This document shows, one piece after another, positions 1 to 64,000 of a stretch of 64,000 nt of DNA. Under the pieces are notes generated by a model that saw only the letters and a program-made list of their open reading frames with translations, made no database searches and was not told where the DNA came from. Made by a program: the position numbers and the translations under genes. Source of the DNA: Thermoanaerobaculia bacterium (lineage in GTDB: Bacteria; Acidobacteriota; Thermoanaerobaculia; Multivoradales; Multivoraceae). The number at the start of each line of letters is the position of its first letter. The stretch's first letter is position 1. The stretch is from contig OY761158.1 in NCBI GenBank assembly GCA_963664405.1, positions 4,704,001-4,768,000 of the forward strand. Direction: 5' to 3'.

Positions 1-146
1 ATCGCGTTGGAGACTGCAAGGGTTGCCAGCGCGCGAGTGGTCACTCCGGAGCCTCGCCGATAAGGGGTCTCGCCAACGCCAACGATCGCGTACTTGTCGC
101 GAAGAAATCGCGGAGTGGTGGTCTCGATCTCGTGCGGCTGCTTCGT
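1..146 (-). CDS. N-terminal part of a thiolase-like (SCP2/lipid-transfer type) protein, running off the window
   Basis: Manual translation of the minus strand gives ...FLRDKYAIVGVGETPYRRGSGVTTRALATLAVSNA, the typical N-terminus of this thiolase subfamily. There is no ATG/GTG/TTG between the upstream in-frame TAG and the motif; an ACG at 146 follows GGAAG. Start uncertain. Confidence 0.6.
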
Positions 147-199
147 GGCTTTCTACTTCCTGAGCGCGAGGTTACTACTACAAGGCTCCGGGGCTCAAA

Positions 200-412
200 G
201 ACCGCTATCTGCGCGCATTCGATGTCGAGACCGGCGAGGAGCTCTGGAAAGGTCGCTTACCCGCGGGCCCACAGGCCACGCCGATGACCTATCGGCTACG
301 GCCGGACAGCCGACAGTTCGTGGTCATCGCCGCTGGCGGTCACGATCGGTCGGGGACAGCGTGCGGCGATGCGCTGGTGGCGTTCGCGCTGCCGAGCTCA
401 GGCGGCGGATGA
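200..412 (+). pseudogene. Isolated C-terminal fragment of a PQQ-dependent glucose/quinate-type dehydrogenase
   Basis: Reads DRYLRAFDVETGEELWKGRLPAGPQATPMTY...QFVVIAAGGH...GDALVAFALP*. An in-frame TGA at 161-163 lies upstream and there is no N-terminal part. Confidence 0.8.
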
Positions 413-423
413 TCTCAGGCCCG

Positions 424-567
424 CTAGGGAGTCTGCGCGGCAGGAAACGAGAGCGTTTTCCGAAGCGAATAGGAAGCAAGTCCCGAGTGCGCCGTCCGCG
501 GCGCCAAAAACAACTAGGTGGGGCGCGCCTAGCGGAGGAAATGATAGCAATCATTTCTGGAGCCTAG
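424..567 (+). repeat. Family-A CTAG-bounded repeat, copy A1 (diverged)
   Basis: CTAG at 424-427 and 564-567. Shares GCGAATAGGAAGCAA, GAGTGCGCCGTCC.CGGCGCCAAA and the GGAAATGAT..ATCATTTC hairpin with A2-A5. Confidence 0.85.
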
Positions 568-695
568 GAGCGTGTCCGAGTATTCGGCCAGAGCCGTTTC
601 CCGGAGCGAATAGGAAGCAACGCCTGAGTGCGCCGTCCTCGGCGCCAAAAGACAACTAGGCGGAGGAAATGATAGCCATCATTTCTGGAGCCTAG
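564..695 (+). repeat. Family-A CTAG-bounded repeat, copy A2 (tandem with A1)
   Basis: CTAG-GAGCGTGTCCGAGTATT...ATCATTTCTGGAGC-CTAG; very similar to 30345-30477. Confidence 0.9.
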
Positions 696-698
696 GCC

Positions 699-2261
699 TC
701 AAATGACGTTGCGCTGGTGGTCCTTCCAGTAGGGCTCGCGAAGCTCGCGTTTGAGAATCTTGCCCGATCCCGTCTTCGGCAGCTCGTCGAGGAAGGCAAT
801 CGAGCGGGGGATCTTGTAGCTGGCGAGATGCTCGCGGGCGAAAGCGGCAATCTCGTCGCTACCCAGGTCATGCCCTTGGTTGACGACTACGATGGCATGA
901 ACGCTCTCGCCCCACTCGTCGCTGGGGATACCGAATACGGCGGCCTCGTAGATGCCGGGGTGATGCTCGAGAGCGGCCTCGATCTCGGCAGGGTAGATGT
1001 TCATGCCGCCGGAGATGATCATGTCCGTCTTGCGATCGCAGATGAAGTAGAACCCCTCTTCGTCGACGTAGGCGATGTCGCCGACGGTGTGGAAATCACC
1101 GAGCGTCTCAGCCTCGAACTTGTCGTGGGCCTTGTGGTAGGTGTCGAAGATGCTGGGACTGCGCACGTAGACCTCGCCTGGGGTCTTCGCTGCGGTTACC
1201 TCAGACTTGTCCTCGGTGATCAGTCTGACGTCGACAAGAGGCGCCGGCTTGCCGCAGGAGCCAGGCTTTCTCAGTTGGTCCTTGGGCTCGAGCACCATAT
1301 TGATGCCGAGCTCGGTGGAGCCGTAAACCTCCCACAATGACTCGGGCGGAAAGTCCTCGACAAAGGCCTGCTTCAGCGGGAAGGGCCAGGGGGCGGCGTT
1401 GGCGACCATGATGCGCAGGCCCGAGCGATCGTAGCGAGCCTTGACCTCCTCTGGCAGGTTACAGATCCGGCGAATGGGAGTCGGCGCCGAGAAGGTGGTG
1501 GTGACGTGGTACTTCTCGAGCAGTCGCAGCCAGTCTTCGGCCTCGAAGTGGCGCTGCACCAGGCAGGTGTTGCCGAGCAGCGAGGCGATTCCCATGAACC
1601 CTCCGGGCCCGGAATGGTAGAGGGGCCCTAGGGTCAGGTAGATGTCGTCGGGAGACATGCCGAGTAGCGCGACCATGGCGGTGAGCTGCTCGGGGTTGCC
1701 CTGACCGGTACGCACGGCCCCCTTCGGGTTGCCGGTGGTGCCGGAGGTGTAGATCATCGTGCGCGACTCCTCCTCCTGCGGCGGAGGCTCGTCTTGCGAG
1801 GATCCCACCACGAAGTCGCTCGCGGCCACCATATCGGGGCCGGGCTCGCCGCCGAAGACGACCACCTGCTTCACCTTCGGGGTCTGCTCCCGTATCTCCT
1901 CGAAGAGGTGTGCGAACTCGGCGTCGGTCCACACCAGCACGGCGTCGGAGTTGTCGACTATGTAGGCCGCCTCGTCGGCAGAGAGGCGGTAGTTCATGGG
2001 AACAGAGGTGGCGCCACACTTTCTGGCGGCATGCCCCATGAGGGCGACCTCGAGCGAGTTCATGCCGCACCAGAGCACGCTCTGGCGGGGACGAACGCCA
2101 GCCGTCATCAGAGCGCGTGCCAGTTGATTGGCTCGCTGGTTGAGCTCGCGGTACGACCATTCTCGCACCCTCCCGTCCGGGTGGTCCTCGATGATCGCCG
2201 GCTTGTCGGGGTGATTCTCGGCGTGCTGGGTGAGGAAATCGACAGCGGGTGCGTCTGGCAT
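699..2261 (-). CDS. Acyl-CoA synthetase (AMP-forming, class I adenylate-forming enzyme)
   Basis: Motifs IYTSGTTGNPKG, VYGSTE, GDIAYVD, DRKTDMIISGGMNIYPAEIE, LPKTGSGKI. Start placed at ATG 2261 (MPDAP). Confidence 0.93.
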   Translation of the reverse strand: MPDAPAVDFLTQHAENHPDKPAIIEDHPDGRVREWSYRELNQRANQLARALMTAGVRPRQSVLWCGMNSLEVALMGHAARKCGATSVPMNYRLSADEAAYIVDNSDAVLVWTDAEFAHLFEEIREQTPKVKQVVVFGGEPGPDMVAASDFVVGSSQDEPPPQEEESRTMIYTSGTTGNPKGAVRTGQGNPEQLTAMVALLGMSPDDIYLTLGPLYHSGPGGFMGIASLLGNTCLVQRHFEAEDWLRLLEKYHVTTTFSAPTPIRRICNLPEEVKARYDRSGLRIMVANAAPWPFPLKQAFVEDFPPESLWEVYGSTELGINMVLEPKDQLRKPGSCGKPAPLVDVRLITEDKSEVTAAKTPGEVYVRSPSIFDTYHKAHDKFEAETLGDFHTVGDIAYVDEEGFYFICDRKTDMIISGGMNIYPAEIEAALEHHPGIYEAAVFGIPSDEWGESVHAIVVVNQGHDLGSDEIAAFAREHLASYKIPRSIAFLDELPKTGSGKILKRELREPYWKDHQRNVI

Positions 2262-2376
2262 GGAAATGAAGGCCTCCTTTACCGTTCCTTTTCGCGACGT
2301 CGAACCAGGCCCGACATTATGACCCGGAACACTATCGGTAGAATGCCTTATGTGATTGAAAGTGTTCAAGGTGGTG

Positions 2377-3291
2377 ATGGCGATGGCGCAGTCTGAAATT
2401 TTGGTCGGCACCGAGCGGGGCCTATTCCGAGTCGGCTCGACGATTGCAACGCTGCTGGAAGGGCATCGTGTCTCGGCACTGGCGCGGTCGGAGAGAATGT
2501 GGGCGGTCGTGGACGAAAGCGAGATCTGGTGTGCCGACGACGCCTCGGGAAGCGAGGGCTGGCGCCGGGTCGATGCGCTCGATGGGCTCACGGGGCACTG
2601 CCTGCTGGCGGATGGTGCCGGCGTCTACGTGGGTACGTCGGAGGCGCATCTCTATCGCGCGACAGAAGCGGGCCTCGAGCGAATCGAGGGTTTCGACGCT
2701 GTCCCTGAGCGGCACTTCTGGCACACTCCATGGGGCGGACCGCCGGGAACCTGGAGCATGACCGCCGCCGCGGGCGAAGTCGTCGTCAACGTCCACGTCG
2801 GTGGCCTCGTCCGGTCCACCGACGGCGGCGAGTCGTGGCAGCAGACGCGGCTCGACATTGCCGACGATGTCCACCAGGTTCACTTCGACCCACTACGCGG
2901 GCGTTTTCTGGTGGCCGCGTTTCGAGGCTACGGAACGAGCGACGACGGGGATGAGTGGTCCTATTCCAACGAGGGCCTACATGCCCACTACCTCCGCTCC
3001 GTCGCCACTGGCAACGAGACGGTGTTCGTAGGTGCGTCCCGCGGTCCCGGTGGTCAGGAGGCCGCGATCTACCGGAGACCTGCCGACGGCGCGGGTCCGT
3101 TTGTGCGATGCGAGATCGGGAGCGATCCGTGGCTGCCAGGCAACGTCGATGCGCCGGCTCTTGCGGTCGAGGGCAAGAGCGCCGTTGTAGGTACAGAGGC
3201 AGGCGAAGTACACGCGAGCCGCGACCAAGGAGAGTCCTGGTCGTGCGTCGCGCAGGAGCTGCCGCCGGTGATTACCGTGGCTCTGGTGTAG
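2377..3291 (+). CDS. BNR/Asp-box beta-propeller protein (WD40/YVTN-like)
   Basis: Three Asp-boxes (STDGGESW, SDDGDEW, SRDQGESW) and a WHTPWGGPP motif. Start is 2377 or 2383. Confidence 0.8.
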   Translation: MAMAQSEILVGTERGLFRVGSTIATLLEGHRVSALARSERMWAVVDESEIWCADDASGSEGWRRVDALDGLTGHCLLADGAGVYVGTSEAHLYRATEAGLERIEGFDAVPERHFWHTPWGGPPGTWSMTAAAGEVVVNVHVGGLVRSTDGGESWQQTRLDIADDVHQVHFDPLRGRFLVAAFRGYGTSDDGDEWSYSNEGLHAHYLRSVATGNETVFVGASRGPGGQEAAIYRRPADGAGPFVRCEIGSDPWLPGNVDAPALAVEGKSAVVGTEAGEVHASRDQGESWSCVAQELPPVITVALV

Positions 3292-3314
3292 CCAGTCGCG
3301 GGAACTGCCGCTAC

Positions 3315-5603
3315 CTAACCACTGCCCGGCTGCGTCGCGTCGCAGGTCTTGAACGCCTGTGTATCCGGCGGGAAGAAGAAGTCGCCCCCCCGGGGGTTGT
3401 CGATTCGGTACACCTGCCCCGTCCAAGTGTCGCGGATCAGGATCACCGTCTCTGCGTTAGTGGCCCCGGCAGCGAAGACCCAGAACGAACTGAAGCCGCT
3501 CGAACAGGCGTCGACCATCTTGACGAAGATCTCGCCGTTGCCTTCCTCGAAGGAGTAGAAACTGACCGCTTGGTCGGTTTCTGAGCTCTCTCCATCGTAG
3601 TGCTGGATCATGCCGGAGAAGAGATCCCCAGGACCATCGGGCGGGTTCGCGAAGTCGCGCATGGTGACGGTCACCTCGAAGCGACCACCCCCATGGCCGA
3701 TGCTGCCCCGTCCAAGCACTTCGTCGCCAACTGATCCGTCGAGGAGGCAGGCGGTCTGGTTGTTGCGGAAACACGGATCCGTCGACCCCGGTGGAGGCTC
3801 GCCCTCATCTGTGGTTGCCTTGGCCTGATTCGAGTAAGGCGAGTCGGCGGAAGCATTGCGGGCGCGGACCCGGAATCGATAGGTGGTGCCCGACAGAAGC
3901 TCGGTGACGGTCGTACCGATCGAGTTCGCAGCAACCGAAGCGAGGTCCCGAAAGGCGTTGCCTGGTGGCTTCATCTCCACCCTGAACTCGTTCTCGTTGG
4001 CAGAGTTGTCTTTCCAGTTGAGCTCGATCTCCGATGTCGAGATCGCAGTGGCCTTCAGTTTGGACGGAGCTGTTGGAGCTGCTCCCCCGTCGTCCGGGTC
4101 GTCGAACGAGTAGTCAAAGACATAAACCGCTCCAGCATCCGGCATCGAGTTGTCATGCGGGTCGCCGTTGCTGCCGGTGGCGTTGCTGTCTTCCAGGAAA
4201 GCACCGACCACGATCGTGTCCTCGGAAATGTCTACGGACCTGCCAAACCGGTCATCAACGCCAGTAACGGTGGCCTTGAGATAGGCCTGCTGGCTCCACA
4301 CCGTGCCCTCACGGGTAAACACATACGCCGCCCCGGCCTCGGGCACTGAATTGTCGCTCTGATCGCCGTTGACGCCGGTGGCGTTGCTGGACTCATGATT
4401 CGCACCGACCACCAGCGTGTCGTCGAACATGCGTACCCAACGGCCGAAGAAGTCAGCGAGGCCGGGATTGGAGGCCTTGAGATAGGCCTGTTGGCTCCAT
4501 TGTGTGCCGCTACGGGTAAAGACATACGCCGCCCCGGCTTCGGGCACGGAATTGCTACTCTGATCGCCGTTGCTGCCGGTGGCGTTGCTGGCCTCCTCCC
4601 AAGCACCGACCACCAGCGTGTCATCGGAAAGGGCTACAGAAACGCCAAAGGTGTCACCGACCCCAGTATTAGAGGCCTTCAGATAGGTCTCTTGGCTCCA
4701 CACCGTACCGTTACGCGTAAAGATATACACCGCCCCGGAATCGCGCACTGAATTGTTACTCTGATCACCGTTGCTGCCGGTGGCGTTGCTGTCCTCTCGA
4801 TAAGCACCGATCACCAGTGTGTCGCCGTAAATGGCGACGGACTGGCCAAAGATGTCTAGACTCTCGGTATTGGAGCCCTTGAGATAGGCCTGCTGACTCC
4901 AGGTCGTGCCGCTGCGGGCAAATACATACGCTGACCCCGTACCTTGTTCTGAATTGTTGGCACCGACCACCAGCGTATCGTCGTCAATGGCTACGGAATA
5001 GCCAAAGGCAGCATTGGTCGCAGTGGTATTAGAGGCCTTGAGATAGGCCTGCTGGCTCCATTGGGTGCCAGTGCGGGTAAATACATAGGCCGCCCCGATA
5101 TATTGAAAGGTGTTATCGCTCTGATCGCCATTGACGCCGGTGGCGATGCTGGCCTCTCCCTGAGCACCCACCACTATCGTGTCGCCGGAAATTGCCACAG
5201 ACCAGCCGAACAGGTCCCCGCCATCGGTATTGGAAGCCTTCAGATAGGCCTGCTGGCTCCAACTGGTGCCATTACGCACGAACACATACGCCGCCCCGGA
5301 ATACGCCGCTGAATTGTCGCCCTGGTTGCCGTTGACACCGGTGGCGTCGCTGAACTCCTCACGGGCACTGACCACCATCGTGTCACCGGAAATGGCCAGG
5401 ATTCCAAATTTGTCCCCAGGATTGGTATTGGAGGCCTTCAGATAGAGCTGCTGCTCGAATCTGGACCCGATGCGGAGTTGGGGGCCTTGTGCCTGCGTGG
5501 AGGAAAGGGTGCCCGCCGGCGTTAGTAGCGCCACACTCGAGAGGCATAGCACGGTGTGTCCGGCGCGGCCTCTCCATCGCACCGCGTGTCCCCTCATCGC
5601 CAC
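3315..5603 (-). CDS. Secreted FG-GAP (integrin-alpha-like) repeat protein with FN3 domain and Cys-containing C-terminal domain
   Basis: About seven WSQQAYLKASN..D.FG.SVAI.GDT.VVGA repeats, an FN3 domain (APSKLKATA..IELNWKDNSANE..YRFRVRA) and an N-terminal signal-like stretch. Confidence 0.88.
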   Translation of the reverse strand: MAMRGHAVRWRGRAGHTVLCLSSVALLTPAGTLSSTQAQGPQLRIGSRFEQQLYLKASNTNPGDKFGILAISGDTMVVSAREEFSDATGVNGNQGDNSAAYSGAAYVFVRNGTSWSQQAYLKASNTDGGDLFGWSVAISGDTIVVGAQGEASIATGVNGDQSDNTFQYIGAAYVFTRTGTQWSQQAYLKASNTTATNAAFGYSVAIDDDTLVVGANNSEQGTGSAYVFARSGTTWSQQAYLKGSNTESLDIFGQSVAIYGDTLVIGAYREDSNATGSNGDQSNNSVRDSGAVYIFTRNGTVWSQETYLKASNTGVGDTFGVSVALSDDTLVVGAWEEASNATGSNGDQSSNSVPEAGAAYVFTRSGTQWSQQAYLKASNPGLADFFGRWVRMFDDTLVVGANHESSNATGVNGDQSDNSVPEAGAAYVFTREGTVWSQQAYLKATVTGVDDRFGRSVDISEDTIVVGAFLEDSNATGSNGDPHDNSMPDAGAVYVFDYSFDDPDDGGAAPTAPSKLKATAISTSEIELNWKDNSANENEFRVEMKPPGNAFRDLASVAANSIGTTVTELLSGTTYRFRVRARNASADSPYSNQAKATTDEGEPPPGSTDPCFRNNQTACLLDGSVGDEVLGRGSIGHGGGRFEVTVTMRDFANPPDGPGDLFSGMIQHYDGESSETDQAVSFYSFEEGNGEIFVKMVDACSSGFSSFWVFAAGATNAETVILIRDTWTGQVYRIDNPRGGDFFFPPDTQAFKTCDATQPGSG
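4150..5450. repeat. Intragenic FG-GAP coding repeats
   Basis: Recurring GAGATAGGCCTGCTGGCTCCA and CCGGTGGCGTTGCTG units at roughly 140-200 bp spacing, in frame with the host gene. Confidence 0.8.
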
Positions 5604-5615
5604 CGACTTCCGAAC

Positions 5616-6359
5616 CTATCGGGTTCGTGTCACCGTGATCGTCACTGGGTTGGATGTCGGGAAAGTGCCCTCGCCGCTGCAGGAGAAATTCCTCGTCTTC
5701 TTTTCAACTCCGAAAATGCTCCACCCGGTCATGGTGAGGTCATGGCTGTCACCCACCGCCCCCGACGGCGGCCAGGGCTTGCCCAGCTCTAAGTACCCCT
5801 CCATTTCGAGCCCATAGTCGAGCGCCGAACAGGGGTCATCGTTGGCGCAAGCTGTGAACCTATTGAGATCGGCTTGGGCCAAGCCTTTTCTTGAATAAAG
5901 GGACGCGCTGTCCTCGAGGATGACCACTATCCCTGCTTCCGGGAAACAGTTCGCTCCCCCTGGAAATTCGGTCCTAAAGTGGTGGATATCCAGTTCGCCG
6001 ACTCCTGGGACACCCTTGCTGACTGTTCCGCCGTTGGGGGTGGATTCATACCAGTCCTCTCCACTAAGGCTCTCCCCTCCCGAAAGATTTCCACCTGTCA
6101 GCGCCCCAAGGAATCTCACAGCGTACCTGCGGATCACTTCTCCTCCCGTGTCAGCGCATTCGTTCGTGGGGTCGTTGTCGTCGCAGTCGGGTTCCCCCCC
6201 ACATCTCTGGCATCTTCTTTGTTGCTTGAAGAGCCCGTCACCGTCCCGATCACAGAACGCCCCCGGAAGACACCGTTCCTGTGCTACTACCGGGGCGACA
6301 CCGATCGTCATCGCTCCCACCACCGTCGCGAGAATCAGAATCCAAAGTCTCTTGCTCAT
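5616..6359 (-). CDS. Secreted cysteine-rich hypothetical protein
   Basis: Signal peptide MSKRLWILILATVVGAMTIGVAPVVA, a CDRDGDG...DCDDNDP Ca-binding-like motif and about 10 Cys. Start is 6359 or 6365. Confidence 0.65.
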   Translation of the reverse strand: MSKRLWILILATVVGAMTIGVAPVVAQERCLPGAFCDRDGDGLFKQQRRCQRCGGEPDCDDNDPTNECADTGGEVIRRYAVRFLGALTGGNLSGGESLSGEDWYESTPNGGTVSKGVPGVGELDIHHFRTEFPGGANCFPEAGIVVILEDSASLYSRKGLAQADLNRFTACANDDPCSALDYGLEMEGYLELGKPWPPSGAVGDSHDLTMTGWSIFGVEKKTRNFSCSGEGTFPTSNPVTITVTRTR

Positions 6360-6555
6360 GTCCATATCCTTTCTGTGGCGTGCTGGCCGCACAGACCCCC
6401 CGTCGTCTGGGATTCCCTAACGGCAGTACGCCTCTCAGGATGTCGATCCCCAGCCCGACAGACAAGCGAAAAGAGACGACGAAAGGCGAAAAGACGCGAC
6501 GAACCGGGGTCTAGCCACGCGGGGCGGCCGCCTTCGGCCGTCTTGGTAGACTCTG

Positions 6556-8808
6556 ATGTACAACATGAGTTCATCGAGCGGGAGTGAGAATCGCGCCGGC
6601 GGCGAGGAGCGGCTGGAGTCCTGGAAGGAGGTCGCGAGCTACCTCGGCAAGACGGTTCGGACCGTCCAGAGGTGGGAGAAGCACGAAGGCCTGCCAGTCC
6701 ATCGGCATCAGCACGACAAGCGGGGCACGATCATCGCCTATCCGGCGGAGCTCGACCGGTGGTTGAACAACCGTAGCGAGGCGCCGGCAAGTCTCCTGAG
6801 CCGCTTCGAGGGGAGAACGCTCGGTGCTGCTGCCGTGGGCGGGTTGGTGGCGCTGACGGTGGTGGGCTGGCTCATTCTCGGGGGCGCAAGTGACGCGCCC
6901 AGCGCTCGCTCGTTGCCCTTCGAGGAGCGGGACTGGGTGCTCATCGCCACGTTCGAGAACCGCACCGGGGAGGAGATCTTCGACGGCACGGCGGAGGCGG
7001 CACTGGCTCGGGAGCTCGCCAACTCGAGCTTCGTCAATGTGGTACCTCGTCCGAGAATCGAGGATGCGCTCCAATTGATGAGAAAGCCCCCCGAGACGCG
7101 GGTCGATGCGGCTATCGGAAGAGAGGTCTGTCTTCGCGACGGGGGGATTCGAGCCCTGGTGACCGGCCGTGTTGAGAAGCTAGGTTCGGTGTACGTTTTG
7201 AGCGCCGAACTGGTGTATCCCGGCGACGGTGTCGTGGTCGCGAGCATGAGCGAGGAGGCGGCGGGTCACGAAGCCGTGCTCAAAGCAGTGCGCCGGCTCT
7301 CGAGCCAGGTGCGCGAGACCCTAGGTGAAGAGCTCACCGGGATCCAGCGCAGCGCGGAGGACTTGTTGCAGGTCACGACTCCCTCGCTGCGGGCTCTGCA
7401 GCTCTACACCCAGGCTGACGCGGTCATCGCGGGCCTGAACGACCCCGCCGCGGAAGAGCTTCTGCGGCAGGCAGTGGTCGAGGATCCCGAGTTCGCCTCG
7501 GCTTGGATCCACCTGGCGTGGGCGATCGCCAATCAGCGCCGACCGCGGGAAGACTACATGCCCCCCGCCGAGCGAGCGATGGAGCTCGCAGGCGGGGTCA
7601 CCGAGCGCGAGCGTTACTTCATCCGCGGTAGCTACTTCCACTTGGCGGAAGAGTTGCCGAATGCGAAGGCGAGCTATGAGGCACTGCTACGCCTCGACCC
7701 CGACCACTACTGGGCCGTCCACAACATTGTAGCCGTTGTGAGGAAGATCGAAGGTCCCTCGACGGGTTTCTCGGCGGCTCTGCCCTTCTACATACGGCGT
7801 ACAGAGCTGCGACCTCAATCGTTCTCGCTCAACGCCAGTACCGCCCAGACGTTGGTCCGACTCGACCGCCTTTCCGAGGCGCAGCCCTTCCTCGAGCGCG
7901 CCCTGGCGCTCGTCTCGGAGAAGGCGCACCCTCGCCTGGCTGCGTTTGTACGCCTCTGGCCGTCGCACGAGGCTTGGCTGCGGGGTGATTTGGAAGCGAG
8001 CGAGAGAGAGCTGGATCGCCAGGCGCGGACGCTCGTCTCGCGCGATAACGATCTTTTCGCTCACTACGTGGCCCTCGGATACGAGGCCCTCGGCCAGGAG
8101 AAGAAGGGCCTCGAGATCCGACGGCGCCACTACCGGCAGGTGCATCCCTTCTACCAGGGCATGTATGCATTCCAACGAGCCGACCTGGCCGGGGTGCTCG
8201 AGCACCTGACGCACTCCTACGCAGGAGTGGGGGGAGTCACACCTGCCATCGAGAGGACGGGCATTTCCATGCTCGCCCAGGCGGGCCTAGTGTCCGAGGC
8301 AAGAGAGGGCCTGGCGACGTACGAGGCGAAGTTCCCGAAATCCGGGGCATGGCCCGACATCCGGGCCGCGATAGCGCTCGCCGAGGGCCGCACCGACGAA
8401 GGGGTCGCGCTTCTACAGAGCTCTCCCCGGCAGAAGCTGAGCCCGCCCTCAACCTACGCGGGCACCTGGCTCGCCGACGCGTGGGCGCCTCAGGACAGGC
8501 TCGAGGAGGCCCTCGACGTACTCGAGGACGCCTCCCGGACAAGGCTCTTCGCGTATCCCACTCGATTGCAGGGGTGGTTCGGGGTCCAGGTTCGCCTCCA
8601 AGGACTCTACCGCCTTCTCGGTCGCGAGGCTGAGGCACGGGAAGTCGAGGACGAGCTTCGACGGCTCCTGGCTCGCGCCGATCCGGACCACTGGGTGCTC
8701 TGCGAGCTCGACGAGCTGCGCGATCGGTGCACTGCCAGCACCACTCCGCCGTGGTGGCGGAATAGCGGACCAGCCGAACTGGCCAAGCTAGACGAGGTTG
8801 GCGACTAA
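6556..8808 (+). CDS. Membrane-anchored HTH / TolB-like / TPR-repeat protein
   Basis: N-terminal RLESWKEVASYLGKTVRTVQRWEKHEGLPVHR DNA-binding-like domain, a TM helix, an ERDWVLIATFENRTGE domain, then TPR repeats. Confidence 0.85.
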   Translation: MYNMSSSSGSENRAGGEERLESWKEVASYLGKTVRTVQRWEKHEGLPVHRHQHDKRGTIIAYPAELDRWLNNRSEAPASLLSRFEGRTLGAAAVGGLVALTVVGWLILGGASDAPSARSLPFEERDWVLIATFENRTGEEIFDGTAEAALARELANSSFVNVVPRPRIEDALQLMRKPPETRVDAAIGREVCLRDGGIRALVTGRVEKLGSVYVLSAELVYPGDGVVVASMSEEAAGHEAVLKAVRRLSSQVRETLGEELTGIQRSAEDLLQVTTPSLRALQLYTQADAVIAGLNDPAAEELLRQAVVEDPEFASAWIHLAWAIANQRRPREDYMPPAERAMELAGGVTERERYFIRGSYFHLAEELPNAKASYEALLRLDPDHYWAVHNIVAVVRKIEGPSTGFSAALPFYIRRTELRPQSFSLNASTAQTLVRLDRLSEAQPFLERALALVSEKAHPRLAAFVRLWPSHEAWLRGDLEASERELDRQARTLVSRDNDLFAHYVALGYEALGQEKKGLEIRRRHYRQVHPFYQGMYAFQRADLAGVLEHLTHSYAGVGGVTPAIERTGISMLAQAGLVSEAREGLATYEAKFPKSGAWPDIRAAIALAEGRTDEGVALLQSSPRQKLSPPSTYAGTWLADAWAPQDRLEEALDVLEDASRTRLFAYPTRLQGWFGVQVRLQGLYRLLGREAEAREVEDELRRLLARADPDHWVLCELDELRDRCTASTTPPWWRNSGPAELAKLDEVGD

Positions 8809-9180
8809 AAGAGTCGCGCCAGAACCTGGAAACCGATTTTGCGCTCATCAGTGAGCGAACCTTTGATCGTGGTGAGGGCCGGGTTCTCATTCGGACGCCA
8901 TTGCTGCACCGCGATCTCATCGAGCAGATTCTTCGCGAACAGAGTCAAGGACCATTGCCCGTTGGGGAGATCCCAGATCGCGCGAGCGTCCCAGCCCGTG
9001 TACTCGGGGATCTGGTAGCGGGGAAGGTTCGAGATATCCGCGTGCTTCTCGTCTGTATAGCCGACGGTGGTGAGCAGGGTCAGGCCACCACGATTCGTCC
9101 CTAGCGCCAGATCGTAGAGCAGGGTCAACGAGTATTTGTGCTCGGGCTGCAGGGGCAATATGTTGCCCCCGAAATTGGTC
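8805..9180 (-). pseudogene. C-terminal fragment of a TonB-dependent receptor
   Basis: GNILPLQPEHKYSL...WSLTLFAKNLLDE...RKIGFQVLARLF* gives terminal beta-strands ending in Phe. An in-frame stop lies shortly upstream. Confidence 0.75.
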
Positions 9181-9208
9181 AGTCCAGCGAGGTGCTCGAT
9201 GAATTCCG

Positions 9209-9481
9209 GTGCTTGTGATCGGCTTGGAAGAGCTGATCATCGATCGGCTCGCCGCTTGGCAGTTTTGGGACTCCTCGGTCGATGCGGTCAATGCCTTTCT
9301 TCTGGTGAGGCACTCGGCAAGCCGGGCTGCGCCGCCTCGGTTGCGTGAGCTCGCCGAACGAAGCGGGGTCTCCGAGGCACTCGATGCGCTCGACGAGCTG
9401 TGCGAACGCTTTGGTGGACGCGAGCCGTCGGCGGAGGATCTCGAAGAGTGGACGAAGCATGACTTCAAGGGGGAACGGTGA
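9209..9481 (+). pseudogene. Probable C-terminal half of a DUF6036-like nucleotidyltransferase
   Basis: VIGLEELIIDRLAAWQFWDSSVD..A resembles the helical C-terminal part of these proteins. No GG/DxD catalytic N-terminus. Stop overlaps the start of the HTH gene (GTGA). Confidence 0.5.
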
Positions 9482-9834
9482 AGGTTCATCGCGCCTCCGA
9501 TCGGCGAATCTCCTTGACTCTCCCGAGGGGGCTCAAACGCAGAAAGCCCAGGAGCTTCCTCGAGTGGAAGACTCTCAAGGGATGGGGAGTGCTCCCGGAT
9601 TGGGAGGAGACACGACCGGGGTATCTGCTTCGACTCTGGCGCGAGGAGGCGGGTCTGACCCAAGAAGAGATGGGCAGCCGACTGGGCTGCTCTCAGCAGG
9701 CTGTCGCGCAGGCCGAGAGCTGGGGTAGCAATCCCACAGTGCGGTTCCTGCAGCAATGGGCTACGGCGCTGGGCTGTGAGCTCAAGATCGAGTTGCTCAG
9801 TTGCTCCAGCGCCAGCTCGGAGAGCGAGGACTAA
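9478..9834 (+). CDS. XRE-family helix-turn-helix protein (antitoxin-like)
   Basis: LRLWREEAGLTQEEMGSRLGCSQQAVAQAE..SNPTVRFLQQWATALG. Confidence 0.85.
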   Translation: MKVHRASDRRISLTLPRGLKRRKPRSFLEWKTLKGWGVLPDWEETRPGYLLRLWREEAGLTQEEMGSRLGCSQQAVAQAESWGSNPTVRFLQQWATALGCELKIELLSCSSASSESED

Positions 9835-10022
9835 CCGCCGACGCTAACAGTTTGCGGCTCTTCAACGCGCTTGGACGCTTCGAGGACCTCGACGGACACC
9901 AGGTTGCCCTCGCCGTCGTAGTCGAGAATCACACCTGGCTTGTCTTCATCGCTCTCGGCGACCGGAACCTCGCGGAGGGTGATGGTTAGCGTGTCTGTCT
10001 TGTCGTCGTAGTGAACTCTCAT
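9831..10022 (-). CDS. DUF2283-domain protein (putative antitoxin)
   Basis: MRVHYDDKTDTLTITL..VAESDEDKPGVILDYDGEGNLVSVEVLEAS. Confidence 0.88.
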   Translation of the reverse strand: MRVHYDDKTDTLTITLREVPVAESDEDKPGVILDYDGEGNLVSVEVLEASKRVEEPQTVSVGG

Positions 10023-10280
10023 TGGTGCGCCCAATACTTGAGTATTCTACTCGTTCGGTAGACCGTTACGATGAGCTCTTCCAGGATGCCGATCCACCAC
10101 TACTCGGACGAGCAAATGTTCGTCCCGGTCGTCGAAGGCGATGCGAGACTGGCGGATCTCTCTGTTGGCACTCACTCTCAAGACTTGCTCGGGATTTGCT
10201 GCAACATCGAGCACGATCTCTTCCGAGATTCCCCGCCTCGCCGCTTGTTCAATCGCGTGAGAGCTGAGCCTGAGCGGCAT
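10019..10280 (-). pseudogene. DUF4258-domain putative toxin, frameshifted
   Basis: MPLRLSSHAIEQAARRGI... continues after ~10080 in another frame as ELIVTVYRTSRILKYWAHQ*, whose TGA overlaps the DUF2283 ATG. Confidence 0.8.
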
Positions 10281-10365
10281 GACCGAGATGCTACCAGTGG
10301 CCTATGGATCAGCGGACCCGCGTCTGGTACCTGCCAGTCGGGGGAGACAAGGCTAGACTGCACGC

Positions 10366-10818
10366 GTGCGCCGCATCTCGATCGTCGGATGCCCGGGCTC
10401 CGGCAAGACAACCGTAGCCCGGCGTCTCGCCGAAATCCTGAATCTCGAGCACGTCGAGCTCGACAGCGTCTTTCACCAGCCGAACTGGGAGCCGCTCCCC
10501 AGCGATGAGTTCCAGTGCCGCGTCGAGCTCCGCTTACGAAGCGATGGCTGGGTTTGCGACGGAAACTACCAGAGCGCCCTAACCCGCGAAGTGCTGTGGA
10601 ACGGTAATCGCGAGCCCTTGACCAACTTCACCAGTTGGGACCCGGAGAAGAACGTCATCCGCTGGCCCTGGGTCAAGCACCCGGTGATCAGGGCCCGCTA
10701 CGAGAGAGTTTCGAAGGACGGCACTTTGAACCACCTGGACTTGGTCCGCCTGTAGACCCAGGAGGCCGTCGACGAATGGCTCTGCGTGAACCCTAGGAGT
10801 GCTGACGAGGAGCCTTGA
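10366..10818 (+). pseudogene. Adenylate-kinase-like (FlaR/topology-modulation type) P-loop protein, degraded
   Basis: RISIVGCPGSGKTT, HVELD..FHQPNW and WVCDGNY are present. The usual middle segment after DGNY appears missing, and a TAG at 10753-10755 interrupts VRL*TQEAVDEWL. Confidence 0.7.
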
Positions 10819-10864
10819 GCGGTTGAGTGGACGCGGCACGAGAGGATGAAGGAGAATTGGCGGC

Positions 10865-12388
10865 GTGCGACCAAGACCATCCTCTCTAGGCGAGCTTCTC
10901 GAACGAGGCGCGGCGGACGATCCCGCTCTGTGCTCGCCCGACCAGAGCCCGCTCAGCTATTCCGGACTGCGCCGTCAAGTTTCTCTCACGGGCGAGACGC
11001 TGGGAAGGCTTGGCATCGGCCCTGGGCAGACTGTGGCCCTGGTCCTCGACAACGGTCCGGCGATGGCGTCCGCGTTTGTGAGCGTGGCGGCGTGCGCCGC
11101 AAGCGCGCCGCTCAACCCCGTCTACCGCGAAGAGGAGCTCGACTTCTATCTCGGGGATTTGGACGCGAGCCTTCTTGTCGTTCAGCCCGGCGCCGGCGAG
11201 GCGGCGCGGGCTGCAGCCTCCAAGCGGGGAATTCCAGTCGCCGAATTGATTGTGCCGGCAGGTGCAGCGGCGGGAGAGTTCGAGCTCGAAGGAGGTGGCG
11301 GAAGAGGTACGGCCGCGACTTCAGAGCAGGGTGGCACGAATTCAGCTCTGCTTCTTCATACTTCGGGCACCACCTCGAGACCGAAGATGGTGCCCCTCTC
11401 CCAACAGAACCTCTGTGCTTCGGCTTCCAACGTCGCCGAGTCGCTGGCACTCACCCCTGGGGACCGATGCCTCAATGTGATGCCTCTCTTTCACATCCAC
11501 GGCCTGGTGGCCGCCCTTCTCGCCTCTCTCGCCGCGGGTGCCTCTACCTTCTGCAGCCCCGGCTTTGATGCGCTGCGCTTCTTTTCCTGGCTCAGCGAGG
11601 CCGGTGCCACCTGGTACACCGCCGTGCCGACGATGCACCAGACCATCCTCGCCCGAGCGGCCCGCAACCGCGAAACTATCGCCGCGGCTCCCCTCCGCTT
11701 TCTCCGCTCTTCCTCGGCTTCTCTGCCGCCCCAGCTCATGGCTGCCCTCGAAGAGTGCTTCGATGCCCCGATGATCGAGGCCTACGGCATGACCGAGGCG
11801 GCTCATCAGATGACGAGCAACCCGCTGCCTCCACTGCCTCGGCAGATGGGCTCGGTCGGCCCCGCCGCGGGCCCCGAAGTGGAGATCATGGACCAGGCCG
11901 GCGAGCTCCTCGCGCGGAGTGAAGTGGGTGAGGTGGTCATCCGCGGCCCCAACGTCACCGCCGGCTATCTGAACAACCCCGAAGCGAACGCCACCGCCTT
12001 CGTCGACGGCTGGTTCCGCACCGGCGATCAGGGTGTGATCGACGAAGACGGCTATCTGCGCCTCACCGGCCGCCTCAAAGAGATCATCAATCGCGGTGGG
12101 GAGAAGATCTCGCCGCGAGAGGTGGACGAGGTGTTGCTCGACCATGAAGCGGTGGCTCAGGTCGTCACCTTCGCACGACCCCATCCCAAGCTGGGGGAGG
12201 ATGTGGCGGCGGCGATCGTGTTGCGCGAGGGGGCCGAGGTGACCCAGGCCGAGATCCGAGCCTTCGCGGGCGAGCGTCTTGCCCCTTTCAAGGTGCCGCG
12301 AAGCGTCCTCTTTGTCGACACCATCCCCAAAGGGCCGACCGGCAAGCTCCAGCGCATCGGACTCGCCGAGAAGCTCGGGCTGACCTAG
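10865..12388 (+). CDS. Acyl-CoA synthetase, oxalate-CoA ligase-like
   Basis: LLHTSGTTSRPKMVPL, NVMPLFHIHGL, WYTAVPTMHQ, EAYGMTEAAHQMTSNPLP, PKGPTGKLQRIGLAEKLG. Confidence 0.9.
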   Translation: MRPRPSSLGELLERGAADDPALCSPDQSPLSYSGLRRQVSLTGETLGRLGIGPGQTVALVLDNGPAMASAFVSVAACAASAPLNPVYREEELDFYLGDLDASLLVVQPGAGEAARAAASKRGIPVAELIVPAGAAAGEFELEGGGGRGTAATSEQGGTNSALLLHTSGTTSRPKMVPLSQQNLCASASNVAESLALTPGDRCLNVMPLFHIHGLVAALLASLAAGASTFCSPGFDALRFFSWLSEAGATWYTAVPTMHQTILARAARNRETIAAAPLRFLRSSSASLPPQLMAALEECFDAPMIEAYGMTEAAHQMTSNPLPPLPRQMGSVGPAAGPEVEIMDQAGELLARSEVGEVVIRGPNVTAGYLNNPEANATAFVDGWFRTGDQGVIDEDGYLRLTGRLKEIINRGGEKISPREVDEVLLDHEAVAQVVTFARPHPKLGEDVAAAIVLREGAEVTQAEIRAFAGERLAPFKVPRSVLFVDTIPKGPTGKLQRIGLAEKLGLT

Positions 12389-12397
12389 AGAGTGCCG

Positions 12398-13357
12398 ATG
12401 CGAGTCTGCATCTTCGGCGCCGGCGCCATCGGCTGCTATCTGGGAGTGGAGCTCGATCGGGTCGGAGTCGAGGTCAGCATGGTCGCTCGCGGCGCCCATC
12501 TGGATGCGATGCGCCGGAATGGCGTCGTTCTGCTCAGCGGTGACGATAAACGGGTGGCACCTATTGCGGTCAGCGATTCGGCGGCCGATCTGGGCCCCTG
12601 CGATGCTGTGATCGTCGCCCTCAAAGCGCACTCGGTGCCGGCTGCCGTGGGGTCGATGACGCCTCTGCTCGGTGATGATACGGCGGTTGTAACCGCCCAG
12701 AACGGCATTCCCTGGTGGTACTTCCATACCCTGCCCGGCCCGTGGGAGGGGCGGCACCTGGAGAGCGTGGACCCCGGCGGGAAGATCTGGGACACACTCG
12801 GCCCGGAGCGGGCGATCGGCTGCGTTGTTTACCCCTCGTGCGAGATCGTCGAACCTGGTGTCGTGCGCCATCTCGAGGGTCGGCGCATGATGCTCGGAGA
12901 GCCGGACGACAGTCGCTCAGAGCGTGTTGTGGCTCTCGCCGCCGCCTTCGGGGAAGCGGGGTTCAAGGCTCCAGTGAGACGGAGCATTCGCGACGACATC
13001 TGGCTGAAGCTGTGGGGCAACGTTGCGTTCAATCCTGTGAGCGTGCTCACCGGCGCAACTCTGGGCGAGATGGGTGCTCATGCGCCGACGCGCAAGGTAC
13101 TCCGCAGCATGATGGAAGAGGCGGCGGCGGTGGCGACCCGGCTCGGCGCTCGCTTCGCCGTAGACGTGGAGAAGAGGATCGATTGGGGAGCCGATGTCGG
13201 GGCGCACAAGACTTCGATGCTGCAGGATTTCGAGCGCGGGCGACCGCTCGAGTTAGGGGCGGTAGTTGGAGTCGTATCCGAATTGGGGCGGATGGTAGAA
13301 GCGCCGACACCGATGATTGATGCCGTTCACGCGCTCGTTCAATTACGAATGGGTTGA
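12398..13357 (+). CDS. 2-dehydropantoate 2-reductase family (PanE/ApbA-like)
   Basis: GAGAIG, AQNGIPWWYF, IWLKLWGN..FNPVS, HKTSMLQD. The pairing with an oxalate-CoA-ligase-like gene is a known arrangement. Confidence 0.9.
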   Translation: MRVCIFGAGAIGCYLGVELDRVGVEVSMVARGAHLDAMRRNGVVLLSGDDKRVAPIAVSDSAADLGPCDAVIVALKAHSVPAAVGSMTPLLGDDTAVVTAQNGIPWWYFHTLPGPWEGRHLESVDPGGKIWDTLGPERAIGCVVYPSCEIVEPGVVRHLEGRRMMLGEPDDSRSERVVALAAAFGEAGFKAPVRRSIRDDIWLKLWGNVAFNPVSVLTGATLGEMGAHAPTRKVLRSMMEEAAAVATRLGARFAVDVEKRIDWGADVGAHKTSMLQDFERGRPLELGAVVGVVSELGRMVEAPTPMIDAVHALVQLRMG

Positions 13358-13383
13358 CAAGACGGCAGCGCTTGCCTCATCAT
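13354..13383 (+). promoter_or_regulatory. Putative sigma70-type promoter
   Basis: Perfect TTGACA at 13354-13359 and a weak -10 (CATCAT) after an 18-bp spacer. Confidence 0.45.
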
Positions 13384-13519
13384 TTCTCCCATAGAAGCTC
13401 CGTCCACATCCGAATGTCGAGTGTGAGACGGCAGTCCCAGGGGGTTTGAGCGGCCTTAGGGGCTGGGCGGTATGGGTGCCGCCGATTTTTGTTTTCGCTC
13501 AGAAAGGAGGTGGTCCAAA

Positions 13520-13561
13520 GTGGATAGTCATAAACGTTTGTTGGAGGTGACCACCTTCTAG
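13520..13561 (+). CDS. Putative 13-aa peptide MDSHKRLLEVTTF
   Basis: GTG start just after an extended Shine-Dalgarno; TAG stop at 13559-13561. Confidence 0.45.
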   Translation: MDSHKRLLEVTTF

Positions 13562-13635
13562 GGAACCCGCCGCAAGCGAAGCCTTGAGGTGGGGGTTCCC
13601 CGACGAGGGAACCCATGGTCACCAAGGCAAACACC

Positions 13636-13668
13636 AGCCCCGGTCCTCTCAGGAGGCCGGGGCTTTTT
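13636..13668 (+). terminator. Intrinsic terminator
   Basis: AGCCCCGGTCCTC-TCAG-GAGGCCGGGGCT followed by a T-run. Confidence 0.85.
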
Positions 13669-13759
13669 ACTTTCTGAGGCGGGCCCCCAGAGGTGCCCCC
13701 TCCCCCGCGGCCTGCGATCCATCCCTATGCGCCACGCCTCGATGCTCGCAAAGAGAAGC

Positions 13760-13822
13760 CCCTCCCTTCCCTTACTCCCTTACTCTCTTACTCCTTTACT
13801 TCTTACTCCTCACTCCTCACTC
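13760..13822. repeat. Degenerate pyrimidine-rich tandem repeat (CTTACTCC / CTCACTC-like units)
   Basis: CCTCCCTTCCCTTACTCCCTTACTCTCTTACTCCTTTACTTCTTACTCCTCACTCCTCACTC has no G on the + strand. Confidence 0.7.
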
Positions 13823-13827
13823 GCCAA

Positions 13828-14571
13828 TCACGCCATCGTCAGACCGCCGCTCACGGACAGGGTCTGACCCGTGATGTAACCGGCCTCCTCCGAGGCGAGG
13901 AAGACGACGGCGTGGGCGACGTCCCGGGGCTGGCCCAAGCGGCGCATCGGTACAGCGCGGACCATCGAGTTGATCACCTTGTCACCCCCGGAGGAGGCGT
14001 CGACGATGCCCTTGAGTAGCGGCGTGTCGGTGGGTCCTGGGCAGACGGCGTTGGCAGTTATGGCGTAGCGGGCCATTTCTCGTGCGATGGTCTTGGTGAA
14101 GGAGATGAGACCGCCCTTCGCTCCGGAGTAGACGGACTCCAGCGAGGACCCGACTCTGCCGGCATCCGACGCGATGTTGATGATGCGGCCCCAGCCATTG
14201 TCGACCATTGCCGGCAACAGAGCCTTGGTGACCCGCATCGGTCCGGCGAGATTGATATCGAGAACTTTCTGCAGGAAGCTCTCGTCGACATCGAGGAAGG
14301 GCTTGAGCTCGTCCCATCCGGCACAATTGACGCAGATACCCGGCGCGCCGATCGCGGAAGTGACTTCAGCGGCCGCCTCTTCGACGCCGACCGCGTCGGT
14401 CACGTTCAAGGAAACCGCAATACCCCCGATCTCCTCGGCGATCTGGTCGGTCGCCGATCCGGGAAGGTCGGCGACGGCGACACGATGTCCGGCAGCCGCC
14501 AAGCGACGGCAAATCTCGGCGCCGATCCCTCCGGCACCACCGGTGACGAAGGCTACTCGTTGTTCTGTCAT
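13828..14571 (-). CDS. SDR oxidoreductase, 2-hydroxycyclohexanecarboxyl-CoA dehydrogenase (BadH)-like
   Basis: TGGAGGIG, VNCAGWD, NIASDAGRVGSS.E.VYSGAKGG, CPGPTDTPL, ITGQTLSVSGGLTMA. Confidence 0.85.
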   Translation of the reverse strand: MTEQRVAFVTGGAGGIGAEICRRLAAAGHRVAVADLPGSATDQIAEEIGGIAVSLNVTDAVGVEEAAAEVTSAIGAPGICVNCAGWDELKPFLDVDESFLQKVLDINLAGPMRVTKALLPAMVDNGWGRIINIASDAGRVGSSLESVYSGAKGGLISFTKTIAREMARYAITANAVCPGPTDTPLLKGIVDASSGGDKVINSMVRAVPMRRLGQPRDVAHAVVFLASEEAGYITGQTLSVSGGLTMA

Positions 14572-14594
14572 GGATCTCCCTACGCTTCTGGTAC

Positions 14595-15389
14595 TCACCG
14601 GTACTTGGAAAAGTCGGCTTCCCTTTTCTCGTTGAAGGCCTCCACTCCTTCTTTCGCCTCGTCGGTGTCGAGAAAGAGGTCCAGACTGTCGAAAGCCATC
14701 GAGCCGATCCCGGCGATCGATTCGCTGTCGGCGTTGAAAGAATGTTTGAGAACCTTCAATGCGGTGGGACTCTTGTCCAACATCTCGTCTGCCCAACGGC
14801 GAACCTCGGCGCCGAGCTCCGCGTAGGGAACGACCGAGTTGACGAGGCCCCAGCGCTCCATTGTGGCGGCGTCGTAGAGGCGGCACAGATACCAGACCTC
14901 CCGTGCACGTTTTTCACCGAGGATGCGAGCGAGATAGGCGCTGCCGAAGCCGGCGTCGAAGGAGCCGACCCGTGGACCCGCCTGCCCGAAGCGAGCGTGG
15001 TCGGCCGCGATCGTCAGATCGCACAGAACGTGGAGCACATGCCCGCCGCCGACAGCGACGCCGTTGACCGCCGCGATCACCGGCTTGGGGATGTCACGGA
15101 TGAGCCGATGCAGGGTCTCTACCTCGAAGAGGCCACTCTCGGTGGGACCGTAGTCGCCGGTCTCGAGGCGCTGCTTCTGATCGCCTCCGGCGCAGAAAGC
15201 TTTGTCGCCGGCGGCGGTCAGAACCACGACTCCGACCGTCGAGTCCGCCCAGGCGGTCTTGAAGCCGCGGATCAGCTCGTCGATGGTTCTACCGCGAAAC
15301 GAGTTGAATCTCTCGGGGCGATTGATGGTGATGGTGGCGAGGCCGTTCTCGACCTCGTAGAGAGTGTCTTGGAGATCAGGTTTGGTCAC
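14595..15389 (-). CDS. Crotonase-family protein, 2-ketocyclohexanecarboxyl-CoA hydrolase (BadI)-like
   Basis: AFCAGGDQ, GGGHVLHVLCDLTIA, GPRVGSFDAGFG, SFNADSESIAGI; adjacent to a BadH-like SDR. Confidence 0.85.
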   Translation of the reverse strand: MTKPDLQDTLYEVENGLATITINRPERFNSFRGRTIDELIRGFKTAWADSTVGVVVLTAAGDKAFCAGGDQKQRLETGDYGPTESGLFEVETLHRLIRDIPKPVIAAVNGVAVGGGHVLHVLCDLTIAADHARFGQAGPRVGSFDAGFGSAYLARILGEKRAREVWYLCRLYDAATMERWGLVNSVVPYAELGAEVRRWADEMLDKSPTALKVLKHSFNADSESIAGIGSMAFDSLDLFLDTDEAKEGVEAFNEKREADFSKYR

Positions 15390-15490
15390 GATGATGGCTC
15401 CTCCGTACTGAACGCACGGAGCATACCGTGCGCTCCTCTGAGGTCCGCTCGTCTAGTGGGGTAGGTTTCTCCACCCCATCGAGGCACTGG

Positions 15491-16819
15491 CTACTTCGCG
15501 AGGAGTGACGCGCGTACGATCTCGTTGTCGTTGCGGATCACGATATGACCGTTGGCATAGGCTGGGTGCACCCAGTTGACAGCGCCCCGCTCGCGACGGG
15601 CGCGAAGACCGTTGGAATTGGTCGGCTCGATGAGCTCGGTGCGGTCGATCTCGTCGTAGCCGGTGGGGGAGAGCCGAGCGAGGATGAGCTCACCGCGGTC
15701 GTTGGAGATGAAGTAGCGATCGCCGTTCTTGACCAGAAAGGCGTTGGCGATGCGCGCATCCTCGGAGGGCTCGGCGGTCTTCCAGAGCTCCTTGCCGGTG
15801 GCGGCATCGAGGCAGCGCAGGTGACCGATGCCGCCGACGCCGTAGACGTAGTCGCCGTCGAAGAAAGGGGTGGAGAGGAAGGCATGAATGCCCTCGACGT
15901 CCGCCTTGCTCGTGCTCTTCCCCTGCCATACGATGCGCGCCTTCGGCGCTTTCTCCTCGAGCAGTATCAGGGTGCTGCCGTGGGAGGCGGAAGAAACCAG
16001 CAGCCGGTTGCCGTCGACGATCGGGGTGGAGATGGTCTGACCCATGTCGACCTTGTAGGGGAATTCCCAGTTCACTCGGCCGGATGCGGGCTCGAGCGAG
16101 CGGATGGCTTCGGGAGACCAGATGATGAGCTGCTGCGTACCGCCGGCGGTGACCATGAAAGGAGGCGCGTAGCCCGGCTGCGTAACGGTGGGCAGGGCGC
16201 GCCATACTTCCTTGCCGGTGTTCTTGTCGAGCGCCATCGCCAGCGCATCGGGCTCTCCGCCGACCAGTAGCAGCAGGCGCTCACCGTCGACCAGCGGTGC
16301 CCCGACCATGCCCCACGGAGGCACCTCGGCGGCGAAGTCGGCGACATAGTCGCGACTCCAGACGACACCCCCGTCGGCACTGCGTAGGCAGAAGAGCTTG
16401 CCGGTCGAGCCGAGGACGTAGACTCGATCTCCGTCTACCGTCGGAGTCGCTCGGGGGCCGTTCGCGTACACCGGCTGAAGCCCTCGGGTCGAGATCGACC
16501 ATTCGTGCTCCCACAGTGTCTTTCCGCTCTCCTCGTCGAGCGCGAGCACGCGCTCGATTCCGTCGCTCCCCTCGGTGCGTCTCCAGTCGGTGACGAACAC
16601 TCGTCCGGCCGCTACGGCCGGCCCTCCATAGCCTGCCCCCACCGGCACCCGCCACTTGACTTTCAATCCATCGGACGGGAAGCGCTCGAGGAGACCGGTC
16701 TCGTTCCACACTCCGAGTCGGCCTTCCCCTCTCCACTCGGGCCAGTCGTTTCCGCGAGCGCCCCAGGTGGTGAGGATCGCAGTCATGGCAAGGCAGAATC
16801 CGATCGGTGTCTTCGGCAT
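15491..16819 (-). CDS. Secreted PQQ-binding-like beta-propeller protein
   Basis: Signal peptide, DWPEWRG..R.GVW, GPRATPTVDGDRVY, W.HPAYANG. Confidence 0.88.
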   Translation of the reverse strand: MPKTPIGFCLAMTAILTTWGARGNDWPEWRGEGRLGVWNETGLLERFPSDGLKVKWRVPVGAGYGGPAVAAGRVFVTDWRRTEGSDGIERVLALDEESGKTLWEHEWSISTRGLQPVYANGPRATPTVDGDRVYVLGSTGKLFCLRSADGGVVWSRDYVADFAAEVPPWGMVGAPLVDGERLLLLVGGEPDALAMALDKNTGKEVWRALPTVTQPGYAPPFMVTAGGTQQLIIWSPEAIRSLEPASGRVNWEFPYKVDMGQTISTPIVDGNRLLVSSASHGSTLILLEEKAPKARIVWQGKSTSKADVEGIHAFLSTPFFDGDYVYGVGGIGHLRCLDAATGKELWKTAEPSEDARIANAFLVKNGDRYFISNDRGELILARLSPTGYDEIDRTELIEPTNSNGLRARRERGAVNWVHPAYANGHIVIRNDNEIVRASLLAK

Positions 16820-16841
16820 GGTGTTCCCCTTTCGGCTGGTT

Positions 16842-17192
16842 CTAATGATCGTGCCCGTGAGGGCGCTCCGCGAAGTCTCGAGCGTGCGCCTCCAGTTCTG
16901 ATGCGAGGCAGATTCCCTTCTGCTCTAGGAGGATCTCCAAAGCAGTCTGCCATCGCTCGTAGTATCTGAATTCGCTCTCCTCATTCTGATGGGCCAGTTC
17001 CCAGGCGCCGATCTCCTCGATCAGCTCGTGTTGGAACTCCCGCCACAAGAACAGGTTCCGTTCCAGCAGCGCCAGGGTGACGCCGAAGAGGCGACTCTCC
17101 CACGGTGCCGCGAACACAAGCTCTCCGTTGGAGCGCGGAGGGGCCGCGGGTCCGGCGATCGGAAGGCCGGTCTCTGCAACCGCTTCAGCCAT
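16842..17192 (-). CDS. Nitrile hydratase accessory (activator) protein
   Basis: [30 protein letters not shown], His-rich tail PHGHDH; stop/start overlap with the alpha subunit. Confidence 0.92.
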
Positions 17193-17790
17193 CGCTTCCC
17201 GGTGTACTGACGGTGCCGACCCCGATCATCGCGTCGCGACCGATGATCGTGGCGAGCTCCTCCTCGGTCATTGCCTCGGTGCCCTGCGGACGCTGAGGGA
17301 GGACCATGTAGCGGACTTCGGCGCTCGAGTCCCACACTCGTACCTCCGTTGTCTCGGGCAGGTCGAGCCCCATCTCGTGGAGCACGCGGCGAGGCTCGCG
17401 AACGACCCGTGAGCGGTAGGCGGGCTCCTTGTACCAGCTCGGTGGCAGGCCGAGGACCGCCCACGGGTAACAGGAGCAGAGAGTGCAAACCACGACGTTG
17501 TGGACTTGGTCGGTATTCTCTTTGACCTCGAGGCGGTCCATCTGCGGCCCCTCGAAGCCGAGCTCGGCGATCGCGGCGTTGCCGTCCGCGAGTAGCCGCT
17601 CGCGGAACTGCGGATCGGTCCAGGCCTTGGCTACCACCTGCGCCCCTCGCATGGGGCCGATGTCCTCTTCGTAGCGGCGGATGATCTTGTCGATTTCGGC
17701 GGAGTCGATCAGCCCCTTTTCGCGCAGCAGTGACTCGAGAGCTTCGGTACGAAGCTCGGCAGACGAAGGATCGTGGGTGTGCTCACTCAT
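17185..17790 (-). CDS. nthA: Nitrile hydratase alpha subunit, cobalt-type
   Basis: Metal-binding motif VCTLCSCY (Thr/Tyr indicate Co-type), [24 protein letters not shown]. Confidence 0.96.
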
Positions 17791-18454
17791 GGCTTGGCTC
17801 CAAGTAGCTTTCGAAGAGGTCTAAGTAGATCTGACTCTGCGCCTCGGCGTCGTTGCCCCATAGCTCCTCGCCGCTGAAGCGAACGCTGTAGAGGTGCTGA
17901 GGATTCTCACCCAGATCGTGGGCGTTGGTGTCCGGAAACACGCATGCTGGGTAGATCGCGGCTACAGCCCCCTGCTTCCCTTTCGCATACCCCGGTAGGC
18001 GGGTGTGGCCGGAGGGGTGCATATTGCGGGCTCTCACGGCTGTTCCCGGCTCGAAGCGCGGCTGCTGGGCGACCTCGCGGAAGGCGGTGCCCCCTCCTCC
18101 ACGCTTCGCCTCGATCTTGCCCCCGGTGGCGGAGGAGGGAGTGAGTGGCTCGCCCGCGGCGAGCGCCCGCGAGCGCTCCACGAGCTCGCTCGCTTCGAGG
18201 ATTCCCTCTTCGACGAGAAGCTGCTCCAGGCTTGCGAGCCAGCGCCCGTAATAGCCGGCACCCAGGTAGGTCAGAGCGTCGAGACGCTCGATCGAGTGTC
18301 GGAACTTGTCGATCTTGAGGCCAAGCCTCCCGCGCGCCAGGCCGGTGATGACATGGGTACGGGCCTGCCACGCTTCTTTGAACAGAGGCGCATCGACTTC
18401 GACCTCGATAGGCCCGAATCCGTGCATGCCGCCGAGGTCGTGAATTCCGTCCAT
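17783..18454 (-). CDS. nthB: Nitrile hydratase beta subunit
   Basis: [41 protein letters not shown]. Confidence 0.95.
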
Positions 18455-18522
18455 GACGTAGCTTCCAACTATATCGCCCTGGCGAGGCCGTCGGGCAGAG
18501 CCGCTGCTATGCTGCAGCACCG

Positions 18523-19818
18523 ATGCGCTGGCCCGGCCTCTGTAAGAGCCTTCTCCCGGGATTGCTCGCCCTCTTCTTTCTCGCCGCCCCGGCATCCTCG
18601 AACTGGCCGCATTGGCGCGGGCCCGATGCTCTCGGTGTGTCCGCGGAAGAGGATCTGCCGCGCCGCTGGGACCCGGAGGCGGAGGGCTCGTGGAAGATCC
18701 CGCTGCCGGGGATGGCGACCTCGACTCCGATCGTCTGGGGAGATACTGTTTTTCTGACCTCTCAGGTCGGCAGGGCTCCTCTTCAGACCCGTGATCCTCT
18801 CAACTCGGTCGAGGCGGGGGACGAGCGGCTGGTCTTCGTGGTCCAGGCCATACACCGGCAGGACGGCCGTGAGTTGTGGCGGGTCGAGCTCCCCTCCGCG
18901 GGAGAGCACCAGCCGGTCCATCTCAAGCACAATCTGGCGACTCCGAGCCCGGTCACCGACGGTGAGCGCTTGATCGTCTGGTTCGGCACCGGTTTGGTGC
19001 TGTGTCTGGATCTCGAGGGTCGAGAGCTGTGGCGCCGGGATCTCGCGACCGACTACGGCCCTTTCGAGATCCTTTGGGCGCACGGCAGCTCGCCGGTGCT
19101 TCACCGCGGCACCGTCATCTTGCTCTGCGATCACACCCCTGCCGGCTATCTGCTCGCGCTCGACAAGAAGACGGGTGAGACCCTGTGGCGAACCGAGCGC
19201 GGCCCCGAGAAGAGGTCCTACTCGACTCCCTTTATCATGCCTCATGGGTCCGGCGAAGCGGTGGTGGTGAGCTCCGATCAGCGCATCGATATTTACTCCG
19301 CCGAGAACGGCGAGCTTCTCTCCTTCGCGGGGCAGCCCGCCCGTGTTCCGGTGTCGTCGCCAGTGTGGGCCGATGGCGTTCTCTACACCAGCCGTGGCTA
19401 TCGCAGTGGCCCCTACCTGGCGCTCCGGCTGCCCGAGGGTCGGGGTCCCCAGGAAGCTGAGGTGTTGTGGAGAGTAGCGACCGGAGCTCCCTACGTTTCC
19501 TCGCTTCTCTTCTACCGCGGTCTGATTTATATGGCCACCGAATCCGGCGTAGTGAGCGCTGTTGACCCTGCCGACGGCACCACGGTCTGGAAGGAGAGAC
19601 TTGGCGGCAACTTCTCCGCCTCGCCGGTTGGCGCGGATGGCAACGTCTATCTTCTCAACGAAGAGGGCGAGCTCTTCGTCATCGCCGCCGGCCGGAGCTT
19701 CCAGCTGGTGGAGAAGAGCGAGCTGGGGGAGAGAACATTGGCATCCCCGGCTATCTCAGGCGGAAAGATCTTCGTTCGTTCGGACGCCCACCTCTTCGCC
19801 CTTGGCGGTACTAGCTGA
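18523..19818 (+). CDS. Secreted PQQ-binding-like beta-propeller protein
   Basis: Signal peptide, NWPHWRGP, STPIVWGD, ATPSPVTDGE, ASPAISGGKIFVRS. Confidence 0.88.
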   Translation: MRWPGLCKSLLPGLLALFFLAAPASSNWPHWRGPDALGVSAEEDLPRRWDPEAEGSWKIPLPGMATSTPIVWGDTVFLTSQVGRAPLQTRDPLNSVEAGDERLVFVVQAIHRQDGRELWRVELPSAGEHQPVHLKHNLATPSPVTDGERLIVWFGTGLVLCLDLEGRELWRRDLATDYGPFEILWAHGSSPVLHRGTVILLCDHTPAGYLLALDKKTGETLWRTERGPEKRSYSTPFIMPHGSGEAVVVSSDQRIDIYSAENGELLSFAGQPARVPVSSPVWADGVLYTSRGYRSGPYLALRLPEGRGPQEAEVLWRVATGAPYVSSLLFYRGLIYMATESGVVSAVDPADGTTVWKERLGGNFSASPVGADGNVYLLNEEGELFVIAAGRSFQLVEKSELGERTLASPAISGGKIFVRSDAHLFALGGTS

Positions 19819-21281
19819 TGCCAGGTCGACTGCAGCCGGCCCTCGTCTTGGCCGCTCTCTTGGCGCTCTGGCTATCGCCGCTTGGGGTGCTTGCAGGCGA
19901 TGAGGGCGGCAAGGCGTCTCTGGTTGCTTCGATCGATGAGAAGGCGGAAAGCTACTGGGAGGCGGCGTTGGATATCTGGCATTGGGCCGAGCCGGGGTAT
20001 CAGGAGGAGCGCTCCTCTCAGCGCCTCATCGGGCTCCTCGAGGCTGCCGAGTTCAAAGTCGAGCGCAACGTGGCAGGGATTCCGACGGCCTTCGTCGCCG
20101 AGTACGGCAGCGGCCGACCCGTCATCGGAGTGCTCGCTGAGTTCGATGCCCTGCCTGGGCTTAGCCAAAAGGCGCTTCCGACCCAAGAAGCGCGGGAAGA
20201 CACGAGTTGGGGACATGGTTGTGGCCATCATCTCTTTGGAGTCGCATCGACGGCTGCCGCAGTCGCCATCGCCGACAGGATTCGGCTGGGTGAGCTGTCG
20301 GGGACGGTGAGGCTCTATGGCACTCCCGCCGAGGAAGGTGGCGGTGCGAAAGTCTTCATGGTGAGAGCCGGTCTCTTCGACGATGTCGACGCTGTTTTGC
20401 ACTGGCACCCGGGTGACAGCAACGCGGCGGGGGACCCGAGCAATATGGCGCGCGTCGCCGCCAAGTTCCGTTTCCGTGGAAAGAGCTCGCATGCGGCAGC
20501 CGCCCCTGAAGAAGGGCGCTCCGCGCTCGATGCCGTCAATGTCATGGCCCATGCCGCCGAGCTGATGCGCGAGCACACTCCTGACATGAGCCGCATCCAC
20601 TACGTGATCACGGCCGGCGGGGACGCTCCCAACGTGGTGCCGAACTTTGCCGAGGTCTATTACTACGTGCGCCACCCCGACGCGGGGGTGGCTCAAGACC
20701 TCTACCGCCGACTCCTGCTCTGCGCTCGAGCCGGAGCCTTGGCGACCGAGACCGAGCTCGAGATCGAGTTTCTCGGAGGTGTGTACAACGTCCTGCCGAA
20801 CACCGAGCTGACTCGAGTCACCCTACGAAATCTGCGCGACCAGAAGCCGATCTCTTACACCGCCGACGAGACCGCCTTTGCCCACGAGCTCCAGCAGACT
20901 TTGGTCTCACCAAGGCCGCTCGCTACCGTTGGAGTGGTCTCCGACCGCAGCGGCATGGTCTCCAAGGGCTCGACCGATGTCGGCGATGTTTCATGGGTCG
21001 TGCCGACGACGGGTCTGCGTACCGCGACCTGGGTCCCGGGAACTCCTTCGCATTCGTGGCAGGCTACTGCGGCAGGCGGAACGACCCTGGGTCGCAAGGG
21101 TATGCTCCTTGCTGCCAGGTCCATCGCCGCTACCGCGTGGGATCTCTATCTCGACCCGGAGACGCTGAAAGCGGCTCGCCGTGAGCTCGACGAACGGCTC
21201 GGCAGGCAAGCCTACAAGGCGATGCTCGAAGACGGCCAGCCGCCGCCGCTGGAATATCGCAACCCTCCGAAAGCGAACTAA
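19818..21281 (+). CDS. M20-family amidohydrolase (AbgB-like) with signal peptide
   Basis: AEFDALPGLSQ, GHGCGHHLFG, GTPAEEGG, LHWHP, GSTDVGDVSW, HSWQ. Confidence 0.9.
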   Translation: MPGRLQPALVLAALLALWLSPLGVLAGDEGGKASLVASIDEKAESYWEAALDIWHWAEPGYQEERSSQRLIGLLEAAEFKVERNVAGIPTAFVAEYGSGRPVIGVLAEFDALPGLSQKALPTQEAREDTSWGHGCGHHLFGVASTAAAVAIADRIRLGELSGTVRLYGTPAEEGGGAKVFMVRAGLFDDVDAVLHWHPGDSNAAGDPSNMARVAAKFRFRGKSSHAAAAPEEGRSALDAVNVMAHAAELMREHTPDMSRIHYVITAGGDAPNVVPNFAEVYYYVRHPDAGVAQDLYRRLLLCARAGALATETELEIEFLGGVYNVLPNTELTRVTLRNLRDQKPISYTADETAFAHELQQTLVSPRPLATVGVVSDRSGMVSKGSTDVGDVSWVVPTTGLRTATWVPGTPSHSWQATAAGGTTLGRKGMLLAARSIAATAWDLYLDPETLKAARRELDERLGRQAYKAMLEDGQPPPLEYRNPPKAN

Positions 21282-23104
21282 GAGCCGCCCGGAGGAGAGA
21301 ACTCGAACGAGAGCTGCGCCCAGCTGCGTCCGGGTACGCCGTCTCGAGTCGCTGGCTGGAAGTCGGAGTTGTATGTCGCTTCCAACGCTGCCTTCTCGAA
21401 CAGGGGATCGGAGGCTTTCTCGACCTCAGCCTCGGCCACTTTGCCGGTCTCGTCGATGAGCACAGAAACCGTAACTGTGCCGGAGAGAAGACGATCGCCC
21501 GCCTCGGCCGGATAGTCGGGCTGGGGGACCCTGATCGCTCTGGCGCAGACCAGTCCACCTTGTCCACAGCCGAGGATGAATGGGACTGTCGGCTCATCGG
21601 CTGCGGTGTCCGCGGTGTCCGCGATCTGACCGGCACCGGGCTCGCTGCCTGCCGAATCCTCGTTGTCGGTCTCCGCGCTCGCCACGCCGGTCTCCGCGGT
21701 CACCGCCGGCGAAGCCTGGGCCTCATCGATTTCGATCGGCGCTGCGACCGCAGGACTCACCTCCGCTATGGGCGGCGGTGAATCGGTTTCTGGCTCCGCT
21801 GGGGCCACCGGCTCGGTCTCTGGGTTGATGTTGTCGGCAACTGTCGCAGCGCTTGCCTCCGGAGCGGCTCGGAGAGTTGCGTTCGGCGCAGCCTCTTCAA
21901 CCTCCGGGAGGGGGAGCAGAGGAGCGCTCTCTTCGACGATATCTCTTGCCTCAGCGGCTTGGTCTGGGACCGGTGCCTCGGTCAGTGGCGTGGCGTCTTC
22001 AGCGGGAGTGTCGGGGGCGGTGGCCTCGACGGCCGGTTCTGTCGCGGCTACCGTGGCGGCTCTGCTTGATGCTGCCCGCGGTTGTGGAGCCTGTGTGGTC
22101 TCGGTCGGGGTCAGCCCCTGGGCGCCGCCTTGGCGAACGAGCCAGAAGAACCCGCCACCGACGAGGAGCAGGGCTACGACCGCGACGATCGCGAGTATTG
22201 CCGCGACCGATTTGCGCTTGGCGCTCGGCTCGAGATCCGACGAGACGGCCTCGATGCGTGCTTTCAGCTCCTCGTAGGGCGCGCGGCTGCCGTAGTCTTC
22301 TCGCAGGCGCTCGGTTGCCTCTAGTGCTTCGTCGACAAAGCCGTTCTCTATCTGCGCTTCGATCGCGGCTGTGGCGATCAGCACGCTGTCCTGCCGCTGG
22401 TGATCCTCCTCGATCGATCGAGCTTCCTCGACGCTGCGATGGAGGTCGACCAGTGCCGGGTCTCCGGCGAAGGCGCTCTCGAGGGCGGCCAGACTCTCCG
22501 CGGCTTCGTCGACTTGGTCGCCTTGCAGCAGCTCGTTGATCTGCTCTACTCCAGCGCTGAGCCTTTCGTCCACGGGCGGCGTTTGCAGCTCGACGATGCG
22601 CCCACGCAGCTCCTCCGAGGGAGCTGCAGCACCGAAGCGCTCTTCCATCGCCTCGACACCCGACAATGCTTCGTTGAGCTGATCCGCCTCGATCAGCTCT
22701 TCAATCGCCGCCGCCGCTTCGGCGATGGCCCGTCTTGTCTCGGTGCGGCTGGCGTCGTCGCTCGAGAGGCGTCGATACGAGCGAAGCAGATTCTGAGCTG
22801 TCGCGTTCTCGGGATCGAGGCGGAGGGCGTCTTCGACTGTCTCCGCGGCGCCTTCATAACGCCCGTGGGCGGCGAGGGCGACCGCTTGATCGAGGATCAT
22901 CTCGAGCACCTGCGCGTCGCCGCCGGGGCGGTTCTCCGAAGTTCCACCCGGCTGCGCAAGCGTCTCCTCGAGCGACAGAGACGAGCCTATCGAGCCATCT
23001 CCTTCTCTATTCACGACTTCACTTCCCAAACCAGAGCTCTCATTTGCTGCACGACCCTCCTTCGAGTGCCGACCTCGATCATCTGGGAGCTCCCAAACAG
23101 CCAA
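21278..23104 (-). CDS. TonB-family energy transducer with TPR-like N-terminal region
   Basis: Helical repeats, one TM helix, an Ala/Pro/Glu-rich linker and TonB_C (PDYPAEA..GTVTVSVLIDETGKV..FQPATRDG). Start uncertain. Confidence 0.8.
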   Translation of the reverse strand: MAVWELPDDRGRHSKEGRAANESSGLGSEVVNREGDGSIGSSLSLEETLAQPGGTSENRPGGDAQVLEMILDQAVALAAHGRYEGAAETVEDALRLDPENATAQNLLRSYRRLSSDDASRTETRRAIAEAAAAIEELIEADQLNEALSGVEAMEERFGAAAPSEELRGRIVELQTPPVDERLSAGVEQINELLQGDQVDEAAESLAALESAFAGDPALVDLHRSVEEARSIEEDHQRQDSVLIATAAIEAQIENGFVDEALEATERLREDYGSRAPYEELKARIEAVSSDLEPSAKRKSVAAILAIVAVVALLLVGGGFFWLVRQGGAQGLTPTETTQAPQPRAASSRAATVAATEPAVEATAPDTPAEDATPLTEAPVPDQAAEARDIVEESAPLLPLPEVEEAAPNATLRAAPEASAATVADNINPETEPVAPAEPETDSPPPIAEVSPAVAAPIEIDEAQASPAVTAETGVASAETDNEDSAGSEPGAGQIADTADTAADEPTVPFILGCGQGGLVCARAIRVPQPDYPAEAGDRLLSGTVTVSVLIDETGKVAEAEVEKASDPLFEKAALEATYNSDFQPATRDGVPGRSWAQLSFEFSPPGGS

Positions 23105-23199
23105 AACCCGAGGATACAGGAGAATTGGCTCTGAAGCTAGCCTTTATTGCATTTGTAAGTTTGTCTATATGTCCGGGGCGGGGGGCAGCGCAGGCGCGA

Positions 23200-23365
23200 C
23201 TAGGCCAGCGTTTCCAGAGTTCGTGCTGCATAGCTCGAGGTCATTCTGTTCGCTGGCTAGGCGCGCTGACGCAGGCATATTGGGCAATATGTCGAGGAGG
23301 AGAAACGACGCCAGCGGGCAGAAGGGCCCGAGATATGTGCGCGAACTTTGGAAACGCTGGTCTAG
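23200..23365 (+). mobile_element. Family-B 158-bp hairpin element, copy B1 (arm type 1)
   Basis: CTAG at 23200-23203 and 23362-23365. Arms GCCAGCGTTTCCAGAGTTCG / CGAACTTTGGAAACGCTGGT; core AGGCGCGCTGACGCAGGCATAT..ATATGTCGAGGA. Confidence 0.8.
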
Positions 23366-23667
23366 AAGATCCAAGCGAGGGTGTGGAAACCGAGCCACAT
23401 CACTGCAGCGAGGACACAGAGGACTGAGCAGATGACGGCGACGACCACGAGGGCTGGGATGGCGAGGACGGCGACCGGCACCGCAAAGAGCGTAAGTGGA
23501 ATCAAGACAAGTAGGGCGAGAGCCCCGACCAGGAGGCCTCCGGCCAGCTTGAGTGGGATCACAACGATCTTGAACAGCAGCTTGAGGAGCAGCGCGACTA
23601 CGCTCAGCGCCAGTACCAGCACCACTATGCCGAAGAAGAAGGCGAAGAAAGTGAGGATCTCGAACAC
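23362..23667 (-). CDS. Small hydrophobic membrane protein
   Basis: 101 aa, almost entirely hydrophobic, with a GAGAG-type RBS upstream. Its stop lies in the CTAG flanking B1. Confidence 0.7.
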   Translation of the reverse strand: MFEILTFFAFFFGIVVLVLALSVVALLLKLLFKIVVIPLKLAGGLLVGALALLVLIPLTLFAVPVAVLAIPALVVVAVICSVLCVLAAVMWLGFHTLAWIF

Positions 23668-23709
23668 GTTGCTCTCTACCCACGACTACGAGAGGAGGAC
23701 TCTCGAGTT

Positions 23710-24297
23710 TCAGAGAGGGGAGCCTGCGCGGAAACAACGGGTAGTGTGATCGTTGACCATGCCGACCGCCTGCATGAAGGCGTAGCAGATGGTCGTGCCG
23801 ACGAAGGTGAAGTCTCGCTTCTTCAAGTCCTTGGAGAGAGCGTCAGACAACGGTGTATGGGCCGGGATGTCTCCCAACCGCTTCCAGCGGTTGAGGATGG
23901 GCTCGCCGTCGACAAACTGCCATAGATAGGTATCGAAGCTACCCTTCTCTTCTTGGACCGCTAGGAACGCTTTGGCGTTTCTGACGGATGCCGCGACTTT
24001 CAATCGGTTTCGTACGATCCCTGGATCCTCGAGCAGGCGCGAAGTCTTCTCTTGCCCATAGCGCGCGACCTTCTCGGGGTCGAAACCGTCGTAGACCCGC
24101 CGATAGTGGGCACGCTTGTTGAGGATGGTCGACCACGACAGTCCAGCCTGTGCCCCCTCGAGGATCAGAAATTCGAATAGCGTGTGCTCGTCGTGAACCG
24201 GATTGCCCCACTCTTCGTCGTGGTAGGCGATCATGCGGGGGTCTTCACCGGCCCACTCGCAGCGGTTCTCTTGTGAATCCTTGCTCTTTTCGGACAT
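23710..24297 (-). CDS. tag: DNA-3-methyladenine glycosylase I
   Basis: RCEWA, YHDEEWG, LEGAQAGLSWSTILNKR, FVGTTICYAFMQAVGMVNDH..C. Confidence 0.95.
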   Translation of the reverse strand: MSEKSKDSQENRCEWAGEDPRMIAYHDEEWGNPVHDEHTLFEFLILEGAQAGLSWSTILNKRAHYRRVYDGFDPEKVARYGQEKTSRLLEDPGIVRNRLKVAASVRNAKAFLAVQEEKGSFDTYLWQFVDGEPILNRWKRLGDIPAHTPLSDALSKDLKKRDFTFVGTTICYAFMQAVGMVNDHTTRCFRAGSPL

Positions 24298-24317
24298 GGT
24301 CGCGGCAGCTTGTCGGA

Positions 24318-25184
24318 TCACCCTTGCGAGCGACCGGTCTCGAACAACTCAACGGCGGTGTCGGCCGCTTGCTCGAAGAAGGCCGCTATCGCGCTTTGCT
24401 GGTCGGTCGCTCTCAGCAGCTCTGATACCGGTGCAATCGCCCCGAACCAGGGAGTTTCCTGCCACCTACCGATTTGGAGGTCACTCGGGAGCCCCTCATG
24501 CTCGGGTGTCGGCCAAGGAGACACATACCAGTACGCCTCGGGCACCGCCGCATCGCCGGGAGACAGTCCCAAGTTCATGGACTGGCCGCTGCCGTCGTTG
24601 GAGACCGTGACCAGGGTGGCGATGTCGAAGTGATGCGGCCAGACCCGTAATTCGGAGGACGGCAGGTCCGAAGACACTCTCCAAGCCTCCAGCACCGAGG
24701 CCGTGTCGACGTATGCGTTCGCCAGCGTCTGCAGCAGGCTCGCCTGGGGTCGGCGAAACGGCTGTCCATTGGCGATCTCGTGTGCTGGGAAGTCCGGGTA
24801 GCCCCGACGAGGAATGCTAATTGCGGAGCCGCGATCGACCCTGAATACCTCGCTGAGCCATTGCAGCCCATCGGAGCAGGAAACTCCGTCCAAGGAAAGG
24901 CTGGTGATCGGCTGTTGCGAATCGTCGATCAGAAGGAGCTCGAAGGTGGGTATCCGGATCCCGATGCGCACACCTGTCTCACGACCCTCGATGGGGCCGG
25001 TGAGCAAGGTCTCCGAGGCCGCATCAAAGCTCAGCGCCGTATGACTGTCGTCGTCGGTGGCCGGCAGCAGCGTGCTCGCAGCCGACGCGGGAAGCTGAGC
25101 GGCGTAGTGCAACTGAAGACGTGCTTCGACATAGCTATCCAGCTCAACCGGATTCAGCCTTCGCCAGAGCTCGCTTTTCGACAT
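24318..25184 (-). CDS. Conserved hypothetical protein (DUF5996-like)
   Basis: LHYAAQL, DDSHT, RVWPHHFDIATL, LGLSPGD..EAYWYVSPWP; TGATG coupling to the upstream gene. Confidence 0.65.
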   Translation of the reverse strand: MSKSELWRRLNPVELDSYVEARLQLHYAAQLPASAASTLLPATDDDSHTALSFDAASETLLTGPIEGRETGVRIGIRIPTFELLLIDDSQQPITSLSLDGVSCSDGLQWLSEVFRVDRGSAISIPRRGYPDFPAHEIANGQPFRRPQASLLQTLANAYVDTASVLEAWRVSSDLPSSELRVWPHHFDIATLVTVSNDGSGQSMNLGLSPGDAAVPEAYWYVSPWPTPEHEGLPSDLQIGRWQETPWFGAIAPVSELLRATDQQSAIAAFFEQAADTAVELFETGRSQG

Positions 25185-26026
25185 CACTGATTCAGAGCGG
25201 GTTCCCACAGCCGGACCCAGCCCGTTTCCACTTCGAGGTCCGCCGTCTCGTACCCGGGCTCGCCCGGTAACAGCACTCTGTACTCTCCCTCGGGATCGTC
25301 GACCCTGACCCGCTTGTATTCGAGCCGCTGTCTGGCCACCGCCATGACCTGCTCCGCCGATTCGAAGCGAGACAGGCACGAGATCATCCGCACCGTCGGC
25401 GATAGCATCGCCATCTCGTTCGCGGCCCATCGGTCGAGGGCATTCTGTGGCCGCACCCACTCCCAGTTGACGATCTCGTTTTGATCGTGACTCGGCTCCT
25501 GGCCCAGCGGAGCCAGCGCGACGAGGAATCGGGCGTCGAAGCGGCGAGGTGGTCCCAGAGGGGTAATGAACCTCGCGACTTCCTCGATCGCCGTCACGTC
25601 GAGCGAGAGGCCTCGCTCCAACAGCAGGTCGGCGAAAATCGATTCGTCCTGCTGAACCCGCTCTCGCAGCTGATCGACAACGGCGCTCTCGATCGCCCCT
25701 CCTGCGGCCAAGAGCAGCCCCGCCTCTTCCAAGGTCTCTCTGCAGGCCGCGATCCACCAGGCGAGTCCACCTCGCTCGACGTCCAAGATCCGAGAGGCCT
25801 CTGCGTCGGTCAGCCCCTGACAGATGGTCTCGAAGTCGTCGAGATGGTCCGTTGGATCGACTCTTCCCCCTGGGAACACCCAGCTGTCGGGTGCGAACAC
25901 CATCCGTGCCGTGCGATGAACCATGAGTACATGGAGGTCGGGCCGGTCTTCCACCAGGATAACCGTCGCGGCGGGGCGGATGGGAACGGTTGTCGGATCG
26001 AAGTCCGTCTTGTCTGTAGCGTTCAC
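25184..26026 (-). CDS. NUDIX hydrolase (NUDT19-like)
   Basis: RPAATVIL, VFPGGRVD, AACRETLEEAG, FITP..PPRRFDARF. Confidence 0.88.
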   Translation of the reverse strand: MNATDKTDFDPTTVPIRPAATVILVEDRPDLHVLMVHRTARMVFAPDSWVFPGGRVDPTDHLDDFETICQGLTDAEASRILDVERGGLAWWIAACRETLEEAGLLLAAGGAIESAVVDQLRERVQQDESIFADLLLERGLSLDVTAIEEVARFITPLGPPRRFDARFLVALAPLGQEPSHDQNEIVNWEWVRPQNALDRWAANEMAMLSPTVRMISCLSRFESAEQVMAVARQRLEYKRVRVDDPEGEYRVLLPGEPGYETADLEVETGWVRLWEPALNQ

Positions 26027-26033
26027 GAGCTGT

Positions 26034-28100
26034 TCAGGGCAGGCGGTATGCAACCACTTCCGCGGGAGCGTCACCGCCGCCGACTCCGAGTACGAGGTAT
26101 TGCTTGCCGCGGTGCATGTAGGTGATCGGGCTGCTGTTCGGATCCGATTGGAGCTCGTGACGCCAGACCACGGCCCCCGTGTCTTTGTCGATCGCACGAA
26201 TGGCCGCTGGGTCGCCGACAATCGTTTCGATCGTAGGCTCTTCGAGCATCTCTTGTATGGAACCTTCTTCGGCCCGGGGGTCCTCGGAGAAGAGGAGGTC
26301 GAACGAGCGCCCGCCGCGCCCTTGAGAGCGCCCGCGGCCCGAGGTGACGAACAACAGCGTCTTGGTTACGAGGACGTGGTTGCGTCCACCGGAGCCGAGT
26401 GGGCCGAGACCGAGATGACGGATCTCGGGGTGGCTCCGTGGTCCGTTGCCGATCGGAATCACCCAGTCGATCTCGCCACGATTCAGGTCATAGGCGGTGA
26501 CTCTCGAATACGGCGGTTTGACGAGCGGCAGGCCACGAGGGCCGGGAACGCTGGTCTGGATCGATCCGATGAAGTCGAAGGACGACCTTCCGGGGTCGGG
26601 CTTCTTGAGTGTCATCAAGATCGGCGAAGTGAACGAGGGCAGATAGAGCCGTCCGGTTTCGGGATCGAAGGCGGCGCCGGGCCAGCTCGCGCCACCTCCC
26701 CAGTTCGGTAGCTGAAGCGTGCCTCGCTCGCTCGGGGGCGTATACAGCGGCCCGTAGTGGTACTGCTGCATGATCGCCATCGCTTCGGCGTGCAGCTCGG
26801 GCGTGAAGTCGATGAGCTGCTCGGCGCTCATGCCTTGGCGCTCGAAGGGCGGTGGCTTGGTGGGAAAGGGTTGGGTGGGGGAAGTGCGCTCCCCAGGTAC
26901 GCCGGATTGCGGCACCGGGCGCTCTTCGATGGGCCATACCGGCTCGCCGGTGGCGCGGTCGAGGACGTAGAGAAATCCCTGCTTCGACGGTTGAGCCGCG
27001 GCCTTGATCGGCTTTCCGTCGACATTGATGTCGACAAGGATTGGGGGCGTCGGAAGATCGTAGTCCCAGAGCCCATGGTGGATCGCCTGAAAGTGCCACC
27101 TTCGCTCGCCGGTCTCACAGTCGAGGGCCACCAGAGACTCGGCGAAGAGGTTGTCGCCGGGACGGTGGCCGCCGTACCAGTCGTTGGTCGGCGTGCCGAA
27201 GGGGAGGTAGACCAGACCGAGCTCCTCGTCGGCGCTCATCAAGGTCCAGACGTTGGTATTGCCGTGGTCCTTCCAGGAGTCGTGCTCCCAGGTGTCGTTG
27301 CCGAGCTCGCCGGGCTGCGCTATCGAGTGGAAAGTCCACCTGTGCTCGCCGGTGCGCGCGTCGAAGCCACGGATGTCCCCAGGAGGAGCTTTCGGGTGGG
27401 TCGGTCCATCGGAGATCGACGAGCCGACGATCACGACGTCGCGGCAGACCGTGGTCGGCGAGCTCACGGTGTATTTCCGTCGGTTGATCTCGCGTCGCAA
27501 GCCCTTGGTCAGGTCCACCGCGCCGTCGTCGCCCCAATCTCCGACCGGCTCCCCGGTCACGGCGTCGACGGCGCGGAGGAAGGAGTCGGGTGAAGCGTAG
27601 AAGAGCTGTGGCGCTCTTCGCTCGTCTTTCGAGTCGACCCAATAGGCGGCGCCACGATGGACGAAGCCGAGGTTGGTGGGGCGGCCGTACTGGTAGCTCT
27701 CCGGGTCGTAGCTCCAGAGTGATTTGCCGGTCGTCGCGTCAATAGCGGCGATCTGGCCGTAGCCGGTCGAGACGAAGAGCCTGTCGCCGATCTTGAGCGG
27801 AATGCTCTGGTTGCTTCCTGGCGCCATGCGCCGACTCTGGAGGCGCTCGTCCTGGGCTCTGAGCTCATTGTCCGGCGAGTCGAAACGCCAGGCGACCGCG
27901 AGCTCAGCAACGTTGTCAGCGTGAATCTGGTCGAGAGGGGAGTAGCGGTGCGCCGCTTTGTTGCCGGTCACCACCGGCCAGTCGGTGGATTGGCCGGTGA
28001 CAGGCTCGACCTTCCCGAACAGCAGCGCCGCGACTAGCAAGGCGTATCTTCCGGTCCTTAAGGTCGCCTGGACCCTCGCGGCTCTGCTTGAAGACTCCAT
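26034..28100 (-). CDS. Periplasmic PQQ-dependent dehydrogenase (glucose/quinate family)
   Basis: RYSPLDQI, PPGDIRGFDARTG, WHFQAIHHGLWDYDLP, WPIEERPVPQS, SPITYMHRGKQY. Confidence 0.92.
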   Translation of the reverse strand: MESSSRAARVQATLRTGRYALLVAALLFGKVEPVTGQSTDWPVVTGNKAAHRYSPLDQIHADNVAELAVAWRFDSPDNELRAQDERLQSRRMAPGSNQSIPLKIGDRLFVSTGYGQIAAIDATTGKSLWSYDPESYQYGRPTNLGFVHRGAAYWVDSKDERRAPQLFYASPDSFLRAVDAVTGEPVGDWGDDGAVDLTKGLRREINRRKYTVSSPTTVCRDVVIVGSSISDGPTHPKAPPGDIRGFDARTGEHRWTFHSIAQPGELGNDTWEHDSWKDHGNTNVWTLMSADEELGLVYLPFGTPTNDWYGGHRPGDNLFAESLVALDCETGERRWHFQAIHHGLWDYDLPTPPILVDINVDGKPIKAAAQPSKQGFLYVLDRATGEPVWPIEERPVPQSGVPGERTSPTQPFPTKPPPFERQGMSAEQLIDFTPELHAEAMAIMQQYHYGPLYTPPSERGTLQLPNWGGGASWPGAAFDPETGRLYLPSFTSPILMTLKKPDPGRSSFDFIGSIQTSVPGPRGLPLVKPPYSRVTAYDLNRGEIDWVIPIGNGPRSHPEIRHLGLGPLGSGGRNHVLVTKTLLFVTSGRGRSQGRGGRSFDLLFSEDPRAEEGSIQEMLEEPTIETIVGDPAAIRAIDKDTGAVVWRHELQSDPNSSPITYMHRGKQYLVLGVGGGDAPAEVVAYRLP

Positions 28101-28123
28101 TGCGTACCAGTCTCGACGTTGAG

Positions 28124-28735
28124 CTAGGCGACCCAGTGCAGCTCAGAGCGTCCTCCGGAGCGAGTCTCGAACTCCCTTGGCATTTCGGGGTCGCTCCAGC
28201 GCGAGGCGCTCGGGGCCAGGTCTATTCTGCGAGCGCCGAGGGTCAGCCCCATGGCGGCGTTATTCATCGTCACCTGCTCTCCAGCCTCGTTCTTCAAGAG
28301 CCCCGATCTCACGCTGCCATAATCTGCGATGTCGATTACGACGTCGTCTCCGTCCTCCCGGGCCTCCATCGTCGCTGTCACGGTGGGCAGCCACTTGGAG
28401 ATCAAGGAGGCGAGGATGGCCATCGGTCCACCGCTGTGGGCCTGGAGTAGCGACTCGATGGCCGCGACCTGCTCAGAGCTGACACCGTCTTCGATGTAGA
28501 TGCGGGCGGTTCCGTTGCCGTCGAAGAGTGTCGGCCCGGGGAAGTCGAAGCCGAGAATGGCCGTTCGCCCGCCGAGGTCCACCCCTTCGGCGGAGCCCTC
28601 TAGAAATCGGAGTGCCATCACCGTGCCGCACCACCCCTGATCCATCACCATCAGCTCGCGGACGCCGTACCAGCAGGGGCACATCATGTTGCAGCTGCAG
28701 GTCTCGATCATCTCGATTTTCAAATCCATGGCCAT
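28124..28735 (-). CDS. DUF1326-domain protein
   Basis: ETCSCNMMCPCW...GWC metal-binding-like motif, GVDLGG, GGPMA.LA. Confidence 0.8.
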   Translation of the reverse strand: MAMDLKIEMIETCSCNMMCPCWYGVRELMVMDQGWCGTVMALRFLEGSAEGVDLGGRTAILGFDFPGPTLFDGNGTARIYIEDGVSSEQVAAIESLLQAHSGGPMAILASLISKWLPTVTATMEAREDGDDVVIDIADYGSVRSGLLKNEAGEQVTMNNAAMGLTLGARRIDLAPSASRWSDPEMPREFETRSGGRSELHWVA

Positions 28736-28835
28736 GCCGCGCCTCCCTGAGAGTCTCGCCCGACGCTACCAGACTCGACGGACAGCGAAGGCGGCCTTGG
28801 TAGAGTCTGATCTCTTATCTTTAGGGGACTTCAGA

Positions 28836-29501
28836 GTGAACGTCAGCGAATTCATTGCCATGGCGACGAAGGGAGACGAAGCGGAGGCTCGAGCCGCGCT
28901 CGAGCAGGCTCCTGGGTTGGCGGCCGCTCGAGACCAGAACGGGGTGTCGGTCATCGGCCTGGCCGTCTACTCGGGACGGGCGGGCCTGGCTGCCGAGATC
29001 GCTGCCTCGCGTTCAGATCTCGACATCTTCGAAGCGCCCTGCGTCGGTGATGCCGAAAGGGCGCTTGCCCTGGTCGGGGGCGAGCCCGAGCTGGTCAACG
29101 CGGTGTCGCCGGATGGCTTCAGCCCACTCGGATTCTCGGCCTTCTTCGGTCATGCCGATCTTCTGGTCTCACTCATCGGCCTTGGCGCCGATGTCGATAC
29201 GCCGGCCCGCAACGGGCTGAAAGTCCGCCCTCTCCACAGCGCTGTCGCCAACTCCGATCCGGACAAGGCCAGCGCGATGGCCCGCTCTCTCCTGGCCGCC
29301 GGTGCGGCTCCAAACGCGAAGCAGCAAGGCGGCTTCACACCGCTCCAGGCCGCCGCGCTTCACGGCAATCTCGATCTGGTCCGGCTCCTCCTGGAGAACG
29401 GGGCCGATCCGGGCCTGGTCAATGAAAGCGGAGCTACCGCCGTCGATCTGGCCGAGTCCGGGGGGCACTCCGAGGTGGCCCGGCTCCTCCGGAGTTCCTA
29501 G
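28836..29501 (+). CDS. Ankyrin-repeat protein
   Basis: DGFSPLG..AFFGH, PLHSAVA, GFTPLQAAALHGN..LLENGAD. Confidence 0.9.
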   Translation: MNVSEFIAMATKGDEAEARAALEQAPGLAAARDQNGVSVIGLAVYSGRAGLAAEIAASRSDLDIFEAPCVGDAERALALVGGEPELVNAVSPDGFSPLGFSAFFGHADLLVSLIGLGADVDTPARNGLKVRPLHSAVANSDPDKASAMARSLLAAGAAPNAKQQGGFTPLQAAALHGNLDLVRLLLENGADPGLVNESGATAVDLAESGGHSEVARLLRSS

Positions 29502-29791
29502 GAGCCTGTCCGAGTCTTCGTCCTGACCGTTTCCCGGAGCGAATAGGAAGCAACGCCCGAGTGCGCCGTCCTCGGCGCCAAAGGGCAACTAGTACACGCG
29601 GCCATAAATACGGACACGTTTGGAGCGACGCTGCATCCTCTCCAGCAGCGTTGCGCTCCCTGCGGCGTACTGCCAGGTACGCCTCAGTCACGCGCCTTGC
29701 TGGCGAGGCGCTTCGCCGCTCGAAACGTACCCGTACTTATGGCCGCATGTACTAGCCGCAGGAAATGATAACAATCATTTCTGGAGGCTAG
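29498..29791 (+). repeat. Family-A repeat copy A3, interrupted by nested element B2
   Basis: CTAG-GAGCCTGTCCGAGT...GGCGCCAAAGGGCAA-CTAG[B2]CTAG-CCGCAGGAAATGAT..ATCATTTCTGGAGG-CTAG. The outer CTAGs contain the stop codons of both flanking convergent genes. Confidence 0.88.
29589..29755 (-). mobile_element. Family-B 159-bp hairpin element, copy B2 (arm type 2), nested in A3
   Basis: CTAG at 29589-29592 and 29752-29755. Arms TACACGCGGCCATAAATACGG / CCGTACTTATGGCCGCATGTA; minus-strand core AAGGCGCGTGACTGAGGCGTAC..GTACGCCGCAGGGAGCGCAACGC. Confidence 0.82.
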
Positions 29792-30291
29792 CTCAGCAGC
29801 GCCAGGAAGCGCTCTCTCCGCTCCTCATTGCCGTCCTCGACGACCGCCTGCTCCTCGAGTCGACGGATCCAGGCCGGCGGTAGGCGGCCCTGTCGGGCTC
29901 CCGCCGTGACGATGTCGCGATACCAGTCGAAGGGAACCAGTGCCGGGTCGACGGCGTTCGGCTTGGCGATGTAGGTCTCGGCTTGGAGATTCTGGGTCTC
30001 GGCCCTCAGAGTCACGACCCGACGCCGATAGCCGCTGCCCTCCGAACGATCGAGCTGCTCGAGCTCACCGGAAGAGATCTGCCACACCAGGCCCCAGACG
30101 AGGTCGGCGTCCGCCCCCGTTTGGTGGAGGTCGCACTTGCCCGAGCCGTCCGCCCCTCGTTTGTGGAACCTGAGTGCGTAGCCGCGGGCGATGGCCGCCG
30201 AGACCAACTCGGCCGAGGGCGCACGATCGCCGGCCTGCAAGCGCGAGCGCAGTAGGTTCGAGCCGTAGGCGAAGTAGAGCCGGCCGTCCAT
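29788..30291 (-). CDS. Gamma-glutamylcyclotransferase family protein
   Basis: YFAYGSNL, LRFHKRG.DGSGKC, VWGLVW, LDRSEG.GY. Confidence 0.9.
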   Translation of the reverse strand: MDGRLYFAYGSNLLRSRLQAGDRAPSAELVSAAIARGYALRFHKRGADGSGKCDLHQTGADADLVWGLVWQISSGELEQLDRSEGSGYRRRVVTLRAETQNLQAETYIAKPNAVDPALVPFDWYRDIVTAGARQGRLPPAWIRRLEEQAVVEDGNEERRERFLALLS

Positions 30292-30344
30292 GGCACCCCA
30301 GAAAACTTGACTCAGACGTCACGAGTGCGAGCTATTAGAGATAC

Positions 30345-30477
30345 CTAGGAGCGTGTCCGAGTATTGGTCCTGAGCCGTTTCCCGGAGCGAATAGGAAGCA
30401 ACGCCTGAGTGCGCCGTCCTCGGCGCCAAACAGCAACCTAGCCGCAGGAAGTGATAGCGATCACTTCCGTAGGCTAG
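30345..30477 (+). repeat. Family-A repeat copy A4
   Basis: CTAG-GAGCGTGTCCGAGTATT...GGAAGTGATAGCGATCACTTCCGTAGG-CTAG. The right CTAG holds the stop of the NHL gene. Confidence 0.9.
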
Positions 30478-31712
30478 GGCCAGAGGGCTCCCTGGTTCTT
30501 CTCTTTGATTGGGCCGAGCCCTTGGTAGACGAACTTCTGCAATCGTTTTCCCTCGTAGGTCTCGGTGGTGTAGATGTTGCCTTTCGAGTCGGTGGCGATG
30601 CTGTGGACGGCGAAGAAGAGGCCTGGCTGGCGGCCGCCGTCGCCGAAGCTGGTGAGGACTTCCATGGTCTCGCGCTCGACGATGTAGACCTTCATGTTCT
30701 GGCCGTCGGCGATGTAGAGGTACTTCTGCGCCGGGTCCCTGGAGAAGGCGATATCCCAGGTCGACCCTTGGGCGAGCGTATGGGTCGCGAAGAACGCCTC
30801 TTTGACGAAAGTGCCATCGCTCTTGAAGACCTGAACCCGGTCTGAACTGCGGTCGCAGACGTAGAGCAGGCCGTCGTTGGAGAGGTCGGCGCAGTGCACC
30901 GGAGTGCGGAACTGCTTGGCCGGGGGGTTGTCCGGACTGTAGGGACCGGTATCGACGCTGTCGTCGGGCTTCCCGCCGTAGGCTCCCCAATAGCGCTTGA
31001 GCGCGCCGGTGTCGGCGTCGAGGACGGCGACACGGCGGTTGAGGTAACCGTCGGCTACGTAGATCTCGTTGGCCTCGGGATCGAAGGAGACCTTGGCCAC
31101 ACGGCCGAAGCTCTCGGTGTCGTTGCTGTCGCGCTCGAACAACTGCCGCCCGTCCGCGTTTTTCCCGGCGGCGCGAGCCCCTGCCTTGCCCAACTGCAAT
31201 AGGAATTCTCCGTCGCGCGAGAACTTCAAGATGTGTGCGTCGGAGGGCCCGTTGCCGCCGATCCACACATTGTCCTTGTTGTCGACGACAATGCCGTGGT
31301 TGGACAGCGGCCACTCGTACTCACCACTCTCGGTCGGCCCGCCCCAATGCCCGACCAGATTGCCGTCGGGGTCGAACTCGAGAACCGGCGGAGCCGGAAC
31401 ACAGCACTCGCTGAGCGGCGGATCTTGCGCGGCGCCGATTTCGTTGTTGGCGCCGAAGAGATCAGGATTGTTGCGGTGGACGATCCAGACGTGGTCCCTC
31501 GAGTCGACCGAGACGCCGATGGCGGGGCCGAGGATCCAGTGGTTCGGCAGTGGCTTGGGCCAGAATGGGTCGACTTGGAACATCGGAGCCTGCGGTCCGC
31601 TCGCGGCCGCATCGGCGGCAGGTGCCGCTTCCCCTACGGTGTCCCCGGCGCCTCCGCAGCCGAGAGAAAGAGTGAGAAGTGTGGTGAGGGCAAGAATCTT
31701 GGTCCAGTTCAT
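30474..31712 (-). CDS. NHL-repeat beta-propeller lipoprotein (peptidyl-hydroxyglycine lyase-like)
   Basis: Lipobox LSLGC, VDPFWPKPLPNHW, YVADGYLNRRV, YVCDR..DRVQVF, HSIATDSKGNIYT.E. Confidence 0.85.
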   Translation of the reverse strand: MNWTKILALTTLLTLSLGCGGAGDTVGEAAPAADAAASGPQAPMFQVDPFWPKPLPNHWILGPAIGVSVDSRDHVWIVHRNNPDLFGANNEIGAAQDPPLSECCVPAPPVLEFDPDGNLVGHWGGPTESGEYEWPLSNHGIVVDNKDNVWIGGNGPSDAHILKFSRDGEFLLQLGKAGARAAGKNADGRQLFERDSNDTESFGRVAKVSFDPEANEIYVADGYLNRRVAVLDADTGALKRYWGAYGGKPDDSVDTGPYSPDNPPAKQFRTPVHCADLSNDGLLYVCDRSSDRVQVFKSDGTFVKEAFFATHTLAQGSTWDIAFSRDPAQKYLYIADGQNMKVYIVERETMEVLTSFGDGGRQPGLFFAVHSIATDSKGNIYTTETYEGKRLQKFVYQGLGPIKEKNQGALWP

Positions 31713-31881
31713 CTCTCGTTCGCCTTTCTCGATGCGAAGGGTCGCCATCTGCTTGGCGCCGGGACTCCTGTCGCGATCCGCAATCTGACTTGTCTGAGCG
31801 AATGACAGTATACCCGTCTCCTCGATTGGTGACACGCGATATTCTTAGTCTTCGCGAGTCTCAGAGAGCTGGACCGAAACT

Positions 31882-33255
31882 TTGTCGACAACCAGTCGTA
31901 GAAGCGTTTACGTGGGGATCTTGGCGGCGTTGGCCTCCGGGCTCCTGATCGTCGCTCTGCCTCCCTCGGCGATCGCCCACGAGGTACCGGGCGACGTGGT
32001 TGTTCGCGCCTTTGTCCGTGCCGAGGGCGAGCGGCTCCGACTCCTTGTTCGCGCTCCGCTCGAGAGCATGCAGGACATGGCCTTCGAGACCACCGGGCCC
32101 GGCTATCTGGATCTGCCGGCGGTGCGCGCCTCGGGCAAGCTAGAAGACGCGGCCAAGGTGTGGCTCGGCGACGTGATCGAGCTCTACGAAGGAGAGGCCC
32201 TCCTGCCGGACCCTGAGATCGTCGCGACTCGGATCTCGCTGCCCTCGGACCGATCCTTCGCAACCTACGAAGAGGCGTTGACGAAGATCGCGGCACCCGG
32301 GCTCCCCGAGGAGACCGACATCGTCTGGCAGCAGGCGATGCTCGACGTTCTCTTCGAGTACCCGATCCGATCGGAGGACTCCGACTTTTCGATTCGGCCC
32401 GCCCCTGCCCGGCTCGGCTTGCGGGTGACCACCATCCTCCACTTCGTCACTCCAGGCGGAGCGCTACGCACCTTCGAGCTCCATGGCGATCCCGGCCTGG
32501 TTCGTCTCGATCCTCGCTGGCACCAGGCGGCCTCGAGATTTGTCGGCCAGGGCTTCGCTCACATCCTCGGCGGGCTCGACCATCTGCTCTTCCTGGTGTG
32601 TCTGGTCATCCCCTTTCGCCGCCTACGGCCGCTGATCGCGCTGGTCACGGCCTTCACCATCGCTCACACGATTACCCTCATTGCTTCTGTCTATGGTCTG
32701 GTGCCGAAGGCTCTGTGGTTCCCGGCGCTGGTCGAGACCCTGATCGCCGCGTCGATCGTCTACATGGCTCTCGAGAACATTGTCGGCGCCGATGTGAAGC
32801 GCCGCTTCGTCGTCAGCTTCGCCTTCGGCCTGGTCCACGGCTTCGGCTTCTCCTTCGCTCTGCGTGAGTCGCTGCAATTTGCCGGCTCCCATATGGTGAC
32901 CTCTCTCCTCTCGTTCAATCTTGGCGTCGAGCTCGGTCAGATCCTGGTGCTCGTGCTTCTGGTTCCGGCGCTGAGCGGCCTGTTTCGGTATGTGGTCGCT
33001 GAGAGGATGGGGACGATCCTGCTCTCCGCCCTGGTCGCCCACACCAGCTGGCACTGGATGAGCGAGCGCGCCGGCGTGCTGAGTCAGTACCGGATCGTGC
33101 CGGCCATTGTCGATGGAGATCAGCTGGGCAGCGCCCTGCCGTGGCTGTTGCTGGCGTTGATCCTGGCTGCCCTGGCCAGACAGGGACTGCGGATCCTACG
33201 CGGCCGTCGAAACAATGAGGCGCCTGCATCGACCCCCAAAGGTCGTGTAACTTAG
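31882..33255 (+). CDS. HupE/UreJ-family membrane protein
   Basis: AHE after the signal peptide, GFAHILGGLDHLLF, TAFTIAHTITL, FGLVHGFGF, FNLGVELGQ. Confidence 0.88.
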   Translation: MSTTSRRSVYVGILAALASGLLIVALPPSAIAHEVPGDVVVRAFVRAEGERLRLLVRAPLESMQDMAFETTGPGYLDLPAVRASGKLEDAAKVWLGDVIELYEGEALLPDPEIVATRISLPSDRSFATYEEALTKIAAPGLPEETDIVWQQAMLDVLFEYPIRSEDSDFSIRPAPARLGLRVTTILHFVTPGGALRTFELHGDPGLVRLDPRWHQAASRFVGQGFAHILGGLDHLLFLVCLVIPFRRLRPLIALVTAFTIAHTITLIASVYGLVPKALWFPALVETLIAASIVYMALENIVGADVKRRFVVSFAFGLVHGFGFSFALRESLQFAGSHMVTSLLSFNLGVELGQILVLVLLVPALSGLFRYVVAERMGTILLSALVAHTSWHWMSERAGVLSQYRIVPAIVDGDQLGSALPWLLLALILAALARQGLRILRGRRNNEAPASTPKGRVT

Positions 33256-33391
33256 TCAGTCCGTGCTCGATTCCATCCAGGACACCGTTGATCGCCTCCA
33301 ACGATGCGGCTATGGCGATCGTCAGTCTTTGGCGGTGGCCTCACTCATCTTTGGCACTTTATCCTGCGAGGAGTAGAGAGCTCGGTCTCCG

Positions 33392-33418
33392 CTATACAGT
33401 CGCGACGCGACGTATTAG
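33392..33418. promoter_or_regulatory. Imperfect palindrome upstream of padR (candidate operator)
   Basis: ATAC-A-GTCGCG-A-CGCGAC-GTAT just before the PadR domain. Confidence 0.35.
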
Positions 33419-33433
33419 CATGTTTCGCGACTG

Positions 33434-33819
33434 ATGAGCCAAAGAAGAAAACGGACCCCGAGCTGTTCCTGCCGCTCAGCCCAGCGGCTTTTCACCTTCT
33501 TGTGTCGCTGGCGCGCGAGCACAAGCACGGGTGGGCGGTCCGCAAGGAGATCGAGCGTCTCACCGACGGCCGCATCCGCATGGGCACCGGCACCCTCTAC
33601 GGTTTGATCAAGCGACTGCTACGGCAGGAGCTGATCGCTGAATCCGAGCACCGGCCTCCTGAGATTTGGGACGACGAGCGGCGTCGCTACTACCGGTTGA
33701 CCGAGCTCGGCCACTCGGTGATGTTGGCTGAGGCGTCGAGGATGGAGCGTGCTCTGGCAGTGGCCGAGGAGGTCCGCAATCGACTAGTGGACGGTAACAC
33801 TCGAACGTTTAGTGGCTGA
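33434..33819 (+). CDS. PadR-family transcriptional regulator (start and C-terminus disturbed)
   Basis: LPLSPAAFHLLVSL, HGWAV, GTGTLYGLIKRL, DERRRYYRLTELG. The nearest ATG (33434) is one base out of frame and the only in-frame ATG is at 33304. The last 11 codons come from element B3. Confidence 0.8.
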
Positions 33820-33951
33820 GTGAGTCATTCGTGGTCGAGATCAAGGCGCGCTGACGCAGGCATATCGGGGACTATGTCGAGGAAGCGTAACGCAGAGATC
33901 GGCCGCGAGGGCCGCTCAGGCGCTAATCGTTTGGGTGTTACGGTCCACTAG
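33784..33951 (+). mobile_element. Family-B 160-bp hairpin element, copy B3 (arm type 3)
   Basis: CTAG-TGGACGGTAACAC...GTGTTACGGTCCA-CTAG. Differs from the reverse complement of 59307-59467 by about 4 substitutions and 1 indel. Confidence 0.9.
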
Positions 33952-33976
33952 GAGCGGCCCCCGAGCCTGAGCCGTC

Positions 33977-34990
33977 ATGAAGATCTCCGCTCGGCCACGG
34001 CTGATCGACCTGTTGCTTCGCTTGCTGCCTCGGGACTTCAGGGATCGCTTCGGTGGCGAAATGGAGTCAGCTCTCGACCAGGAGTGGAAGGCTTCGAGCG
34101 CGAACGGGAGGGCGGCCAAGCTCTCGTTCTTTTGGCGCGCGATGGGGGATCTGCTGACGACGGTTCCGAAAGAGCATTTGGCCGATCTCGGCTCGGATCT
34201 GCGCTACGCCTGGCGCACGCTGCGAAGACAGCCCCTGTTCGTCACCGCAACCGTGCTCTCACTCGCCATCGGTATTGCTGCCACGACCTCGGTTCTCGCC
34301 ATCTTCGAGGCGACCTTTGGCCGTGGAATCCCTGGCGTAGCGGGGCAGGAGGAGCTTGTCAACGTCAAGGTGAGCTCGGATTTCGAGGAGACTTTCCAGC
34401 TCACTTCCTATCCGAGCTTCCTCGATCTGCGCCAGAGCGGGGTGCTCTCGGACTTGGCCGGCTTCAGCGGCATGCGCATGAGCTGGTCGCAGTCGGAGGA
34501 GGCGATTCCGCAGCTGCTCAGTGTGCAGGCGGTGACTCCCAACTACTTCTCGGTGCTCGGGGTCTCGGCCTCGCTGGGTCGTCTATTCGACTCTGTAGAG
34601 CGGGTGGCCGGTCTGGTGACCGGTGCGCTCGGGCTGGTGGGTCTCTTTCTGACTGCCGTCGGGCTTTACGGAGTGCTCGCGCACATGGTCAGCTCACGAG
34701 CTTCCGAGATCGGTGTGCGCATGAGCCTGGGGGCGCGGCCGCGGGACATCGTGGCCATGGTGCTGCGCTCAGGCTTGAAGTTGGCGCTGCTCGGTCTCGC
34801 GCTCGGGTGGGTGGTCGCTGGGTTGGCGTCGAGGGGGCTGGTGTCTTTTCTCTACGGGCTGAGCCCTTTTGACGCGTGGACCTACGCTTCGATCGCGATC
34901 TTGCTGCTGGGAACGGCGGCGCTGGCGGGATACGTTCCGGCACGGAGAGCGACCAGGATCGATCCGCTCAGAGTCCTTCGACGGGAGTGA
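33977..34990 (+). pseudogene. ADOP-type (duplicated orphan) ABC permease with large in-frame internal deletion
   Basis: The N-terminus (FRDRFGGEM, DLRYAWRTLRRQP, SYPSFLDLR, LGRLF) joins directly at ~34595 to the last FtsX domain (GLYGVLA..EIGVRMSLGA..PARRATRIDP). It is 337 aa against the usual ~800-900. Confidence 0.8.
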
Positions 34991-35000
34991 AGCTCCCTCG

Positions 35001-35130
35001 GGATGCGCCGTCCTCGGCGCCATATTCCGCATCCGGAGGAAGTGATACCGATCACTTCCGTAGGATGCGCCGTCCTCGGCGCCATGTCATCTAGCCGTAG
35101 GAAATGATAGCCATCATTTCCGGAGGCTAG
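35001..35130 (+). repeat. Family-A partial repeat A5 (two tandem 3' modules)
   Basis: Twice TGCGCCGTCCTCGGCGCCA followed by the GGAA(G/A)TGAT..ATCA(C/T)TTCC hairpin; ends in CTAG at 35127-35130. Confidence 0.85.
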
Positions 35131-36532
35131 GCAAGGTTGGCAGGGAGCGACGCCAGCTCAGCAACTTCTCTGATAGCTGCTTGGCCAACTCGACGTTCGT
35201 AGCCGCCAGATTCGTCCGCTCATCTCCGGCTGCTTCCAGGTCGTAGAGCTCGAGGCCGCTGCCGTCGTCGTTGAGCAGCAGCTTCCAGTGACCGTCTCGA
35301 ATCGCCAGGTTGGGGCTCTGGTCCTCTTTCAGGCCCGGGCGCAGGTAAGAAGAGTCGCGGCCGTATTCCCAGAACAGAGGCTGCTTTCGGCGCTGGGGCG
35401 CTCCTAGAAGTGCCGCGCTCATGTCGACCCCATCGAGCTCCGCCTTCGGGAGGGTCACCTCGGCGATCGAACAGAAGGTCGGGAAGAGGTCGATACCCGC
35501 CATCACCGTGGTCTTGTCGACGCTCCCTTCGTCGATGGTGCCTTTCCATCGCGCAATCAGCGGCATGCGGATCCCTCCTTCATAGAGGCTCCACTTACGC
35601 CCCCGCATGCCCGCGGTGCTTCCCGGCGGGTCGAATCCTTCCTCGTAGTAGCGCGGCCACGCGCTTGGGCCGTTGTCGCTGGTCAGCACGATCAGTGTCG
35701 TGGTGGCCAGACCCTGCCGGTCGATGGCATCGATCAGTCGCCCGATCTGGTGGTCCGTCTCATCGAGTACACCGTAGAACCTTTGCAGGTATGGATTGGC
35801 CTTGAATCGCTCGTACTTCTGCAGCAGATCCGCGCGAGGCTCGTGGCGATCGTGAACGTCGTTCAGCCACAGGTGCAGATAGAACGGCCGCTCTTTGTTG
35901 CGGGTCACGAAATCAATCGAGCGGTCGACGTAGATCTCGGTCATCTTGTGCTTCGGCGTGTGGATGATCTTGCCGCGGCCCAACTCGGCGCTTGCTTCCG
36001 AGAGCCCACCCGGCGGCAGAATGCGGTCTCCCAATCCCTCGAAAGAAGTCAGCGACTCTTCGAAGCCGTAGGCTTGGGGCAGAGGGGCGTCGCCGACATC
36101 GCGGCCGCCCCCCATATGCCACTTCCCGAAGTGTGCGGTGGCGTAGCCCGATCGCTGAAACTCCCGTGCGATCGCCGGCGCGTCGGGATCGAGAAAGTCC
36201 GCCATGCCGCGCTCCCGGTTTCGCTCCCGACTGTTGAGGTAGGAGTGGATCAGGTGCCGCGACGGGTACTGCCCGGTGGTGATCCCTACCCGAGAAGGCG
36301 AACAGATCGGCGAGGCCACATAGAACTGTTCCAGTAGCAGGCCGTCTGCGGCCAGAGCATCGATGTTTGCAGTCTGGACATCCCTATTTCCGGTCAGGCT
36401 GAGGTCGCCGTAGCCCATGTCATCGATGAAGATGAAGACGATGTTTGGCCGCTCTGGCGAGCCCGCCTGTTGGCAGATCCCCGGCGGAGACAGCAGTAGC
36501 GCGAGCGCCAACAAGAGGCTTGCAGGTTTCAA
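35114..36532 (-). CDS. Sulfatase (formylglycine-dependent), secreted
   Basis: PNIVFIFIDDMGYGD, CSPSR, FGKWHMG, SDNG, KWSLYEGGIR. TTG start overlaps the upstream stop. Confidence 0.92.
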   Translation of the reverse strand: MKPASLLLALALLLSPPGICQQAGSPERPNIVFIFIDDMGYGDLSLTGNRDVQTANIDALAADGLLLEQFYVASPICSPSRVGITTGQYPSRHLIHSYLNSRERNRERGMADFLDPDAPAIAREFQRSGYATAHFGKWHMGGGRDVGDAPLPQAYGFEESLTSFEGLGDRILPPGGLSEASAELGRGKIIHTPKHKMTEIYVDRSIDFVTRNKERPFYLHLWLNDVHDRHEPRADLLQKYERFKANPYLQRFYGVLDETDHQIGRLIDAIDRQGLATTTLIVLTSDNGPSAWPRYYEEGFDPPGSTAGMRGRKWSLYEGGIRMPLIARWKGTIDEGSVDKTTVMAGIDLFPTFCSIAEVTLPKAELDGVDMSAALLGAPQRRKQPLFWEYGRDSSYLRPGLKEDQSPNLAIRDGHWKLLLNDDGSGLELYDLEAAGDERTNLAATNVELAKQLSEKLLSWRRSLPTLPSLRK

Positions 36533-37110
36533 TTGTCGGTCTCGAGCTTCTTCAGCAGATCTTCCACCTCGAGTGCTCTCGCCCACCGCGAGAGATACTC
36601 GCGGTCCATGCGTTGCCCCTGCGTCTCGTTGATGCCTTGAATGTCGCTCCACTGACGATCGGAGACTTCGCCTCCCATGCGGAACCACTGGAGCTTCCGA
36701 AGCAGAATGTCCTCGGGTGTCTTCACGAAAACGCTACGCTCCGGCTCGACTTGGACCACCTCAGCACGATGGCGCTCAAACTCGACAAGGTCGAAGGGCT
36801 CGTCGCCGCGGACAAACACGTCCACTTTGATCCCGGAGGCGAGGTGAATGAGGTTGAAACTGCCCTTTCTGGGGACGGCGAGACGCGCAGTCTCCTCGTC
36901 AACGTAGAAGGCGTGTCCCAACTTGGAGGCAAGAGCCTTCCCGTCGGAGACTGCCATCTCGACCACGAGATCGATGTCTTGTGTCTGCCGCGGAATACCA
37001 TGGATCGAGCTCGCGTAGGAGCCGCCGACATGGTAACGAAGCCCCAAGTCTTCGAGTGCCTCGATTACACGAATGGCAACCCGAAGGGCTTCGGGAAGCT
37101 CCGGGCTCAT
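36529..37110 (-). CDS. Nucleotidyltransferase-fold protein (DUF6036-like, putative toxin)
   Basis: VGGSYASSIHGIPRQTQDIDLV, KVDVF, PEDILLRKLQW..GG.VSDRQWSD. Confidence 0.82.
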   Translation of the reverse strand: MSPELPEALRVAIRVIEALEDLGLRYHVGGSYASSIHGIPRQTQDIDLVVEMAVSDGKALASKLGHAFYVDEETARLAVPRKGSFNLIHLASGIKVDVFVRGDEPFDLVEFERHRAEVVQVEPERSVFVKTPEDILLRKLQWFRMGGEVSDRQWSDIQGINETQGQRMDREYLSRWARALEVEDLLKKLETDN

Positions 37111-37406
37111 GAACCCGTGTCGACCTCGACGATGGCTTGCACTACCTGCTCGGCCTCATCGAGAGGTCCGTAGATCTCTCTCGCCAGGTCCTCTCCCAAC
37201 ACCAGGCCGAGAAGCCGGCGTCGCAAGCGATCCTTGGATTCGCCGGGATGACGCGACCGGAGACCCGTCATCGCCAATTGCCGGGCAGTGCGGTTGGCGT
37301 CCTCGACCAGCTCGACCTTCCTCCAGCTGGGCATCTTGCTGTAGATCTCGACCATCGTCGCCCGCGCTTCGGGAGAGGTGTGCGAGGTGGTGCCATGCTC
37401 GCGCAT
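37107..37406 (-). CDS. Small helical protein coupled to the nucleotidyltransferase (putative antitoxin)
   Basis: TSPEA..MP.WRK..GLRSRHP..LRRRL..LGEDLA..YG; ATGA overlap with the downstream gene. Confidence 0.72.
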   Translation of the reverse strand: MREHGTTSHTSPEARATMVEIYSKMPSWRKVELVEDANRTARQLAMTGLRSRHPGESKDRLRRRLLGLVLGEDLAREIYGPLDEAEQVVQAIVEVDTGS

Positions 37407-37422
37407 CGTTAGTCTTCCGCTC

Positions 37423-38919
37423 TCACTTGCCCGGCATCAGCCATTCCTTGGGCGCCACGAAGCCCTCGCGACCTTCGTCATAAGGAGGTAATCCGTCCGG
37501 GGGCTGCAGCTCTCGGAACTTCTGTGCCTGCACGAACATCTTCAATGCAACGTCGGGGCGTCTGTTGGCGAGATTCGTCGTCTCGTTTGGGTCCTCGAGG
37601 ATCTGGAACAGGAGTATCTTCCGCTTATCGGAGTCCACCCGCCGGTCGGCGAGGCTGGGTCCGGTAACCATCAGCTTCCACTCCCCGTCCGTGTAGGAGA
37701 CCTGTTCTGTCTCTTCTCCGTCCGCCCCGGTGTAAGAGTAGATCTCTCGATCCACTTCGTCTTCTGCGCCGGTTAGCAGGTCCAGTGCGTCGATTCCATC
37801 GAGGGGTTTGCCGCCGTGATCCTGGATGTCGAGAATCCGCATCAGGGTCGGCAGTACGTCTACGAAGGCGAGAGGAGCGCTCAGCTTGCGACCGCCATCG
37901 AATCCGTCCGGCCAGCGGATGGCGGCGGGCACTCGAATGCCGCCCTCGAAAGTAGTGGCTTTGCCCTCCCGCAGCGGTGCATTCGACCCGATACCCCGCA
38001 CGCCGCCGTTGTCACTGAAGAAGAGGACCAGCGTATTGTCTCCCTCACCGGTCTCTTCGACCGCCTCGAGAACCCTTCCGACGCTGTAGTCGAGAGCGGC
38101 GATCATTCCGCCCAGAATGCGGCGCGAGTTCCGCCTCTGCTCGAGGCCGGAGCCGCTGTCGTCGAGGCGGATGACGTCACCGGGCCATTCCCCCGGTACC
38201 GCTTCCAGGTCTTCATACGGCTTCGCGTCCTCCGGCTTGGCCTGGAAGGGCGCATGAGGAGCATTGAACGGGACATAGCAGAAAAAAGGCGCGGCGCCTT
38301 TGGCGTGCTCCTTGATGAAGCTGACGGCGGCATCGGCAATCAGATCGGTGGTACAGCCCTTGTCGTAATTCGACTCATAGCCCCTGTGCCAATCCAACTC
38401 GCCCTCCCGGTCATGGGCGAAGTAGTCGATGGCTCCGTTGTAGTGGCCCATGAACTCGGTGAAGCCTCGCCGCAGCGGGTGATACTTGATGTCCGAGTGT
38501 CCCAGATGCCACTTGCCGAAAATGCCGCGGTGCTCGTAGCCGGCCTGCCCCAGCACCTCGGCCAGAGTCGTCTCGCTGGTGTCGAGACCGCCCTGGCGCC
38601 AAGGCGGAAAAACGGTCCGCATCAGACCGAAGCGGATCGGCCAGCGCCCGGTCATCAGCCCGGCCCGCGTCGGTGAGCAGACCGGGGCAACATAGAAGCG
38701 GTCGAGCTCGACGCCTTCGCGGGCGAGCTTGTCGATATTGGGGGTCCGGATCTCCCCGCCGTGGAAACTGACATCCTCCCAGCCGAGGTCGTCGGCGAGG
38801 AGGATGACGATGTTGGGCTTGTCGCCCTGAGCGTTGGCGACAGCCATCGTCGTGAAGGTCGCCAGGAGCAGGGCGAGCACTGCCGGCCTCCTCAGTAGAG
38901 GGAGCTCTGTTCTTCTCAT
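37423..38919 (-). CDS. Arylsulfatase (ARSB-like), secreted
   Basis: PNIVILLADDLGW, CSPTR, GKWHLG, FNAPHAP, SDNGG, EGGIRVP. Confidence 0.93.
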   Translation of the reverse strand: MRRTELPLLRRPAVLALLLATFTTMAVANAQGDKPNIVILLADDLGWEDVSFHGGEIRTPNIDKLAREGVELDRFYVAPVCSPTRAGLMTGRWPIRFGLMRTVFPPWRQGGLDTSETTLAEVLGQAGYEHRGIFGKWHLGHSDIKYHPLRRGFTEFMGHYNGAIDYFAHDREGELDWHRGYESNYDKGCTTDLIADAAVSFIKEHAKGAAPFFCYVPFNAPHAPFQAKPEDAKPYEDLEAVPGEWPGDVIRLDDSGSGLEQRRNSRRILGGMIAALDYSVGRVLEAVEETGEGDNTLVLFFSDNGGVRGIGSNAPLREGKATTFEGGIRVPAAIRWPDGFDGGRKLSAPLAFVDVLPTLMRILDIQDHGGKPLDGIDALDLLTGAEDEVDREIYSYTGADGEETEQVSYTDGEWKLMVTGPSLADRRVDSDKRKILLFQILEDPNETTNLANRRPDVALKMFVQAQKFRELQPPDGLPPYDEGREGFVAPKEWLMPGK

Positions 38920-38942
38920 GACTTGCTAGATTAGAGCATAGG

Positions 38943-41012
38943 ATGTTTGATCACGCGCTCGAAATCGCCACGGCCGGGGACATCGACAAAGCCGTCGAAG
39001 AGCTCCTCGACGAGCTCACCCTGGTAGAGAAAGTAGCGATGATGTCGGGGCGCGGCTTCCTCGACGAGATGCGCAGAAGCGGCGATCGCCTTGGCAGCTC
39101 CACCTACCAAGCAGGCGCCGGCAATGACCGCCTCGGCATTCCTACCCTCCAATTCTCGGACGGCCCGCGCGGCGTCATCACTGGAAATTCGACCTGCTTC
39201 CCGGTCGCCATGGCGCGGGGCGCTGCCTGGGATGTCGATCTCGAGGAGCGCATCGGCGAAGCCATCGGTCGCGAGCTGCGCGCTTTCGGAGGCAACCTCT
39301 TCGGCGGTGTGTGCATCAACGTGTTGCGCCACCCGGCCTGGGGCCGGGCGCAGGAGACCTATGGCGAAGACCCCTGGCACCTGGGCGAGATGGGCTCTGC
39401 GCTGGTACGAGGGGTGCAGCGCCATGGCGTCATCGCCACCATCAAGCACTTCGCCGCCAACTCGATCGAGCGCTCGCGTTTCAAGGTCGACGTCCGGCTC
39501 GGCCAGCGTGCCCTGCGAGAGGTCTACCTACCGCACTTCAAGCGCTGCATCGACGCCGGTGCTGGTTCGGTGATGTGTGCCTACAACAAGGTCAACGGCG
39601 AATGGTGCGGGCACAACCAAGAGCTCCTCCTTCGGATCCTCAAGGAGGAGTGGGGCTTTGACGGTTTCGTCCACTCCGACTGGCTACGCGGTGTTCACGG
39701 CCCCGAGGCGGCGGCTGCCGGCCTGGATATCGAGAATCCCGAAGCGGAGCACTTCGGAGAGCTCCTGGTCGCAGCCGTCGAAGAGGGTCGGGTTCCGAGG
39801 ACGGCGATCGACGACGCGGTGGGCCGCATCCTGCGCACCCTCCTTCGCTTCCGCGCTCAGCCCGATCGCGAGACCTACACATCCGCCCTTGTCGCGTGTC
39901 CCGACCATGTGGCTCTGGCGCGCGAGGCGGCCGAGAAGTCGGCGGTGCTGTTGCGCAACGAGGGCCCCGTGCTGCCCTTGGAGCGTCGCGAGGTGAGGCG
40001 TCTCGCGGTCATCGGCAAGCTCGCAGCGAAGGCCAACCTCGGCGACCTGGGCTCGAGCCGGGTACGTCCGCCCTATGTGGTGACTCCGTTGCAGGGTCTC
40101 GAGTCTTACCTTGGCGAGACTGCCCTGGTGCTCTTCGACGACGGCTCGGACCCCGAGCGCGCGGCGACTCTCGCCGAAACCTGCGATGCCGCGGTGGTGG
40201 TGGTCGGGACGACTCATCGCGACGAAGGTGAGTTCATCTCGAGTGAGATGCTCGCCGGTCGCACCCTCGGTGGCGATCGCGAGATCTTGACGCTTCACCG
40301 TGGCGACGAAGATCTTCTGCTGGCGGTGACCGGGGCCAACCCGCGCACCGTCGCCGTCCTGGAGGGAGGCAGTGCCTTCATCATCGAGCGCTGGAGGCGT
40401 GAAGTCCCCGCCATCCTCATGCTGTGGTACCCGGGTATGGAGGGCGGGACGGCGCTGGCTCGCCTCCTTTTCGGAGACGTGGCTCCGTCGGGCAAGCTGC
40501 CCTTCACCATTCCTCATCGCGCCGACGAGCTTCCTTTCTTCGACGCCGACACCGACCGTATCGACTACGGTCTCTACCACGGTTACACACTGCTCGACCG
40601 CGAGGGCAGCGAGCCGGCCTACGCCTTCGGCTTTGGCCTTTCCTACACCACCTTTGAAACCAGCGACCCGAGGGTAGTGGTGGAGAGTGACAGGGCCGCG
40701 GTCACAGTGAAGGTGCGCAACACCGGTAGACGCGCCGGCGCCGAGGTCGTCCAGCTCTACGTCGGCTTCGCTGAGTCCTCGGTCGACCGACCAGCACGGC
40801 TGCTTCGTGCCTTTACACGGCTGGAGCTATCGCCTGGCGAGGAGCGCGACGTGACCCTGGAGGTGCGGGCCGGTGACCTCAACTGGTACGACGAGGCCGC
40901 AGGCAGCTTTGCGCTCGAAGACATCGAGTACACAGCACTTGTCGGCGGTTCCTCGCGCGCACAGGATCTGGTGGGCGCGCGCTTCCGCTTCGACAGCTTC
41001 AGCCGCTCTTAG
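38943..41012 (+). CDS. Glycoside hydrolase family 3 (beta-glucosidase-like)
   Basis: SDGPRG, WGRAQETYGEDP, KHFAAN, SDW nucleophile motif, FGFGLSYTTF, Fn3-like tail. Confidence 0.94.
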   Translation: MFDHALEIATAGDIDKAVEELLDELTLVEKVAMMSGRGFLDEMRRSGDRLGSSTYQAGAGNDRLGIPTLQFSDGPRGVITGNSTCFPVAMARGAAWDVDLEERIGEAIGRELRAFGGNLFGGVCINVLRHPAWGRAQETYGEDPWHLGEMGSALVRGVQRHGVIATIKHFAANSIERSRFKVDVRLGQRALREVYLPHFKRCIDAGAGSVMCAYNKVNGEWCGHNQELLLRILKEEWGFDGFVHSDWLRGVHGPEAAAAGLDIENPEAEHFGELLVAAVEEGRVPRTAIDDAVGRILRTLLRFRAQPDRETYTSALVACPDHVALAREAAEKSAVLLRNEGPVLPLERREVRRLAVIGKLAAKANLGDLGSSRVRPPYVVTPLQGLESYLGETALVLFDDGSDPERAATLAETCDAAVVVVGTTHRDEGEFISSEMLAGRTLGGDREILTLHRGDEDLLLAVTGANPRTVAVLEGGSAFIIERWRREVPAILMLWYPGMEGGTALARLLFGDVAPSGKLPFTIPHRADELPFFDADTDRIDYGLYHGYTLLDREGSEPAYAFGFGLSYTTFETSDPRVVVESDRAAVTVKVRNTGRRAGAEVVQLYVGFAESSVDRPARLLRAFTRLELSPGEERDVTLEVRAGDLNWYDEAAGSFALEDIEYTALVGGSSRAQDLVGARFRFDSFSRS

Positions 41013-41712
41013 ACAGTGCGAGAACCGAGCCGGTGACGATCTTCGCGTCGTCGTCGGCAAGAAAGGCGACCACCCGAGAGATCTCTCCAGGGGACAGCCA
41101 GCTTTCCGTGTCGGCATCGGGCATCGCCTCTCGGTTGGCCGGGGTGTCGATGATCGAAGGGGCGATGGCGTTGACTGTGATGTGGTCGGCGGCGAGCTCC
41201 GAAGCGAGCGACTGCGAGAAATTGAGGACCGCGGCCTTCGAAGCTGCGTAGGCACACATCTGGGCCGCCCCTCGGGTCAGCGCCGGCATCGCGGTCACAT
41301 TGACGATTCGCCCTCCTCCAGCCGCCTTCATCAGCGGCGCGGCAGCACGACAGCAGAGGAAACAGCTGGTGGCGTTCATCTCCTGCATCCGCTGCCAGTC
41401 GGCGAGCGTGGTATCGGCGAGCGCGGCGAAGACGAAACCGCCGACGATATTGCAGAGGATGTCGAGCCGTCCCTCGCTCTCTTCGATCGAGGAGAAGAGT
41501 GCGGCGACTTCGTCTTCGCGAGTGACATCCGCCTGGTGTAGCCCGACCTTGGAGGCCAAGCTGCCGAGAGTGTCCTCGAGAAGGCCGACTTCCTCCTCGA
41601 CGATCCAGGGCACATGAACGGAGGCACCGAGCTCGAGGAAGGTCTTGACGACTCCCCGACCCAGGGCACCGGTGCCGCCCGTGATGACCGCGACGCGCTC
41701 TTCGAGTTTCAT
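40999..41712 (-). CDS. SDR-family oxidoreductase
   Basis: TGGTGALG, YAASK, PSIIDTPANR. Confidence 0.9.
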   Translation of the reverse strand: MKLEERVAVITGGTGALGRGVVKTFLELGASVHVPWIVEEEVGLLEDTLGSLASKVGLHQADVTREDEVAALFSSIEESEGRLDILCNIVGGFVFAALADTTLADWQRMQEMNATSCFLCCRAAAPLMKAAGGGRIVNVTAMPALTRGAAQMCAYAASKAAVLNFSQSLASELAADHITVNAIAPSIIDTPANREAMPDADTESWLSPGEISRVVAFLADDDAKIVTGSVLALSKSG

Positions 41713-41721
41713 CGGATCTTC

Positions 41722-43173
41722 TCAGCCTCCAGGTGTTTGGGCGGCGCCTCGTTTGCGGCGTAGCTCCAGGATCTGCGGGTTTACGTGGTCTTCGGCCTGC
41801 TTCTCGGTGACGATGCCCTGGTCGCCTTGGTCGCGCATCCACGTCTCGAGCTCTAAGCTGAGTACCAGCTCCTCGTTTCGGAGGGAACGCTTGCCTGCGA
41901 GGTTGTTCATCTCGAGCGGATCGTTCCAGGTGTCGTAGAGCTCGGCGGCGGGGCGGTGCAGGTAGGCCTCGACTCGCGCGGCCGCGTGCGCGTCGCCGCT
42001 GGCCGCCTTCGCCTGCCACGAGGCGAAAACCGCATTCTGGGGCGGAACGGTGGTGATGTTCTGGTAGGTGGCCTCGGGCATCAGGTTGAGGATCAGTTTG
42101 TAACGGACACCCCTTACCGAGCGAATCGGATAGTCGACGCCACTGATGATGCCGCGGTTGGTGTGCACGCCGAAGACGTAGGCTCGATGGGCGGTGCGTT
42201 CACCGGTCAGGACATCGAAGAAGCTCAGACCGTCCAGATTCGCCGCCGGCTCACCCCCCGCCACCTGCAACAGTGTCGGCACGACATCGACATATTGCAC
42301 CATGGCGTCGGTTCGTGAGCCGGCCTCGACGTGGCCGGGCCAGCGCACCACAAAGGCGGTGTGCAGGCCGGTGTCGTAGAGAGTCCATTTGCCGAAGGGC
42401 AGCTGCGAGCCCTGCTCGCTGGTGTAGATGACGAGGGTGTCGTCGGTCAGCTTCGCTTTGTCCAGAGCGTCGAGAAGGGTCCCGACCTGGCCGTCGAAGT
42501 GGGTGATCTCGGCGTAGTAGCGCGCCAGGGTGTCGCGGGTCTCCGGGGTGTCGACGAAATAGGGGGGGAGTGTCAGCTTGGCCCGGTCGAACTGGGAGGC
42601 ATCTCCCTGGGTCAGGGGTGCGTGGGGGTCGTGGGAGGCCATGATCAGAAAGAAGGGCTGGGATTTGTCTAGCACCATGAAGGCCTGTGCCGCAGCCAGG
42701 CCCGGGTCGCTTCCGACCTCTTCCGCTTTCATATCCCCCAGCATCTCGAAGGGGAAGGAATCGGCTGGGCCGACATGCGACTTGCCGGCGAGGCCGACCC
42801 GGTAGCCGAGCGCGTCGAAGTAGTGGACCATGCTCTTGGTGCCGTCGCGGACGATGCTGTGATTCGGGTAGGCGCCACTGCGCACCGGATAGAGCCCGGT
42901 ATAGAGCTGTTGGCGAGTGGGGGAGCACATCGCGGTCCTGGTGAAGGCGCGAGTGAACAGCATCCCTTCGCTTGCGAGCCTGTCGATATTCGGCGTTGGA
43001 ACATCTGGATTGCCGTAAGCGCCGGAGTCGCTCCAGGTTTGATCGTCGGCGAGTAGAACGACGATATTGGGGCGCCCAGCATTGGGGCGCCCGGCATTAG
43101 GCTGCTCGGCCGCGGCACCGATGCCGGCTGCCACGAGTACGGTCAGGAAGAGGGCTGATCTCACTGTGCTCAC
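41722..43173 (-). CDS. Sulfatase (heparan N-sulfatase-like), secreted
   Basis: PNIVVLLADD, CSPTR, GKSH, DPHAP, GKWTLYD. Confidence 0.92.
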   Translation of the reverse strand: MSTVRSALFLTVLVAAGIGAAAEQPNAGRPNAGRPNIVVLLADDQTWSDSGAYGNPDVPTPNIDRLASEGMLFTRAFTRTAMCSPTRQQLYTGLYPVRSGAYPNHSIVRDGTKSMVHYFDALGYRVGLAGKSHVGPADSFPFEMLGDMKAEEVGSDPGLAAAQAFMVLDKSQPFFLIMASHDPHAPLTQGDASQFDRAKLTLPPYFVDTPETRDTLARYYAEITHFDGQVGTLLDALDKAKLTDDTLVIYTSEQGSQLPFGKWTLYDTGLHTAFVVRWPGHVEAGSRTDAMVQYVDVVPTLLQVAGGEPAANLDGLSFFDVLTGERTAHRAYVFGVHTNRGIISGVDYPIRSVRGVRYKLILNLMPEATYQNITTVPPQNAVFASWQAKAASGDAHAAARVEAYLHRPAAELYDTWNDPLEMNNLAGKRSLRNEELVLSLELETWMRDQGDQGIVTEKQAEDHVNPQILELRRKRGAAQTPGG

Positions 43174-43195
43174 GGTTTCGGACCAGCTCTTCGTG

Positions 43196-44392
43196 TTATT
43201 CCGCTCGCAGGGCGTCGATGGGGTCGAGGGAGGCTGCCCGATGGGCTGGTAGGACCCCGGACAATATGCCGGTCACCAGACTGATGCCGACGGCGAGTAG
43301 AGCGAAGCTGATTGGCGTTCTGATCGGGAGGCCCGGCACTGCCCCGCGCAAGATGAAGCATAGACCCAGGGCCGCCCCGAGGCCGAGGATACCGCCCACA
43401 GTCGACAGCGCTGCCGACTCGGCCAGAAAGACGAAACGCACCTGCTTTCGCGTCGCGCCGATCGATCGCATTAGACCAATCTCGCGAGTACGCTCGCCGA
43501 CCGCGATCCACATCATGGTCAGAATCCCCACCGCGCCGACCAGAAGCGAGATACCGGCAATGGCCGCAACGCCGAGAGTGATGATGTTCATGACCGTATC
43601 GAAGGTCTCGAGCATCGCCGCCTGGTTCATGATCGAGACGTCGTCGCGGCCGCCGTGGCGCTCCATGAGCAAGGCTCGGACTGCCTCTTCGACCTCCTCT
43701 ACCGCGTAGGAGGGGGGAAAGACGATATCGATCTCCATCAGCTCGTCGACGTTGAAGAGCCTCATCGCAGTAGCCACCGGAAGATAGGCGGCATCGCCGA
43801 TGTCGAAGCCGAGCATGTCGCCCTTGGGCTCCATGATTCCAACCACTCTGAAGCGGCCCCCGGCGATGCGAACGAATTGTCCGAGGGCCGACTCCTCGCC
43901 GAAGAGCTCCCGCGCCAGAGTCGGTCCGAGAACCGCCATCGAGGAGCCCTCGCGCGGATCGCCGGCCGGCCAGAACGAGCCCTGGCGGACTTTGAACTGG
44001 AAGACATCAGCGATCTCCGGCGTAGTGCCGTAGATGAAGACGCTCCGACCTCGGCCCCCGCCTTCGACCTGAGCGCTGCCCATCGCCATCGGCATCGCGT
44101 TCTGGACCTCGGGCAGCCGCTCGAGGGCAAGCGCGTCTTCCAGGGTGAGCGGATGGGTGGTGCCGCCGAGGACGCCGGGTATCCCGAGTGTTTCGCTCTT
44201 GCCAGGGTTGACTGCGATGATATTGGTTCCGAACTGAGTGAAGAGCTCGATCAGATAGGTGCGCGTGCCTTCGCCGATCGAGGTCAAGAGCACTACCGAG
44301 CCGACCCCCACTGCGATGCCGAGCATCGACAGCAGCGAGCGCAGGCGGTGACCGTACACCGCGTTCCAGGCGAGAGGGATCAGACCGGCCAT
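43196..44392 (-). CDS. MacB/FtsX-type ABC transporter permease
   Basis: RSLLSMLGIAVG, ISLLVGAVGI, ERTREIG, ASLDPIDALR. Confidence 0.92.
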   Translation of the reverse strand: MAGLIPLAWNAVYGHRLRSLLSMLGIAVGVGSVVLLTSIGEGTRTYLIELFTQFGTNIIAVNPGKSETLGIPGVLGGTTHPLTLEDALALERLPEVQNAMPMAMGSAQVEGGGRGRSVFIYGTTPEIADVFQFKVRQGSFWPAGDPREGSSMAVLGPTLARELFGEESALGQFVRIAGGRFRVVGIMEPKGDMLGFDIGDAAYLPVATAMRLFNVDELMEIDIVFPPSYAVEEVEEAVRALLMERHGGRDDVSIMNQAAMLETFDTVMNIITLGVAAIAGISLLVGAVGILTMMWIAVGERTREIGLMRSIGATRKQVRFVFLAESAALSTVGGILGLGAALGLCFILRGAVPGLPIRTPISFALLAVGISLVTGILSGVLPAHRAASLDPIDALRAE

Positions 44393-45594
44393 CAGCGTCT
44401 CGCCAATGCCTCGACCGGCTCCAAGCGCGTGGCCTTGCGTGCAGGCAAGGTGCCGAAGACCAGACCGAAGCCAAGGGCAACCGTGATCGCCGCGACAATG
44501 GCCCAGATCGGGGTGGTCACCGGGAAGGCGGGGTAGAGAGTGCGGATCAACCATCCGGCGGACATGCCGGTGAGAACTCCGACGGCACCTCCGGTGGTAG
44601 ACAGCAAGGCTGCCTCGGCCAGAAAGACGCCGAGAATCTGACGGCGACCAACACCGAGCGCGCGCAGCAGACCGATCTCTGCGGTTCGTTCGGACACCGA
44701 GACGAGCATTACGTTCATGATACCGATGCCGGCCACCGACAGCGAAACGGCGGCGATGGCGACAAGGGCCAGAGTGAGCACGGTGAGTATGGTCCCCAGG
44801 GTCGAGACCACCGCATCCTGCGTTAGGAGTGAGAAGTCGAGCTCGCCGTGACGCTCGAGTAGCACCGCCTCGATCTTTTCCCCGGCCCTGGCAATGTCGG
44901 CGTGGGCATGGGTCTGGAAAACGATTCTGAACAGCGAGCTACGATTGAAGATCTGCATCGCGGTGGCGACGGGAATGAAGACGATGTCGTTCAAGTCGAT
45001 ACCCACCTGCATACCGTGCTCGGCAAGCACACCGATGACCCGAACGCGCCTGTCGCCGATGCGGATGGTGCGCCCAACAGCGTTCTCTTCGCGAAAGAGC
45101 TCTCTGGCGGTCTTGCGACCGAGGACGGCAACTGAGCTGCCGCGATCGAGATCGCCCTCGGGGAGGAACTCTCCCTGGGAGACGCCGAACCCCTGGACCG
45201 GCATGATCTCGTGGGTGGTTCCGAGCACAGCTACCTGACGCCGACGCTCACCGTAGGCGATGCTCTCCGTTCCGGTGACGCCGGGGGCGAAGCGAAGCAC
45301 CTCGGGCACCGCGCGCTGGATCGCCTCGGCGTCCTGCAGGGTGAGGTCGTTGGGGACACCCATGACTCCCGGAAAGGTGCCGGTAGTCTCGTTGCGCCCG
45401 GGAATGACGATGATCAAGTTGCTGCCGAGAGTGGAGAACTGCTGGGTGACGAAAAGGCGGGCGCCTTCACCGAGGGAAGTCAGCAGGATCACTGCTGCGA
45501 CACCGATCGACATACCCGTCAACGAAAGCACGGTGCGCAGACGGTGCCCCCACAGCGCACTACCGGCGAAGCCGATCAGGTCACGAAGGCTCAT
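44392..45594 (-). CDS. MacB/FtsX-type ABC transporter permease
   Basis: GIGIMNVMLVSVSERTAEIG, PARKATRLEPVEAL. Confidence 0.92.
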   Translation of the reverse strand: MSLRDLIGFAGSALWGHRLRTVLSLTGMSIGVAAVILLTSLGEGARLFVTQQFSTLGSNLIIVIPGRNETTGTFPGVMGVPNDLTLQDAEAIQRAVPEVLRFAPGVTGTESIAYGERRRQVAVLGTTHEIMPVQGFGVSQGEFLPEGDLDRGSSVAVLGRKTARELFREENAVGRTIRIGDRRVRVIGVLAEHGMQVGIDLNDIVFIPVATAMQIFNRSSLFRIVFQTHAHADIARAGEKIEAVLLERHGELDFSLLTQDAVVSTLGTILTVLTLALVAIAAVSLSVAGIGIMNVMLVSVSERTAEIGLLRALGVGRRQILGVFLAEAALLSTTGGAVGVLTGMSAGWLIRTLYPAFPVTTPIWAIVAAITVALGFGLVFGTLPARKATRLEPVEALARR

Positions 45595-45613
45595 GCGATG
45601 GGACCCAGCATGC

Positions 45614-46318
45614 TCATGCGACGACTACCGGTCCGGTGACTTCGGCGCCGGTGAGACGTCGCTCGATCGATCCGTCGACCAGAACGATCACCCGGTCCGC
45701 ACGTTCGGCTACCGCCGGATCGTGGGTGACCACGACCAGGGTGAGACCCTCGCTGTTGAGACCGTCGAGAATGTCCAGAATCTGTCGCCCCGATGCGGTG
45801 TCGAGGTTGCCGGTCGGCTCGTCCGCGAGCAACACCTTGGGGCGCGTCACCATCGCGCGGGCCAGAGCGACACGCTGCATCTCTCCGCCGGAGAGCTGAT
45901 CGGGGCGGTGCTCGGCACGCTCGGCGAGTCCCAGACTCGCTAAGGTCTCGTGGGCTCGCCGCCGCCTCTCGCTGCGCCCGACTCCTTCGAAGATCAAGGG
46001 TAGCTCGACGTTGCCGACCGCGCTGAGCCGGTGCACCAGGTGAAAGAACTGAAAGACAAAGCCGATCTTGTGGCGTCGGATCGCGGTCAGCTCAGCGTCG
46101 CTCAGTTGGCTGACGTCGTCGCCGTCGAGGCGATAGGTCCCCGAGCTCGGACGATCGAGACAGCCGAGAACGTTGAGCAGGGTCGACTTGCCCGAGCCCG
46201 AAGGCCCCATGATCGCGATGTGTTCGCCGTCGGCGATCTCTTCGCTGATGTCGACCAGGGCGTGGACCGGGCGTCCTCCGACATCAAAAGTGCGGCTGAT
46301 GTGCTCGAGCTCGATCAC
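45614..46318 (-). CDS. ABC transporter ATP-binding protein (LolD/MacB-like)
   Basis: GPSGSGKST, LSGGE, LLADEPTGNLD, VTHD. Confidence 0.94.
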   Translation of the reverse strand: MIELEHISRTFDVGGRPVHALVDISEEIADGEHIAIMGPSGSGKSTLLNVLGCLDRPSSGTYRLDGDDVSQLSDAELTAIRRHKIGFVFQFFHLVHRLSAVGNVELPLIFEGVGRSERRRRAHETLASLGLAERAEHRPDQLSGGEMQRVALARAMVTRPKVLLADEPTGNLDTASGRQILDILDGLNSEGLTLVVVTHDPAVAERADRVIVLVDGSIERRLTGAEVTGPVVVA

Positions 46319-47475
46319 GGCGAAGCCGATGGCGCGGCCTCGGGCGTGGCGACCAGGGCGCCTGCTTTGATTTCGGGACGGTCGAGCGAGACTACGAGAA
46401 GATCCCCTTCGTCGACGCCGCTCTGGACCTCTGTGAAATTCCAGTTCTTGAGCCCGACCTCGAGTTGTCGCTCGGCCAGCTGCTCGCCTTCGACGATCAG
46501 AACCTTGTTGCCCTGCATCAGAGCGCCGGTCGGTACTCGTAGCACCTCTTCGCGGGTCTCGAGCAGGACCTCGACATCGGCCGAAGTACCGGGGCGCAAC
46601 TGCGCTGCCAGCTCTCGGTCGTCGAGCTCGACCTCGATCTCGACGGTGCGATTCTGGGCTTCGAGGTCGAGCACGAACACCGCAACTCGGGTTACGCGCC
46701 CCGGAAACTCCTGCCCTCGATGGGAGTCGACGGTCACCCGGACCGGTTGACCCTCTTTGACCTGGGCCGAGTCGGTCTCGTCCATCGGCGCACTGATGTA
46801 GATCGAGGTCGGGTCGAGCAGATCGATGACCGGTGGGATCGGCAGGGCCGGCGGCGAGGGCGACGCCCACTCCCCGATCTCCACCGAAACGTCGGCCAGA
46901 ACGCCGCTGAAGGGGGCCCGCAGCACGGTCTTCTCGAGCTCCACCTGCGCCAGGCCGACGGCCGATCTCGCGCGATCGTGATCCGAGCGCGACGCATCAC
47001 AGGCTGCGGCTGCCGACTCAGCCATACTGCGGACTTCGTCGAGAACATCGGCCGAGATGATCTCTTCTTCGGCCAGCCTTCGCATCCTCTCGGTCTCGCG
47101 CCTCGCCCGCTCGGCCGAGGCGCAGGCCTGAATCTGGCGTGCCGCGGCCGCGGCACGCTCCTTGGTGCTGAGATCGAGACGGGCCCTTTGCAGACTGTCA
47201 TCGATACGAAGAACGACGGAGCCCTTTTCGACCCAGTCACCTTCCCTGAAGGGGATCTCGACAGCGTTGCCGCCGTACTCGGGCGACATCCGAGTACGCA
47301 ACCGCGCCTTGACCGTCCCGGCGCGGGTGTTCGTCACGGTCTGCTCGACGGTGCCGTGGCCGACTTCGACGGTCCGAACCTCGACTGGCTTGGGCCGCAG
47401 CAGATACGACTGGGCCGCCCATATCGCAGCAACGACAAGGGCCGGAATTACCAGACGGAAGGCCCAACGCCGCAT
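46315..47475 (-). CDS. Efflux periplasmic adaptor (MacA/HlyD family)
   Basis: N-terminal anchor, GDWVEKG..LRAPFSG lipoyl halves, coiled coil, LRPGTSADV. Confidence 0.9.
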   Translation of the reverse strand: MRRWAFRLVIPALVVAAIWAAQSYLLRPKPVEVRTVEVGHGTVEQTVTNTRAGTVKARLRTRMSPEYGGNAVEIPFREGDWVEKGSVVLRIDDSLQRARLDLSTKERAAAAARQIQACASAERARRETERMRRLAEEEIISADVLDEVRSMAESAAAACDASRSDHDRARSAVGLAQVELEKTVLRAPFSGVLADVSVEIGEWASPSPPALPIPPVIDLLDPTSIYISAPMDETDSAQVKEGQPVRVTVDSHRGQEFPGRVTRVAVFVLDLEAQNRTVEIEVELDDRELAAQLRPGTSADVEVLLETREEVLRVPTGALMQGNKVLIVEGEQLAERQLEVGLKNWNFTEVQSGVDEGDLLVVSLDRPEIKAGALVATPEAAPSASP

Positions 47476-47700
47476 CGCTTTCACTTTAGCACCGAAGGTC
47501 CTGGTCCCGGCCAACACCCGCCCGGGTAGTTGCTCCACTCCGTTTCTGTCGGCAACAAGCTAGCGCTGATGTTCGCCAGCGTTTGTCCGCTTGCGTTCGG
47601 CGTCGGCGGCGTTCTGGTGAGCCGGTCCGCCAGGCAGGCGCTGGAGTCACCGACAAGTACATCCTGTGGACGGGCTGGGCATTCTAGGCGGAGGACCGCT

Positions 47701-48117
47701 CTACAACGAGCCGCGTGGAGCAATCCACTGCGTAGACTGGCCCGTAATCTTGGAGATGCGATCGTAATCGGTGTCGTAGTGCAGAACGATCGCTTCCCCC
47801 GTCTCCGCGGCAGCGGCGATCACCAGGTCGGCGATCTTGACGCTGCGGTGGTGGAGGCCGCCTGCGCGTGAGAGGTCTCGCTGCACCTTGAGCGCGCGCT
47901 CGAAGGTGGAGGAGTCGGTAGGAATGATGTGGAGACCGGACAGCTCTTCAGCGAGCGCCGCGTAGTCCTCCGCGGACCGCGCCGACCAAAGAATCTCGAG
48001 CCGGACCTGATCGCAGATTGCCAGCAGGTCCCTCTCGAGAAGCTGGTTCCACTCACGCGCCACATCGGGGTTGGTGGAATGGTGCCAGGCACTTGTGTCG
48101 ACACAGAAAAGCGTCAT
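47701..48117 (-). CDS. vapC: VapC PIN-domain toxin
   Basis: [32 protein letters not shown]. Confidence 0.92.
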
Positions 48118-48326
48118 CGCCGAGGTCGAATTTCAGCGAGGCGCTCGGGTGAACGCTCGATCCCCATACCGGTTTCGATCCGTTCGGCGAGTCGCTCTCG
48201 AAGACGGCGACGAATCGCCTCTCTGAACGCCTCTTCGACTGTATCCTTTAGACCTGTCGTGCCGAGCGCCTGCTGAGCCTTACGCAGCAGCCCGTCATCG
48301 ACGTCGAGAGTGGTGCGTCTGTGCAT
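48114..48326 (-). CDS. vapB: VapB antitoxin
   Basis: [22 protein letters not shown]; ATGA overlap with vapC. Confidence 0.9.
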
Positions 48327-48336
48327 GGCGTAACTA

Positions 48337-48363
48337 TATACAAAACTGTCCACATTTTATATA
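48337..48363. promoter_or_regulatory. Candidate vapBC operator/promoter palindrome
   Basis: TATACAAAAC-N7-ATTTTATATA (8/10 inverted match) beside a minus-strand TATAGT just upstream of the vapB ATG. Confidence 0.55.
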
Positions 48364-48376
48364 TCCACGATGGAGC

Positions 48377-49462
48377 TCAGTCTAGGCGCAGCACTCGATT
48401 GGCGACCGAATCGTCGGATCGCGTCGAGCCCCACTCGCCCTGGGTGGTGTGAGTGGAGACCAGCCGATGTTCCTGCTGCCAGGGCGCATTTGGATTCTCG
48501 CGCCTCAGAAGCCTTACCTCGCAGGAGCAGAGGTCGTGATGCAGAACCCAATAGGCTGAACCGTCCGGATCGCGATACTCCGCTTCTACCAGCAGAGCCG
48601 GATCCCAGGAGAGCTCGGCCTCGATGCGTAGCTCCTCGCTCTCCACGGTGATGCGCCACCAACCCGGTCCGCGCTCGTTGTGGGAGGTCGATTGATCGAC
48701 CAGGGAGAGGAGCTGGTACTCCTCTTCGCCGAGGCGTAGGTAGGCGAGGTGGGCCGCGGACTCTGCCGACCCACCGGCCGCCGGATCGGCCCCGTGCAGG
48801 CCAAGCTCGGCGTCGTCGACGCCGTCGAAGTCGCAGCAGTGGGCCCAGAAGCTGAGCGCGGCGTGTTTCCGCCCCCAGATGTGCATCTGCTCACCACTCG
48901 CCCCAACGAGCTCGACCCGCCGACCGTCGATCTCGATCCAGCCGCTGAAGCGACCCGCGGAGTATGGGCTCATATAGCCCGCGGGTAAGCGATCCCCGGC
49001 ATAGAGCTCCGCCGCGATCGGCAGATACGGGGGTCTCGGGGTCGAGATCACGAGCTCCCAGGCGAGGCGATGGCCGCCCCCCTCCAGCACCCCGTCGCAG
49101 GCGCCGGTGGCCAGCTGGCCGTCGCCGAGGCGAAGACGAAAGGGCGATCGAGCGGGGTCGAGGGCGTCGAGACCGTACTCGCGCATGAGACCGAAGCATT
49201 CTCCGCCTTCGCGGCTGTCGAAGACCGTTGCCCACAGCTCGCACCAGCCCTCCTCGGGTCGCTGCGGCGGCGCCTGAACGACGTAGCGGACCCAGGCTCC
49301 GAGCTGCGACGCCGGAACGCTGAGCATCAGGCAGTAGATCTCGTAGTAGCCCGCGGCGACACCAGGTTCGAGGCGCAGCACATTGGTTTCGTCTCGCGAC
49401 ATTGACCTGGATGCCCCTCCGAGGCCCTGCGCTCCGATTCCCCGCAGTCCCAACTCACTCAT
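48377..49462 (-). CDS. Hypothetical protein, tocopherol-cyclase/AttH-like fold suspected
   Basis: GYYE.Y, WVRY, ELWATVFD, FSGWIEIDG, GEQMHIWGRKHA..W.HC, YRDPDG. Start is 49462 or 49402. Confidence 0.55.
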   Translation of the reverse strand: MSELGLRGIGAQGLGGASRSMSRDETNVLRLEPGVAAGYYEIYCLMLSVPASQLGAWVRYVVQAPPQRPEEGWCELWATVFDSREGGECFGLMREYGLDALDPARSPFRLRLGDGQLATGACDGVLEGGGHRLAWELVISTPRPPYLPIAAELYAGDRLPAGYMSPYSAGRFSGWIEIDGRRVELVGASGEQMHIWGRKHAALSFWAHCCDFDGVDDAELGLHGADPAAGGSAESAAHLAYLRLGEEEYQLLSLVDQSTSHNERGPGWWRITVESEELRIEAELSWDPALLVEAEYRDPDGSAYWVLHHDLCSCEVRLLRRENPNAPWQQEHRLVSTHTTQGEWGSTRSDDSVANRVLRLD

Positions 49463-50979
49463 ATCGACCTCTCCTCGGCAGTGGGCGGCGGCAGAGAGAG
49501 GTGGGGGCTCTCCGTGGCCCTTGCCGGCTCGAAGGCGGCCACGGGCTCGTCCGTTCGTACTTGCTCGAGCCAGAACACGCCGTCCCAATTGCCGCTGTTG
49601 CCGCGGGTGGCGACGATATCGATATCGCCGTCCCCATCCATGTCCTGGGGGATGAACTCGTCGTACATGCCCCGGACCCGTCGTGAAACATCGTGGCGCC
49701 GCCATTCCGAGCTGAGGTCGCCGCCGGGGTTCTCGAACCAGGCGATACGCCCGACGATGGTCTCGGCCGTTGCGTCGGGGTTGTCCCGATCGCGCGGCGG
49801 GTCACTGTAGCCGCCGGTGAAGAGATCGAGATCGCCGTCCTCGTCGACGTCGACGAGCAGCACTCCGGTGGCGTGGTCCGGGGTGATGGATCCGATCATG
49901 TGGATCCGCCACGCGTCCTCGAAGCTCTCCGGCTGCTCGAGCCAGACGTTCGAGACCGGGTTCTCCTGGGTCACCACATCCAGCCGGCCGTCGCCGTTCA
50001 AGTCGGCGAAGTCGACACTCATACCGGTGAGATGGCGGGCACCGGGCTCGAGCGCTACATTGCGCCCTGTCACTTCCATCGTGTGCTCGCGAAAGCGGAG
50101 CTCTCCCTCACTTTCCTCGAGCAGGTTCTCCAGCCAGAAGGTCCTGGCCTCGGGGCGGCTGCCGGCGAGGATGTCGAGATCGCCGTCGCCGTCGAGGTCC
50201 ACCGGTCGTGAGTTGATCGGCATCTTGGCCCGCGCCACAACCTTCTCGGTCCAACTCTCCGACAGCAGCGGGTCGCCGTTGATCTCGAAGATCGAGACTT
50301 CGGTGAGCGGCCAGTTGGTGGGAAACACGGTCGGCATCGGACCGGTCTCCGGCTGCGGATTCCAATCGCCTTTGTTTGGCGCCACCGCCTCCAGCCGTCC
50401 ATCTTGGTTGAGATCGGCGAGATAGACGCGAATCCACGACCCTCGGCTGCTCGTCGCTTCCGGGATCACTCGTGGCCACTTGCCGGCGCGCGCTTCTTCG
50501 GGGCCTGGGTTCTGGAAGTAGATGAGGTGGCCAAGCTCACAGGCGATGAGGAGATCGAGCAGCCCGTCGCCGTTGACATCGGCGATCGCGATGTCTTCGG
50601 CGGCCTTCGCCTCGTCGCCTTCGGCCAGGGTGGCGAGCTCCCAGGTGTCGGGATCTTCACTGCCGAAGGCGAGGCGCACATGGTCGCTGTCTTCGTGCAC
50701 GGAAACGATGTCGAGATGTCCGTCTCCATCGAGGTCGGCCATCTTGAGCCCGTCGGCGCCGCGGATCGGAACGCCGCCGATCTGCTCGTCGTCGATCAGG
50801 TGCTCCTTCCAGGAGATGTAGCGACCGTCCGCCGCCTTGGCCTGTGTCGGGGTCGCCGCTACGACAGGGGCCTTCGTCGGTGGATCGTCGGCGCAGGCCA
50901 CGCTGAGCGCCGAACCCAAGCACACCACCAGCAATCGGCGAGCCCACACCCAACGGTCACTTGTCTTTGCTTGCTTCAT
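49459..50979 (-). CDS. FG-GAP/VCBS-repeat lipoprotein
   Basis: Lipobox LSVAC and seven D.DGDG.LD-type repeats. Confidence 0.85.
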   Translation of the reverse strand: MKQAKTSDRWVWARRLLVVCLGSALSVACADDPPTKAPVVAATPTQAKAADGRYISWKEHLIDDEQIGGVPIRGADGLKMADLDGDGHLDIVSVHEDSDHVRLAFGSEDPDTWELATLAEGDEAKAAEDIAIADVNGDGLLDLLIACELGHLIYFQNPGPEEARAGKWPRVIPEATSSRGSWIRVYLADLNQDGRLEAVAPNKGDWNPQPETGPMPTVFPTNWPLTEVSIFEINGDPLLSESWTEKVVARAKMPINSRPVDLDGDGDLDILAGSRPEARTFWLENLLEESEGELRFREHTMEVTGRNVALEPGARHLTGMSVDFADLNGDGRLDVVTQENPVSNVWLEQPESFEDAWRIHMIGSITPDHATGVLLVDVDEDGDLDLFTGGYSDPPRDRDNPDATAETIVGRIAWFENPGGDLSSEWRRHDVSRRVRGMYDEFIPQDMDGDGDIDIVATRGNSGNWDGVFWLEQVRTDEPVAAFEPARATESPHLSLPPPTAEERSI

Positions 50980-51033
50980 CGAGGAGCGACCAACAGTGTC
51001 GCCGCACTTCTGGGAGCTGTCAACTATCCCTGG

Positions 51034-51793
51034 CTATTCGTCTTCCGGCCAACGAAAGATGCGGGGGTAGTCGCGCTGCCCGAGGGAACCAAAGAGATCG
51101 TTCCGAACCGCGACAAACTGGCCCTGCTCCACTCTTGTGGCGTGGAACCGACTTGGTGACCTTCTCCTGCCAGGCTGTCGGTATACGATCGAGTACCCGT
51201 TGACTCTCACCAGCTCCTCGTTCTTGTCCAGCTCGAAGAGCACATCCGGGCGCGGTAAGTCGCAAGTGGCCTCGAGCTCGCCGAGCCTGGCGAAGTACTC
51301 GCGGTAGCTGAGCCAGGCTCCCAGCGCGCTGCGCGGGACGTTGCCAAGAGCTGGACAGGTGACGACGTCGGACGTGGTCAGCCCCAGGCGATCGATCCAG
51401 CGTAGCTGGCCCGGACGACGTAGGCCGAGATGAAAGGGAACGATCCCCATCTGTTGGCTCAATAAGCAGAAAGAACAGCGAGCCGATGCGGGCGGCGTGA
51501 AGCGGTCCAAGCACACCGCCCAGAAGCCATTCGTTCTGACCGAAGACCCACTTTGCGAGGGGAGGATGCTCGGCGTTGTAGCGCCACATGTCATAGATAC
51601 CCTGCGCGCCGAGCGCCTCAGGGTCGGCAATGAGCCATCGCAACCAAGCCATGGCCTTTCGCCCTGCCGAAATATAGAAGAGCTCGTCGAAGGACATCCC
51701 CATCGAAGGAGCCAGCAGCAAGAACATGCCGATCGCCAACACGAGCCCCGGCAAGAGCGCGACGAGGTCACGGAACAGCCCGTGCTGCGACAA
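51034..51793 (-). pseudogene. Remnant of GT-C (ArnT/PMT-like) glycosyltransferase joined out of frame to another C-terminal segment
   Basis: Frame 1 reads DELFY..NAEHPPLAKW..AARIGSLFF. From ~51460 a different frame reads QQMGIVPFHLG..WIDRLGLT..RPDVLFEL. Confidence 0.6.
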
Positions 51794-51959
51794 TCCTCCC
51801 TGGATCGCTCTCTCGGCGTGGCTCAGGTCGTTAGAAATGATGGGTCCTCTTACTCTTCGCGGTGGCCACGCGGCTTTGTCAGTGTGGGGGAGACTACGCG
51901 CCGATCTTAGCGGCTACACTGTGGAATCATTCAGGCCTCGATGCGCTTCTCTCTTCTGG

Positions 51960-52041
51960 GTGTGCAGCCCGTCCCGAGCAGGGCTGATGAGCGGCCGTTA
52001 TCAGAACCGCTTCGGCTACGACTTCAACGACAACCACACCC
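51960..52041 (+). pseudogene. Tiny sulfatase active-site fragment
   Basis: VCSPSRAGLMSGRYQNRFGYDFN with no flanking sulfatase sequence. Confidence 0.7.
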
Positions 52042-52271
52042 CAGGTGAAGCTCGATCCGGGTCGACGGGGTGCCGATCCGGCTCGTTTTCTGAGCTAACA
52101 GCGGTGGATTTCATTTCCCGGTGTCCTCGAGCCGAGATCCGGTTGACCATGGATCTACCGCCCGGCTATCGTAGTGACTGCTTGGAGCCCGGTAGTGCTG
52201 CAACAGCGAACCGGCGTGGTCGTGCAAAGAGACACTGACACAGGGACCTTAGGGTCGGCGCGGAAATAACT

Positions 52272-53337
52272 TCACATTATCGCCGGAGCGTGTGAGGCCG
52301 AGGCGCCACAGGGCGGTCGCTGCATTGGAGGTGGTGGTGAGCTGAGCCCAGGCTGTGGGGCAAGCTCTTCCTGCTCGGTTCGCGGTCTCGGCGAGAGGGT
52401 GTAGTTCCACTTTCCTAGGAAGTCGCTCCTGGCCACCGCGAGCTGCAGCATTTCCTTGTCCGATACCCTGACTCCTTTCTGGTATTGGCGTTGATCACGG
52501 CACGGCTCGACGCGCAGTCCGGTGGATGTCGTCGTGTTGCGGACGAGGTTGACGAGGATCTCGAAACTCTCGAGAGGAACTCCGGCCCAGTTCTTGCTGA
52601 TCTCGCTGAACATCCTGTGCTCGATGGGATTCCATTTACTGGTGCCAGTTGGATAGTGGGCGACGGTGATGATGAGGCCGCACTTGTCTACGAGCTTCTC
52701 CTGGAGGTACTTCTTCCAGGCTCGAAGCCGTGCGCCGTTGCTTGCGCCGCTGTCGGCAAGAATGAGGAGACGCTGAGACGCCGGATAGTGAGATCGACCG
52801 TATTTGAGCCACCAGGTCGCGATGCTGTTGACAGCGAACTCCGGCGTGTCCGACGACTGTCCGAGGACGAGAACGCCGAAGTTCCTCTGAAGATCGTAGA
52901 TCCCATAGGGGGAGGCGATGGCGAGAGCTTCGGACCGGAAGTCGTGATCCTTGACCCGCTTGGCCTCGCGGCACCATGTCTGTCCCTGGTTCTTGAACCG
53001 ACCGATCAGCTCCTTCTTCTTCGTATCGACGCTGATGATCGGGTCGCCAGCGCTTGTGAAATCCTCGCGCAGTCGCTTGATGGCCTTGAACTGTGCATCA
53101 CGATCTGGGGAGTTCCCCGAAGACAGACATTTCCTATTGCTCTTGAGGGAATAGTTCAGGTCTGCGAGCAATCGACGCACCACCGTAGCCGATACGATGA
53201 TGTCAAGGCGTTCGGCAAGGCATTGGGCCACCTTTGCAGCGGTCTCGTGCGTCCATCTTTTTGATGACATGGGATCACCAGCTATATCGGCCTCGAGTAT
53301 GGAATGGATTCCATCGACTATCTCGGGCGTTTTTTTT
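52272..53337 (-). CDS. ISAzo13 transposase, catalytic (DDE) frame
   Basis: AGDPMS..WT, DRDAQF, ISVDTKKKELIG, DHDF, PYGIYD, LILAD.G.SNG, SKWNPIEHR.FS. Probably entered by -1 frameshift. Confidence 0.92.
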
Positions 53338-54079
53338 CCACTCGTTGGTTGCCACCGCCTGCTCTTCGAACTCTTCCGCGCTCCACGGAGCCGCCGAAGA
53401 GCTCGCGACGTCCTTTTGCGACTGTATGAGGGTCCAGGTCCAGAAGATCGGCGATCTTCCGGTCGCCGCCATGCCCGAGCTTGGTCGCTTCCAGGCCAGC
53501 GAAGAGCCGCCGCTGGCGTTCGTCTAGCAGGCTGAAGAATAAAACGATGGCAGCCCTGAGCTCCTCGGGGAGCACTTCTGGAACGAGGCTGGCAGCTACA
53601 TCCTGGAGAGCCTGCCGTTCGTTGCGCATCAGCTTCTGCTGACGACGGCGCCCTGTTTCCGAGCACAAGTATACGAACCTCTTCCCAACTCTGGATCGTA
53701 CGATTCTCTTGCGACGAACGAGGTGCAACATCGCGTGCTTGACCTCGACCTGCAGCAGGAGCTCGAGTTCAGAAGCCGTATAGCCGGCAGCGGACCGGTC
53801 CACGGCAGCCACCGCAGTTTCGAGGAGGCTGCCATGCCGACTGAACCTCGCCGAACCGCACGACCACAAACCCAGATCGTCGAAATCGGGAATCTCGTTC
53901 AAGGTATAGAACCGCCCTCGATCCGAGTAGCTGGCCAAATAGCCCAATCGAGACAGCGAACGGTAGACCGTCATGGTGGCTCGGGTTCCCATGGCGTCCT
54001 TGAGCTCATCCATGGTGGCCATCTGTTCGCTCATCAAGAGCTCGCGCACTGTTGCATCACGATCTTCGGCTCGTACCAT
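53318..54079 (-). CDS. ISAzo13 transposase, upstream frame (HTH domains)
   Basis: LDERQRRLFAGLEA.KLGHGGD..IA..TVAKGRREL..RVRRAGGG is the usual ISAzo13 N-terminus, preceded by ~170 extra residues. Confidence 0.85.
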   Translation of the reverse strand: MVRAEDRDATVRELLMSEQMATMDELKDAMGTRATMTVYRSLSRLGYLASYSDRGRFYTLNEIPDFDDLGLWSCGSARFSRHGSLLETAVAAVDRSAAGYTASELELLLQVEVKHAMLHLVRRKRIVRSRVGKRFVYLCSETGRRRQQKLMRNERQALQDVAASLVPEVLPEELRAAIVLFFSLLDERQRRLFAGLEATKLGHGGDRKIADLLDLDPHTVAKGRRELFGGSVERGRVRRAGGGNQRVEKKRPR

Positions 54080-54282
54080 TTGGTATAGTTCCCCTTCCAA
54101 AAGAGGTGACAGGGGAAACTATACCAAATGCGGGCAGGGCTATGCTAGCTCTAAACCTTGCAAACAAGGCGCGTACCGGAGGATTATGCGGTGGCTGAAG
54201 AAGGGGGCAGTGGTATGGTCACCCCAGATACTGGAAACTTATTTCCGCGCCGACCCTTAGGAGGCCGGCGATCCCGCTCGCT

Positions 54283-55431
54283 GTGTGGCTCGCGGCGTGT
54301 GCCGTGTCGGTCGTGGCAGCCGGGGGCTGGGAGCGCTGGTGGGGCGAAGCGTACAGCCTGGCGAAGGGCATGATCATCTGCCTAGTCGTCGTCGCCCTGA
54401 TCTGGACCCGCGAGTCTCTTCGGCGAACGCAGATCACGCTCCTCGTCGTCGGCGCCATCATGGGAGGTTTCACGGTGCACCAGTTCACCACCGAGTCGTG
54501 GCAGCTCTCCTACTTCGGTCTCGGAAACTTCCGGCTCCAGGGCATGGCAGGCACCGTGGAGCGCCACCGGGCTAGCGGGCCGATCGGCGACCCCAACTTC
54601 TACGCGCAATTCCTACTCGTTCTCATCGCTCTGGCCATCGAGCGCGTTTGGAACGAGCGCTCGCGAGCCGTGAGCGTGCTCGCTGCCACGGCTCTCTTCG
54701 GCCTGACGGCCGCCCTCGCCTTCACCTACTCGAGGGGCGGCTACCTCGCATTCGCCTTTCTTATTCTCCTAAGCGCCCTCATCGCGACTGTCTGGAAGCC
54801 ACCCCTGCGCCGCGTTCTTCTCTCGGTCGCTCTGGTGGCAGCCGCGCTGCCCCTCGGCGGCGATACCGCCTTACACCGCTTGTCGACGATCGGACACCTG
54901 CTACAGCCTCAGAAGGGTTCGACACCGGCGGATCCCGAGAGCGATTCGCGCACCGAGGCCGAGCAACGGTTCGGCCGCATCCTGGACGACTACGGCTTCC
55001 CTGGTCGCGTCAGCGAGAATCTGTCTGCCCTGATGATGTTCGCCGACCACCCGATCGTAGGCGTGGGCTCCGGCGGCTTCGGGCTTCACTATGCCGAGTA
55101 CGCCGATCGCATCGGGATCGACCAGCGTCCCATGCGAGCAGCCCACAATCTCTATCTCGAGGTGGCGGCCGAGACCGGCTGCGTCGGCATCGCCGCGTTT
55201 ATCTTCCTCCTCGCCAGCCTCTTCGTCGGTGTGGCAAAGACCTACCGGCACCTGGTGGCCGCGGGCGAAGTCGACCTCGGGCGCTCGGTCGCCGGTCTCG
55301 GCATGGCTCTAGTTGCTTACCTTCTGGCCGCCTCCACCCTGCACCTCGGCTATCACACCATCTTCTGGCTGCTGGTGGGGATCATATTCGGGGCCGCCAA
55401 CCTGTCGCCAACTGCGGACAGCAGCGAGTGA
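54283..55431 (+). CDS. O-antigen ligase/polymerase (Wzy_C) family protein, probably 5'-truncated
   Basis: RASGPIGDPNFYAQ, TYSRGG, HPIVGVG.G.F, AHNLYLEVAAETG. The frame is open back into the IS end. Confidence 0.85.
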   Translation: MWLAACAVSVVAAGGWERWWGEAYSLAKGMIICLVVVALIWTRESLRRTQITLLVVGAIMGGFTVHQFTTESWQLSYFGLGNFRLQGMAGTVERHRASGPIGDPNFYAQFLLVLIALAIERVWNERSRAVSVLAATALFGLTAALAFTYSRGGYLAFAFLILLSALIATVWKPPLRRVLLSVALVAAALPLGGDTALHRLSTIGHLLQPQKGSTPADPESDSRTEAEQRFGRILDDYGFPGRVSENLSALMMFADHPIVGVGSGGFGLHYAEYADRIGIDQRPMRAAHNLYLEVAAETGCVGIAAFIFLLASLFVGVAKTYRHLVAAGEVDLGRSVAGLGMALVAYLLAASTLHLGYHTIFWLLVGIIFGAANLSPTADSSE

Positions 55432-56612
55432 GCGCCTCGCTCTTCTGGGTGTCGACCGGTCTCATTCTCTACGTGTGGGCGGGCTACCCGCTCCTCGTCG
55501 CCCTCCTGGCGCGCCTCCGAGCCCCGGCGACACCACCCGAGGCGATTGATGTTCCCGCTGTCACCCTGATCGTCTCCGCTTACGAAGAAGAGGCCGCGAT
55601 CGAGAGCAAGCTTGCAAACTGCTTGGATCTCGATTATCCCGCCGATCGACTGCAGATCCTGGTCGCCACCGAGCCTTCCGGCGACCGGACGGTCGACATC
55701 GTACTCTCCTGGGCCGCCCACGGTATCGAGGCGAACGTCGGTAAGGAGCGTCGAGGCAAGGCAGTCGCACTCAACAGCGCAATCGAGCAGGCGAGGGGAG
55801 AGGTGGTGGCTTTTACAGATGCGAACAATCTGTGGGAGAAAGAGGCGCTGAAGCGTCTCGTGGCGCCGCTTCACGATCGTGCGGTGGGTGGTGTGGTCGG
55901 CTCAAAAAGGATCTTGGCAGAAGACGGGCAGATCGCGAACGGGTCCGATCTGTACTGGAGGTACGAATCGTTCATACGCCGCCATGAGTCGCGCCTCTCC
56001 TCCTGCATAGGCGCTGTCGGCGAGATCTTCGCTCTGCGACGAGAGCTCTACCAGCAGATTCCCGCAGGGACCGTCAGCGACGACCTTTTCCTGGCTCTCG
56101 GGCTCCTCTCCGGTGGCTACCGAGTCGCCTACGTCGAAGAGGCGAGATCCTGGGAGTCGGCCTCGCGCTCGGCCGCCGATGAGGCTGAGAGACGGTCGCG
56201 GATCGTGGCGGGACGGCTCCAACAGCTCGGGGCGCTCGGTGCTCTTCTGCGAGAGGGCCGTGTTGTCGAGGCGTGGCAGCTGCTCTCCCACAAGATTCTG
56301 CGACTGTTCGTACCGATAGCGATGGCGACGGCCCTGGTCTCCAATGTGGCGGCCGTCCTCGGGCCGCCGACTACGGCCGCAGAGCCCTCGCTTCTCGCAC
56401 TCTCGCCACCGTACGGGGCCGTCCTCCTAGGTCTCCAAGCACTCTTCTATGCCGGCGCGCTGATCGGGTTGCGGCTGCCAACTCTTTCGGGCCCCGGTCG
56501 CATCTTGGGCCTGGCCACCTTCTTGCTCGCGGCAAACCTGGCAACCGCGAAGGGCCTCGCGCTCGGCCTGCGAGGTAAGCAAGCGCCGCGGTGGAAGAAG
56601 GCACAGCGTTGA
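55428..56612 (+). CDS. Glycosyltransferase family 2 (membrane-anchored)
   Basis: VTLIVSAYEEE, GKAVALN, FTDAN, YWRYE, DDLFL, ERRSRI..G, SHKILR. Confidence 0.9.
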   Translation: MSASLFWVSTGLILYVWAGYPLLVALLARLRAPATPPEAIDVPAVTLIVSAYEEEAAIESKLANCLDLDYPADRLQILVATEPSGDRTVDIVLSWAAHGIEANVGKERRGKAVALNSAIEQARGEVVAFTDANNLWEKEALKRLVAPLHDRAVGGVVGSKRILAEDGQIANGSDLYWRYESFIRRHESRLSSCIGAVGEIFALRRELYQQIPAGTVSDDLFLALGLLSGGYRVAYVEEARSWESASRSAADEAERRSRIVAGRLQQLGALGALLREGRVVEAWQLLSHKILRLFVPIAMATALVSNVAAVLGPPTTAAEPSLLALSPPYGAVLLGLQALFYAGALIGLRLPTLSGPGRILGLATFLLAANLATAKGLALGLRGKQAPRWKKAQR

Positions 56613-58099
56613 GCGCCCAAGGGCCGCCCGAAAGGAGCCTAGAGCGATCCGCGGCTCGCGCCGCGATGTGGTCTTCCCTAGCCTTGGCCGGGGTCAAGGT
56701 GATCAGAGTCGCCACTGTCATCGTGCTTGCCCGCCTTCTCAGCAAAGAGGACTTCGGCATCGCGACTTATGCCCTCGCCATCTGCGCGTTGCTCGAGATC
56801 GCGGAAGGCCTTGGAGTGGGCTCCGCCATGGTCTTCTTTCCGACCGACCACAGGCGATCAAGCACTGCCTTCTGGATTTTCTTCTCCACTGGCCTTCTGC
56901 TTGCTGTTGTCTGCGGGCTTGGAGCGCCACTGGCGGGCGTGCTCTATCGCGATCAGCGCGCTGTTCCCGTCACCATGGCTTTCGTCTTCTACTTTCCGGT
57001 AATGGGTGCAAGCCTCCCGCTCGACGCGCTGTTGCGCAAAGAGCTCGCCTTTGGGAAGCGGATGGTGCCGGCGATGAGTCGCGCCCTAGTCAAGGCCATC
57101 TCGTCGATCGCAATGGCGGTTGCCGGCCTGTCGTACTGGAGCCTGGTCTTCAGCCAGATCCTCGGCGCCTTCGCCTTCTCCATAGGAGTATGGTCGGTGG
57201 TGCGGTGGCGTCCGAGCTGGGTCTTCGACCTCGCCGAGGCAAAGTCTCTGCTCCGATACGCGCGCAGCCTGGTGGCGGTCAGAGCGATCGGTTCGATAAC
57301 ACACCAGCTGCCTCAGGTGTTGCTCGGACGCATCCTCGGGGCCTCCGCACTAGGGCTCTTCTCGGTTACTCTTCGTCTCGCCGACTCGCTCATCACCGAG
57401 CTGATGCCCGCGCTGTCGCAGGTTCTCTTTCCCGCCTACGCCCAGATGCAAGGGGACCTGGGGCGCCTTCGCCGATCGACGGTGTTCACTCTGCGCTTCG
57501 TCAGCGCCTTGACCGTCCCGGCTGGCGTCGGCATGGTCCTGGTGGCGGAGCCGTTAGTGCTGGCGACGCTCGGTTCCGAGTGGAGTGCAACGATACCCCT
57601 CTTGCGCTGGGGCGCCGTAGCCGCGCTCCTTCGCACCATCACCTGGCACTTCGGCGATGTTCTCAAGGCAATCGGGAGGCCGGAGATCCTATTGTGGTTG
57701 GGTCTGGCCAACGGTGCTCTCCTGCTACCCGCGCTGGCCGCCGTCACGCTGGTTATGAGAAGTGTGGCGGCAGTTATGATCTTGTTCACCGCCTTCGCAG
57801 CTCTGCGACTGATCGCCAACCTTGCAGTGGCGAGAGCTCTGTTCGGCGTGCCCTTGATCGGGGTGGCGAAGGCCCTGCTCCCGACTCTGGTCGCCACTCT
57901 GTTCATGGCGCTTGTCGTGCAACTGACGGCGATCCCAGTCGCCGACTCGAGCTCCGCTCTCCAGCTCGTCTCCCTGGCACTGGTGGGAGCGGCCTCCTAC
58001 GTCGTCGCAATCCGCTTCTTGGACCGGGATCTGACGCTCGAGGCGCGCCGAGTCCTTCGACTCGCCGTCAGCCGGAGTGACGACACGGCGCAGACCTAG
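56609..58099 (+). CDS. Polysaccharide flippase (Wzx/PST family)
   Basis: LARLLSKEDFG, G..YWSLV, LG..ALGLF, VLFPAY; many TM helices. Confidence 0.9.
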   Translation: MSAQGPPERSLERSAARAAMWSSLALAGVKVIRVATVIVLARLLSKEDFGIATYALAICALLEIAEGLGVGSAMVFFPTDHRRSSTAFWIFFSTGLLLAVVCGLGAPLAGVLYRDQRAVPVTMAFVFYFPVMGASLPLDALLRKELAFGKRMVPAMSRALVKAISSIAMAVAGLSYWSLVFSQILGAFAFSIGVWSVVRWRPSWVFDLAEAKSLLRYARSLVAVRAIGSITHQLPQVLLGRILGASALGLFSVTLRLADSLITELMPALSQVLFPAYAQMQGDLGRLRRSTVFTLRFVSALTVPAGVGMVLVAEPLVLATLGSEWSATIPLLRWGAVAALLRTITWHFGDVLKAIGRPEILLWLGLANGALLLPALAAVTLVMRSVAAVMILFTAFAALRLIANLAVARALFGVPLIGVAKALLPTLVATLFMALVVQLTAIPVADSSSALQLVSLALVGAASYVVAIRFLDRDLTLEARRVLRLAVSRSDDTAQT

Positions 58100-58111
58100 G
58101 AACCTGAGCGG

Positions 58112-59302
58112 CTAGCCGCGTCTCAAACGGCGCTTGATAGGTCTAAGCAACAACCCCGCAGCGAAAGCGACTGTCGGGCCGGGATCGGTAGCGTCAAGGG
58201 TCGCCCAGACCCGACGGCCGCGCAGCGAGCGTAGGTGCTCGCCAAGCGATGTCCTGCCCGCAGCTCTGAGATCTCGAAAAGCACGCACCTCGAGCTCCTC
58301 AGAGATCCACTTCACCCCTTCCTCGAAGTCGAGCAGAGGGTTCGCCGCGGCGTCCCACGACCGACAATCACGCCAATAGCAGGTCTCGATGTGCTGGGCT
58401 GCGCACTCCTCGGCTAGCCGTGTCTGGGTCGTGCTGCGAGCGTTGACTTCGATGATCTTGGGGATGTGGTCGCGCGGATCGATTTTGACCTCTACCTCCG
58501 CCAGGCCGCGATGACCGAGCTCGAGCAGCACACCGAGCCCGAGGTCGATGGCGTCCTGGCGACGACGAGAGACGCAGAGCGAGCCCGACCCGCCAAGCAG
58601 CGGATAGCTTCTGAGCTTGTCGTACCCGGCCAGGGCCATCGGTCGGCCGGATCGGTCGATGACGGTGTAAAAGGCATAGAGATCGTTGCCGGGCACCCAT
58701 TCCTGAACCAAGTACCCGGCACCGAATCCGTCGAGTCGTGCCCGAGTCCTGCCGTATTCCTCCTCATCCTCGAAGACCAGCGTCTTGGACCCGAAGGAGC
58801 GCCCGAAATCGCGGCTGAAGAAGGGCTTGGCGATACCGCGATAGCCGATCTCGCCAGCGAAGGCGTCGAGCTCGCAGAGCGAGGGCGAGACCAGGGTGCG
58901 GGGGGCTGGTGTCCCCAGGCTCGTCAACGCCGAGTGAAAGCACGACTTGTCCACCAGAGTACGGACGGTATCGGCCGATCCGACATTGAAGACAAAGCGG
59001 CCTTCGAGTCGAGCACGCGCCTCGGCAAGGAGGAGCACGGATTCGTCACTTGTCGGCACCAGAACCGGCGCCACCGGGTAGCGGTCCGCGGAGGCGAGAA
59101 GGGTCTCGATCGTCGCCTCGTCGTCGCGTTCCCCGCCAGCCACCCGGAGCACCCGCGAGACATGCTTCGAGCGCTGGGCGAGGCTTCGCGGGTGGCGGCT
59201 GAGAAGATCGACGACGACCCCGCGGCGACCCAGCCCACGCACTACACCGATAGCGTTGGTGGAGAGATCGTCGAAGACGATTGCCCTGGGCTCGTCTTGC
59301 AT
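58112..59302 (-). CDS. ATP-grasp carboxylate-amine ligase (D-aspartate-ligase-like)
   Basis: GVVRGLGRRG, VLVPTSDE, DK..F, IAKP, LVQEWVPG, KLRSYP..G, EVEVKID.RD..KIIEVNAR. Confidence 0.85.
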   Translation of the reverse strand: MQDEPRAIVFDDLSTNAIGVVRGLGRRGVVVDLLSRHPRSLAQRSKHVSRVLRVAGGERDDEATIETLLASADRYPVAPVLVPTSDESVLLLAEARARLEGRFVFNVGSADTVRTLVDKSCFHSALTSLGTPAPRTLVSPSLCELDAFAGEIGYRGIAKPFFSRDFGRSFGSKTLVFEDEEEYGRTRARLDGFGAGYLVQEWVPGNDLYAFYTVIDRSGRPMALAGYDKLRSYPLLGGSGSLCVSRRRQDAIDLGLGVLLELGHRGLAEVEVKIDPRDHIPKIIEVNARSTTQTRLAEECAAQHIETCYWRDCRSWDAAANPLLDFEEGVKWISEELEVRAFRDLRAAGRTSLGEHLRSLRGRRVWATLDATDPGPTVAFAAGLLLRPIKRRLRRG

Positions 59303-59471
59303 CTAGTGGACCGTAACACCCAAACGTTTAGCGCCTGAGCGGCCCTCGCGGCCGATCTCTGCGTTACGCTTCCTCGACATAGTCCCCGATATGCCTGCGT
59401 CAGCGCGCCTTGATCTCGACCACGAGTGACTCCCTCAGCCACTAAACGTTCGAGTGTTACGGTCCAACTAG
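59303..59471 (-). mobile_element. Family-B 161-bp hairpin element, copy B4 (arm type 3)
   Basis: CTAG at 59303-59306 and 59468-59471; near-identical to B3 in the opposite orientation. Confidence 0.9.
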
Positions 59472-60451
59472 TCGAGCCGGCCTGGCGGCCATAGCCCGGT
59501 CAAGCGGGCAGCGGTGTGACGATCCCAGCTCCAGTCCTGGGGGCGCGCGCGAACATGTGCTTGGAGCAGGCGCGCGAACTCGCCAACTGCCTCGACTACG
59601 AAGTCGCGCCGACTCTCGGCCGGCGGCGCGATCGCTTCGTGAACCACCAGCCGATATCGCTTCGGTCCCTCCCGCTCCGCGTGCATCGGTAACAAAGTCG
59701 ACCCCTGTCTGTGCGCGAGAGCCGGTGCACCGGTGGCGAAGCCGAGCCTGCGCCCGAAGAGCGGCACCGCGACGCTGCGCCGGCGGCTCATGCGTTCCCC
59801 GGCAATCCATACGCAGCGGTTGTTCTCCAGATGCTGAAAGAGAGCGCGCATGTAGCCGAGGGAGCCGTCCGGGGGAATCACCTCGCGGTCGAGGAGGTAG
59901 CGGACCTCCGCGCGCGCATAGAACGGACTCTGTAGATGAAGGCCGACCCAAGTCACCGGGAAGCTGGCGCCGTGGTCGGCGGCCGTCAGCTGGACCAGAG
60001 GATGACCGGCGCGCTGAAGCGCGACCTTGTCCACCAAGAGGCCACAGAACTCGGTGGCCCAGAGAACGACGCCCCTGCCGCGGGCGAGACCGGCTTCTAC
60101 ATGCTCGAGGCCCTCGACCGAGGTGCGCACGTCCCAGCCACTGCGATGGAGCGCGCGCCACAGCCCCCAGATCTCCTCGACTCGCCGGGTGTGGTAGCGC
60201 TCGGCGAGCTCGAGATAAGAGGTCCCGGGCTCCGGATCGCCTAGGACCTCTTCCATGCGCGCCGCTGTCCGGCGGATTGAGCGGGCGCGGCGCCTCGGCG
60301 ACAGAGCTGACCACCAGCCGGGGATAAGCGTGTCGGCTGAGCGCGGAGTGAGTGCGGTGGCCAGATAGCCACAGGCGAGAATCGCGAGCTTCCTGGCGTC
60401 GACCAGATTGCGGCGTAATTCGCCGCGGATCGAAGCGGATCGCCGAGTCAC
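59468..60451 (-). CDS. LpxL-like (lipid A / lysophospholipid) acyltransferase homologue
   Basis: VEGLEHVEAGLARGRGVVLW, VPLFGR..FATGAPALA, RYRLVV, VRARPQDW.W. Start uncertain. Confidence 0.72.
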   Translation of the reverse strand: MTRRSASIRGELRRNLVDARKLAILACGYLATALTPRSADTLIPGWWSALSPRRRARSIRRTAARMEEVLGDPEPGTSYLELAERYHTRRVEEIWGLWRALHRSGWDVRTSVEGLEHVEAGLARGRGVVLWATEFCGLLVDKVALQRAGHPLVQLTAADHGASFPVTWVGLHLQSPFYARAEVRYLLDREVIPPDGSLGYMRALFQHLENNRCVWIAGERMSRRRSVAVPLFGRRLGFATGAPALAHRQGSTLLPMHAEREGPKRYRLVVHEAIAPPAESRRDFVVEAVGEFARLLQAHVRARPQDWSWDRHTAARLTGLWPPGRLD

Positions 60452-60484
60452 GGAAGAGAGAATACACTCACCACGAGCTCGACG

Positions 60485-61648
60485 ATGACAGCCACCACCC
60501 TCTACAGATGGGTCAAGCGCCGAGTCCGGCGCTCCCTGCTCTCGCCCCTCCTCCGTCCACTCACTGACACCGTCGCGCGCAGCCATCGCGGCCTCGGCAC
60601 GATTCTCATGTACCACCGGATCTCGGCCCCCGGGGACGAAGGCGCCGACTGGGGCAATCGCAGTCTGGCGGTCGATGAAAGCGACTTCGAGAGCCAGGTC
60701 GAATACCTGTCCAGACACTTTCGCTGTATGTCGCTGCCAGAGTGCGTAAGGCTCCTCGCAGCGAGCAAGCTCCCGGAGATGGTCGTGGTCCTGACCTTCG
60801 ATGACGGTTACCGCGACAACCTCGAAAGGGCGGTCCCGGTGCTGGAGAAGTACGACGTACCGGCAACCGTTTATGTTGCCACCGGGCTGGTGGAGGGCAG
60901 CGCCTCTCTCTGGTGGTGCGAGCTCGAAGACGCACTCAATCGGCTCGAAGAGCTAGAAATCGTCCTCGAAGGGCGCACGCACAGGTGGCCGTTGGCCACG
61001 ACTCGGCATCGACGGCGGGCGTTTCGTGAGATCGGCGAGTGGGGGAAAAGCGGCGATCCCGCGGCCTTCGGCGCCCTCATGCAGCGAATCCGCCAAGCCC
61101 TCGCCAGCGCCGATGCCGCTGTCGAGAGTAGCTCGCAGAACGTCCCAGAGCCGTCAGAGCTGATGTTGTCGTGGGACGAGCTCGACACATTGGCGGCGCA
61201 TCCTCTGGTGACGATCGGTGCCCACACCGTGACCCATCCACCGCTGGCGAGACTGTCGGCAGCGGAGGCAGAGCGGGAGCTGCGCGGCTCGAAGCAGGCC
61301 CTCGAAGAGCGGCTCGGGCAGAGCGTCGATCACTTCGCCTATCCCTACGGCGGTCCCGAGCACGTCGGTCGCCGCGAGCTCGAGCTCGCCGCCAGCGTAG
61401 GTTTCAAATCCGCGGTCACCACGGCCGAGAGCCACCTCTCCGCCGACCACGCACGGGAGCTGCACGCTCTGCCCCGCCTCATGGTTCAGTACGGGGACTC
61501 TCCTCGTGATCTCGATTGGCGTCTGAGCGGCCTGCAAGCGGCCCTCCATCGCCTCCCGCTCGCGCCGCGGCGAGTTGGCGCTCCGCCCAGCCCCTCAGCC
61601 AGTCCCAATCGGCGGGGTGACGACGAACCTCGCTCTCGAGGCGAGTAG
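60485..61648 (+). CDS. Polysaccharide deacetylase (CE4/NodB family)
   Basis: ILMYHRI, LTFDDGYRDN, IGAHTVTHP.L, FAYPYG, LPR. Confidence 0.92.
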   Translation: MTATTLYRWVKRRVRRSLLSPLLRPLTDTVARSHRGLGTILMYHRISAPGDEGADWGNRSLAVDESDFESQVEYLSRHFRCMSLPECVRLLAASKLPEMVVVLTFDDGYRDNLERAVPVLEKYDVPATVYVATGLVEGSASLWWCELEDALNRLEELEIVLEGRTHRWPLATTRHRRRAFREIGEWGKSGDPAAFGALMQRIRQALASADAAVESSSQNVPEPSELMLSWDELDTLAAHPLVTIGAHTVTHPPLARLSAAEAERELRGSKQALEERLGQSVDHFAYPYGGPEHVGRRELELAASVGFKSAVTTAESHLSADHARELHALPRLMVQYGDSPRDLDWRLSGLQAALHRLPLAPRRVGAPPSPSASPNRRGDDEPRSRGE

Positions 61649-62511
61649 AGAAGTGATGGACCGCGCTCTCCACCCAGGCTCTCTTACCCGCGGAGCGCTC
61701 GCCGAAGAAAGCCTCCTCGATGAGGATCCGGTAATGCGCACGAGCGAGCCGTTCGACGTGAACCACCAAGAGCGGAGCGCCGGCAGAAAATGCCAGCGAC
61801 GGCGCGCCGGTCGGGTACAGCCGCTCGCGCCCGAAAAGGGTCGCGGCAACCGGGCGCCGGCCCGGTGCGTTCTCACCATAAATCCAGACGCATCGATTTT
61901 CCGTCAGCCGACGCTTCAGGACCCGCAGATACTCCATCGCTCCACCCTCCCCCATCACCACGCGCTCACCGACGTAGCGGCTCTCGGCCCGCACCCGCGC
62001 CGGCGCAATGTAGCGCCGGCCGACTCGGGTAGGGGGCATGGGCAGGTTGTGAGTGGGGCCGCTGAGATGAACCAGGTCGACGCCCGCGCGAGAGAGGCCG
62101 ACCTTGACAACGACAGTGCCGCACAAGGAGGTTCCCCACAAGACAACTCCCTTGCCCTGCGCCAAAGCGGCATCGAGATGCTCGCGGCCCGCAATTTCGA
62201 CTTCGGCATTCCAGCCGCGTCTACGAAGCGCCCGCCGTTCCCCCCCAACGCTCCTCGAGCTTCCGCCGTTGATGGACGCGAGCGAGCTCCGCGGCGCGGG
62301 TCGCATCGGTGCTGGGTCCGAGTAGCTGCCGCATCGTCTCGGCGACAAGCGCGCGTGTCTCTGGGCCATCGCCGAAGCCCAGGGCTGCCAGCCCGCCGAC
62401 CACCAAGCCATCTAGAGATCGGGGAAGGATCGCCGCCATGCAGCTTCCCGCGCCCGCGATCGCAAGCAGTTTCAGGTCATGAGCCGAGGCCCAGGGCTCT
62501 TGGTCGGGCAT
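61479..62511 (-). pseudogene. Second LpxL-like acyltransferase, split by a frameshift in a G7 run
   Basis: The 62511-start ORF reads ..LEERWG and the next frame reads ERRALRRRGW..GREHLDAALAQGKGVVLW, collinear with the paralogue (VEEIWGLWRALHRSGW). The C7 run is at 62240-62246. Confidence 0.78.
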
Positions 62512-62538
62512 GGGAGAGGGTGCGCTCCTCGATCCCGG

Positions 62539-63696
62539 TCAGCTGTCGAGGAGAGCTCTGTAGATGGCTACCAGGCCGTCGGTCTTTACTTCGAGATCGT
62601 AACTCATCATGACCGCCTGGCGGGCGGCGTGGCCCAGGTGGTGCCAAGTCTCAAGATCGCCGAGGATGGTGGAGATCGCTTCGGCCAGCTCGCCGACATG
62701 ATCAGCGGGAACGAGGATTCCGCTGTGTCGGTCGTCGATGAGCTCAGCGCTTCCACCCACATCGGAAGCGATACACGGCAGACCCACGGCCATCGCTTCG
62801 AGAAGAGCAAGCGGAAGGCCCTCCGAGCGCGACGGCAGAACGAAAGCATCGTCCGCCTGCAGGAACGGCAGCACGTTATCGACCGGGCCCCGGTAGTCGA
62901 GCCTTGTTGACTCGAGGCCCTCTTCGTCGAAGATCTGCGCCAGAGAGCCGGAACCGAGGACGAGCAGTGTCGCGCGAGGTAGGCGCAGACGGACCTCGTT
63001 CCAGGCCTCGACCAGAACGTCGACGCCCTTGACGTGCTCGAAACGGCCGACGAAGACCGCGATAGGGCCGTCCGCCGGTAGGCCGAGCTCCCCGCGCAGT
63101 TTGGCGATCTCGCTCGGGCCACCGGCCGGCGTAAAGCGATGACTGTCGACGGCGTTGGCCAGGCGAACGATCTTCGACTCTTCGACGCCGAGCTCGACCA
63201 GCTCCGAGGAGATCGACGAGCTGATGGCGATGAAGCGATCGACGTGATTGACGATGTCGGTCAATCGCCGCCTGCCGAAGGGCTTGCGCAGCAGCCTGCT
63301 GACATCACCCAGCTCTCCCCTGGCGTGGAGCTCGGCGACGACGGGCACCTGCCAGCGCCTCTTCGCCAACAGGGCGAGGCTCGTGGTCGAGAAGAGCTCG
63401 TGACTGTGGATGAGCGACGGCCGAGGCTCGAGGCTCGCCAGAGCCCGACTCCCTCCCCAGAGAAAGCGTAGCGAAGAAGCGAGTCCGGTCTCGCCCGCTC
63501 TGATGCGGTGGACCGGCACACCCTCGACCCTCTCTGTGCCGGGCTCGGAGCCGAGACTGCGGGTCAACACCTCCACGCCGACGCCGCGATCGAGCAAGCG
63601 GGGGCAGACCATCGCCAGTTGACGCTGGATGCCCCCGACCTCCGGGTAGTACCCGTGGCTGATGTGCAGCACATGGGGGCCACTTTCAGTGGGCAT
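62539..63696 (-). CDS. Glycosyltransferase family 4
   Basis: YYPEVGG, NAVD..F, FVGRF..KGVD, PSRSEGLPLALLEAMA.G. Confidence 0.92.
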   Translation of the reverse strand: MPTESGPHVLHISHGYYPEVGGIQRQLAMVCPRLLDRGVGVEVLTRSLGSEPGTERVEGVPVHRIRAGETGLASSLRFLWGGSRALASLEPRPSLIHSHELFSTTSLALLAKRRWQVPVVAELHARGELGDVSRLLRKPFGRRRLTDIVNHVDRFIAISSSISSELVELGVEESKIVRLANAVDSHRFTPAGGPSEIAKLRGELGLPADGPIAVFVGRFEHVKGVDVLVEAWNEVRLRLPRATLLVLGSGSLAQIFDEEGLESTRLDYRGPVDNVLPFLQADDAFVLPSRSEGLPLALLEAMAVGLPCIASDVGGSAELIDDRHSGILVPADHVGELAEAISTILGDLETWHHLGHAARQAVMMSYDLEVKTDGLVAIYRALLDS

Positions 63697-64000
63697 CGGA
63701 AAGAACATCCGCGTAGAGTGCCAGCAGCTTCTCGACCCACTCCCGGGGTCGGGCGTTGGCAGCGACTCGCCGGCGAGCAGCCTGCCCCGCTTGTCGGCGC
63801 CGCTCTGGGTCGTCGAGTAATCGGACGACCGCAGCCGCGATCGCCTCGGGCGAGCCCGGCGCCACCAGCGCGCCGCACTCGGGGCCAATCAGCTGGGGCA
63901 GGTCTCCGGTCGTCGTGGCCACTACCGGCAGGCCGGCCGCCATCGCCTCGAGGACCGCAAGAGGCATGCCCTCGCTTCGAGACGAAGAGACGAAGACGTC
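63686..64000 (-). CDS. Glycosyltransferase family 4, C-terminal part (runs off the window)
   Basis: DVFVSSSRSEGMPLAVLEAMAAGLPVVAT. Confidence 0.88.
   Translation of the reverse strand, partial: DVFVSSSRSEGMPLAVLEAMAAGLPVVATTTGDLPQLIGPECGALVAPGSPEAIAAAVVRLLDDPERRRQAGQAARRRVAANARPREWVEKLLALYADVLSDAH

What the first reader, a model, noticed from the sequence alone, without database searches (positions are those of the whole stretch)
13354..13668. Stand-alone transcript with an extended 16S-complementary Shine-Dalgarno, a 13-codon ORF and mutually exclusive hairpins
Seen: a TTGACA promoter candidate, 5' hairpins (e.g. GGCGGTA-TGGG-TGCCGCC near 13466-13483), AGAAAGGAGGTGGTCCA at 13501-13517, a GTG..TAG ORF MDSHKRLLEVTTF at 13520-13561, and a strong terminator at 13636-13668. 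No downstream gene lies on this strand because the next gene is convergent. The ORF's 3' end has three competing pairings: 13549-13559 with the SD at 13505-13515 (11 bp, one G-U), a local GGAGGT/ACCTTC hairpin, or 13546-13553 with TGGTCACC at 13616-13623. GGGTTCCC (13593-13600) can pair with either copy of GGGAACCC (13561-13568 or 13607-13614). Established: the canonical 16S 3' end is ..UGGAUCACCUCCUUUCU, so the match is 16/17, far longer than a normal SD. Inference: a switchable small RNA that captures or parks 30S subunits, or a tightly gated micropeptide mRNA. It is unlikely to be a classical attenuator since there is no downstream gene to control.
Basis: partly seen in the sequence, partly recalled or inferred. 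Interest (0 to 1): 0.78.

Follow-up and report, generated by a model that had tools for sequence, protein, structure and literature searches.

The report
Ribosome-engaging small RNA with mini-ORF
This is a separately transcribed, highly folded small RNA, a distant relative of the little-studied mycobacterial sRNA Ms_IGR-5, that carries an unusually long ribosome-binding sequence and a tiny reading frame whose frame, not its peptide, is conserved across several bacterial phyla.

Summary
At 13354-13668 (+) there is a promoter, a structured 5' region, a 17-nt complement of the organism's own 16S 3' tail, a GTG..TAG 13-codon ORF and a terminator. The flanking genes are unrelated (PanE upstream, a convergent SDR downstream).

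It is not a one-off. One copy was found in 27 of 40 relatives. An exact motif scan found at least 120 loci labelled Acidobacteriota, Nitrospirota, Binatia, Leptospira and others.

Four relatives pass the Rfam threshold for RF02471 (Ms_IGR-5, "Actinobacteria sRNA"). The window scores only 15 bits there. A model built without the window still finds it at 75.7 bits.

All 136 distinct copies keep the reading frame, with about 22 length changes that are all multiples of 3. The peptide evolves almost neutrally (pN/pS about 0.7-0.8).

A second SD-like GAGGUG always lies 9 nt before a UAG or UAA stop. An 8-bp long-range helix and two loop pseudoknots covary.

Metatranscriptome contigs from two studies cover only this element.

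Verdict: a 5'-extended variant of a known sRNA family whose function is uncharacterised. It most likely acts by engaging ribosomes.

The parts
13354..13383 (+). Sigma-70-type promoter: TTGACA, 18 nt, CATCAT. The TGA stop of the upstream panE-like gene lies inside the -35 hexamer.
   Evidence: the only promoter-like site in 12300-15000. TTGAC(A/G) and an xAxxAT -10 at matching spacing in 13 of 13 aligned loci.
13390..13672 (+). Predicted whole transcript, about 280 nt.
   Evidence: Inferred from the promoter and terminator positions; whole RNA-library contigs at 13404-13643, 13405-13636, 13408-13632 and 13411-13632, with no cover on either flank; folding z-score -4.59.
13400..13431 (+). P0 hairpin of the 5' domain.
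   Evidence: minimum-free-energy and centroid folds. helix 1: 74.3% of cells paired, 4 of 5 pairs with changes on both sides.
13432..13465 (+). P1 (13432-13438 with 13459-13465) encloses the small hairpin P1b (13442-13445 with 13453-13456).
   Evidence: P1 82.6% paired with 6 of 6 pairs changing on both sides; P1b 81.5% with 4 of 4.
13446..13452 (+). P1b loop TTGAGCG, the 5' strand of pseudoknot PK-A.
   Evidence: helices 4 and 5: 77.7% and 82.6% paired. The window has GAGCG:CGCTC where most relatives have GGGCG:CGCCC.
13466..13483 (+). P3 hairpin. Its loop ATGGGT (13472-13477) is the 5' strand of pseudoknot PK-B.
   Evidence: helix 6: 88.9% paired, 6 of 6 pairs changing on both sides. Helix 7 (PK-B): 74.7% paired; four pairs are supported and the fifth is not.
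13496..13502 (+). CGCTCAG, the 3' strand of PK-A. It overlaps the first 2 nt of the long SD.
   Evidence: helices 4 and 5; sequence.
13501..13517 (+). Extended Shine-Dalgarno: 17 contiguous pairs (one G.U) with the 3' tail of the organism's own 16S rRNA.
   Evidence: Positions -4 to -1 were not fixed by any search pattern, and they can pair in 125, 130, 134 and 135 of 136 copies.
13520..13561 (+). Mini-ORF: GTG, 12 sense codons, TAG (MDSHKRLLEVTTF).
   Evidence: in frame in 136 of 136 distinct copies, at 13-17 codons. ATG replaces a lost GTG in 2 of 8 copies.
13544..13549 (+). Internal SD-like GAGGTG, exactly 9 nt before the stop codon.
   Evidence: present at this spacing in every element-like locus found without requiring it.
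13546..13553 (+). 5' strand (GGTGACCA) of the long-range helix P-LR, inside the last codons of the ORF.
   Evidence: helix 8: 94.8% paired, 4 pairs with changes on both sides; pairing probability about 0.99.
13593..13614 (+). P6 hairpin (GGGTTCCC / GGGAACCC). In the window its 3' arm overlaps the PK-B strand.
   Evidence: An equivalent CCCC/GGGG hairpin is seen in relatives.
13611..13616 (+). ACCCAT, the 3' strand of PK-B, directly 5' of the P-LR 3' strand.
   Evidence: helix 7; sequence.
13616..13623 (+). 3' strand (TGGTCACC) of P-LR.
13636..13668 (+). Intrinsic terminator.
   Evidence: A GC-rich hairpin plus T-run at the same place in 13 of 13 loci.

Best explanation
The locus is a single-copy, independently transcribed gene for a folded RNA of about 280 nt. 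It is a divergent, 5'-extended relative of the Rfam family Ms_IGR-5 (RF02471).

Its centre looks like a messenger RNA:
- a 17-nt stretch that can pair with the whole free 3' tail of 16S rRNA;
- a GTG start;
- a 13-codon frame;
- a second SD-like GAGGUG placed 9 nt before a UAG stop.

The last codons pair with a strand about 65 nt downstream (the long-range helix, P-LR). Two loop pseudoknots tie a 5' domain to the 5' edge of the SD and to the strand next to P-LR.

Shown here:
- the anatomy;
- its conservation and covariation;
- conservation of frame and length while the peptide drifts;
- discrete RNA contigs;
- homology to Ms_IGR-5.

Inferred:
- Ribosomes bind and read the frame.
- What selection keeps is that event, not the peptide.
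- A ribosome reaching the stop must open P-LR, so the RNA alternates between a closed form and a ribosome-opened form.
- I propose that it acts as a ribosome-engaging riboregulator. It would report or buffer free initiating ribosomes, for example by freeing its C-rich 3' strand to act on its own SD or on other RNAs.

The confidence given is for the whole statement. Identity and homology alone I put near 0.9, translation of the frame near 0.75, and the proposed output near 0.3.
For: Stand-alone unit:
- The promoter and terminator are conserved while neighbouring genes differ.
- Four RNA-library runs from 2 studies each hold one whole contig inside 13404-13643, with no cover on the flanks.

Family:
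- RF02471 passes its cut-off in 4 of 16 related loci.
- The Rfam consensus shares the SD, the GUGAGGUG..UAG segment, the CAGUCACC strand and the terminator.
- Model R1, built from 43 relatives without the window, hits 13493-13625 at 75.7 bits, E 7.8e-19.
- One copy each was found in 27 of 40 relatives.

Ribosome engagement:
- This is the longest 16S-tail complement in the genome.
- The unconstrained positions -4 to -1 keep pairing in 125-135 of 136 copies.
- 136 of 136 copies are in frame. 22 length-changing edges of the minimum spanning tree that joins the distinct ORFs by edit distance are all multiples of 3.
- An in-frame ATG takes over where GTG became GAG, in 2 of 8 copies found through the 3' half alone.
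- Ribo-seq reads on the homologue in two mycobacteria are reported in PMC4974804 (passage).

Peptide not the product:
- pN/pS is 0.78 and 0.67.
- The residues after E-V change together with the helix.

Structure:
- 80.8% of cells are paired, against 38-47% when the partner columns are slid by 1-3.
- 0 of 500 shuffles reach the observed value.
Against: - The window itself scores only 15.2 bits against RF02471, whose cut-off is 45.
- There are no ribosome or transcript-end data for this organism. Contigs cannot show strand or true ends, and the tool warns that DNA can be present in RNA libraries.
- SD positions +0 to +12 were fixed by my search patterns in most of the 136 copies. The independent check covers only 8 loci.
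- Nothing was found in 13 of 40 relatives, several of them 98-100% complete. It is therefore dispensable or replaceable.
- The nested fold leaves parts of the SD partly paired. Pseudoknots were not modelled energetically.
- pN/pS is below 1, and some clades keep identical peptides, so a role for the peptide is not excluded.
- The proposed output, a trans or self action of the freed strand, has no direct evidence.
Confidence: 0.55

Rival explanations
1. It is a messenger RNA for a functional 13-17-residue peptide. The RNA folds only gate how much peptide is made.
For: - The start, frame and stop are conserved in 136 of 136 copies.
- Some clades keep identical peptides across many species, and pN/pS is below 1.
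- Many versions contain Cys.
Against: - pN/pS is 0.78 in the N-terminal part and 0.67 in the C-terminal part, far from typical protein constraint.
- Only E-V is invariant. It is always encoded GAG GTG, never by synonymous codons, which points to a constraint on the RNA.
- The next residues (A, T, V or P) change together with the partner strand of P-LR.
- No modification or export genes are conserved nearby.
Confidence: 0.15
2. It is an ordinary non-coding, base-pairing sRNA. The SD-like stretch and the ORF are structural or seed elements that are never translated.
For: - Rfam files the family as an sRNA gene.
- The papers read call IGR-5 an uncharacterised sRNA.
- The RNA is densely structured.
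Against: - The 22 length-changing edges of the spanning tree of distinct ORFs are all multiples of 3.
- An in-frame ATG substitutes for a lost GTG.
- No TGA stop occurs in any copy found without constraining the stop, although TGA ends 53% of long ORFs in this genome.
- Ribosome-protected reads on homologues are reported (PMC4974804).
Confidence: 0.12
3. It is a leader-peptide attenuator, or the long 3' UTR of the upstream gene, controlling read-through into neighbouring genes.
For: - A same-strand gene follows the terminator in roughly half of the 22 loci inspected.
- In the L021-L023 group a gene starts soon after the T-run.
- Hairpin 13466-13483 looks terminator-like in the window.
Against: - In the window the next gene is convergent.
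- Downstream genes are unrelated from locus to locus.
- The element has its own conserved promoter.
- RNA contigs do not extend into panE.
- No alternative to the terminator hairpin was found to be conserved.
Confidence: 0.05
4. It is a decayed fragment of an rRNA operon, or a chance match.
For: The antisense strand carries 16 of 17 bases of the 16S 3' end.
Against: - No rRNA family hit occurs anywhere in the window.
- The similarity is limited to 17 nt.
- The element is conserved with covariation in at least 136 genomes.
- It is single-copy and lies far from the rRNA gene.
Confidence: 0.01

Closest known systems
Ms_IGR-5 sRNA (Rfam RF02471, 'Actinobacteria sRNA')
   Same: - The layout matches from the SD to the terminator. 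The Rfam consensus shows ..AAGGAGGUGGUCC....GUGAGGUG + 9 nt + UAG..CAGUCACC.. and a terminator.
- Four relatives of the window pass the family cut-off.
- It is an independent transcript.
- Ribosome-protected reads are reported on the homologue (PMC4974804, passage).
   Different: - The window scores 15.2 bits against a cut-off of 45.
- It carries an extra 5' domain of about 100 nt (P0, P1, P1b, P3 and two pseudoknots) that the Rfam model does not cover.
- Its relatives carry Acidobacteriota-type labels, not Actinobacteria.
- Rfam's annotated structure pairs the SD with the codons after GAGGUG and leaves the P-LR strand unpaired. My covariation counts support P-LR.
- The family's function is unknown: the NAD-capping preprint calls IGR-5 'validated but yet uncharacterized' (10.1101/2021.12.14.472595, passages).
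Dual-function sRNAs such as SgrS/SgrT, RNAIII/delta-haemolysin and SR1/SR1P (recalled; only a review title seen in the listing)
   Same: An independent small transcript that is both structured RNA and template for a very short ORF.
   Different: In those cases the peptide has a function of its own and is conserved. Here the peptide drifts, while the frame, the length, the SD and an internal SD-like site are what is kept. No base-pairing target is known.
Leader-peptide attenuators and their released trans-acting RNAs, e.g. rnTrpL (PMC6614838, abstract in the listing)
   Same: A strong SD, a short ORF and a terminator, with translation expected to remodel downstream pairing.
   Different: There is no fixed downstream operon. 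No regulatory codons are evident and no conserved antiterminator was found. The element has its own promoter and no coding gene behind it in the window.
tmRNA (recalled)
   Same: A short reading frame embedded in a pseudoknotted RNA, with the stop codon in a small hairpin.
   Different: There is no tRNA-like domain, and ARAGORN finds nothing. This frame has an SD and a start codon, so it would be entered by normal initiation rather than by trans-translation.
Internal SD-like element of the RF2 (prfB) frameshift site (recalled)
   Same: An SD-like sequence inside a frame at a fixed short distance from a stop codon.
   Different: The spacing differs: 9 nt to the stop here. There is no slippery site, no downstream frame to shift into, and the stop is UAG or UAA, not UGA.

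Membership tests
Rfam RF02471 Ms_IGR-5 | Reaches the curated gathering score (45 bits). | tested here: not met
   The window scores 15.2 bits, E 0.4-0.99, over model positions 1-184 at 13497-13670. Relatives L021 (60.0), L019 (50.6), L109 (47.1) and L084 (46.7) pass, which is 4 of 16 loci searched.
Rfam RF02471 Ms_IGR-5 | Homology to sequences that are members. | tested here: met
   Model R1 was built from 43 sequences, including those four members, and excluding the window and L002. It finds the window at 75.7 bits, E 7.8e-19, as the only hit in 64 kb.
Rfam RF02471 Ms_IGR-5 | Consensus motifs appear in order: purine-rich SD, GUGAGGUG, UAG 9 nt later, the CAGUCACC-type strand and a terminator. 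| tested here: met
   The consensus printed was compared with the sequence and the alignments.
Rfam RF02471 Ms_IGR-5 | Independently expressed small transcript. | tested here: inconclusive
   Whole contigs of 222-240 nt from 4 RNA-library runs (2 studies) lie inside the element with no flank cover. Contigs do not show strand, ends or exclusion of DNA.
Rfam RF02471 Ms_IGR-5 | Actinobacterial host, as in the family description. | tested here: not met
   Of 120 named loci with the motif, 80 carry Acidobacteriota-type labels and none is actinobacterial. The exact pattern used would miss the actinobacterial consensus.
Leader-peptide transcription attenuator | A regulated gene downstream on the same strand, in the same operon. 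| tested here: not met
   The next gene in the window is convergent. Downstream genes are unrelated in 10 of 10 loci scanned.
Dual-function sRNA | The small ORF is translated. | not testable with these tools
   The evidence is indirect only: the frame is kept in 136 of 136 copies, 22 length-changing edges of the ORF spanning tree are all in frame, and ATG substitutes for GTG. Ribo-seq on homologues is reported in PMC4974804.
Dual-function sRNA | The peptide is under purifying selection. | tested here: not met
   pN/pS is 0.78 (N-terminal part) and 0.67 (C-terminal part) over 80 spanning-tree edges among 110 distinct ORFs.
tmRNA / tRNA-like RNA | A tRNA-like domain detectable by ARAGORN or Rfam. 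| tested here: not met
   0 genes in 13200-13900. No Rfam hit at gathering score in the window.
Riboswitch (5' domain as an aptamer) | Match to a known aptamer class, or a ligand-linked gene context. | tested here: not met
   No Rfam riboswitch family was listed at E up to 10 in 13250-13900. The gene context is not conserved. Ligand binding itself cannot be tested here.
rRNA operon remnant | Similarity to rRNA beyond the 3' tail. | tested here: not met
   No SSU or LSU family hit in the window. The single 16S gene lies elsewhere in the genome.

The most novel reading that the evidence does not exclude
Ms_IGR-5-type RNAs are a widespread class of 'ribosome-docking' RNAs found in several phyla. 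They would be single-copy transcripts built to hold a ribosome from start to stop:
- an invariant sequence pairs with the entire free 16S tail;
- a frame of fixed geometry and free sequence follows;
- a second SD re-captures the 16S tail when a UAG or UAA stop, never the RF2-only UGA, is in the A site.

In this reading each passage of a ribosome flips a pseudoknotted switch. The RNA would then sense or buffer the pool of initiation-competent ribosomes, or release-factor activity, rather than encode or target anything. In Acidobacteriota and several other phyla an added 5' domain would put this under further control.
Probability: 0.3. Interest if true: 0.85.

Novelty: new variant of a known kind. 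Interest (0 to 1): 0.64.

Why it matters
Ms_IGR-5 has been in Rfam as an actinobacterial sRNA with no known role.

This locus shows that the same core occurs, one copy per genome, in genomes labelled Acidobacteriota, Nitrospirota, Binatia, Leptospira and others. Many of these versions carry a pseudoknotted 5' domain.

What evolution keeps is:
- a full-length complement of the 16S 3' tail;
- a translated frame whose peptide is nearly free to change;
- an internal SD at a fixed distance from a UAG or UAA stop;
- a long-range helix that a ribosome must open.

That points to an RNA whose partner is the ribosome itself. It also gives precise mutants to test in tractable, harmless hosts.

If confirmed, it would add a new way for bacteria to monitor or tune translation. 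It would also assign a function to a transcript that several transcriptome studies have listed without explanation.

Tried and rejected
- **Rfam at gathering scores** gave nothing in the whole window. The permissive scan gave mainly terminator-driven weak hits (sX13, NsiR1 and others). I passed over the 15.2-bit Ms_IGR-5 line at first.
- **tRNA- or tmRNA-like reading:** ARAGORN found nothing.
- **Protein genes on either strand of the element:** ORFs 13380-13634(-), 13558-13722(-) and 13584-13874(+) have no Pfam family. Helix lengths vary by amounts that are not multiples of 3.
- **Conserved neighbours:** none is universal.
  - RNase E/G lies upstream in 20 of 136 loci, all close kin.
  - A class-IV aminotransferase lies nearby in 3 of 136.
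  - PanE is a neighbour in 1 of 136.
- **Phage origin:** 0 hits in viral contigs.
- **The 3'-half pattern** returned mostly chance matches in GC-rich genomes. Only 8 of the 30 loci fetched were elements.
- **Structure details that failed:**
  - The hairpin around the stop codon is only 55.4% paired in the MAFFT alignment.
  - The fifth PK-B pair is unpaired in 35 of 46 sequences. The neat loop covariation I saw by eye holds only for some sequences.
  - The 11 non-Acidobacteriota rows are poorly aligned in the 5' domain, so support for PK-A is probably understated.
- **Paper searches:**
  - Nothing on this element came from sequence strings, from 'Acidobacteria / small RNA / Shine-Dalgarno / small ORF', or from phylum names plus 'RNA motif'.
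  - The Leptospira motifs in PMC8632094 are different ones.
  - The original M. smegmatis Hfq paper was not in the library.
  - I found no paper describing the ORF, the long SD or a spread beyond Actinobacteria.
- **The ncRv0810c lead** could not be tied to this family and is not used.
- **Parts of the laid stretch without RNA cover** are reported only as absence of contigs, not as proof of silence.
Full report
**1. What is there**

The stretch 13358-13827 lies between two genes.
- Upstream is a PanE/ApbA ketopantoate-reductase ORF (12392-13357, +; Pfam).
- Downstream is a convergent short-chain dehydrogenase whose stop is at 13828.

- TTGACA, 18 nt, CATCAT at 13354-13383. This is the only promoter-like site in 2.7 kb.
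- A run of hairpins.
- AGAAAGGAGGTGGTCCA at 13501-13517.
- GTG at 13520 and TAG at 13559.
- A strong terminator at 13636-13668.

The organism's single 16S gene ends ...CTGGATCACCTCCTTTCT. The 17-mer can therefore form 17 contiguous pairs with it, one of them G.U. Of 23,611 GGAGG-anchored sites in the 6.78-Mb genome, only the antisense strand of the 16S gene pairs over a longer stretch.

**2. It is a conserved, stand-alone gene**

- A blastn search found the central part in 13 of 40 relatives.
- The alignment of 13 loci showed conservation of the promoter hexamers, the 5' hairpins, the long SD, an ORF of 13-15 codons and the terminator.
- The flanking genes differ from locus to locus:
  - upstream: RNase E/G, class-IV aminotransferase, AAA ATPase, hydantoinase, epimerase, cyclophilin, an NrtR-like regulator;
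  - downstream: histidine kinase, xanthine dehydrogenase, peptidases and others.
- Across 136 distinct copies, no neighbour is shared beyond close kin.
- A covariance model found exactly one copy in 27 of 40 relatives: 19 of 24 in the same family and 8 of 16 in other families of the order. Nothing was found in the other 13, several of which are 98-100% complete.

**3. Breadth**

- The motif SD+GTG occurs once each in 28 of 401 sampled genomes of the phylum. On inspection 22 were elements and 6 were chance hits inside long ORFs.
- By my reading of the record titles, these 120 loci are labelled:
  - 80 Acidobacteriota-type;
  - 13 Binatia;
  - 11 Nitrospirota;
  - 5 Leptospira or Leptospirales;
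  - 2 Myxococcota-type;
  - 1 each Thermodesulfobacteriota, 'Deltaproteobacteria', 'Proteobacteria', Verrucomicrobiia and Gemmatimonadota;
  - 4 unlabelled.
- MAG labels may be wrong, and the list is truncated.
- None was found in viral contigs.

**4. A known family after all**

- Rfam at curated thresholds found nothing in the window.
- Among 16 related loci, four pass the cut-off of RF02471, Ms_IGR-5 'Actinobacteria sRNA': 60.0, 50.6, 47.1 and 46.7 bits against a cut-off of 45.
- The window's best genome-wide match to that model is this element, at only 15.2 bits.
- The printed consensus shows the same order of motifs from SD to terminator.
- Model R1 was built from 43 relatives, including those four, and without the window or its nearest relative. 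It finds 13493-13625 at 75.7 bits, E 7.8e-19. It also finds the Leptospira copies at 29-33 bits.
- I conclude that the element is homologous to Ms_IGR-5. It is too divergent for the Rfam model and carries an extra 5' domain that the model does not cover.

What the papers say (passages read):
- IGR-5 of M. smegmatis is a 'validated but yet uncharacterized' sRNA that is NAD-capped (10.1101/2021.12.14.472595).
- It is seen again in a cold-stress transcriptome (PMC10454040).
- The family is expressed in Streptomyces lividans and S. avermitilis (PMC8079986, PMC8780764).
- Homologues carry 'significant ribosomal reads' in Ribo-seq of M. abscessus and M. smegmatis (PMC4974804).
- I found no statement about its ORF, its long SD or its occurrence outside Actinobacteria. 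Supplements were closed.

**5. The reading frame is real, the peptide is not the point**

- In all 120 loci, the GTG and the TAR are in frame, although the pattern allowed any gap from 18 to 33 nt.
- Before the count I dropped L014-L018, L025, L039, L040 and L044 as non-elements. Among the remaining 136 distinct copies, the gap is 21, 24, 27, 30 or 33 nt only.
- On a minimum spanning tree of the 110 distinct ORFs, 22 of 109 edges change length: 19 by 3 nt and 3 by 6 nt.
- In 8 elements found through their 3' half alone, the SD is present in 8 of 8. The start is GTG in 6. In 2, the GTG has become GAG and an ATG sits one codon downstream in the same frame.
- Amino-acid change is almost as fast as silent change: pN/pS is 0.78 in the variable part and 0.67 in the last five codons (80 tree edges).
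- The only invariant residues, E-V, are always GAG GTG. The following residues change together with the partner strand of the long-range helix.
- The stop is TAG or TAA in every copy found without constraining it (13 loci and 22; the sets overlap). In this genome TGA ends 1431 of 2689 long ORFs.

**6. The long SD**

Positions +0 to +12 were fixed by my patterns, so they are not independent evidence. Positions -4 to -1 were free. They vary between A and G, and can still pair with the 16S tail in 125, 130, 134 and 135 of 136 copies. The one variable position inside the pattern, C or T at +11, pairs with G either way. The window's own 16S tail was used as a stand-in for all species.

**7. Structure**

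- RNAalifold on 46 sequences recovered P1, P1b, P3 and the long-range helix.
- My fuller structure has 9 helices and 45 pairs, including two pseudoknots.
  - It gives 80.8% paired cells, against 38-47% when the partner columns are slid by 1-3.
  - Its covariation score is 0.260, against 0.075-0.116 for the slid versions.
  - 0 of 500 shuffles reach the observed values.
- Support per helix:
  - Well supported: P-LR 94.8%, P3 88.9%, P1 82.6%, P1b 81.5%.
  - Fair: PK-A 77.7% and 82.6%, and four pairs of PK-B.
  - Poor: the stop-codon hairpin at 55.4% and the fifth PK-B pair.
- In window coordinates:
  - PK-A pairs the P1b loop (13446-13452) with 13496-13502, which touches the first two bases of the SD.
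  - PK-B pairs the P3 loop (13472-13477) with 13611-13616, directly beside the 3' strand of P-LR (13616-13623).
  - P-LR pairs that strand with 13546-13553, inside the last codons.
- Some lineages lack the 5' domain and start a few bases before the SD. These are the Rfam-passing loci, Leptospira and others. The core is therefore SD, ORF, P-LR and terminator.

**8.

In the window, P-LR has a predicted probability of about 0.99. The SD:ORF-3' pairing has a probability of about 0.01 and costs 3.7 kcal/mol more. The local hairpin costs 16.5 kcal/mol more. The SD:ORF-3' pairing is possible only in the window and L002. Rfam's own annotated structure pairs the SD with the codons after GAGGUG. A weak version of this idea may therefore exist in Actinobacteria, but my alignment supports P-LR instead.

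**9. Expression**

Of 24 runs listed, 20 hold the stretch or part of it, and 8 of those are on record as RNA. I laid 4 RNA runs from 2 studies on 12900-14100. Each gave one whole contig lying inside the element:

| Run | Contig | Depth |
|---|---|---|
| X9 | 13404-13643 | 25.3 |
| X11 | 13405-13636 | 19.5 |
| X13 | 13408-13632 | 7.3 |
| X14 | 13411-13632 | 6.4 |

- There is no cover on 12900-13391 or on 13679-13842. The only other matches are 36-nt pieces of other organisms' dehydrogenases.
- This fits a discrete, relatively abundant RNA running from the predicted start near 13390 to the terminator.
- These are contigs. They show neither strand nor true ends, and no DNA run was laid for comparison.
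- Three of the four runs carry C>G at 13529 (His4 to Asp).

**10. How it most likely works**

Shown:
- a conserved single-copy transcript;
- a sequence able to pair with the entire free 16S tail;
- a frame kept in register while its peptide drifts;
- a second SD-like site 9 nt before the stop;
- a covarying helix that ties the frame's end to a downstream strand, and through PK-B to the 5' domain.

Inferred, from general knowledge of ribosome footprints (recalled):
- 30S subunits dock unusually firmly.
- The ribosome reads 13-17 codons.
- With the stop in the A site, the internal GAGGUG lies 6 nt behind the P-site codon, the usual SD spacing. The 16S tail could then pair again.
- P-LR must be open at that moment, which frees the C-rich 3' strand.
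- That strand can also pair with GGUGG in the SD.

The RNA would thus cycle between a closed form and a ribosome-opened form. I rank 'ribosome-engaging riboregulator' first. I rank functional micropeptide, plain base-pairing sRNA and attenuator lower, for the reasons given under the rival explanations. The output of the switch is unknown.

**11. Verdict**

The particular switch proposed is specific to this lineage. The element is not new in kind. It is a divergent, 5'-extended variant of Ms_IGR-5.

What appears to be unreported, as far as my searches went:
- the spread across phyla;
- the full-tail SD;
- the frame-only conservation;
- the fixed internal SD;
- the UAG or UAA stop;
- the long-range helix and pseudoknots.

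Noticed in passing
G000:C1:4593052-4593190 (outside the window): A second locus has a very similar long SD (GGAAAGGAGGTGGTTCTG, 16 pairs with the 16S tail). It is followed directly by GTG and a 33-codon ORF. It may be another small ORF with an extended SD.
   Followed up: no
window 13765-13820: A run of imperfect CTTACTCC-like 8-mers lies between the terminator and the stop of the convergent dehydrogenase.
   Followed up: no
window 13529: C>G in 3 of 4 metatranscriptome runs. It changes His4 to Asp, the residue found at that place in several relatives.
   Followed up: partly
L005, L007, L011 and 17 further loci: An RNase E/G gene ends immediately upstream of the element's promoter in 20 of 136 loci, all close relatives. 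This may be simple synteny or a functional link.
   Followed up: partly
L004, L116, L089: A class-IV aminotransferase gene lies next to the element, or about 1 kb from it, in 3 of 136 loci, one of them labelled Myxococcales. The M. smegmatis copy lies beside MSMEG_5795. That gene is mentioned in a paper on the aminotransferase Rv0812 (search listing only). Orthology was not checked.
   Followed up: no
Rfam RF02471 consensus structure: The family's annotated structure leaves the CAGUCACC-type strand unpaired and pairs the SD with the codons after GAGGUG. Covariation in my alignment instead supports the long-range helix.
   Followed up: partly
G564 contigs C2, C7, C147, C188: Four places in one genome share a repeated end..ATCTCGGAGTGCGG(T/G)GGCG(A/C)A.., picked up by chance by my pattern. 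It is probably a dispersed repeat.
   Followed up: no
window 13466-13493: In this genome only, the P3 hairpin is followed by GATTTTTGTT and scores as terminator-like. RNA contigs run through it, and the U-run is absent in relatives.
   Followed up: partly
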